From assembly GCA_964016885.1 (NCBI GenBank), contig OZ024749.1, positions 41,292,001 through 41,356,000 of the forward strand: a stretch of 64,000 nt of DNA. Reading direction: 5' to 3'. Positions 1-64,000 of this stretch are shown here, piece after piece (positions within the stretch are counted from its first letter, which is position 1; every line of letters begins with the position of its first letter). Below the pieces are notes generated by a model. The model saw only the letters and a program-made list of their open reading frames with translations. It did no database searches and was not told the origin of the DNA. This DNA is from Eledone cirrhosa. Taxonomy: Eukaryota. The position numbers and the translations under genes are program-made.

Positions 1-545
1 AATTTTTGTCTCCATCTCTATAGATAAGTCCCTATATACACAGCCATATCTACATCTATATACACACTGCAGTGTGTATATAGAATGAGAAAATATGAAG
101 TAGTTGTAGATGTTAAAGTCCTTTATTGATAAGGATGTGATACATATTTAAATGAGGATAGTAGCCATGTGATTCCATGCAACCAGTGTCATGATCTCAT
201 CAGACAGCTTCATTACATAATAAGGTTACGTTCTCAAGGCAATTCAAACTAAAACAACAAGAGAACAGACAAAGATGTTGTTTTTGAAGCCTTCGCCCAA
301 CATGTCTGCAAAACGTAAATAGAAACAACAAAGCAAACAACACAGTACAATGAATAAATATATTAGTTTAACACTTGATATAGTAGGAAAAGAGTCTGTG
401 TTTCAGACATGTGTCCTTCATCAGAAGATAGAATGAGAAATAAAAGATGAAACAGAAAGATAGAGAGTTAGAAGAGGAAGGAACGGAAAAAAGGATTTTG
501 AGCAAAAACACATATATATTCAGTCGGCCATTTTGGAATTGAAAA

Positions 546-577
<32 letters not shown>

Positions 578-629
578 CTGGCATATCTACATCTATGTCT
601 GTGCCTATATACACACACCATACCTATGC

Positions 630-1075
630 ATGTGCCTATATACACACCATGCCTGTGCTAATATACAGCTATGCAGGTATCTATACACACATGACTATGC
701 TGATGTCTATATACACACTGGTATGCATGTGTATATAAACACATCCATATCTACATCTATATACACACCATGCCTGTACCAATATACAGCTATGCAGGTA
801 TCTATATACACATGACTATGCTGATGTCTATATACACACTGGTATGCACGTGTACATACACACATCCATATCTACATCTATATACACACCATGCCTGTAC
901 CAATATACAGCTATGCAGGTATCTATATACACATGACTATGCTGATGTCTATATACACACTGGTATGCACGTGTATATACACACATCCATATCTACATCT
1001 ATATACACACCATGCCTGTACCAATATACAGCTATGCAGGTATCTATACACACATGACTATGCAGGTGTCTATAT
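630..1075. repeat. 121-bp tandem repeat, ~3.7 copies
   Basis: ATGCCTGTACCAATATACAGCTATGCAGG recurs at 770, 891 and 1012. Confidence 0.9.
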
Positions 1076-1314
1076 ATACACATTATTATGCAAATGTCTA
1101 TATACACACATCAACAAATGTGTCTATACACTCTGCCATAACCACAATATGTCTGCACCTCATTGTGAAAATAATTTTTTTTTAAAGTCACACACTAAAA
1201 ATAATAAAACAGATTTTATTCTTGTTTTATAATTGTTTCTTATTTAAATATATTTTGATTATAATTATTTATTTATTTATTGTACAACTTTTGAAATGTA
1301 GACATATGTTGGTA

Positions 1315-1805
1315 TTGATGATGGTGGTGGTTGGTAGCATGTGTGGTTGGTGGCATGTGGTGGTGGTGGTGGTTGGTGGCATGTGTGGTTGATGGTGGTG
1401 GTGGTGGTGGTGGTGGATTGTGGTTGGTGGTGGTTGGTGGCATGTGTGGTTAGTGGCATGGGTGGTGGTGGTGGTGGTGGTTAGTGGCATGTGTGGTTGG
1501 TGGTGGTGGTAACGGTGGTACTGCTGGTGTTGGCAGTATTAGTGGTAATGGTGGTGGTGGTGGTGCTGGTGGAAATAGAGACTAAAATGGATGGTGGTGG
1601 CAGTGTTGTTGGTGACAGTAGTGATGATGATGATGATAGAGGTGGTGATGATTGTGTTGATGTTGTTGATGATGATGGTAGAGAACATGGTTATAAAACT
1701 GATGATGGTTATGATGGTCATGGCGATGATCATAGTAATGGTGATAGCGATGATGATGATGATGGTTATGGCAGTGGCGGTGGTGGTGGTGGTGGTGGTG
1801 GTGGA
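1315..1805. repeat. (GGT)n/(GAT)n low-complexity tract
   Basis: Degenerate trinucleotide repeats. Confidence 0.9.
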
Positions 1806-2201
1806 AATGATGCCATGAATCTGAGGAGCCGAGGTTGAGGCATAACATACCACTGAAAGGCATTATCAAAGGAAAGAGTGCCAAGAGGAAGTGTCCAAGC
1901 AGCAATCGGCCCTTGAAAACCTTGGTGTACCATCAACTCACTCTGTTGGTAACTTGCAGAAGCTTCCGGAAGCTTCTTCTTCCGTGTGTTTGTGGCCACC
2001 AAGTGTAGTAATACACTTGTGGAATATGTTAGCCTTGGCTTCAAGCTATGGTAGGGTGTGTACAGCTGTCAACAGGGTACTAGTTCTCCTACTTGAACAA
2101 CAACAACAGTTCTCACATTGGGGTGACAGACTAGCCGTAACTTGGGTGTATTTCATAGTAGAAAGCACACATGTGTATATATATATATATATTTATATAT
2201 A

Positions 2202-2288
<87 letters not shown>

Positions 2289-2301
2289 ATTTATACGTGT
2301 G

Positions 2302-2371
<70 letters not shown>

Positions 2372-2625
2372 CACACGTATAACGCGAATGTGATACAAAG
2401 CCAACACACACACATATGTTAACACGTGTATGTATATATTATATATATGTATATTAGTGTGTGTGTGTGTGTGTGCATATATATAAATGTGTGTATATGC
2501 ATGTATATAAGTATGTGTGTATATGTGAGAGAAAGGAGGCCAATGCAATCTGTAATCAAATTCCCACAGAATTACGGATGTTTAACAGGAAATTCCATGA
2601 ACAAGTGGAAATAGTTCTGAAATAT

Positions 2626-4955
2626 ATGGTGGTGGTGGTGGTGGTGGTAGAAATGGTGACAGTTGTGGTGGTGATGGTGGTGGTGGTGGTGTGGTGGTGG
2701 TGTGGTGGTGGTGGTGGTGGTGGTGTGGTGGTGGTGGTGTGGTGGTGGTGGTAGAAATGGTGACAGTTGTGGTGGTGGTGGTGTGGTGGTGGTGGTGGTG
2801 GTGGTGGTGGTGGTGGTGGTGGTAGAAATGGTGACAGTTGTGGTGGTGATGGTGGTGGTGGTGGTGGTGGTGGTGGTAGAAATGGTGACAGTTGTGGTGG
2901 TGGTGGTGGTGATGGTGGTGGTGGTGGTGGTGGTAGAAATGGTGACAGTTGTGGTGGTGGTGGTGGTAGAAATGGTGACAGTTGTGGTGGTGGTGGTGGT
3001 AGAAATGGTGACAGTTGTGGTGTGGTGGTGGTGGTAGAAATGGTGACAGTTGTGGTGGTGGTGGTGGTGGTAGAAATGGTGACAGTTGTGGTGGTGGTGT
3101 GGTGGTGGTGGTAGAAATGGTGACAGTTGTGGTGTGGTGGTGGTGGTAGAAATGGTGACAGTTGTGGTGGTGGTGGTGGTAGAAATGGTGACAGTTGTGG
3201 TGGTGGTGGTGGTAGAAATGGTGACAGTTGTGGTGGTGGTGGTAGAAATGGTGACAGTTGTGGTGGTGGTGTGGTGGTGGTGGTAGAAATGGTGACAGTT
3301 GTGGTGTGGTGGTGGTGGTAGAAATGGTGACAGTTGTGGTGGTGGTGGTGGTAGAAATGGTGACAGTTGTGGTGGTGGTGGTGGTAGAAATGGTGACAGT
3401 TGTGGTGTGGTGGTGGTGGTAGAAATGGTGACAGTTGTGGTGTGGTGGTGGTGGTAGAAATGGTGACAGTTGTGGTGGTGGTGGTGGTGGTAGAAATGGT
3501 GACAGTTGTGGTGGTGGTGTGGTGGTGGTGGTAGAAATGGTGACAGTTGTGGTGGTGGTGGTGGTAGAAATGGTGACAGTTGTGGTGGTGGTGGTGGTAG
3601 AAATGGTGACAGTTGTGGTGGTGGTGGTGGTAGAAATGGTGACAGTTGTGGTGGTGGTGGTAGAAATGGTGACAGTTGTGGTGTGGTGGTGGTGGTAGAA
3701 ATGGTGACAGTTGTGGTGGTGGTGGTGGTAGAAATGGTGACAGTTGTGGTGTGGTGGTGGTGGTAGAAATGGTGACAGTTGTGGTGGTGGTGGTGGTGGT
3801 GGTAGAAATGGTGACAGTTGTGGTATGGTGGTGGTGGTAGAAATGGTGACAGTTGTGGTGGTGGTGGTGGTAGAAATGGTGACAGTTGTGGTGTGGTGGT
3901 GGTGGTAGAAATGGCGACAGTTGTGGTGGTGGTGGTGGTAGAAATGGTGACAGTTGTGGTGTGGTGGTGGTGGTAGAAATGGCGACAATTGTGGTGGTGG
4001 TGGTGGTAGAAATGGTGACAGTTGTGGTGTGGTGGTGGTGGTAGAAATGGTGACAGTTGTGGTGGTGACGGTGGTAGAAATGGTGACAGTTGTGGTGGTG
4101 GTGGTAGAAATGGTGACAGTTGTGGTGGTGGTGGTGGTGGTAGAAATGGTGACAGTTGTGGTGGTGGTGGTGGTAGAAATGGTGACAGTTGTGGTGTGGT
4201 GGTGGTGGTAGAAATGGTGACAGTTGTGGTGGTGGTGGTGGTAGAAATGGTGACAGTTGTGGTGGTGGTGGTGGTAGAAATGGTGACAGTTGTGGTGTGG
4301 TGGTGGTGGTAGAAATGGTGACAGTTGTGGTGGTGGTGGTGGTAGAAATGGTGACAGTTGTGGTGGTGGTGGTGGTAGAAATGGTGACAGTTGTGGTGGT
4401 GGTGGTGGTAGAAATGGTGACAGTTGTGGTGGTGGTGGTGGTAGAAATGGTGACAGTTGTGGTGTGGTGGTGGTAGAAATGGTGACAGTTGTGGTGGTGG
4501 TGGTGGTGGTAGAAATGGTGACAGTTGTGGTGGTGGTGGTGGTGGTGGTAGAAATGGTGACAGTTGTGGTGTGGTGGTGGTGGTAGAAATGGCGACAGTT
4601 GTGGTGGTGGTGGTGGTAGAAATGGTGACAGTTGTGGTGTGGTGGTGGTGGTAGAAATGGTGACAGTTGTGGTGGTGGTGGTGGTAGAAATGGTGACAGT
4701 TGTGGTGGTGGTGGTGGTAGAAATGGTGACAGTTGTGGTGGTGGTGGTGGTAGAAATGGTGACAGTTGTGGTGTGGTGGTGGTGGTAGAAATGGTGACAT
4801 TTGTGGTGGTGGTGGTGGTAGAAATGGTGACAGTTGTGGTGGTGGTGGTGGTAGAAATGGTGACAGTTGTGGTGGCGGTGGTAGAAATGGTGACAGTTGT
4901 GGTGGTGATGGTGGTGGCGGTGGTAGAAATGGTGACAGTTGTGGTGGTGGTGGTT
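2626..4955. repeat. ~33-bp G-rich minisatellite, AGAAATGGTGACAGTTGT(GGT)n
   Basis: Dozens of copies of a constant 18-bp core separated by variable GGT runs. Confidence 0.97.
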
Positions 4956-5650
4956 GTAAAATCTTAGTTTTATTGTACATTTGTATATGTGTATGTTTGT
5001 ATGTGTATATGTTTGTGTCTGTGTGTATATGTGTGTCATTGTGTCAAACTGAATATGGAATGGAGTGGGGGGTTTATATTTTATTTATTTTTAAATCTTT
5101 ACTGGAAATGTCAGTTTTTGTGTGTTTATGTGAGTTTGTGTGTGTGTAGCTATGTTTGTGTGTGAGTGTGTAGCTGTGCTTGTGTATCTGTGTGTGTAGC
5201 TATGTTTATGTGTGTGTAGCTGTGTTTGTATATATATGTGTGTAGCTGTGTTTATGTGCATGTGTAACTGTTTATGTGTATGTGTGTGTGTAGCTGTGTT
5301 TATGTGTGTGTGTAACTGTGTTTATGTGCGTGTGTGTGTGTGTGAAGCTGTGTTTTTATATGTGTGTGTGTGTGTAGCTGTGTTTATGTGTGTGTGTAGC
5401 TGTTTATGTGTGTGTGCAGCTGTGTTTATGTGTGTGTGTGAAGCTGTGTTTATGTGTGCGTGTGTGTGTGTGAAGATGTGTTTATGTGTGTGTGTGTAGC
5501 TGTGTTTATCTGTGTGTATGTGTTTATTCTTTAAGTGGCTTGGTTGTTTGCTTGTATCATATATTTCAGTCTGCCTGTGTTTATCTTTATAGTTGTGTGT
5601 GTATATTTTGGGATTGTATGTCAATGTGTGTGTATATATATATATATATA

Positions 5651-6060
5651 TGGTGGCTGCCAACTCGTTTGCGAGTACGGCCACTACTTTATATCCATGT
5701 AGGAGAACCCCTACCGATGCGCTGAACGAGTGTGACTTTTTAGTCCAGCCAGCGACTTGAAAACTCTGGTACAAACACTACACTTGTGACAATTATTGAC
5801 ACAGAGTGCTGGCCCATGGTACCATGTGAGGACAAGTGCAGAGAGATCTCCAGATATAAAGCAATGCCTGTGCCGTGAAGCTTTTATAGTGAGCAAAGGC
5901 ACTGCACAAAGCCAGTCCCACTCTCTTAACCAAGATGATATTTACCAAAAAGAAGAACAAGTCAATATCATTGGATACCATCAGGGTTGCAGGTGTTATA
6001 TCAGAGTTTTCCTTCTCCTAGAATTCTGCCTTGACAAAGGCTAAGGGGTCATCTCTCCCG
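5651..6060 (-). mobile_element. RTE-derived non-autonomous retroposon, 5'-truncated copy
   Basis: Near-identical to 9965-10548. The 3' part encodes [22 protein letters not shown], a C2H2-like RTE C-terminus. Flanked by (TA)n. Confidence 0.75.
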
Positions 6061-6595
6061 AATATATATATATTTACACACACATATATATACATACATA
6101 TATATATGTATATATATATATATGTATATATATATATGTATATATATATGTATATATATACATATATATATACACATATATATACATATATATATATACA
6201 TATATATATATACATATATATATACATATATATATATACATATATATATACATATATATATATACATATATATATACATATATATATTTATATATACATA
6301 TATATATATATATATATACATATATATCATAAAACATGTCTATAGAATCACAAGATAAAATATATACCATTTCCTCTCCCAATTAGCATAATTAACTATA
6401 TAAAAAATCGAATAGACCAGGCTATAAGAATGAGGCTTCTATGAAGAAATCTCCGACAAATAACCGAAACTTACCCTTCGCGTCGGCCGCAGCGGAATAT
6501 TTATCGAATATTTCGACAGCGTAATCGCCCAGATACAGTCAACTAAACAGAATTAGGTGTAAAATAAACTAGAAGAAAATAGAATACATTTAAAT

Positions 6596-7242
6596 ACCTC
6601 TACCATGGTTTCATCCGTATTTTGAGTTTTCCAATAATTATGTAATAATAACCTCGATAATAATTATGTAATAATAAACTCGAGCTCGAAATAATAATTA
6701 TGTAATAATAAACTCGAGCTCGAAATAATAATTATGTAATAATAACCTCGATAATAATTATGTAATAATAAACTCGAGCTCGAAATAATAATTATGTAAT
6801 AATAAACTCGAGCTCGAAATAATAATTATGTTATAATAACCTCGATAATAATTATGTAATAATAAACTCGAGCTCGAAATAATAATTATGTAATAATAAA
6901 CTCGAGCTCGAAATAATAATTATGTTATAATAACCTCGATAATAATTATGTAATAATAAACTCGAGCTCGAAATAATAATTATGTAATAATAAACTCGAG
7001 CTCGAAATAATAATTATGTAATAATAACCTCGATAATAATTATGTAATAATAAACTCGAGCTCGAAATAATAATTATGTAATAATAAACTCGAGCTCGAA
7101 ATAATAATTATGTAATAATAACCTCGATAATAATTATGTAATAATAAACTCGAGCTCGAAATAATAATTATGTAATAATAAACTCGAGCTCGAAATAATA
7201 ATTATGTAATAATAAACTCGAGCACCGGATTCATCAGGAAGT
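6596..7242 (-). ncRNA. Type I hammerhead motif with a tandem array inside stem II
   Basis: Minus strand: ACTTC-CTGATGA-ATCCG-[~608 nt]-CGGAT-GAA-AC[CATG]GT-A-GAGGT. Confidence 0.65.
6633..7222. repeat. Mixed 34/26-bp tandem array (~19 units)
   Basis: AATAATTATGTAATAATAAACTCGAGCTCGAAAT and AATAATTATGTAATAATAACCTCGAT units. Confidence 0.95.
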
Positions 7243-7343
7243 TTGCTCCTATCTAGACACTAAATTTTCCAAAGTGATCGCACCAAGAATTTATTCAAAA
7301 TGTATACTATATATATATATATACATATATACATGTATGTATA

Positions 7344-7403
<60 letters not shown>

Positions 7404-7471
7404 GATAAATCCACCAATTAATGGTAGGGTCCAAGCCGTATTTTGTTTAATTTCATTGTTTTCTCTATTTG

Positions 7472-7522
<51 letters not shown>

Positions 7523-7707
7523 AACGAGTAGGACCCCGACGGCTGAGCTCAAGCCGTTTCGATGGCTAATTCTGGACTCTACTACCCACTCTACTACCCT
7601 AAGTATTGAGTACTTTGGTGCTTTATGGTCCATCTGGTTCCTTACCACATTTCCTTCGCTATATATATATATACACTCACATATATACATATATATATAT
7701 GTATGTA

Positions 7708-7768
<61 letters not shown>

Positions 7769-8169
7769 ATATATATGTATGTATGTGTGTGTATATATAT
7801 GTATGTATGTGTGTGTATATATATGTATGTATGTGTGTGTATATATATGTATGTATGTGTGTGTATATATATATATGTATGTGTGTGTATATATATGTAT
7901 GTGTGTGTGTATATATATATATGTATGTATGTGTGTGTATATATATATATATGTATGTATGTGTGTGTATATATATATGTATGTATGTGTGTGTATATAT
8001 ATATATATGTATGTATGTGTGTGTATATATATATATATATGTATGTATGTGTGTGTATATATATATATGTATGTATGTGTGTGTGTGTATATATATATAT
8101 GTATGTATGTGTGTGTATATATATATATGCATGTATGTGTGTATATATATATATGTATGTATGTGTACG

Positions 8170-8400
8170 TGGAGGCATAATGTTGTGTTCTTGAGCAAAA
8201 CACTTCATTTCACGTTGCTCCAGTATACTCAGCTGGAAATGAGTACCAGCTATAGCTGGAAGTTTAACCCTGCGATGGACTGGCGTCCTGTCCAGGAGGG
8301 AGTCTTGTACTCTCAGTCGCTTCACGCCATGAAACCGGGATAAGCACCAGCTAAATGAGCCTTCTGGCTTAAGACAGACTTTAGACTTTTTTTTTTTTAG
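8170..8400 (+). mobile_element. SINE fragment
   Basis: GTGTTCTTGAGCAAAACACTTCATTTCACGTTGCTCCAG and CCTGCGATGGACTGGCGTCCTGTCCAGG are conserved metazoan SINE central-domain motifs; T-rich tail. Confidence 0.65.
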
Positions 8401-8440
8401 TATGTATGTGTATATATATATATGTATGTATGTGTATATA

Positions 8441-8670
8441 TAATAATAATAATGAAATTATTGTGTAAAGTACTCAGGTGCACTACAACTCGTCAATATA
8501 GTACATAGAATAATACACAAATGTCAGGGAAGTACATGTGTGTATGTGTTAGCTGTTCTGTTGGCGGATCTCGGGAAGCATAGAGGCCTTAAAGGATGCA
8601 GTGTCTCGACAGCTAACAACTGATGCAGGTAGTTTGTTCCATGCTTCAGCAACTCTGAGCGTGAAAAAAA
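8441..8670 (-). mobile_element. CR1-clade LINE 3' end
   Basis: [27 protein letters not shown] plus 3' UTR and (ATT)n tail; same family as 37490-37880 and 41000-41232. Confidence 0.8.
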
Positions 8671-8928
8671 TATATATGTATGTATGTATATATATATATA
8701 TATGTGTATATATGTATATATGTATGTGTATATATATATGTATGTGTATATGTATATATATATATATATGTATGTGTATATATATGTATGTATGTATATA
8801 TATATATATATGTATGTGTATATATATATATGTATGTATGTGTATATATGTGTATATATATACACACATATATATATATATATAAACAATATATTAATAA
8901 ATGGAAACTATATTTATAAAACCATAAT

Positions 8929-8993
8929 TATTTTATTGTATATATTTCAAGGGCAACCAAGGCAGTTTTGGTGCGCTTTCATCAGATAAAATA
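8929..8993 (-). ncRNA. Degenerate hammerhead motif (U16.1 to C)
   Basis: Minus strand: TATTTTAT-CTGATGA-AAGCGCACC...GGTTGCCCTT-GAA-AT[ATAT]AC-A-ATAAAATA; stem I is identical to the 29.3/29.5 kb copies. Confidence 0.55.
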
Positions 8994-9064
8994 CAAAATT
9001 TGTTTTTAAAATGTTGACATACCCTTAGAAAAACAACCTTGACGGTTGAAGGTTCGCTGGATAT

Positions 9065-9098
<34 letters not shown>

Positions 9099-9328
9099 GT
9101 ATGTGCATATATATATATATATATATATGTGTATGTGTATATATGTATATATATATGTGTGTATATATGTATATATTTATTTACGTAAAGTTTGGAGCAT
9201 ATGTGCATAAACACCTACTCATCGTACTGTAATATTGCAGTATTGTGTTAGCTCAATGTACATAGACAGAGCCGTTATATGCAAAAGAAACCAAAGAACG
9301 CTTACATACTCAAACAGAGTCTTTATTC

Positions 9329-9373
9329 ACTAACAATGTTTCATCCTCATCTTTAGGCAGAAATCATCAGAGC
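9329..9373 (-). ncRNA. Degenerate hammerhead motif
   Basis: Minus strand: GCT-CTGATGA-TTTCT...AGGAT-GAA-AC[ATT]GT-T-AGT then AATAAA; stems are weak. Confidence 0.4.
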
Positions 9374-9964
9374 TCAACAAATACCGTATTGAGTATAAGC
9401 TCCACAATAACTTAGTCACACGGACAATCAGAAAAAACAGAAAAAATAATAGGGGGATTGGAGATAGCTAACAAATAGGTTCATGCTGGGGTTACTAAGC
9501 ATCAGTGCAAACTACCAAGGTACAATTGGATTCAATAAGATGAAGACACAGTAGATGGCACTCAAAAATGTAGAATGTAAAATAAAAAAGTGTGAAAGTA
9601 TTAAAAAGTACATAATAAATACATAAAAATACATAAGGAAATACAGCAAATGTTAAAACATAATATAAATTATATTAAAGTAATAAAAAATAATAAAAAT
9701 AAAGATAAAAAATAATAATAGAGATAATATAATAAAATGAAATGAAGAAAAATAAATGAAATAAAGTAAAATAATTAAATAAAAAATATATACTAAAAAT
9801 AAATGAAAATACAATAAATTAATATAAAAAGGTATAATAAAATAATAATAAATGATAATAAAATAATAAAATAATATAATAATAAAATTAAATTAAATTA
9901 AAAAGATTAATATATATATATGTATGTATGTGTGTGTATATATATATATATGTGTTGATGCTAT

Positions 9965-10695
<731 letters not shown>

Positions 10696-11179
10696 GCCAT
10701 CATCATCATCGTTTAACATCTATCTTCCACGCTAGCATGGGTTTAGAAAGGAATTGTCCCACATGAGGCAAGATTGGTTGACTTGCTCGTATAGGACTGT
10801 CTGGCGGGTTTTCTAAGGCTATGTCCTCTGATATCATGAATAAGTTTATCTTCATTTCCTGTTCTTTTTGTTTTGACGTAAACTACAAACTGAGCTCACT
10901 TGAAAATATTTCAGACGATGGCAAGATAAAGAATAATTTACTTCCTGGAAAGCTATACACTACTAAATCCCAACCAGTATGGCTTTCTATGGCAGAAACT
11001 AACTTTATCATTATTTATCTGGTGTTTAGAATATAACTTAAGAAAGATACTTACATAAAATTATGATGGAAGGTTTTTTTTAGATAAATATATACACTTA
11101 AAAGTATACTGTTTTGTATTGTAGAACAAGGAGTGGTTTCAGACAGTTTTGTATCAAAAGTATAAATATAGTTTCTGCA

Positions 11180-11500
11180 CCACTTTGCTAACATTTTAAG
11201 TGTGTCATGACAAGTCTCCAACACTGATGTCATATGCCTTGACTTCAGTTTTGCCTTCAATAGAGTTGACCATAACATTCTGTTGTCAAAACTAACCAAC
11301 ATTGGAGTCTTTGGGAAACTATTGTGGTGGATTAACTAATTGCTAGGAAACAGAACACCAAATAGGATTAACAGAATCCTCTGAAACCCAGCAAATGTCA
11401 TCAGTAAGGTCCCCCAAGGCACTGAATTAGACCCACTTCTTTTCATGATTTATTTCACTAACATCACAAATATCATCAAACACAACACAATAAAGAACCT
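11180..11500 (+). mobile_element. Decayed CR1/L2-clade reverse transcriptase fragment
   Basis: TDVICLDFSFAFNRVDHNILLSKLTNIGVFGKLLWWIN* and VISKVPQGTELDPLLFMIY match RT motifs LDFSKAFD and GVPQGSVLGPLLF, with stops. Confidence 0.85.
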
Positions 11501-13469
11501 TCAGGAAGTTATCAATAGAATATGATGTATCTATGGCCCACAGCAGAACATCTGAAATGGAAGATTTGCCCTCCCTCTACATTTTATACTAATTTTCATA
11601 TCCTACTTACTATCCATATGTGTATTCATTTTGATGGAAAAAAAAAAATAAATAGCAGCCTATAAGCTGTATTGCAGATGAGCATTATAACTGATAAGAA
11701 ATCATGCTCCACACCCCACTCCACCCCTACTCATCTCACCTTTGGCCCATTCTAACCCATACACCCCAATGTAATGGCCCTTTTGAGTTCTTGAGTTTGA
11801 GACTCCTCTGTTGAATGGAGTTTTATAGAGGCCATGTAATATGACAGTTACAGTCTGATGACATTTGTCACCCCCACTACCCATATCAGTAATTTGTATA
11901 GGTTTGTTTGTTGTTGCTTTGTTAGGAGTGTTTTGGGTATAGTTCTGAAGGGTTTGATTGGTTTTTACTTTATCCAGTGTTTAAATTTATAGGTTATATC
12001 ATCTTAAGTTCATAAATAAGGTAGTATAGACTTGGTATTGTTTAGTTTGAGTTTCAGTTAACAAAGGATTTTATATAATCATGAGTCATTGTTAACGCTC
12101 CAATCTGATCTACATGTTGTTGAACAAGGGTTAATATCAGCTCATCCACTTTGGAAAAAGAGGATGTACTTAAACAGCTATATTGTCTTTGCTTCAGTCG
12201 AAACTCTTATGGTGTCTGGCCATATTGGAGGCTTGGTGATTGGTCAACATAGCTCGTATGATATCCTCAAAACTTTTCCAGTCCCAAGATGCAGATGCTA
12301 TGTCAATCATCATTCTATTCTCCACCTTTTCACAGTCTCCACAAGAGTACTGTCATTCTCTGTATTCCATTAGAGTAACATCACATACAGTCTCCACCAA
12401 AGTACTGTCATCCTCTGTATTCCATTAGAGTACGGTGGCCCTCAGTACTCCACCAGAGTATTATTACCCTCTGTATTCCATTAGAATACTGCTGTTAGAG
12501 TACCATTATCTTGTATATCATGCTGAACATTTATATAATTATTTGGCAGAGTCATTAGAACATCGGATAGAATGCTTTGCCTTTCATCCTTTTGAGGTTG
12601 ATAAAAAAAAGTACCAGTCTAGTACTACAGTGGATTCTTCATATATATCTCTTTCTCGTTTCCTGTCTCCCACTTTCTATCTTTCACTGGAAGAAAGCTG
12701 CTGTAATCAGGCCTAGAGAAGGATGGGCTCAACCAGGTTTAAAATGCCCAAGAAACAGTGTACGTCAATACGGCACAAATATGACTCTATCAGGAGTTAC
12801 GGGAGCAAACACACATACATACATTATGTCTGCAGTCTTTGTTGCAACATATGACTAAATACCCCGGTGCATTATCCATCTGCACTGTGTGACAGTGCAA
12901 TAATTATAATCAAGCTATATGACAGGACTTGATTTTGGGAGATTGCTTCAATTATTTGGGATTGTCTTCTGCTATAGCCTTAGGCTCTGTGAATGGAATT
13001 AAGGAAGCCAGTCATATATATGTGGGTGTGTGTCTGTGTGTTAGTGGGTGTATATGCCTGTCAATGCAATGTCATATGTGATGACAGTTGTTTATGTCCT
13101 CCATAAGTTATATGTCCTACAGTGTAGTAGTTGAACTAATGTTAGTGGTTTGTATAACATACTTAAAATAAAGTATAGGTTGGCATCGGGAGGACATCCA
13201 ACTGCAGAAAACCTTGGGAAAAAATAAAATAGAACATATATAAAAATGATGGTGTTGGTGATGATGGTAGTGCAGGGCTTGATAATGGTATTGATGGTGA
13301 TGATGTTGATGCTGATGGTGATGATTTTGATGATGGTGGTGTTGTGTAATGGTGGTGATGATGAGAATGATAATTAATGATGATGATGTATGTGTGTATG
13401 TGTGTGTGTGTGTGTGTGTGTCTACATTTAATCGTTCTCTTTATGTTTTAATTCAACAAGTAAACCACC

Positions 13470-13700
13470 CAGTTGAAAAAAAAATCTGTTAGAAATATAC
13501 CACACAGTTGATAAAAACATCTGGTAGAAATATACCACACAGTTGATAAAAGCATCTGTTAGAAATATACCACACAGTTGATAAAAACATCTGTTAGAAA
13601 TATACCACACAGTTGATAAAAACATCTGTTAGAAATATACCACACAGTTGATAAAAACATCTGGTAGAAATATACCACCCAGTTCATAAAAGCAACATGT
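13470..13700. repeat. 35-bp tandem repeat, ~6 copies
   Basis: CTGTTAGAAATATACCACACAGTTGATAAAAACAT. Confidence 0.9.
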
Positions 13701-13903
13701 ATAAATGTGGCACCCACCCAGTTGATAAACCAAACAGGTGCAAGTATGCTACCCTGGTATAAATATGGCATTCAGTTAAAAAAAAACAACATCTGGTATA
13801 AGTATGCCTCCCATTTGGTACACTTATTGTCGAAACTGACAGAGGTCAGTTTAACTTTTGATAATTTTTTTTTTTTTTTTGGCAAATTATTTGTCAGAAT
13901 AGT

Positions 13904-14343
13904 TTAACTCCTTAGTATTTAAACCATTAGCATTTACATTACTCTATATATACTATTGTATTTTTTTGGTAAAGGCTCTATCTTACATAATTATCTCACG
14001 TGATATTGAATCTATGAGATTTTAATGTTATTTATTTTGAGAACAATGTCTAACATTAGTATAAGTGGCCAGTTATAGCCGGTTTGAACAGAAAGAGGTG
14101 AGAAAATACTGGCCGGATATGGCTGGTTTAAATGCTAAAGGGTTAACCTGGCCAGATATGGCCAGAATGTCTTTTATTCTTTCTGTTCAAACCAACCACA
14201 ACTGGCTCCTCATACTTATGTTAAGGTATTGTTCTCAAAATAAATAATATCAAAATCTCATAGATTTTATATTATGTGAGATAAAGTGTTGACCATGAAA
14301 ATACAATAGTAAATATAGAGCAATGTAAATGCTAAAGGATTAA
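13904..14343. mobile_element. Two nested TTAA-flanked MITEs (piggyBac-like)
   Basis: Outer copy is interrupted at an internal TTAA (~13919) by an inverted copy ending AAAGGG-TTAA at 14146. Confidence 0.75.
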
Positions 14344-14382
14344 ATTGCCAGAAAGTATTCAACCTGTCTTTTGTGTTTTCAG

Positions 14383-14550
14383 ATCTGGACCGTAAAAGCA
14401 GAATTAATGGAAGGTTTCTGTTGAGAGAAAGTCGTATCAAACAGGGCGATAAAGTCATCTCTATGATTCAAGATGGCAAAGTTTACCATTTTCATGTCGT
14501 GCATAAGTTTGACAATTGCTTCCAGATTGACTGTGGACCTGTAACACAAG
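14383..14550 (+). CDS. shark: shark exon: N-terminal SH2 core
   Basis: ttttcAG/GTaggt, phase 1-1; LDRKSRINGRFLLRESRIKQGDKVISMIQDGKVYHFHVVHKFDNCFQIDCGPVTQ. Confidence 0.9.
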
Positions 14551-15799
14551 GTAGGTTTCTATTACTCCCTGGTACCACTGTTGTACCCCTGGTGCCTCTA
14601 TTGTCCCCTGGTCCCTCTGTTGCTCCCTGGTGTCTCTGTTGCTCCCTGGTGCCTACTGTTGCTCCTTGGTGCCTCAGTGCTCTCTGGTACCTCTGTTGAT
14701 TCTGTTGGAAAGTTTAATGTCTGAAAATTTAACATAGCTGGATAGATGGTATTGTTGTAAGATGGCAGTGTTGTGAGATAGTTACTGTTGTTGGATAGAT
14801 AGGTAACTGGTTAGTTGGATAGCTGTACAGTTGGGTAACTAGATAGCTGGATAACTGGGTAGCTGGGTAGATAGGTAGCTGGTTAGTTGGATAGCTTGGT
14901 AGCTGGTTAGTTGGATAGCTGGTTAGCTGGTTAGATGGCTAGATGGTTCTCTGTGTACATTTGATATTGACTTATATCATGTAATTAATTCCAGTTATCA
15001 GATCAGTGTGTGGAATTAATATTTATTTTGGCTTCTAAACTTTCATTTTATTTGTCCATCCCACTATCTTGTCTCTGTTCCATTTCTACATAGACATATG
15101 GGTGTGTATGTGTGTGCTGTATAGTATATAGTGTATATATATATATATATATATGGTGGCTGCCAACTCGTTTTCGAGTACGGCCACTACTTTATATCCA
15201 TGTAGGAGAACCCCTACCGATGCGCTGAACGAGTGACTTTTTAGTCCAGCCAGCAACTTGAAAACTCTGGTACAAATACTACACTTGTGACAATTATTGA
15301 CACATAGTGCTGGGCCCATGGTACCATGTGATGACAAGTGCAGAGAGATCTCCAGATATAAAGCAATGCCTGTGCCGTGAAGCTTTTATAGTGAGCAAAG
15401 GCACTGCACAAAGCTAGTCCCACTCTCTTAACCAAGATGATATTTACCAAAAAGAAGAACAAGTCAACATCATTGGATACCATTAGGGTTGCAGGTGTTA
15501 TATCAGAGTTTTCCTTCTCCTAGAATTTTGCCTTGACAAAGGCTAAGGGGTCATCTCTCCTGGTGATTTTGGATGGCCATTGACTCTTACGAGCTCCTTT
15601 GCCCTTTGACAGGTTTTGTTTTTAGTCCTTGGTGGGGTTGCCAGTTTAGTCGCCAATGACCCGACCATGAGACAGGTTGTACTGGGATACATGTTACCAT
15701 ACATACTTACATATACGCACACATATATATGTATGTGTGCAAATGTGTATGTAGTGCATATATATATATGTATGTATATACTATATACAGATGTATATG

Positions 15800-15849
<50 letters not shown>

Positions 15850-17728
15850 TACATATGTATGTACACACATACATACTTACATAAAAACATATTACTCAAG
15901 AATTTAATCTAAGACCACATGATTGCAAACCTAACTCCTGAACTACGCAGCCATGCCTGTGACTAATTTATTCATTTTTATAATTGTATACACTCCTTTT
16001 TACATCATAATGGGTTTGATAGATTAGCAACCTGTTGATATTTTGCATTTTTTTCATATCTTCTTTTTCGCTCACATGTGTCGTGGGGGCAGGGTCCTCA
16101 AATACTCCTTCTAGTGGGTCTTGTCAGAAGCAACCATCCCTAACTGATCCAGCTGGATCCCCAAGTCAAGTGAGACCAGCCATATATTTTAGAACATTTT
16201 TAAGGATTTTCTACCCACATGCCTTTACATTCCCTATATTGTCTTGGGTTTGATAGATCAACAAATTGTTGGTATTTTTGTTTTGTTTTTCCCTCTAATT
16301 TTCTTTTGTATCAATAGGTATTGATAGATTGATCAAGATCCATCAACAAAAACCTGCTGGGTTGCCATGCTGCCTAACAAGCTTCATAGCTGGCAAACCA
16401 CCACTACCAGCCCTTCGATATCGGGGACCAACCAATCTATTACACAAAGCCATACAAGAACGTAAGTACCTGATCCTATAACTCAGTCCACTAAATTATC
16501 ATAAAGCCAGTCATAGATACGTTCCGGCTTCTGGCTGATAGGCATGTCCAGGGACAACTCTAACATTAACTCTTAATGTCCTGTACCACTTGAAATCACA
16601 TTAGCAAGACAACCATGAAAGTACAAAACAGCACTATGGCTGTTAGAAATAAAAGTATTTACTTTAATACTGCAAATTTTCACAATAACCCGTCCACTAG
16701 TAAAGATACCATAATCATTTAGTACAAAACAGCACTATGATTGCATCATATTAAAATTTAAAGTTTTTAATACTGTAAATTTTCACCATGATCTGTCTAC
16801 AAGTAAAGATACTATAAACATTTGAATTAACAGATTCATTTTTAGACATTTTCTGAAAAATCATTGCAGGATGTTAAGAGTTAAGGCCAACTACCTAGTC
16901 ACATACCTTGGAAAGGTACATTACTGAACCTTAAAGGATCACAGTTTTATACATTTTTGTATAATAAAATTAAATCATCATCATCATCAACACCATTTAA
17001 CGTCCAGTATTCCATGCTTGCATAGGTCAGACGGGTCATCCATATCAAGAGACAAGTTTGGCCAGGATTGGCTATGCTGTACTTTGCTTTGGCAGGACTG
17101 TAAATTTGGCTGGAGTTTTTACAGCTGGATGCCCTCCCTAACAGCAAATATAATAATTTCCTACAACCAATAAATAAATCACTAAACTTGAGAATTGAAT
17201 TAGAAGCCTTTTGTCATATTTCCACTACAGAAAATAGTTTAATAACAGGTTATGTAAGCCCCCATAACAGAAACAAAATAGGTAATTGCTGCCATATTCA
17301 AATTTTCAATCGCCGCTGTATTCTAAGCACTTGTATTTAAATCACTAAACATTATTGCCATATAACAATATTGTGGAAATATTCCAAGCAGTGGAGAGGG
17401 TCACGTGATTTGGTTTAGGAGGGGTGTGGTTAGTTTAGTGGACAATGCCGGCTTAATAATTTTCTTAGCATGGTCAGAGCAAGACGTGTCAAAAACTGTA
17501 AGTTGAAACTTTCACCAACCACTTTACACATTTCTTTACTGTAATCTACGTTCACATTGGATTTAACTATAAAAACATGTATTTATTTATTTATTTTAAT
17601 TTCTTAATAATCTCCAGAAAATATCAAACACTGCACTAAAATTCTCAACTCTAAAGAATGTCCAAATATCAATAGCAGGAACATAGACGGTGAGACACTG
17701 TTTTTACTTCATTTGTATATATAATTTG

Positions 17729-17764
<36 letters not shown>

Positions 17765-17844
17765 ATATCATCATCATCATCATCAATATCATCATCATCA
17801 TCATCATCAATATAATCATCATCATCATCTTCGTCATTGTCAAT

Positions 17845-17880
<36 letters not shown>

Positions 17881-18533
17881 TTCGTCATCGTCAATGTCAT
17901 CATCTTTGCCATCATCAATATCATCATCTTCGCCATCATCAATATCATTATCATCGTTATTATCATCATCATCATTTAACATCTGTTTTCCCTGATAGCA
18001 AAGGTTGGACGGGTCTACATAGACCAAGTCAGTACTGAAGTGGGGCTACTGACCTCCAAGACAGCCCAAGCAGGTCTGTATCTTGCTTACATAAGTCATA
18101 TCGAGTGCAGAGGAAAAATTGTCTTTTGACACAAACTGCAGGGTCCTTATGACCCCTTGTTTGGCAAGCTTTCTATGGCTGGATGCTCTTTGTAATACCA
18201 ACCACTTTACAGCGTGAACTAGGTGCTTTTATTGTGTAGATCACCAGCACTAGGGAGGCTGTCATGTCCTTGAGGCAACTAAAGAAATGTATTAAGTATA
18301 ACAGGACAAAGTTTCATATGAATGTTTTTTATTGATTATCGACGAGTTGTGTGTTTCACAGATGATTGGCTCAAGGTCCTTGTTTGTGTTATAGACCTGA
18401 TTCTAACATTGATATGTTAATCAGACTTGTTGATCAAGCTAAAAACAAAATATTGGTACCACTTCCAGTAACCCACATAGTCATTGAATTTATTGAATAA
18501 ATCAACCTATATATAAATATCCTCTTCTTCTCC

Positions 18534-18606
<73 letters not shown>

Positions 18607-19732
18607 TATATATATATATATGTATGTGTGTGTGTATATATATATTTATAGTTTCCCAATATTTCTTTTTACACTACAGGTGACACAGCCCTACACATTG
18701 CATGTAAAAATGGAAACAGCAACATAGTAAAACTGCTTCTAAAATACAATATTGATCTATCAGTAAAGAATCAAGAACACTGTACACCTTTTCAAGTGAG
18801 TGACATTTTTCTTATCTGCTTCTTTAGAATCAAATTTTGTGTACATATACATATATATATATATATGTGTATACAAATATATAAATATATGTGTGTGTGT
18901 GTGTGTTTAATATAGAAATGGCCTCTACAGGACTAGAGCTGTTTCATTAGAAGGAAATTTCCAGTTTTCTTAACCCTTCAGCATTTAAACCGGCCATATA
19001 AGGGCAGAATTCTCTGACCTCTTTCTGTTCAAACCAGCTGTATCTGGCTACTCATATTGATGTTAAGGTATTGTTTTCCAAATAAATAATATCAAAATCT
19101 CATAGATTCAATATTATGTGAGATAATTATATAAAAATATAATAGTAAATATAGAGTAACTATATGAAAATATAATAATAAATATAGAGTAACTATATAA
19201 AAATATAATAATAAATATAGAGTAACTATATAAAAATATAATAGTAAATATAGAGTAACTATATGAAAATATAATAATAAATATAGAGTAACTATATGAA
19301 AATATAATAATAAATATAGAGTAACTATATAAAAATATAATAGTAAATATAGAGTAACTATATGAAAATATAATAATAAATATAGAGTAACTATATGAAA
19401 ATATAATAGTAAATATAGAGTAATGTAAATGGTAATAGGTTACTTCAGCTTCAGTGTCACGCCTCCAGCTGCCCCAAGGTCAGCTTCGCTTCCTCTTAGC
19501 CTGCAGGTTCAGGAATCCAGCATTCAGCACAACACACCAGGGTGTGTTGTGCTGAATGCTGGATTCCTGAGGGTGTGTTCAATCTAGCTCCACTTCTGTA
19601 AAGTTTTTTTTTATTTAAAAAAATTTCTTTATTTTGTTTTATATATCACTAGAGTTACTTCAAACTTTATACATAGATATTGGATCTTATGTATCTTGTA
19701 TCTTGTTCTCTTGTTATCTTAGAGTGGGGTGC

Positions 19733-19807
<75 letters not shown>

Positions 19808-22800
19808 GTGCCACTGTGCATGTGTGTATGTGTGAATGTATGTGAGTGTACGTGTATGATGAGTTTCTAAAACCTATTTCATTAATAGGTCACCATGGTA
19901 GACTACACATTCATCAAGCAGTATGTATATATAGATTTAAATGACTCTTGGTAAACCCTCATCTTTCACTAAACAATACCCACAATAGAACTGAACTTAC
20001 TATAAATTTACATGACACCATGTCCCTTGCTAATTACAGCAATAACCCCTTTCATACCAAACTACCTGAAGCTGCCTGAAACTAGCCCTAGTTCTGTAAT
20101 AACCAACTGTTTGTTTTAAAGTGTTTATATTTATCTAAAAAACCTTCCATCATAATTTTATGTAAGAACCTTTGTTAGGTTATGTTCCAAACACCAACTT
20201 GATAATAAAAAATTTAGTTATTTTACTAAATCCCTGCAAATTCTTAAATATTTTAAAATCAACGGCAATGTCTCCGTTCATAAGAAACCTAGTGGAGAAA
20301 GGGTTAATAAATACAGCTCACTTGATTGAGCCATTGGGACTAAATACATCTTTGTTGTGAACGAGAGGCTTTCATGAACCAAGGTTACACAGTATATGTA
20401 TTTAGCATAGATTACTAAAATATTTAATGAGCAGTTTGAAATGAACCCTTTATTTTATATTTGGTGTGGTACTATTACCAGATAGTCAAGCTCTTTACTA
20501 ACTTATCCAACTCTATTCTGGCTTTTACAGGTGGAAGAACATTTTTTTATGTTTTTAATAAAAATGAAAATTCTACTAGAATTTTAAATAATAAAAATCA
20601 GCTCAAAATTTTAAAGTACTTTGAAATGGTAAATTCTGTGTTCATTTTAGGGAATTCTACTGAAACAATCTGTATTGTTATACATGATGAAACGACAAAA
20701 CCAGGAAGTTGGTTTTGTGTTGAATATTACTATAAATGGGAATAAGCTGGATATTTTCTAATCCCATGCTAGCATGGAAGATAGACGTTAAACAATGATG
20801 ATGATGATTTTAGTCATGTGACTAAAGGATAGTTTTGGTATACTATTTTGTGGTCATTAGCAGTCATTAAAACCACTTTGGGTGGTGATCTCAATTGTCA
20901 TCAATCTCATTGGATTATATTTCAGCAGAATTTCCTTCTCTAATAGGCATACCACTGGGCTCTTTGTGATAGTTGTGGACACAGCGTGGCCAAATAATTA
21001 AGAAGTCTGCTTTACAATTATCAGGTCATGGGTTCAATCTTACTGTGTGATATTTGCTCTGTGTGTAGAATTGGATAGACAGGAACTGTTTGGAAGCCTA
21101 TCAGATGCATAGATTGTACCTGTAATTCAAAGAGCCAGCTTGTCACACACATTGTGTCATGCTGAATCTCCCTGAGAATTACATTACATCCAACAATACA
21201 TCCAACATTACATGCTAGCAGGAAAAATGGACATTAAACAATGATGAGGATGATGATAACATACACATGTCTGTAGAATGCTCAGACACTTACCCATTAA
21301 TTTCATGAGCAGGCTGTTCAATTGATTAAACAACTGGAGACACTTCCGTACGAATGAGACATGGTCTCCCGACCAATCCTGCATCAAAGGGAACAAAACT
21401 GTCTAACCTATGCTAGAGTGGAAGATGGATGTTAAACGATGATGATGATGATGATGAAGACATGTTGTCGGATCCATCATCTGTCCATTTCATCCTGGCT
21501 CTTTATCACAATAGAGGAGGTGGAGGAGGTGTGGCTCCCATTGTAGTTATGCATGCATGGTCCCGTAACTCCTGAAGGGGCTGTATTGACATACAGCAGT
21601 TCTAGGGCATTTTTTTTAACCTGCCAGGGCCCATCTCCTCTCCTGGTCTAAATACAGCAGATTTCTTCCACAGAAGAATACAGAGTAAGAGAATGGAAGT
21701 GAGGAAGAATCGGCCCCAGTACTAGACTGGTACTTTTTTTATTGACCTTGAATGGACGAAAGGCAAAGTTGACCTCAACGGGATTTGAACTCAGATATCA
21801 GAGAGCTGAAACAAATATCACAAACCCATTCCACAACATGGTTTAGTTTGTTTCAATTCACAGCAATACAGACACATTGCCTAGAGGTTATGATGTTGAA
21901 CACACAATCTTAAGTTGTGAGTTCAGTTCCTAGATCAGGCAACATGTTATCTTCTTTATAGGACTGGAGGCCTTTATCATTTAACAAACAAAAAACACCT
22001 GAGGAACTTCCTGTGAGATGTAACTATATAATGGGCCAGTTAAATCTACACAGATGAGGGTGTAAAGTTCATTCACTTCAATTGACAATACCAAAATGTT
22101 GCCAATTCTACTGATAAATTGGTTTATTTTCTTGCTTTTTTGTTGTTGTTATTGTTGCTGTTTAGGTGGCGTGTCAAGCTAATCAACCTGAAATTATATC
22201 TGACCTCTTACAAATTGCCAAATATGACCCCCATGAGAGATGTGTGGTGACAGGATTATACCCGTTACATGAAGTGGCACAAAGGGGTTACCATAAATGT
22301 GTACAGGTATCTATACAAATGAATAGTTATATTTGTGTTTATGTGTCTCTATATTACTCTATTATGTGTTCCAGCCAACAGGCTGAGGACATGCCAAGGC
22401 ATCACCGTACATATATATACATATATACATATAATATATATATAATATATATATAATATATATAATATATATTTTATATAGCAGGGAAAAGCGGACGTAA
22501 AATGATGATGATAATATATATATATATTCAGTCAATCGACAAGATCCTAGACCTCATTCGTTTAACAAGTGAGGTGGAGCTCATCAAATCAGGCAGAGAA
22601 AACAATGTTTCCATTGGTCTTTCCAATTGCTAATTCTATCTGTCAGTCGGAAATCCAGGCCGAAGGAGCAATGTGAAATAAGGTGTCTTGCTCAAAGATA
22701 TAATACATTGCACGGTCCGGGAATCGAAATCACAACCTCACAATTGCAAATCCAATTCATCCATGCGCCTTCACAATATCATTTCATCATCATTTCATTT

Positions 22801-24014
22801 TACGTCCGCTTTTCCCTGCTTGCAAGGGTGGGACGGGAACTGATTCTGGCTTGATTTCTACAGCTGGATGCCCTTCCTAACACCAACCTCATTTACAGTG
22901 AGTGCTGGGTACTTTTTTGCTGTGGCACCTCCACGACCACCTTGCAGTGGAATGATAGGGACCCCAGTCCCTATCATCTCATTTCTACAGCTGAGTAAAC
23001 TGGAGCAATGTGAAATAAAGTGTCTTGCTCAAGGAAACAACACATCACCCGGTCTGAGAATTGAACTCACAATCTTTCGATTGCAAGCCCAATGCTCTAA
23101 CCACTAAGCCATGTGCCTCCATCTATATATATATCATCAATATTATATATAAGTATATATCCTCAACTACTTGCCCCAAACAGTATATAAATGCTCTCTT
23201 TTAGACCACCAAGGGAAGCCAAGTACCACCATAACACCTCTCTAGCAACAAAATACCAGTATCCTAGCCTCAACTCCTATAACAATCTCTGTTATGATTA
23301 TGTGAATGTTTGAGTATGTGTATATGTGTTTGTGTGTGTTTATTTAGAAAGATACATAAACAATAGAATTACAAACACACATGTATCCACATATATATAA
23401 ACAGACACACTTGGAAAAAATAATTATTACATACACACACATCTATGTGATGACTGAGGAAGGAGGGAGGTGAGAAGCTATAGAAGTCCAGCGTTCTAAG
23501 ATTTGTCACACTTGTATGTGTATATGTGTAGCGAATTGGCTATGCACATTGGAGTGACTTTGTATCACTTGTGTGAGTGAGGATAAAGGAACCAACAAAC
23601 ATCTCTTTTTTATATTATGTATAGATATTACTATTAGCTCTCATTTTTTACGTCATGGGGCCAGCTAGTAGTTATATAATCAGTGATCAGAAATTATACA
23701 CACCACACCATCCTGCTCTTCCATCCTCTATAACTAACTGTTCTTCTACTTAGTTTAAAACACATGAATATTTCCAATTTCAGGTATTACTTCAGAATCT
23801 CTCCCCAGCATTTCCAAGAACACAAGAAGGTTTAACGCCATTAGATCTAGCCATTGAAAACAAACACAGTAAAGCTATCAAACTCTTTGGTAACTACAGT
23901 TATATTATCTACTCTTTGTCTTATTGGTCTTATGACACTTTTGTTATATATGTGTTTATTTCTGTTCATGTAGCTAAATATTTCTTTTACATCTACAACA
24001 AACACACACACATG

Positions 24015-24051
<37 letters not shown>

Positions 24052-25560
24052 ATATGGGTAAAAGGTAAACAGAAATAATAAAAAATAACAATCTATCAAG
24101 TAGAAAAGATACTACAAACATTTGGATTAACAAACCTGTTTTTAGATATTTTCTGTTAAATCATTACAGGATATTAAAAATGAATGAATAACCTTGCTTA
24201 TGTAACATTTATCTAAAATGACTACACTGCATAAAAAATTAAGGTATTTACTCAAATACTGCAAATGTGTACAATAATCTATCTAGTAGTAAAGATACTA
24301 CAAACATTTGCATTAACAAACCTGTTTTTAGATATTTTCTGAGGACAATTTATTTCACATGTTTCCTAAGAAAAAAAAATTTTGAAAATAAGTCACCAAC
24401 ACCCAAATTGTATTCAATTTCACCTCTCAATACAAACACTGTCTATTATATATGATAAATGTTGTTTATTTTCACAGAGAAATATGTTCCACCACCAGTA
24501 CTTACAAAACCTGAACATTGGCTACATCCAGAACTTGAAAGACAAGTAAGCAGGACATGTTCTTTTATGTTGGTAGTTTTTTTTTACGGTTGTTGTTTGT
24601 GTGGTTTGTTTTTGATGTTCCTATTGAAAATAGATTTTGTTTATGGCTTTTTTTGGTGGGAGGGGGGGGGGATGTTTTAAAGGTTTGTTTTTCTTTTCTA
24701 AATCCTTTATTATATACATTACTCTCACATACCTTCACCACCTTCAAAATACATGTTTCAACTCCCTTCCCTCCCCCTCTCTCTCACCTCTCTCTCTCTC
24801 TCCCTCTCCCTTCTCTGCCACACTCTTTATACTTCTCTCTCTCCTTTCTCCTCTCTCTCTCACTCTCTTTCTCCTTCTCTCTCACCCGTCACTTCTCTTT
24901 CTCTCTCTCTCTGTTCTTTTATCCTCTTCCCTCCCCTTTCTCTCATTGTTCCCATCTTCTGTTTCTTTCTGTCAGTTTCAACCTATCATATCAACCTCAA
25001 TATATTATTCAATATGTTAGCTAGGGGTCATAATGGGTCACATTACAAACAATTAAGAAAAGAGAAGCGAGACAGTTTTACATATTCAACTTCAGTTTAT
25101 TGTTATTACATCACACCTATTATGTACATTTCAAAAGCATTAAAATGTCCTTATTTAATACATTGTCATCAGAGAGGTGCTGAAAAAATATATATAGGCA
25201 TAAATTGGTTGGTGATAGGAAGGGCATCCAGCCATAGAAACATGCAAAATAAAAAAGGGTCAGGATTACACTTCCATAAAGTAGTTTGTGATAGGAAGCA
25301 TATCCAGCCATAGAAAATCTGCCAAACAAAGTTAGAAAGGACTCTTCAGCTATGCCAAGGACATGACAACTCCCTAGTGTTGGTATCATGATAAAATACA
25401 CACAGTAGAGCGCAGAATCGCATGTCAGGGCCCCAACATAGCTAAAAAGTCCTCCTTGAAGGATAGGGGCTCTGCTTGACTACTGACCATTCTTGATGAC
25501 ATGTCCAACATTTGCTGGCAGGGAAAACAAATATTAAACAATGATGGTTATATTTGTGTG

Positions 25561-25622
<62 letters not shown>

Positions 25623-26209
25623 AAGAATTCGAAGTTGGAAAGCCAGCATGGTATAGCAAGCAATATTGGACACTGGAATAGTTCCTTTATTTTCCTCTTC
25701 CTCGGAAGAAGAGATATTAATCTCGAAATATCAGGATATATGAATAAATTAAGGTAAAAAAACAAACCCGGTTTCTTACGTTTTAATTTTTCTCCGTCCA
25801 AACCTGCATTGTCGTGGCTTTCCAACTTCAAATTTTTTGTACCATACCATATATATATATACACATATAATTATGATGGCGATGGTGCTTCTAATTATAG
25901 TCATTTAAAATAATTACTTTTATTATCAAATAATTATTGTTGATTATCTTTGCTTAACAGAATGGTCTTATTTTGTGTTTATTACTGTTCAGGGTGCTGC
26001 AATTTTATTAAAACGTGGTGCTGCTACTCCAGGGTTGTTCCTCATTAGAAGAAGTAAATGGCGTGAAGGTTGGTACGTGATGAGTATCTACTCTGGACAT
26101 GTCTTCCACTTTGAGATTCAGAACTGTGTAAGTGAAGCATCTCATCTTCATTCTCTTGTAGTTATATCTACTCATTGATTGTATAATATATGTATGTGTA
26201 TGTGTGTGT

Positions 26210-26241
<32 letters not shown>

Positions 26242-26565
26242 TTTACGTCCGCTTTTTCCCTGCTTGCAAGGGTGGGGTGGGAACTGATGCTGGCTTGATT
26301 TCTACAGCTTGGATGCCCTTCCTAACACCAACCTCATTTACAGCGAGTGCTGGGTGCTTTTTTTGCCGTGGCACCTCCACGACCACTTTGCAGTGGAATG
26401 ATAGGGACATTTCTACAGCTGAGTAAACCGGAGCAATGTGAAATAAAGTGCCTTGCTCAAGGAAACAACACATCACCCGGTCTGAAAATTGAACTCACAA
26501 CCTTTCGATTGCAAGGCCAATGCTCTAACCACTAAGCCATGTGCCTCCATGTATATATATATATC

Positions 26566-26607
<42 letters not shown>

Positions 26608-29600
26608 ATATATTCATATATATATACACAATGTGGTTGGCATTAGGAAGGGCATCCAGCCGTAGAAAACCAGCCAGAAACAACCCTATATGAGCGAGAC
26701 ACAGTCCCTTGACCCAACTTGCCTCTAAATGGGACCTGTCTAACCCATGCTAGTGTAGAAGATGGATGTTAATCGATGATGATGATACAGAGAGTGAGAG
26801 AAAGAGATATGTAAACTTTTAATCTGAAAATGTGTGATGAAACAGATATTGTTATACTTTGGGAGGGTCATGCTGCCAATAAAAAACACATGACCCTCCC
26901 AAAATATAACAATAAACATATATATATATATATATATATATATAGTAATAAGAATATTTATATTTATATATGTTTAATACAAGTAAAAATATGTAGGGTA
27001 GTACTGAGTACTAGCCAGTTACCGGTATGACAAAAGGCTCAATGCAAAGTGTTTTACAGAGCCGAGATAGAAAGTGTTAAAACGATCAACAAATACCTCA
27101 CATAACAAATACCAACATTATCACCACATGCCTCTCTAACAAATTGCACGCTACCTTAAACATTTCTAACAATTATAACATGCTTTAATACCCCACCCAA
27201 AATATGTTTATTTCAACTGCATTATAACTCTTTCCTCATACATGGCTTATTGACTGCATTGTACACCTCTTTTCCTTGCTTATAACTTTTTTGCCTGTAC
27301 TTTTTGCTTATACTGTAATTGTGTTCTCTCAAGCATAACATCTTTTTAACTCTTGACTCTCCATATGATGCCTTTGACACTAACAACAACTATGTACCCT
27401 AAATGTTCTGAATGACTAGGATTTTAGTTACATGTTTCGACATCCCCTATGCTCCGATGATTCCAGACCTCCCTCTGGAAGAAACAATTGTCAGCAAATA
27501 AATGTTCTAAACTAAAATTTGATCGTTTTAACACTTTGTATATATATATATATACAAATATATACAAATATATTACACAAAGAGAAGTGTGTTACACAGT
27601 GAGATGTGTGTAATGAATTATTACAAGTGAGTTTTACCGTTACTGTATAGAGAACAATATCTACAGGTTAGCAATTAAATAGAAAAAAACTAAGTCAGAA
27701 TCAAATCTCTGAATTAGAGTTTTAAAACTCACTTGTAATAATTCTTTACACACATCTCACTGTGTAACACACTTCTCTTTGTGTAATATATTTATAATAA
27801 TAATAATAATGAAATTATTGTGTACAGTGCTCAGGTGCACTACAACTCATCAAAGGTGCATGTATAGTACATAGAATAATGTACAAATGTCAGGAAAATA
27901 AACAGTGTATGAGTCATGATATAATAACAATAACAATAATGAAATATTGTGCACAGTGCCCAGGTGCACCACAACCCATCAAAAAAGTGCATGTACAGTA
28001 CATAGGGCAATGCACAAACATCAGTAAATGCATTTGAGCTCAGAAGAAAATTCTCTATTCTTCTTTGAGCTAATATTATTATTATTATTACTGTGAACTG
28101 CGGAATACTCTTAATTCCGATCTTTGTATATATATATATATTTCAGGATAGAACCAGTTTAAAACTAATTAGATCATTACTTAATAGAGTACTTAATACT
28201 GGGGGTAGTAGAGTATGGCTGTATTATAAAGAGTTGGGACCCAATGGCTGAGCTCTTGCTGTTTCAACAGTTAGTTACAGGCTGTCTGGAACTAGCTGTT
28301 GAAATCGTAAGAGCACAGCCGTCAGGTCCTAACTCTTTATAATATATATACATATATACATGTATTGTGTGAGAGTTGTTGGAATAGAGGTGTGCTTCTA
28401 ACAGGCTAACATCTTTGTCAAGTCAAATAAGCACAGTATGATGTGAGATATCTATTATGTACCTATTGTTATATTTCACAGGTAACCAGCAATCAACAGA
28501 GGACATATTCTACCTGATTATCATGTCATTCTGACATACTTTAAATTTTTTTTAAACCTAAGGAAATATGTAAATGGAATAATAAACTTATGCAAGTTTA
28601 GCTGTCCTCCTACGAGGTTGTCTTTTTTCATATGAGGTTTCTCAGGTGTTTTTAAGACAATGTGGCCCACACCTATCACATGTAAACTAAGTCACATGCC
28701 TTTGTCATAATGAAAATATGTATATTTATTGTAAATTAATACAATTAAATTAAAAACAGGAAGACATAACACTCCATATATTTGCGTTATATGTCTACAT
28801 GTATTAAATTCTAGTTCGTTTCTCAATTGATATACATCAATATATCATTTTAAAATATATTATATTATTGATGCTCTGAATGGAAGTTTATTGAGCTTTT
28901 TACTGAAAAACATTATCTATATATATTCTACATGAACTGATTAAACCTAAAAATAAGTTATATATATCTATCATCCTCATCAGCATCAAATAACGTCTAT
29001 CTTCCACACTAGCATGGGTTAGACGGGTTGTCCCATTTGAGGCTAGTTGGGTTAGGTGACCATGTTTTACTTGTATAGAACTGTTTCTGGCTGGTCTTCT
29101 ATGGCTGGATGCTCTTCCTAATGCCAACCACATTTACAGTGTCGGCTGGGTGCTTTTTGTCATGTCTCCTACACTACCACTTTACAGTTTGGTCTGGATA
29201 TGTTTTATTCACAGTGTGAGGGTGATGTGGACAGGAGTGGGTTGGACTGGGTATATATATATATATTTATATATATATATAAGATCAAAAGATGGTTAAA
29301 TGAGTTCCATGTATTTTATTATGCGCATTTCAAAAACAAATATCATCATGCAATAACATTTGTGTTTTCATCAGATAAAATAGGAGGACATGATATGAAG
29401 GTTAAAAAACACTTGTGGACATGATATGAAGGTTAAAAAACACTTGTGGATAGTGCAGTTTTAAATCAACACTATCCACAAGTGTTTTTTAACCTTCATA
29501 TCATATCCACAAGTGTTTTTTAACCTTCATATCATGTCCTCCTATTTTATCTGATGAAAACACAAATGTTATTGCATGATGATATTTGTTTTTGAAATGC

Positions 29601-29739
29601 GCATAATAAAATACATGGAACTCATTTAACCATCTTTTGATCTTATATATTATGTATACTCCAGTCCTACAAACTGTAGAGTGCTTCTTATCCGATATCT
29701 GCATTGCTTTATTGTACTACAATAAAACTCACCTCCTAC

Positions 29740-29800
<61 letters not shown>

Positions 29801-32355
29801 CATATGTATGTTATATATATATATATATATTATATATACATATGTATGTTATATATATATATATTATATATTATGTATATATATTATATATTATGTATAT
29901 ATATTATATATTATGTATATATATTATATATTATGTATATATATTATATATTATGTATATATATTGTATATTATGTATATATATTATATATACATATGTA
30001 TGTTATATATATATATATATATATATATATCATCATCATTATCATCATCATCGTTTAACGTCCATATTCCACGCTCGCATGGGTTTGTACAGGAGTTTTC
30101 ACACTTGAGGCAAGAGTGGTTGTCTTGCTCGCATAGGACTGTCTGGCGGGTTTTCTACGGCTGGATACCCTTCCTAACACCAACCACATTTACAGTGTGG
30201 AACTGGGAGGTTTTTACCGTGTTACCTACACGGCCACATTACAGCGTGGACTGTGTGTTTTTTTTTGTCGTGACACCTACACGACCTCATTTGTTTCGGG
30301 CTGGATGTTGTGGTACCAACATAACTTTACATTGAAAGGGGTGGTGTGGATGGGGAGGGGGGGGGGGGGGGGGGTATTTTGTTAGAGGTGCCTACTGACT
30401 GTAGTAGGTTTCACTTTCTTTGCACTTAGGTAAGGCGGGTCTTCTCTATTACTGTGTAGGGCCAAAGATCTCGGTCCAGTGACATTGTCTTGGAGAGGTG
30501 TAAGTGTGTGAGGTCGGAATTTATCAAGTTGTCACTTCCTGTCCCCCAACTTGAGGGACAGCCCTCGCATGAACTTGTTAACACAATAAATTTGGTGACC
30601 TAGAATTTGATCTTTAGGTATCACCCAAAGTTCAAGGCGCCGACAGATTTCGCTACATATATATATATATATTGTTATTTGCAGGAATACAATGGTAATG
30701 TGATGTACTACATAGACAATGGTCCATTCATGGGTTCATTACAATTAGTGGTCCACCATTACAGCATGCGGTCTGATGGACTTCCCTGTCTACTTAAGTA
30801 TGGTTTATCAATAGGTAAGTATTAGACACTTCATTTGGTATAGTGTACCCTCCACACTACTGTACTCTACATAGTGTACTTTCCATCATTAAATATCATT
30901 ACCATTATTATTATTGGTGGTATGATAGCCAATGAGGGTTATCCGAGGCGTGGTTATTGCTAGTTGAAAACTATTGTTATTAATATAATGGTTTGGCAGT
31001 ATTGGTAGAGCGTCAGACACCATGCTTTGCAGCATAGAGTTATGACCCTTTACATTCTGATTTCAAATACCGCCAAGGTTAGCTTTGCCTTTCATTCTGG
31101 CCTTGTGCCTATAGTAAAAATAATTGTCTCTACTTTAGGCACAAGGCCAGCAATTACCCAGTGCATTACTGGTACTTTATTTTATCGACCCCGTAAGGAT
31201 GAAAGGCAAAGTCAACCTCGGCGGGATTTGAACTCAGATCGTAAAGGGACGTAACTATGCTGGAAAGCATGGCATCCGACCCTCTACTGATACTGCCAAT
31301 CCACCGCCCTTTAGTAAAAATAATTATTGTTATTATTCATTACAGAAGGAAATATGTATGAAATACCAAAGTTACACAAAAACTTAATGAAGATAAAAAC
31401 AGAAGAACTTGGTAAATAATTTTGAGAATTTTTTGGCCCCTGGAGTATCATCCCCACCCCCACCCACCATTCACACACACACACACACACATACAACATT
31501 GTTTGAAAGCCACATATTGACAAACTGGCTTATGGTTAATGTTTCAGGTGACTAATATATATATATATCGGAGGAACCTTCAGCCGCGTCAAGGATATGA
31601 GAACCTCTAAAGTATTGGTGATTTACACAATAAATGCACTCAGTACATGCTGTCAAATGGTTAGTGATAGGAAGGGCATCCAGCTGTAGAAATCTTGCCA
31701 GACAAAGGGTGGGGAGAACTCTCCAGTTGCGTCAAGGGCATGACAACTCTCCTGAGCACTCGATGTAACGCAAGACCGTAACATGAGCGCACATGTTCCT
31801 GACCTGCCTGGGAGATCAGTGACTCCACTTCAGTTACTAACTTGGTCTATATGGACCCATCCAACCCTTGCAAGCAGAGAAAGCAGATGTTTAAACGACG
31901 ATGATGAGGAGGAGGATGGCCGATGATTGAACAGGGATTTCGAGACTAGAAATAGGTAGTAACTTAACTACCTCCATATTAGTCGATACATCGATTTCTA
32001 TCATTCAATTGACCTTCTGAAATGATCGTAAAACAATGAACTAACTCTCTGCCTACACCTAACTTCTGTTTTATTGTTCTATGCACAAACACATATACAT
32101 ATGTATATATATAATAGGTTTCACCGCATTTTTGACTAAAGAAATTTTAGCCTGATAATGGGGTTTAGAACCCTCAGATAAATGGAAAAAGATGAGTATT
32201 GACGTACATGTACATCAATACTCATCTTTTTCCATTTATCTGAGGGTTCTAAACCCCATTATCAGGCTAAAATTTCTTTAGTCAAAAATACGGTGAAAGC
32301 TATTCTATTTTCTAATTTCAAACCTGCTCACTGTTTCAAAACATACTTACTTGTC

Positions 32356-32391
<36 letters not shown>

Positions 32392-32550
32392 TGCAATTGT
32401 GATTGGTGTTAGGAAGGGCATCCAGCCATAGAAAACCTGCCAGAAACAGTTCTGTACGAGTGAGACACGGTCTCCCAACCAATCTTGCCTCAAGTGGGAC
32501 AAAACCATCCAACTCATGCAAGCGTGAAAGATGGACATTAAACAATGATG

Positions 32551-32590
<40 letters not shown>

Positions 32591-35500
32591 AAGTGCTCCT
32601 TATTTTTGACTGCCCTACTTTTTCTCACACAGTCACATCTCCACCTCAATCAACCCCAATTAACATGAGATCCATCCCAATCGATGTTTGCTCAGTCTAT
32701 ACATTGTGTAGATAGAATTACTGAAAAATTACTGAAGAGTTTTAAAAAATGAAACTATGAAATGTTAAAATGACAACAATTTTTTTCTCTTTAAACTTTT
32801 GTAGAGGTTCCAGTTCAGCGAACAAAAACATCGATTCCATTGAGGGTCCCCCCTCCTGTTCCAGTAAGTCTCTTGAGTATATTGACATCATCATCATCAT
32901 CATTATCATTATCAAGATCATCAATATCATTATCAACATGATCATCATCATCAACATTACCAACATATCGTCATCAATACTATCACCATCAACATTAATA
33001 CTAACAACATCACCAGCAGCATCCCTACCAATGCCTTTATCATATATTTACAGTGATTTTGTACAACTCATGCCAGCATCAGTACCAATGTCTTTTTCTC
33101 TCTCTCTACCCTCTTTGTCATATGTAACTCACACTTTTCAAATTGTTGTATATATATATATACATATATATATTCGATGTGAAATTTATATCAAGATTTT
33201 CTTTTTGATTTTTCTTTTCAATCTAGCCTCCAGTACCACCCACTGCTGGCCACCCAGAATATATCGAAACAAATTTCCATTTCATTGATTTCAAAGACAT
33301 AAAGAAAGGCCAGTTCCTTCTCTGTATTCTTTAACTTTACAACTAAATCTTCGCTATCAAGCCTTTTCTATCAAGCCTTTCCTATCAAGCCTTTTCTATC
33401 AAGCCTTCTCTATCAAGCCTTTTCTATCAAGCCTTTACTATCGAGCCTTTCCTATCGAGCCTTTCCTATCAAGCCTTTTCTATCAACCCTTCTCTATCGA
33501 GCCTTTCCTATCGAGCCTTTCCTATCAAGCCTTTTCTATCAACCCTTCTCTATCAAACCTTTTCTATCAAGCCTTCTCTATCAAACCTTCTTTAATAAAC
33601 TTTCTCTATTAAGCCTTCTCTATCAAACCTTCTTTAATAAACTTTCTCTATTAAGCTTTCCCTATCAAACCTTCACTATATTCTAAACTCTTTTGATAAC
33701 AGCTTCTGCTTCTTTGAAATAAAACCACCCATTTTAAAGTGTTCTTTAAATTAAAACCTTCCAACAATTTTATATAAGCACCATTTGTTAAGTTATGCTA
33801 GAAATACCCTCTTAATCATGAAATAATTAATAGTTTAGGATGATTATGTTGATGTTGATAGTGATGGTGGTAGAGGTGTTTATGATGGAGTTTGTGAGGA
33901 TGATGATAATAAGGAAGATAAAGATGACAGAAGAGTCTGTAGCAGGTGGGGGTGGGGATAATGTTGTTTACAAAGTAACAACCCAAATCTGTCTTTTTAA
34001 TTCTTCAATGCCTTGGTTTCCATTTCTTTCACAGGTGGCCTTTTAGGTCTTGGAGAGTTTGGTGAGGTCATGAAAGGAACTTTAACTATTTACGATGGCA
34101 AAAAAAGTAAAAAGGTAACATAAAACCATTTCTATATTTCATAAATGAGGTTAGATTACTTTAGGTTGCTAATTAATAACAACAAAGGTTTTAAGAGCCA
34201 TTTTCCCTGCTAGAGCAGGGGTTAGCTTTGTAGGGCCCTATGACAGGATTCATACTACTTAAGGAGTTTTTTTGGAGGCAATGCTTTACAGCTGGATATC
34301 CTTCTGGATGCTAACCCTTTTATTGCTTCTTACTTTTATCTATTCTAAACTGAGTATATATATCTTATACCTCTTTACGGCAAGCTGTGTATCTATTCTA
34401 AACTGGATTCACACAGAATATCCTATACCTCTTTATGACATACAGTTTATTTATTCTACCTACAACATTTCTAGTCTACATACAGTGTATCTATTCTAAA
34501 CTGGGAACACACAAAACTATCCTATATTGTTATTCCATTTCAATCATGTCATTATCCATCATTAAGTGGCTTTAATTACTTTCCCATATGAGTAAAAAGA
34601 CAAGAAATATTATTTATGGTAAAAACTTATTTTTTCTATTTGTCTATATTTTGAATTTCTGTCTGTTTGTTATTTCTAGATAACAGTTGCTCTGAAAACC
34701 TTCAATAATAATGTTGTGAACAGTCCATCAGATTTCTGTCGAGAAGCTAAGATTATGATGAACTTGGATCATATTTGTATCACTAAACTGATTGGCTTGT
34801 GTCAGAAACCTTTGATGTTGGTAGGTGACAGCACAGTTTGTTGTGTTTCTTTATCTCTTGTATTCCACACCACACCATACCAAAAAAGATTGCTGGCCTT
34901 CTGCCAACATTAGAAACAATTATTGTTATTATGTATACCAGATTTCAACATTTAGTTGACATTAAATACAAATATATATTTTTGTAATTCTAGGTTGAAG
35001 AATTTGTTCCAAAAGGATCTATGTTAGATTTTCTTTTGGACTACCCTTCCAAAGTTGATGCCAAAGTGGAGCTGATATTGTGGGCATCCCAAATTGCCTA
35101 TGGAATGGTTTATCTAGAATCAAAGAAAATGGTTCACAGAGATTTGGCAGCAAGAAATATTCTTTTAGAGTCTAAAAAACAGGTGAAACATCAAATGGAT
35201 TTTCTCTCATCCTCTGAATTATTGAGTTGTTGTTCCTGTAGTTGCTGTTGTTTAACCCTCTCTGATCAAGTCGATGTATGATCAATGAAATTTCTTCATA
35301 ATGTTGTTATCTTGTCTTTGTTTAAGATACGGTGTGTTAGGACCATCAATTGGACCGTGTGATGTTTAACACATATCTTAACCCTTTAGCATTTCGCGGT
35401 AAAGGCTTTATCTCACATAATATCGAATCTATGAGATTTTTATATTATTTATTTTGAGAACAATATCTTAACATCAGTATGAGAAGCAAGTTACAGACAG

Positions 35501-38086
35501 TTTGAACAGAAAGAGATGAAAGAATTCTGACCAGATATAGCCAGTTTACATGCTAAAGGGTTAAACACATTCACACACATACACAAAGTATGTAGTATAT
35601 CATAAATTATATCTGCTGTCTGCTGTATATACTTGTGTAAAATCAAACCTCCATTTTACATACAACATTTACAATGTACCACATATTTTTAACTGTGGTT
35701 TTGTAGGTCCGGTAGATAAGTCATATATTTTCATAGAAAAAGGTTCAATGTGTATATATAACACATCACATATGCAGATGTAGAGTTAACTAATGAGTTC
35801 TCTGTGACATCCGTGACTAGATTAAAACTGTCTGCATGTGTGAGCTGTCAAATTACTAATTAGCCTATTATATGCAACTGTATTTAATAATCATCATCAT
35901 TTAACGTCCATTTTTCCTGCTAGCAAGGGTTAGACAGGTCTTCACAAACCAAGTCAGAATTCAAGTGAGGCGATTGACTTCACAGACAGGTTGAGAGCCT
36001 ACTTCGTATTTATATACATCCCATGCTCTTCCGGGTGCATTTTATTGTGACACTAACTCTAAGAAGGTTGCTATGTCTTTGACACAGATGAAGAGTCCTC
36101 CTGACCCTTTGTTTGGCAGGTTTTCTACAGCTGGATGCCCTTCTCATCACCAACCAGAGTATACTGGTATACTGGGTGATCGTTTAACGTGTAGATCACC
36201 AACAGTAGGAAGTTGTCATGTCTATGACACAACTAAATGGTCCACTCAACCTTGTTTTGGGCAAGCTTTCTACAGATTTAATGATATTAAAATAATCCTT
36301 CCTGTTATTCATCAAAACATTTTTATGTCCACAGATCAAAATAAGTGACTTTGGATTATCGCGGGCCGTAGGTGAGAACCAATACTATCGTGCCACTACT
36401 GGAGGAAAATGGCCAATTAAATGGTACTGTTCATTTTTACTTACTTTCTCTAAATTTTATTCTTAAATTACACATTTCTTTGTTTTTAATTATCACCTAT
36501 AGCAAGAGTCTCAAACATATGCCCTGCAGGCCACCTGCAGCACCCAAACTAATTTTCTATGACACACAGCAGAACAATTTTTGTTACTCGTTCCCTAAAT
36601 CTTGATAATTTGATAATAAATAAATAGCAGCTTATCAGCTGTATTGCAGATTAGCATTATAACTGGTGGAAATCCTGCCTTCACTCCTCAATCTTACTTT
36701 TGGCCTGCAGTGCCTCTTAACCAGGACATAATGGCCCTTTTAACCGTTTAGCATTTAAACCGGCCATATCTGGCCAGAATTCTCTCACCTCTTTCTGTTC
36801 AAATCAGCTGTAACCGGGTGCTCATACTGATGTTATGGTATTGTTCTCAAGATAAATAATATCAAAATCTCATAGATTTGATATTGTGTGAGATAATTAT
36901 GAGGTAAAGCCTTTACTGTGAAAATATTATAGTAAATATAGAGTAATATAAATAGTAAAGGGTTAAAGCATCAGACAAAATTCCTTGTACTGTTATATGG
37001 TTGCCATGTTGAGTTTTTTACACAGCCAGGGTTACACTTTTTATTCGTTTTTGTTTTTCCATCTCACCTATTGATGTTGATCATCCATATATTGTGTGTC
37101 ATGTTACAGGTATGCCCTTGAATCTGTGAAATATGGCCACTTCTCACATGCTTCGGATGTCTGGAGCTATGGTATAACCTTATGGGAGATGTTCTCATAC
37201 GGAGATGTGCCTTATGGTGAAATGAAAGGAATTGACGTAAGTTTTTATTCTCTTCTCTTTTACTGTTTAGTCAGATAAATAATAATAATTGTTTCTACTT
37301 TTTGGCACAAGGCCAGCAATTATCTCAGTGTATTACTGGTACTTTATTTTATCGACCCTGTAAGGATGAAAGCAAAGTTAACCTCGTCAGGATTTGAACT
37401 CAGTCTGTAAAGGGACGTAACTGTGCTGCAAAGCATGGCGTCCGGCCCTCTACCGATACTGCCAATCCACCGCCCTTATAAAATAAATAATAATAATAAT
37501 TAAAATTATTGTGTACAGTGCTCAGGTACACTACAACTCATCAAAGGTGCATGTATAGTATATAGAATAATGTGCAAATGTCAGGAAAGTGAACACTGTA
37601 CAAGTCATGATATACACACAAGTACATGCATGTGTGTGAATGGAGGGGGAATATCAGGTGTAGTGTTGGCGAATTTAAGGGAAGCATCGAAATTTTTAAG
37701 GATGCAGTGTCGTGACAGCTAACAACTGATGCTGGTAGTTTGTTCCCTGCTTCAGCAACTCTGAGCATGAAAAAATATTTCCGAAAGTCATGGGCGCTGT
37801 GCTGTTTTCTCACTTTGTAGGCATGCCCACGGGTGTCAGACACATGGAATTCAATACAGTGTTCAAATCCCGATATTGAAAATAATAATATTTTCTTTTT
37901 CTTTTTTTTGTTCATTTTACCTAGGTGATGAAATTTTTGGAATGCAACAGCCGACTACCCCAGCCAAAGAAATGTCCAAATGCAGTTTACAAGGTAATGA
38001 ATAGCTGTTGGGAAATGGAAAGCAAAGCTCGACCAACATTCACAAAACTCCGAGAATTCTTTATCAATTTCGGAAACCAGATGTAA
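14383..38086 (+). CDS. shark: Shark/HTK16-like non-receptor tyrosine kinase (SH2-ANK-SH2-TK), 18 coding exons, 5' incomplete
   Basis: Hand-spliced exons total 2075 nt and stay in frame to TAA at 38084-38086. Domain order is SH2 (FLLRES), ankyrin repeats, SH2 (FLIRRS), Pro-rich linker, then kinase (GLGEFG, VALK, HRDLAARN, DFG, WPIKW, SDVWSYG). This architecture defines the Shark/HTK16 family. Confidence 0.93.
15153..15699 (-). mobile_element. RTE-derived non-autonomous retroposon with a short internal deletion
   Basis: Near-identical to 9965-10548; lies in a shark intron. Confidence 0.78.
16318..16461 (+). CDS. shark: shark exon: end of SH2-N, start of ankyrin region
   Basis: caatAG/GTaagt; GIDRLIKIHQQKPAGLPCCLTSFIAGKPPLPALRYRGPTNLLHKAIQE. 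Confidence 0.9.
17618..17689 (+). CDS. shark: shark exon: ankyrin
   Basis: ctccAG/GTgaga; QNIKHCTKILNSKECPNINSRNID. Confidence 0.85.
18680..18795 (+). CDS. shark: shark exon: ankyrin repeat
   Basis: ctacAG/GTgagt; GDTALHIACKNGNSNIVKLLLKYNIDLSVKNQEHCTPFQ. Confidence 0.92.
18970..19443. mobile_element. TTAA MITE with an internal 33-bp tandem expansion
   Basis: TIR TTAACCCTTCAGCATTTAAACC; ~9 copies of TATGAAAATATAATAATAAATATAGAGTAACTA. Confidence 0.8.
22166..22306 (+). CDS. shark: shark exon: ankyrin repeats
   Basis: gtttAG/GTatct; VACQANQPEIISDLLQIAKYDPHERCVVTGLYPLHEVAQRGYHKCVQ. Confidence 0.92.
22790..23122 (-). mobile_element. Composite SINE, near-duplicate of 26240-26550
   Basis: tRNA-like head on the minus strand and GGAAGGGCATCCAG...GCGGACGTAAAATGATG RTE-type tail. 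Confidence 0.7.
23784..23889 (+). CDS. shark: shark exon: last ankyrin repeat
   Basis: tttcAG/GTaact; VLLQNLSPAFPRTQEGLTPLDLAIENKHSKAIKLF. Confidence 0.9.
24478..24545 (+). CDS. shark: shark exon: linker and start of SH2-C
   Basis: tcacAG/GTaagc; EKYVPPPVLTKPEHWLHPELERQ. Confidence 0.9.
25113..25180 (-). ncRNA. Type I hammerhead motif, intact core, eroded stems
   Basis: Minus strand: GCACCTCT-CTGATGA-imperfect stem II-GAA-AT[GTAC]AT-A-ATAGGTGT. Confidence 0.6.
25699..25736 (+). ncRNA. Degenerate minimal hammerhead motif (U4G)
   Basis: TCCT-CGGAAGA-A-GAGAT[ATTA]ATCTC-GAA-A[TA]T-C-AGGA, with AATAAA just downstream. Confidence 0.45.
25993..26127 (+). CDS. shark: shark exon: SH2-C core
   Basis: gttcAG/GTaagt; GAAILLKRGAATPGLFLIRRSKWREGWYVMSIYSGHVFHFEIQNC. 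Confidence 0.92.
26240..26550 (-). mobile_element. Composite SINE
   Basis: High similarity to 22790-23122; (GAT)n tail. Confidence 0.7.
27450..27496 (+). ncRNA. Type I hammerhead motif, U4C core variant
   Basis: TGCT-CCGATGA-TTCCAGA[CCTCCC]TCTGGAA-GAA-AC[AATT]GT-C-AGCA, followed by AATAAA. Confidence 0.68.
29312..29382 (-). ncRNA. Type I minimal hammerhead ribozyme, intact core (mirror copy)
   Basis: Exact reverse complement of 29543-29613. Confidence 0.8.
29543..29613 (+). ncRNA. Type I minimal hammerhead ribozyme, intact core
   Basis: Stem I TATTTTAT, CTGATGA, 16-nt stem II arms with loop GCAT, GAA, AT[GCGC]AT, A (AUA cleavage site after 29605), ATAAAATA. Confidence 0.8.
30685..30814 (+). 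CDS. shark: shark exon: end of SH2-C
   Basis: ttgcAG/GTaagt; EYNGNVMYYIDNGPFMGSLQLVVHHYSMRSDGLPCLLKYGLSI. Confidence 0.92.
31346..31411 (+). CDS. shark: shark exon: interdomain linker
   Basis: ttacAG/GTaaat, phase 1-1; EGNMYEIPKLHKNLMKIKTEEL (contains a YEIP tyrosine motif). Confidence 0.7.
32805..32863 (+). CDS. shark: shark exon: Pro-rich linker
   Basis: ttgtAG/GTaagt; EVPVQRTKTSIPLRVPPPVP. Confidence 0.78.
33227..33308 (+). CDS. shark: shark exon: Pro-rich linker to kinase start (GC donor)
   Basis: atctAG acceptor; PPVPPTAGHPEYIETNFHFIDFKDIKK; the 3' end is best explained by an AAG/GCcagt donor. Confidence 0.78.
33353..33670. repeat. 14-bp minisatellite CTATCAAGCCTTTT
   Basis: ~20 degenerate copies. 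Confidence 0.9.
34035..34114 (+). CDS. shark: shark exon: kinase Gly-rich loop
   Basis: tcacAG/GTaaca; GGLLGLGEFGEVMKGTLTIYDGKKSKK. Confidence 0.92.
34680..34820 (+). CDS. shark: shark exon: kinase subdomains II-IV
   Basis: ttctAG/GTaggt; ITVALKTFNNNVVNSPSDFCREAKIMMNLDHICITKLIGLCQKPLML. Confidence 0.93.
34994..35182 (+). CDS. shark: shark exon: kinase catalytic loop
   Basis: ttctAG/GTgaaa; VEEFVPKGSMLDFLL...MVHRDLAARNILLESKKQ. Confidence 0.95.
35378..35564. mobile_element. TTAA MITE
   Basis: TTAA-CCCTTTAGCAT...ATGCTAAAGGG-TTAA. Confidence 0.85.
36335..36423 (+). CDS. shark: shark exon: DFG/activation loop
   Basis: ccacAG/GTactg; IKISDFGLSRAVGENQYYRATTGGKWPIKW (twin YY as in Syk/Shark). 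Confidence 0.95.
36740..36966. mobile_element. TTAA MITE, opposite orientation to 35378-35564
   Basis: TTAA-CCGTTTAGCATTTAAACCGGCC...AAAGGG-TTAA. Confidence 0.85.
37110..37236 (+). CDS. shark: shark exon: kinase VIII-IX
   Basis: ttacAG/GTaagt; YALESVKYGHFSHASDVWSYGITLWEMFSYGDVPYGEMKGID. Confidence 0.95.
37285..37480 (-). mobile_element. Nin-domain-type SINE
   Basis: Minus strand TTTCATCCTTACAGGGTCGATAAAATAAAGTACCAG; related copies at ~31120-31310, 40245-40395 and 45025-45190. Confidence 0.75.
37490..37880 (-). mobile_element. CR1-clade LINE 3' end
   Basis: [39 protein letters not shown], the TRGH...RVxxxWNxLP C-terminal signature. Confidence 0.85.
37925..38086 (+). CDS. shark: shark terminal coding exon
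   Basis: cctAG acceptor; VMKFLECNSRLPQPKKCPNAVYKVMNSCWEMESKARPTFTKLREFFINFGNQM*; AATAAA near 38385 and 38481. Confidence 0.93.
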   Translation: MMKFLECNSRLPQPKKCPNAVYKVMNSCWEMESKARPTFTKLREFFINFGNQM

Positions 38087-39429
38087 TTGAAGAGAAACCT
38101 GTTGTTGTTATATTTTGTTGCTTTGTTCTTTATGTTGTTGTTTTGTAATTTTATATATATATAATTTTTTTTTTGTAATGAAGTTTGAGACAGGGGTGGA
38201 GGTAGAATCGTTGGATCATAGGACAAAAACAGCTTTTTAATATTTAGTTACATTCATTTATAAATCTACCAAGAGTTCAAATCCCACCAAAGTCAACTTT
38301 TTTGCCTTTCATCCTTCTGTACCAGTACCAGTGTTGTACTTGGATCAATAGAATCAACTGTCCCCTTTTATCCCTTGCTCTAAAAATAAATCACAAGGAC
38401 TGACCACCTGCTGATGGAGACCGCTGGTCACCAAAAGGTCAAACAATCAAACCTATTTATCCACACTGGTGCATGGTATAAATAAAAGGTTTTAAATTTA
38501 TCTAAAAACTCTGTAGGAGTTTGATTAAGTAAGTACTAGTAATATACTGGAAATATATGTTCACAGACACAACTGCCTCTTTAAAAGGTTTGCTATGCAA
38601 CTACAAGGTTTTGGATTTAATCCCACCATGTAGCACCTTCTGAAAGTGTCTTTTATAATAGCCTCTACCAATTCCAGCTCCTTGCAACTGGAATTTGGTC
38701 TGAGGCCCATGATATATATATATATATATATATATATAATGTATGTATATAAAGACTGGCAAGGTAAAAAAAAAAAGCGGTTTTCGAATGAACTCCTTTG
38801 TGATGTTTGTTCTGAGCTGATTTACAGACAATCCCTTGTCACTCTCTATCGCTGTCATAAACTCAGTAACCCTGTGTTTAGCTCATTGGAAACCTGTTAA
38901 CCACCAACCATAGTAGCTAAAGTTCACTCAATTGCAATATCAATTTGATAATAAAGAACACACCTTTGACTAGGGACCTTCGGTGCCTAATCAAAAAAAA
39001 AAAAAAAACATTGTTTGAATATATTTTATATTTTTTTCAAAAACAAAATATTCATGACATCACCATTTCCACTGACATCTTTCTTATGGGAGAAACAAAA
39101 ATTTTATTGATAATTTTTTTGTATATTTTTGTTATGAAAATAAATTGTATAAAACAAATATTATTGCCTTCATTTGTTAATTTTCTTTCTTACGGCAAAA
39201 GTTAGAATGAAACAAAGCCAGCCTGCTCTGTTGAATGTGTAATGTTAGTGTGCATGGATGACAAAACACAAGAAATAAGAAACAAAAGAAATAAGCATAA
39301 AGAGGAATTAGATGGAGTATGGGCAGAGGTGGTGATAACTGACCTCAGATCACTGAAGCTCACAGAGATGACAATGGACTGTGACAAATGGAGAGATAAA
39401 GCGGATATAAAACGATGATGATGTTGCTG

Positions 39430-39700
39430 GTACAGATATGTCTTCCGCTTTCCACCAGATGTTCCTACCAGGGCCCTACTCTTGTTCAACGCAGCGGCTG
39501 CAGGCTGGAAGAGGCACCGCTTGCGACCCTGCATCAGGTGGCTGGATATCATCTGGGAATATCTCTGGAGGCTCGACATCAGCTTGGGGGATGCAGAGAA
39601 GCTGGCACGGGACCGCCAGCAATGGAGGGTACTGGTGGACCTGGTCAGCTCTACACACAACAATGTTTGAGGATAACCCCAGCCTCATCGAGCAAGAGCA
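39430..39700 (+). mobile_element. RTE-clade LINE 3' ORF fragment
   Basis: GWKRHRLRPCIRWLDII...AEKLARDRQQWRVLV matches the RTE C-terminal RxRGRP..W.D...A.DR..WR pattern. Confidence 0.8.
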
Positions 39701-40999
39701 AGATGTAAGAGAAAAGATTGTGCTGGTGGGGACATGCAATGTGTATGGATGACAATAGGGTAAATACTGTATATACTAAATTATAAGCCAACCCCCTATT
39801 TTATGTTTGAGAAATAGGCAAAAACTCAAACCCCGTTTATAAGCCAAAACAACTAACCGTCGGGAATGATTTAGGTAGACAAGTATAATATCCACCTCCA
39901 AACCTGCAAAGGATATTTTCCTTCGTAAAACGGAGAGGGGGGGGGGGCTCCATCCTGGAGTTTTATTTATCCCTTAACCCTAACCCCTACACCAGGAGAA
40001 AGGAGTGAAAAGTCCTTTACAGTATATGTTTGGGGGTAAGATTAGTTGGTAGCACACGAAAATAATAATTTTTAAAAAAACGAAGCAAAAAGTAGAAAGA
40101 AAACTCAGAGAGAGTTCGAGGGTCCCCTTCCCACCTCCTTTTACCGGAGAAAAAAGACCTTAGGACCATTATGAGGTAAGTTTAATTAATAGCACACAAA
40201 AAAAATATTTCCCACTGAAATCGGTGTGGATGTCTTTCTATAATAATTGTTTCTACTTTAGGCACAAGGCCAGCGATTACTCAGTGCATTACTGGTACTT
40301 TATTTTATCGACCCGTAAGGATGAAAGGCAAAGTAAACCTCGGCGGGATTTGAACTCAGACCGTAAAGGGACGTAACTATGCTGGAAAATACCGAAAACG
40401 TTACAGCGAGGGAGAGGCGTTGAAATAGACATTCCAACTGGCGGGGCTGACTCCTGTAAGTGGCCAGCTCCACCCCAATAAGCAGTGAGTAGGTTACGGA
40501 GACTCAGAACGCCAAATGTTTCCATTGTTAAAGGTTTGATAAGAAGCTAGTTCACTTTATGGAGCTTATTCATGCGGGTGGCCATCTACGTCTCGATAGC
40601 AGTGAATCGGGAGGTGGTACAGGGACCAAGAACGATAGAAGTCTCAGAAAGCGGCCGACAATTTATCGGGCAATGAAATCTGAGTCCGTCTCCGAATGCA
40701 TCATGTTGCCGCTAGCAGTAATTCATGTTCCACTATCTCACCTACATTGTTTCCCGTCGTTAAAAACCGGTTTGTAACATTGTCGTGACTGGAACAGGTT
40801 TGATCGAAGGTGTAACATCTCATTTCTTCTCAGCCGATCTTCCGATCGAACCAAATCAAAAACAAACTTCTGCCAGAAGTCTCGTTCCACCAACACTGTT
40901 CGAACTTGATATAGTCTTCAGATCGATACTATTTTGAAGTATGTCAATAAAGGAATTTTTTTTTGCTATTTTATATATCGACAGCAGAAATATTGTATG

Positions 41000-41232
41000 T
41001 ATTTTTTCACGGTCAGAGTTACTGAAGCATGGAACAACCTACCTGCGTCAGTTGTTAGCTGTCGGGACACAGCATCCTTCAAAACTTCCATGCTTCCCGA
41101 TATTCCCCTTCCATACACAAGCACGCGCGTGTGTGTCTGTGTTTCACTTTCTGACATTTATACATTATTCTATATTGATAAGTTGTAGTGCATCTGAGCA
41201 CTGTACACAATCATTTTCAGTATTATTATTTT
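41000..41232 (+). mobile_element. CR1-clade LINE 3' end
   Basis: [28 protein letters not shown] plus 3' UTR. Confidence 0.8.
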
Positions 41233-41567
41233 TTTATACATGCTCATGCGATCTATGTCTAAACATTGATATATTGTGTATATAATTCACCAAATCTCCC
41301 GCCCAACAACCCAAGAGCCAAGATCTTTATGCAGCCGCTAAATCTCTAAATCAGCTCTTACGCTAGGAGAGAATTACTTCCCTTGATTTGTGTTAAGTAT
41401 ATTTTATATTAAAGTATATTTTATTTTTAAAATTTCATAAACAATTTATAAGATTAAAACATTATGTTTTAAGGAAACAATTTTAAATACAACTAAAAAT
41501 GAAAATAAAAAAAATAAGAGAAATAATATTATATAATGACTTTTTGAGGAGCTACTTGTAAAATTCT

Positions 41568-41622
41568 ATGCAAATTAGATTTCCTATATTTTTTATTATG
41601 TAATTTAGAATGAGTATATATA
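41568..41622 (+). promoter_or_regulatory. Type 3 Pol III promoter elements of U6
   Basis: TATATATA at 41615-41622 (-30) and octamer ATGCAAAT at 41568-41575; PSE not identifiable by eye. Confidence 0.65.
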
Positions 41623-41644
41623 CAGTTCATAAAGTTTTACTTAT

Positions 41645-41661
41645 GTACTTGCTTCGGCAGT

Positions 41662-41701
<40 letters not shown>

Positions 41702-41751
41702 GGCCCCTGCGCAAGGATGACACGCAAATTCGTGAAGCGTTCCATATTTTT
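41645..41751 (+). ncRNA. U6: U6 spliceosomal snRNA
   Basis: Full-length canonical sequence: 5' stem-loop GTACTTGCTTCGGCAGTAC, ACAGAGA box, AGC triad, ISL, and a 3' oligo-T run (T10) Pol III terminator. Confidence 0.98.
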
Positions 41752-43739
41752 TTTTTGTCATTCATTTCTTCATTAGATAATTGTTTTCTCTTTTATTAAT
41801 TTGTCATTAAACTGTGGCGATGCTGGAGCACCACCTTAAAAGGATATAGTCGATTATATCGACCAAGTAATTCTTTTTTTCCGTGTCTGGTACTTCTTTT
41901 ATCGATCTACTTTTGTTGAACCCCTAGGCTTCAAAATAAATGCAGACACAGGCACACATCTATTATATTTTTTACTAAGTACATTTTTTCTTCCAATATA
42001 AAGTTGTCCAGAGGATTGTAGAAAATGTTCTGTCTGGCTCCACTTTAAGGTTGATAGGGCCATCTCAGGTTAACAGTGCAACGACGTTAGGATAAGTCTC
42101 GAGACGCCCACATGTATTATGGTTAAATACAAAATTAGCTGATATTCAGATAAAAACATGTGAATTGTGAGTTGTGAGTTCAAATTACTGCCGAAGTCAA
42201 CTTTGCCTTTTACATATTCGGGGGGTCGTAAATATTGTACTTGTCCAGGACGGTGAGTTGACAGAATTGTTAGAACATCTACGGAGATGCTTTCTGGTAT
42301 TTTCCTCTGCTCTTTACGTTTCGAGTTCAAATCTTGTGATGGCCAACAGTCGCTCAGTTTAACAACACCACTCCCTAGGGTGCTTTTATCGGAGTCCATT
42401 CTGTTGCAAGGGCCACATTATTTAGCCTAACTAGGCTAAAAACTAGAGGCCGGTCATTTTTTCTTTTCTGTTCCTATTTTGTTTTTTTCTTTTATAGTGG
42501 GGTGAAAATTTGAAGTGTCGATGGAGGGTAGGGGCAAAATACCTGAAAGCCCCGGGGTCAGACCACACGTAATCAACTTTCCGCTCCTCCTTCTCTTCAA
42601 ATTGCTGATCTTGTGCCTAAATTAGAGACCATAATTGGAAAAAACAATTTTTTTCAAAGGTTTCCTATTTGCTATGTAACAAAATATGGAGTTAAAAATA
42701 TGATTTACAAAAGCAACAAATTGATATTAGTATCGTAAGATTTACTTCCCTTTAATGAGATAACCAAAGGTTTATTTGCTGTAACAAAATGTTTCTTTAT
42801 TAGCCACAGGGGCACAAAAGAAGGGGACAAATACAATTGCTATAACAATTGTTACAAAATATAGATAATTAACAATATGATTTACAAATCATACACCACA
42901 AAAAGGGTAGCTGGAGCTTCCCTCTAATTTTGAAGCAAACCAACAAACTCGCAGCAGTGCCGCGAGTGAAGTTAAGGCACTGGAATAGCCAAGCACCCTC
43001 ACCAGGAGCATCACCTGATACTACGGTAAGGACGAGTAATAGCGAGACTAAGACATTGGATTAACCAAGCATCCTCTGTAATGCCAGGTGATAAGGATGC
43101 TAAGGCACTAGAATAACTAAGCACCATCATCTGATTCAGGCAGTATTTTTATATAGCAATTTTAGGAAAAACATATATATATTCAGATTTTCTATAATAA
43201 AAAGTTATAATTATTTTTTGTTCGTACGTTCTGTCTCTCTAAAGTACAGATCCCCAGGTGAATGTTGCTACATGAAGATATTAAATAAAACATGAGATTT
43301 GTTTAACGTCAGTTCATAAAACATCTTGAAATAGGTTTAATAACTCTAACTTATGGTTTTTCTATGGAATGCGACTTTATTTTTTCGTTCACTATACTTT
43401 TTCACTCTGTCTTTTACAGATTCTCTCCTTTTATTTTTATACATTTGTATCTCTCTTTGTCATTAAGCTCCCCGTCTCCCAAACACACTCTATCTACGGA
43501 AATTACCGAACGATCAATTCGGCAAATCTCAGTTCCGTATTAATCATTCCAATTGCCTTTATTATATTTCATAGATGAACAAATAAATTAACAATTCTTA
43601 TTTCCCCCCACCACTACCGCTTATTAAATTGTATATAATATTACATATAAAAATACATATGATATATAAATACTATAAAAATTAAAAATCATAAAGTTCC
43701 AAACAATGTATTCTTATCCCAGTAATGACGAAGAGAGAG

Positions 43740-43868
43740 AGAGAGACAGCCATATTGAAAAAATTCTCTTAACAACCTCACAACTGGTTAGACACGCTGT
43801 GGGCGAGTCTGATTAATTACTTCTATTTTATATATTATACTACTCTCATATCTATCATTTTATATCAT
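43740..43868 (+). promoter_or_regulatory. Putative promoter/non-coding first exon of the RBMX-like gene
   Basis: YY1-like GCCATATTG at ~43749 after a GA repeat, and a GTAAGT donor at 43869. The ATG exon has its own acceptor (48087-48088), so an upstream exon must exist. Start position is approximate. Confidence 0.45.
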
Positions 43869-46800
43869 GTAAGTCCATCTTAACATATTGATCTATGTTT
43901 GAAACTTTATTACCTTGCAAATGTATATTTCCCTGTTTACATTCGACTCTATTTCAATCTCGTAACCATTTTCATGTTCGCCTGTCTTAGCATGTCGAGG
44001 GTAACTTAATATATAAGTGTAGTTTTGTAAGGAACGTGGTGTATATATGTCTATGTATATTTTTCTGTATATTATTGCTTCGCAAAATAATCCCTGTAGA
44101 TTATTTTATATAATTGTATATATTATGTTTACAACTAGAGGAAATAAAAAAAAAGACGCACTTGAGTATCTTGTTTCGACCTGACCAGTTTTTGTTTGGT
44201 TCCATGCAGGTCTGCCCTGATTTTTTTTTTTTTTTTGCAGACTTAATGATGGTGTTCCAGCCATGATCATCACCTTTTTAGTATATGTATGCGATTTGAG
44301 ATAATTTGACTGCGACCACATTTTATTCTGCGTTGTTGATGTTTAGCCCCAGTGTCGATTAATTAGACATATTAGACAAAAGCTTTCTAATCACAACCCT
44401 CCCGCCTATTATTATTATCATTGTTGTTCGGACTTCAATTATATCTGATATAGACTTAGATATCAGCTTGTTTGGGATGGTATTGCTGATTTAAGAAAAA
44501 TGTTGACTTATTTCTAGTTGATGAAGCAATCACGTTGTGGCTCCTCATAACCAAGGAAGTAACGATACATTTATAATAGATTAAATATTTATTGCTATGG
44601 GTGCAGGTAAGGTCAAGTGGTTGAGAAATTCGCTTCGCAACTATGAAGTCCCGTGTTCGATCTTTAACAAAGCTTTTTGTTTTCTACCATATCCTCGGTC
44701 AATGCAAGCCTTGTGAATAATATTTGGTAGACGTGGAAGCCCTTCGAGTGGACTGTACTTGTAATTCCAAAGTTCAGTCTTGTCACTAACACACACATAC
44801 CTTGTCACGTTGACTCTACCTGAGAAGGGCTACTCATTGTAAATATGGAATATCAGGCACATTTACACGTTGATTTGATGAATAAGTAGTTGATCGGACA
44901 AGTGAATGCTCATTAACAACGACCCACTACCATCATCATTATTTGTTTATGTACCAGTACATTACAAATAAAGTACCAGTAATGTACTGGGTATTTGATG
45001 GCCCTGTGCCAAACGTAGAAACCGGTAGAGGGTCAGACACCGTGCTTTGTAGCATAGAGTTTCGCCCTTTTACAGTTCAAATCCCGCCAAGGTTAACTTT
45101 GCTTTTCATCCTTACGGGGTCGATAAAATAAAGTACCAGTAATACACTGGGATAATTGTTGGCCTTGTGCCAAAAGTAGAAACAATTATTTGTCTATGTA
45201 GATCTCTTTTGGGTCAGGGTTGACATGGTGCTAATCAATGAAGTCGTGTCTACAATTTAGTGCCCCACACTCCCACCGATTATATTTTTTAATAAATTTC
45301 CTAAAAATGTATATTTTTTATGAAAATTTAGAGATACCTTTCCATGATGTCAATTATGATTATATTGGCGAAATTTCTATTTTTTTTAAATGATCGAAAA
45401 TATTTCATTATTTTCATTTTCTGCAATACCTAGTTATAGGAATGATTTTAAATTCATGTAAATTGTGGGTATGTGGCCTCTGGTTGGAGTGTTGGAATCA
45501 CGATCATAAGGTTCAAAGTTCGATTTCTGGATCAGGTGGCTAGTTGTATTCATTCTTAAGCAAGACACTTAATTTCACATTGCTTATCACGATAGAAGTG
45601 GGGACCCAATCATTAAAATACCTGAGAAACCTCCTATGAAATACAACCTTGTAAGAGACCAGCTAAACCTGCATAGGTGTGAGCTGTAACAACATGATAG
45701 TGCTGGGGGGTCCCTATAATTAAAGCACCCACGAAATTTCCTATGAAATGCAACCTTGTATGAGACCCGCTAAACCTCCACAGATGTAAACTGTAAAATT
45801 TCAAGTGAAAAGCATGTTTATTCTTAGCCTTCTATATACATATATATATAGTATGTGTGTGTGCGTTTGTTGCGGCTCGTATGTTTTTGCTCTCCTATTG
45901 TACTGACTTTTTGTACACTGTTTAATAATGGACAATAATAATTATTTCAGGATCATTTCAATGGATTAATTGCATCTGTATATGTACGTTAAGGTTAGGG
46001 TGTCCTAGTTGACTCGTGTGTGTTTATACACACACTCATGCCAAACGCATATCCTGTGAATGACATTTTCGTTTTCATATTTTGAGCTCTATTATTAATG
46101 ATACCTCAACTTAGTTATATGGGCCAATGTAGATTTTATGTTTGTATATGCTCTCACATAATTCATTTCAATTACCACTGCTGTTCATTAAATCGATATT
46201 TGCTCCTGCATAATTTCTGGTGCTTTTGTACCCAAGTTTAGCAGCCATTTTAATTCCCCCATGTCTCAGTCACCATGTGTGTTATACGTGGTGTGTATGC
46301 ATGTATTGTTTTGTGTTCCTGTGTATTATGTATATGTGGTGTAGGTATGTATGTATATATGTATATGCGTGGGGTGTGTGTGTATTTGTGGATGTCTTTA
46401 TTTCTATGTTCGTGTATAAATTATGTATGGTGATGTATGTATGTATATGTGCATGGCATGTGTGTATATATGTATTTGTGGTGTGTGTATGTGTTTATTT
46501 AATGAGGTAACTTACTTGGTAGTGTCTCAGTTAATGGCCACGAAAACACCACAGATTTATATTTCATCAGGGTTAATCTGTTGCGTCTCTCTCTCTCTCT
46601 TTCTCTGTTGTGATTTCAAATCGCCTAAGGATTGAATTTGCTATATTCATCCATCGTTGATCTATAAAACACTGCAACGAAGGAGCCTCTACATGCTTTA
46701 TCGATCTGTTAGAAATAACAACCAAATTCTATCAAATCACAAACACTACTGTCTTGAAAAAGGGATCTAAAGCATAACATGTCTGAAAATAAATGAGATG

Positions 46801-47778
46801 GTCACAACTGGGACGTCTTTTTCTCCTCCAACTATATGGGTGATCACAAATCAAGTTCACAAAAAAAAAATGCCTCTTCAGGCTTAATCTTGTTTGGGAC
46901 TAAACAATTATTGAAGTTTGCTCGTGTTAATATGATACTTGGTTGGAACATTACTAGTTGACAATACAAAATAGTAAGGAATTGAGGAAACTTGGTATTG
47001 TAATGGGGGTGCAGTGTAATCTGGAGTTTGAAAAACTTGGTCATGTTAATATGGTACCCAAGTGAGAAACTGCTAGATGGCATATATGGGGAAAAAATTG
47101 CGGAAACCTTGGATTGTAAGAAAAATGACCTAGTATGTTACTCATTCATTATAGTAGTTTTAAAGTAAGAAATTGGCATTTGTTCTGCTTCACAGTTTAA
47201 TAGTTCAGTTTCTATGAATTCCTTTAATTTTGTATTTGGTATGGCTAGGTACATGCTTGGCTGTGTAGTTAAAAGTTCACTTTGCAACCATGTGTTTTAG
47301 GGTTCGCTTCCACTGCATGATATATGGTGCGAGTGGCTTGGACTGAACAATGTTTTGTGGGTGAAATTTGGTAAATGGAATCTGCAGAAACTTGATGTGT
47401 GTGTGAGTGTATATAAATTTGAAAAAGTGTCCTACAATGAATAAATAATGGTGGGGGAAGACAGCAGAAAAACAGGCGAAACACAGTACACTCCCTTCTC
47501 ATAAGTCGACTGCTGGAGGTCTTTATGATCAATACCACTAGCTCCAGTGCACCTGTGACAGTAGCAAATGAACACAAAGCAGGACAATTGGTTTTCCGAC
47601 TATTTACAAATAAATAAAATTTGCTACAAACCATTGTACTGCAACTGGGAAGAAGAGATAGAAACAAGACCCACCATTTGTGTGTGTTTACCTTGCAGGT
47701 TTGAGGATAAAGATCAGTGTGATTTAAAAGCAAGTAAGGGTTACTGTCACAACGAGCAACATGCCATGGCAAATTACC

Positions 47779-47991
47779 TTAACTCTTTAGCATTTAAACT
47801 GGCCATATCCAGCCAGAATTCTCTCACCTTTTTCCTTTCAAACTGGCTGTAACCAGTCGGTCATGCTGATGTTGCGGTATGGTTCTCAAAATAAATATCA
47901 AAATCTCATAGGTTCAATATAGTGTGAGGTAGAGCCTTCACCATGAAAATATAATAGTAAATATAGGGTAATGTAAATGCTAAAAGGTTAA
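47779..47991. mobile_element. TTAA MITE
   Basis: Same family, TIRs flanked by TTAA. Confidence 0.8.
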
Positions 47992-48000
47992 AAAGAATAA

Positions 48001-62139
<14,139 letters not shown>

Positions 62140-64000
62140 GTGAGTTTATCATTTCTTTCTATTTTCTAAAATATAAACTTCACCGTAAATCTATTCGGTT
62201 GCTAAACTCTGTGTGTGTTGCTGTAACCAAACACCTGTGTGTGGATGTAGATATGTTTCATTTTTTATGCTAATTTAATGTCAACTTAACAAGTAAAATT
62301 GGTAGATGTTAAGAATTACTTTAAAACAATATATATATATTTATATATTTATTAAAATAACAGATTAAAGTTTAAGCAAAGAATCGCTGCTTTCACCCTT
62401 AACGGGATCTTCTGAAACTAACAAAGTCAATCTGTAAACGCAGAAGTGGATATTTCAAAAAACGTTGCTATATATATATATATAGCGTGGAAGATAGACG
62501 TTAAACGATGATGATGATTGTATAAATGTGGTTGGCAGTTGGAACGGCATCCAGCAGCCGTAAAAACACAGCCCCACTATGAGCAAGGCATGACGCGTCT
62601 AACTGGCCCGACCTTCCTCATAATGGGGTCACCCAGTTCCACACTCTGTGCTTGGTTGGTATTAGGAAGGGCATGCAGCTGTAAAACATCCCAGCCAAAA
62701 TACAGTTCTGTTTGAGCGAGGTTGAGCTGGCCAGACCTCTCATAATGGGGATGACCTGTCCAACCCATGCAAGCACGGAAAAATAGATGTTAAATGATAA
62801 TGATATATATAGGCACAGTCTAACCCATGCTAGCGTGGAAGATGGACGTTAAACGAGAATGATGACAGGCATTGCTTCGTGGTTATGACGTTTTCTTTGT
62901 AAGTGCATGGTTTTGCGTTTTACTATCACTGCGTGATACCTTGTACATATGTCTTCTACTATTGCCTTGAGTTGACCAATACCTTGAAAGTGCAGTTTGT
63001 AATCAGAAACTGTATAAAGAATGTCATACATATATATATGTGTGTGTTTTTGTCTCTGTGCCTTTGCTTCACATTCAACCTCAACTAATTGTGGCATTTC
63101 CCTTATATCTCATGTAACCAAGTTCTCTGGTTCAGCAGAAAAAGAAAGGTTGACTTCAGAAAGGAGATCTGGCAATGGATATACTACCTCAAAAAATCTT
63201 ATCCAACCCAGGCTGACATGGAATAGGGGGTGTAAAAATTATGATGGTGAAATGTAAAAATGAAATTTACAGTTCAAACTTTTGTAAGTTTGACTGGCCT
63301 CCTACAAGGTTACATTTCATAGAATTCTTGGGTCTTTTTAAGAATGGAGACCCCAATCTTATCTTGAAATGCAATGTGAAATGAAGTATCTTGCTCAAGA
63401 ACACATGTCACATGGTTTAGGAATTGCACTCACAACCTTATGATTGTGAGTCCAGCACCCTAATCATTAGGTCTTCCCTTGGTTTATAGTAGAAGTTAGC
63501 CATTTGATGTTACAGCGTCACATATGCAGTCTTATAAACATAACAGATTTACAACACTGTTATTTTGTAATTCTGAATTTAATATTTCACTACCTGTGTT
63601 CTTCTGCCTTAAACACTGATGGATTGTTAATTAGCTCTGATGTCAGTGAAGTTAGTAATATGAAAGGCACCCAACTGTAGAAACCATGCCAAAACTGGAA
63701 CTATATAAGCTAGATATCTCTGGCTCATCTAGGAGGACTAGCTCTGATTAAGTAATGGCTTGGTCTGTGATGGTCTGTCCAGCCTATGTAAGCATAGAAA
63801 AAGACATTCAGGCAAGATGTATTGAGTTTAAACAAAAAAAAATGGCTTCATCAATTTATATATTAAAAGCGTGTGTGCGTGTGTGTAAATATCTGAGCAG
63901 GTTTTGTTGGTTAACAGATTTTGTTTTTAATTGAAATTTAAAAAAATCAAGCAAATTAAGTTTTAAAAAAAAGAATGTTGAAAAGCTATCTACTGTATTT

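Follow-up and report, generated by a model that had tools for sequence, protein, structure and literature searches.

A palindromic pair of hammerheads in an intron of Eledone cirrhosa as the probable product of twin priming by a Penelope-like element

The insertion that spans positions 29274 to 29739 of the 64,000-nucleotide stretch of Eledone cirrhosa DNA analysed here (the window; contig OZ024749.1, positions 41,292,001 to 41,356,000) is almost certainly the product of a Penelope-like element (PLE). It is an almost perfect palindrome, one end of which bears a tail, and we put at roughly 0.65 the probability that both arms of this single insertion are reverse transcripts of the same capped, uncleaved RNA, made on its 5' end. 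Twin priming on a single RNA is the route that we favour, with a shade less confidence. In itself the locus is nothing unusual, for the transposon insertion is young and has hundreds of counterparts; its value lies in a pattern that runs through the whole family, and it tells us more about how PLEs insert than about a ribozyme switch of the host.

The host intron (26128-30684, + strand, GT..AG, phase 0) interrupts an SH2 domain of an ankyrin-SH2-tyrosine kinase gene, presumably shark, a name that this architecture suggests. Pfam places ankyrin, SH2 and tyrosine-kinase domains in the exons of the gene, and the exon upstream of the intron is an SH2 match; the exon on the 3' side, which has no Pfam match alone, is by eye the remainder of the same SH2. 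The insertion is bordered by (TA)n, with a left target tract at 29252-29281, whose border with the adjoining arm is ambiguous over 29274-29281, and a right tract whose beginning (29740-29790) was read from the sequence. Please note that a target-site duplication cannot be defined within (TA)n.

The short-ended (S) pseudo-LTR (pLTR) arm (29274-29471, - strand) has the 3' end ...GATCTTATA and a 5' end 2 nt short of the 5' hot spot of the family. The long-ended (L) arm (29470-29739, + strand) is identical to a natural copy, L031, at 228/228 positions over 29504-29731, an identity from which the palindrome insertion is judged to be very young. The two meet head to head at 29470-29471 with a 2-nt microhomology, CA, when read against intact copies. 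The ~375-bp near-perfect inverted repeat described in an earlier, sequence-only reading of this DNA is confirmed: the repeat arms (29275-29462 and 29463-29650) are 188 nt each and 98% complementary, a gapped alignment shows one difference, a substitution, in 179 columns, and the fold reaches -302.8 kcal/mol, with 0/100 shuffles equally stable. That reading had placed the bounds at 29274 and 29650. The end does not hold, since the + arm has a further tail of ~90 nt (29651-29739), which in full-length copies (L066, L069) runs on into 5' UTR and ORF.

Both arms also carry a 31-bp tandem duplication (29386-29447, - strand; 29473-29534, + strand), a feature absent from the earlier account, and an exact 30-mer search finds its junction once per arm and nowhere else in the genome assembly. 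The sole arm-to-arm mismatch lies exactly at this junction. A single template-borne duplication needs a second event here, and the mismatch is only partly accounted for, either by slippage that occurred twice at a single 5-nt microhomology or by a duplication present in the template and altered later.

We know the palindrome locus from the assembly alone, and so perfect a palindrome, whose two arms mirror a duplication unique to the locus, could raise the suspicion of a fold-back sequencing or assembly artefact. In a word search of sequencing runs, three runs share 0.64-0.73 of the words; they come from one sample, which may be the source of the assembly, and hence are not independent. No RNA sequencing runs were among the matches listed. 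We give the artefact practically no credence, because a biologically defined tail and one substitution tell the arms apart, their 5' ends are not the same and their flanks are distinct, and because the layout recurs at dozens of sampled loci, where the junctions vary and the arms have mutated independently.

As had been claimed, each strand of the palindrome bears a complete type I hammerhead, on the + strand at 29543-29613 in the L arm (predicted cut 29605/29606) and on the - strand at 29312-29382 in the S arm. Each is laid out as an 8-bp stem I, CUGAUGA, a long stem II, GAAA, AU-GCGC-AU and A17. A custom motif descriptor matches three times in the 64-kb window, at the two palindrome motifs and at one site near 25180, and 0 times in 30 shuffles of it. 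The Rfam search that the sequence-only reading had proposed turned out differently, with no hammerhead family at gathering score, nor among the 33 matches with E<=10. This weakens the claim to membership of an Rfam family and leaves the motif assignment itself unaffected; the core CUGANGA/GAAA/NUH is present with helices I and II, and related families keep the core with an unrelated stem II. Some miRNA-like Rfam matches fall below their gathering scores and reflect the long hairpin.

The octamer of helix III is self-complementary in 219/231 main-family matches and in 25/25 others, counts in which overlapping loci are entered repeatedly, the first and the last of the bases being set by the descriptor, and its sequences differ (ATGCGCAT, ATATATAT, ATATGTAT). 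Folding calculations give stem III a probability of 0.001 in the isolated monomer, and predict that in the homodimer a AUGCGCAU helix forms between the two molecules (-33.3 kcal/mol, against a 2x monomer value of -21.2 kcal/mol). These predictions support the earlier view of a minimal, dimer-type ribozyme. A stem III supplied by the dimer agrees both with an octamer kept across families and with the minimal hammerheads of PLEs, a monomer of which showed no cleavage in vitro (Cervera and de la Pena 2014, PMC4209133). The motifs described there are likewise of type I, with a long helix II and a palindromic helix III that needs a dimer, and number thousands per genome. They differ in that stem I is 4-5 bp in Schistosoma and 8 bp here, and in that the base of stem II here consists entirely of A-U and G-U pairs, without their G10.1-C11.1 pair. 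In Schistosoma, dual minimal hammerheads lie on opposite strands 100-700 bp apart; the text of that paper available to us offers no insertion mechanism for such pairs.

The Penelope-like origin suggested earlier stands, for the arm is the pLTR of an element that encodes RT and GIY-YIG. A genome search with one arm returned 1,127 first-look candidates, 40 of which were scored and gave 57 matches, mostly 99-100% identical, and an exact 23-mer from the core of the hammerhead is present 2,578 times in the genome (control 0). In the flanks of 30 loci the + arm goes ~90 nt beyond 29650, and many copies run upstream into a common body with an RT (YRDD) and, at the C-terminus, a GIY-YIG-type region (LIY..YF(G)). 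One copy (L060) has a 797-aa frame; the two full-length copies, in partial tandem, read pLTR-tail-5'UTR-ORF-3'UTR-pLTR, and the element unit is 3,580 bp. Searches of Pfam and PDB with the ORF gave no match, so the RT/GIY-YIG domain call rests on motifs. A protein search found eight relatives with 31-43% identity, six of them with a precomputed PF26215.

By the diagnostic motifs of Craig et al. (2021, PMC8557442), we assign the element as a new member of the Hydra clade of EN+ PLEs, those with a C-terminal endonuclease. The 797-aa protein contains DKT (SDKTNNLY), CxCX5C (CNCPAKNKC), CNLC (CxxC) and CLH (CxH), and lacks CCHH, a single C lying between its LIY and YFG motifs; by eye, the order is that of the published Hydra alignment. 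Shared with that clade are the single ORF of RT and C-terminal GIY-YIG, the DKT, the CxCX5C linker, the missing CCHH, and CxxC and CxH near the C-terminus, which in the Hydra clade lie around a conserved E and N. Similarly, the pLTR hammerhead, the (TA)n target, the inverted 5'-truncated copies and a tail at one end are common to both. The differences are a unit generally <3 kb vs 3.58 kb here, a tail of 30-40 nt vs ~90 nt, and RWK vs RWI, the aligned relatives having RWK or RWR in 5/6. Hydra-1_Obim, an Octopus family (File S1 of the same paper), has the same motif string and, by eye, belongs to a different family.

How the arms are paired is best seen in a positional sample, the first 100 of the 2,578 core matches, which correspond to 73 insertions on the first 153 Mb of one contig. 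The arm 3' ends fall at two sites, S (...GATCTTATA) or L (...CACCTCCTAC), and (TA)n adjoins both in nearly all sampled arms. An inverted arm was found in 60/73 insertions (tally) and not found at the other 13. The 60 comprise 55 with one S and one L end, one L+L and four that are inverted and unclassifiable, so that 55/56 classifiable pairs obey a one-tail rule (P=3e-15, computed for 53/54, before two stubs were added). Neighbours <=5 kb apart among these first 100 matches form 25 head-to-head pairs, 17 of them <250 bp apart, and 0 tail-to-tail pairs. Extrapolated from 100/2,578 matches, the genome is estimated to hold ~440 short palindromes and ~640 pairs overall.

The rule extends beyond this sample. 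A diverged-arm search at 15 loci gave 6/7 pairs S+L and one L+L, by eye. Two further hammerhead families, B and C, were found in flanks; after 1 and 5 duplicate loci were dropped, respectively, all 17/17 pairs were S+L in family B (29 loci) and 18/19 classifiable pairs in family C (25 loci, 5 pairs unclassified), the query for family C having favoured palindromes. The exceptions to S+L pairing are L178 and L164, both L+L, L260, which was scored S+S, and two complex loci scored SS and LL. The inverted arrangement is thus the default insertion product of the main family and of two other families. A MITE or other non-autonomous palindromic unit was considered for the main family and rejected, since arms extend into the ORF, the junctions differ and an arm may measure anything between a few dozen bp and 4.3 kb.

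The two arms of a pair also match at polymorphic sites much more often than would be expected by chance. They disagree at site -7 in 0/29 pairs (13.7 expected), at site +78 in 2/36 (18.8 expected) and at site -39 in 2/26 (9.2 expected), and three insertions with ORF-bearing long arms show 42 concordant and 2 discordant sites, vs 18.3 expected. Rare variants shared by both arms amount to 2.2/kb in tight palindromes (13 in 5,964 bp), 0.7/kb in spaced pairs (2 in 2,983 bp) and 0.04/kb between loci. Some pairs also have common, arbitrary stop points (L098, -887/-873; L113, -680/-681). By tally, it is the S arm that extends further 5' in 30 pairs, as against 9 for the L arm, and 15 pairs are equal; 7/43 L arms stop at or past the S region. 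These figures speak for RNA-primed synthesis of both arms.

Concordance of this kind fits one RNA molecule and two RNAs of one source locus alike and cannot separate them. The two-RNA reading supposes a dimer of the RT-endonuclease that binds a pair of transcripts from one source locus, one protomer always starting at S and the other at L. We find it doubtful, if worth keeping in mind. It would account for the one-tail rule, and for the concordance if one source dominates per germ cell, and a dimer has been predicted for the PAc Poseidon element (Frangieh et al. 2024, PMC11167929). On the other side, the shared rare variants, the genome-unique duplication in both arms and the equal truncation points are all simpler with one RNA, as is the fact that the L arm is the shorter one more often (30 vs 9), and several subfamilies coexist in the genome, yet arms are almost never mixed.

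A further alternative is fold-back copying, later gene conversion or both. One cDNA could snap back and copy itself, the copy then being trimmed by the endonuclease at the S site, which is TA-rich; instead or in addition, the arms could have been homogenised after insertion. The S site does have TATATA, like the target, and 15 pairs have equal end points; Craig et al. ascribe the tail to EN-mediated resolution. The roughly 3-fold greater density of shared rare variants in tight palindromes speaks for fold-back or conversion as well, and leaves some room for gene conversion after insertion. As a general explanation we hold it improbable, because with the S arm often extending 5' of the L arm (the 30 pairs above) and the tail on L only, one arm cannot simply have been copied from its partner, in either direction. 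Conversion is also at odds with the rate of arm-specific rare changes, 12-13/kb, which is near the 16.8/kb between loci and indicates that the arms mutate mostly independently after insertion, and with the tail-to-tail neighbour pair L065, which is unhomogenised (5 concordant, 7 discordant; a single case).

The 5' ends bear on the state of the template. The bin -70..-61, upstream of the core, takes 41 of the sampled arm starts, and the interval +50..+79, with the ribozyme cut (+60), takes none. Cleaved RNA as the template is rejected, as no sampled arm begins near the cut. A G precedes the hot spot at 21/42 non-overlap junctions vs a 10% background (8/21 in the sample alone), a count that leaves out 21 junctions whose preceding letters are those of the partner arm's overlap. 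We read this G as a reverse-transcribed cap, an indirect indication, many of the 21 G's being also templated by the partner arm.

For the single RNA that we prefer, the following sequence of events may be proposed. The endonuclease of the element would cut both strands of the (TA)n target, and one 3'-OH would prime at the S site (UUAUAUAU) while CCUACAU, the L site, would serve the second 3'-OH, in both cases through a short TA microhomology, the two sites being fixed and about 90 nt apart. Both RTs would then move toward the RNA 5' end. If the rear RT stalled near S, the arms would not overlap, as in L1 twin priming; if it instead displaced the front cDNA, they would overlap and form a palindrome. 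The two cDNA 3' ends would be joined by microhomology, followed by fill-in; the matching letters are CA at 29470-29471 in our locus and a self-complementary ATAT at the RNA 5' end in many others. The hammerheads would be passengers of the pLTR. That this scheme, with two RT protomers, two fixed sites, one capped and uncleaved RNA, each protomer primed by one cut (TA)n end and the rear enzyme displacing the front cDNA, is near-obligate throughout the clade is a broader proposition, to which we lean only slightly.

It is worthwhile comparing the scheme with two better-known systems. In the twin priming of L1, reportedly described by Ostertag and Kazazian in 2001, both target ends are said to prime on one RNA and to leave a 5' inversion joined by microhomology. 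In L1 only a minority of insertions reportedly turn out this way, the internal site varies and the arms do not overlap, whereas the inversion here is the majority outcome (60/73), priming keeps to a fixed second site and overlap of the arms is usual, giving palindromes. The PAc Poseidon element (Frangieh et al.) is alike in that two internal RT starts bound a tail, both DNA strands are nicked and extended, the target is AT-rich and the RNA template is uncleaved. It belongs to a different clade, and its tail lies in the ORF, as opposed to the 5' UTR here. Furthermore, the PAc starts are non-homologous to the target vs TA microhomology at both of our sites, and show no strand difference vs the almost strict S + L pairing here. 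The animal non-LTR retrozymes (bioRxiv 10.64898/2026.07.22.740005) are also short, PLE-related repeats with type I hammerheads. They occur as head-to-tail monomers or multimers, in contrast to the insertion seen here, a truncation product with a head-to-head arrangement and junctions that vary, from a family that bears an ORF.

The sequence-only reading had gone further, and proposed that a ribozyme preceded by its own antisense is locked in dsRNA, persists for that reason and might be released by A-to-I editing. Its geometry is correct, an antisense arm preceding the sense ribozyme on transcripts of either strand, and so, in folding calculations, is the lock, with a hammerhead stem probability of ~0 in the whole insertion. 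In a host pre-mRNA a hairpin of ~180 bp is predicted to enclose the hammerheads and leave them inactive, which makes neutral intronic dsRNA their likely effect on the host. The idea that the lock allows the ribozyme to persist is not supported, since the monomer is predicted to be without stem III even when unlocked, and since unlocked copies, counted on either strand and at any location, are common in the sample (12/43 pairs have the whole hammerhead in one arm only, and in 13/73 insertions no inverted arm was found). Nor did release by editing survive simulation: A-to-G changes alone, at 10-80% of adenosines (25 replicates x 4 levels, core spared) never freed stem II, whose probability stayed at <=5e-11 in a hairpin of -229 to -302 kcal/mol, and real editing would also strike the five core adenosines that the simulation spared.

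On these models a regulatory ribozyme switch of the host is unlikely, and we attach very little weight to the wider suggestion of a host-functional conditional switch or small-RNA source freed by ADAR or a helicase. In its favour are the lock itself, the targeting of repeats in introns and 3' UTRs by cephalopod editing (PMC9068888), and the cleavage of the PAc hammerhead upon addition of protein (Frangieh et al.). Against it are the very young age of the insertion, one of an estimated ~440, the predicted lack of stem III in the monomer together with the failed unlocking, and the need of a dimer for a second free sense copy, none of which is found in intron 26128-30684 by the descriptor. A product that three families make by default needs no host selection to explain it. 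By analogy, the palindrome may plausibly still serve as a siRNA source or an editing substrate.

Several elements of this account are already published, namely inverted pLTR pairs and one-ended tails (Craig et al.) and opposite-strand hammerhead pairs (Cervera and de la Pena). We found no statement of the one-tail, same-template rule in the literature searched, older subscription papers lying outside that search, and no paper in it on an ADAR-gated intronic hammerhead. How PLEs come to form tandem and inverted structures is a mechanistic question that Craig et al. describe as open, and the steps that follow priming in PAc were left unvalidated by Frangieh et al. A near-strict rule of one short and one tailed arm in three families, one template lineage, and one start upstream of an uncut ribozyme constrain those post-priming steps. 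If true, twin priming explains the one-ended PLE tail, the inverted pLTRs and the solo palindromes together, and each genome would turn out perfect dsRNA hairpins by the hundred in its introns, with ribozymes that silence themselves. The several hundred perfect hairpins predicted in this genome are candidate substrates for editing or for small-RNA production.

Among the sampled insertions of the main family, 13 lack an inverted arm (L177, L179 and L194 are examples), and 10/13 of these are short-ended. This is expected if the rear arm, which carries the tail, is the one usually lost. At two other loci, L175 and L191, the inverted tail is reduced to stubs of merely 8-23 nt. Extra internal pieces or partial tandems are found in four insertions (L128, L193, L231 and L236), yet their outer ends are still one short and one long, which suggests that template jumps took place after priming.

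The main family is one of several. At least four additional hammerhead families in the genome share its scaffold and have an unrelated stem II; these include family B (L147:215-462), family C (L011:1050-1325) and others with the same scaffold at L019:2048 and L011:670. Copies of these families often sit in the very (TA)n tracts that hold the main family, and the main family's rule of one short and one long end is also seen in families B and C. For family C, in which the palindrome centre is near-fixed, a first look gave 1,733 candidates in the genome. The window itself holds a third hammerhead-like motif, from another family, at 25113-25180 (- strand), in the intron preceding that of the main insertion; its parts are CUGAUGA, a 33-nt stem II region, GAA, AUGUACAU and A17.

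At L052:2655-4997 (+), a 781-aa frame has its start within an inverted pLTR stub and is continuous with the reading frame of the element's own ORF. Further retroelement ORFs, found in the flanks of three loci and named by eye, are a second Hydra-like element (L036:6247-8273, -), another Penelope-type element (L038:5241-7054, -) and a LINE-like frame of 1,025 aa (L059:2-3076, +).

Rfam matches within the ankyrin-SH2-tyrosine kinase gene comprise a U6 snRNA (41645-41751, +; 118 bits), a degenerate U4 copy (30901-31044, +; 53 bits) and a tRNA-like piece (23054-23111, -; 31 bits). Long dsRNA is not peculiar to the 29274-29739 insertion, since the same intron or the next one holds additional inverted repeats at 27563-27796 (97% complementary), 28222-28344 (83%), 31038-31256 (84%) and 26630-26728 with 29036-29134 (82%).
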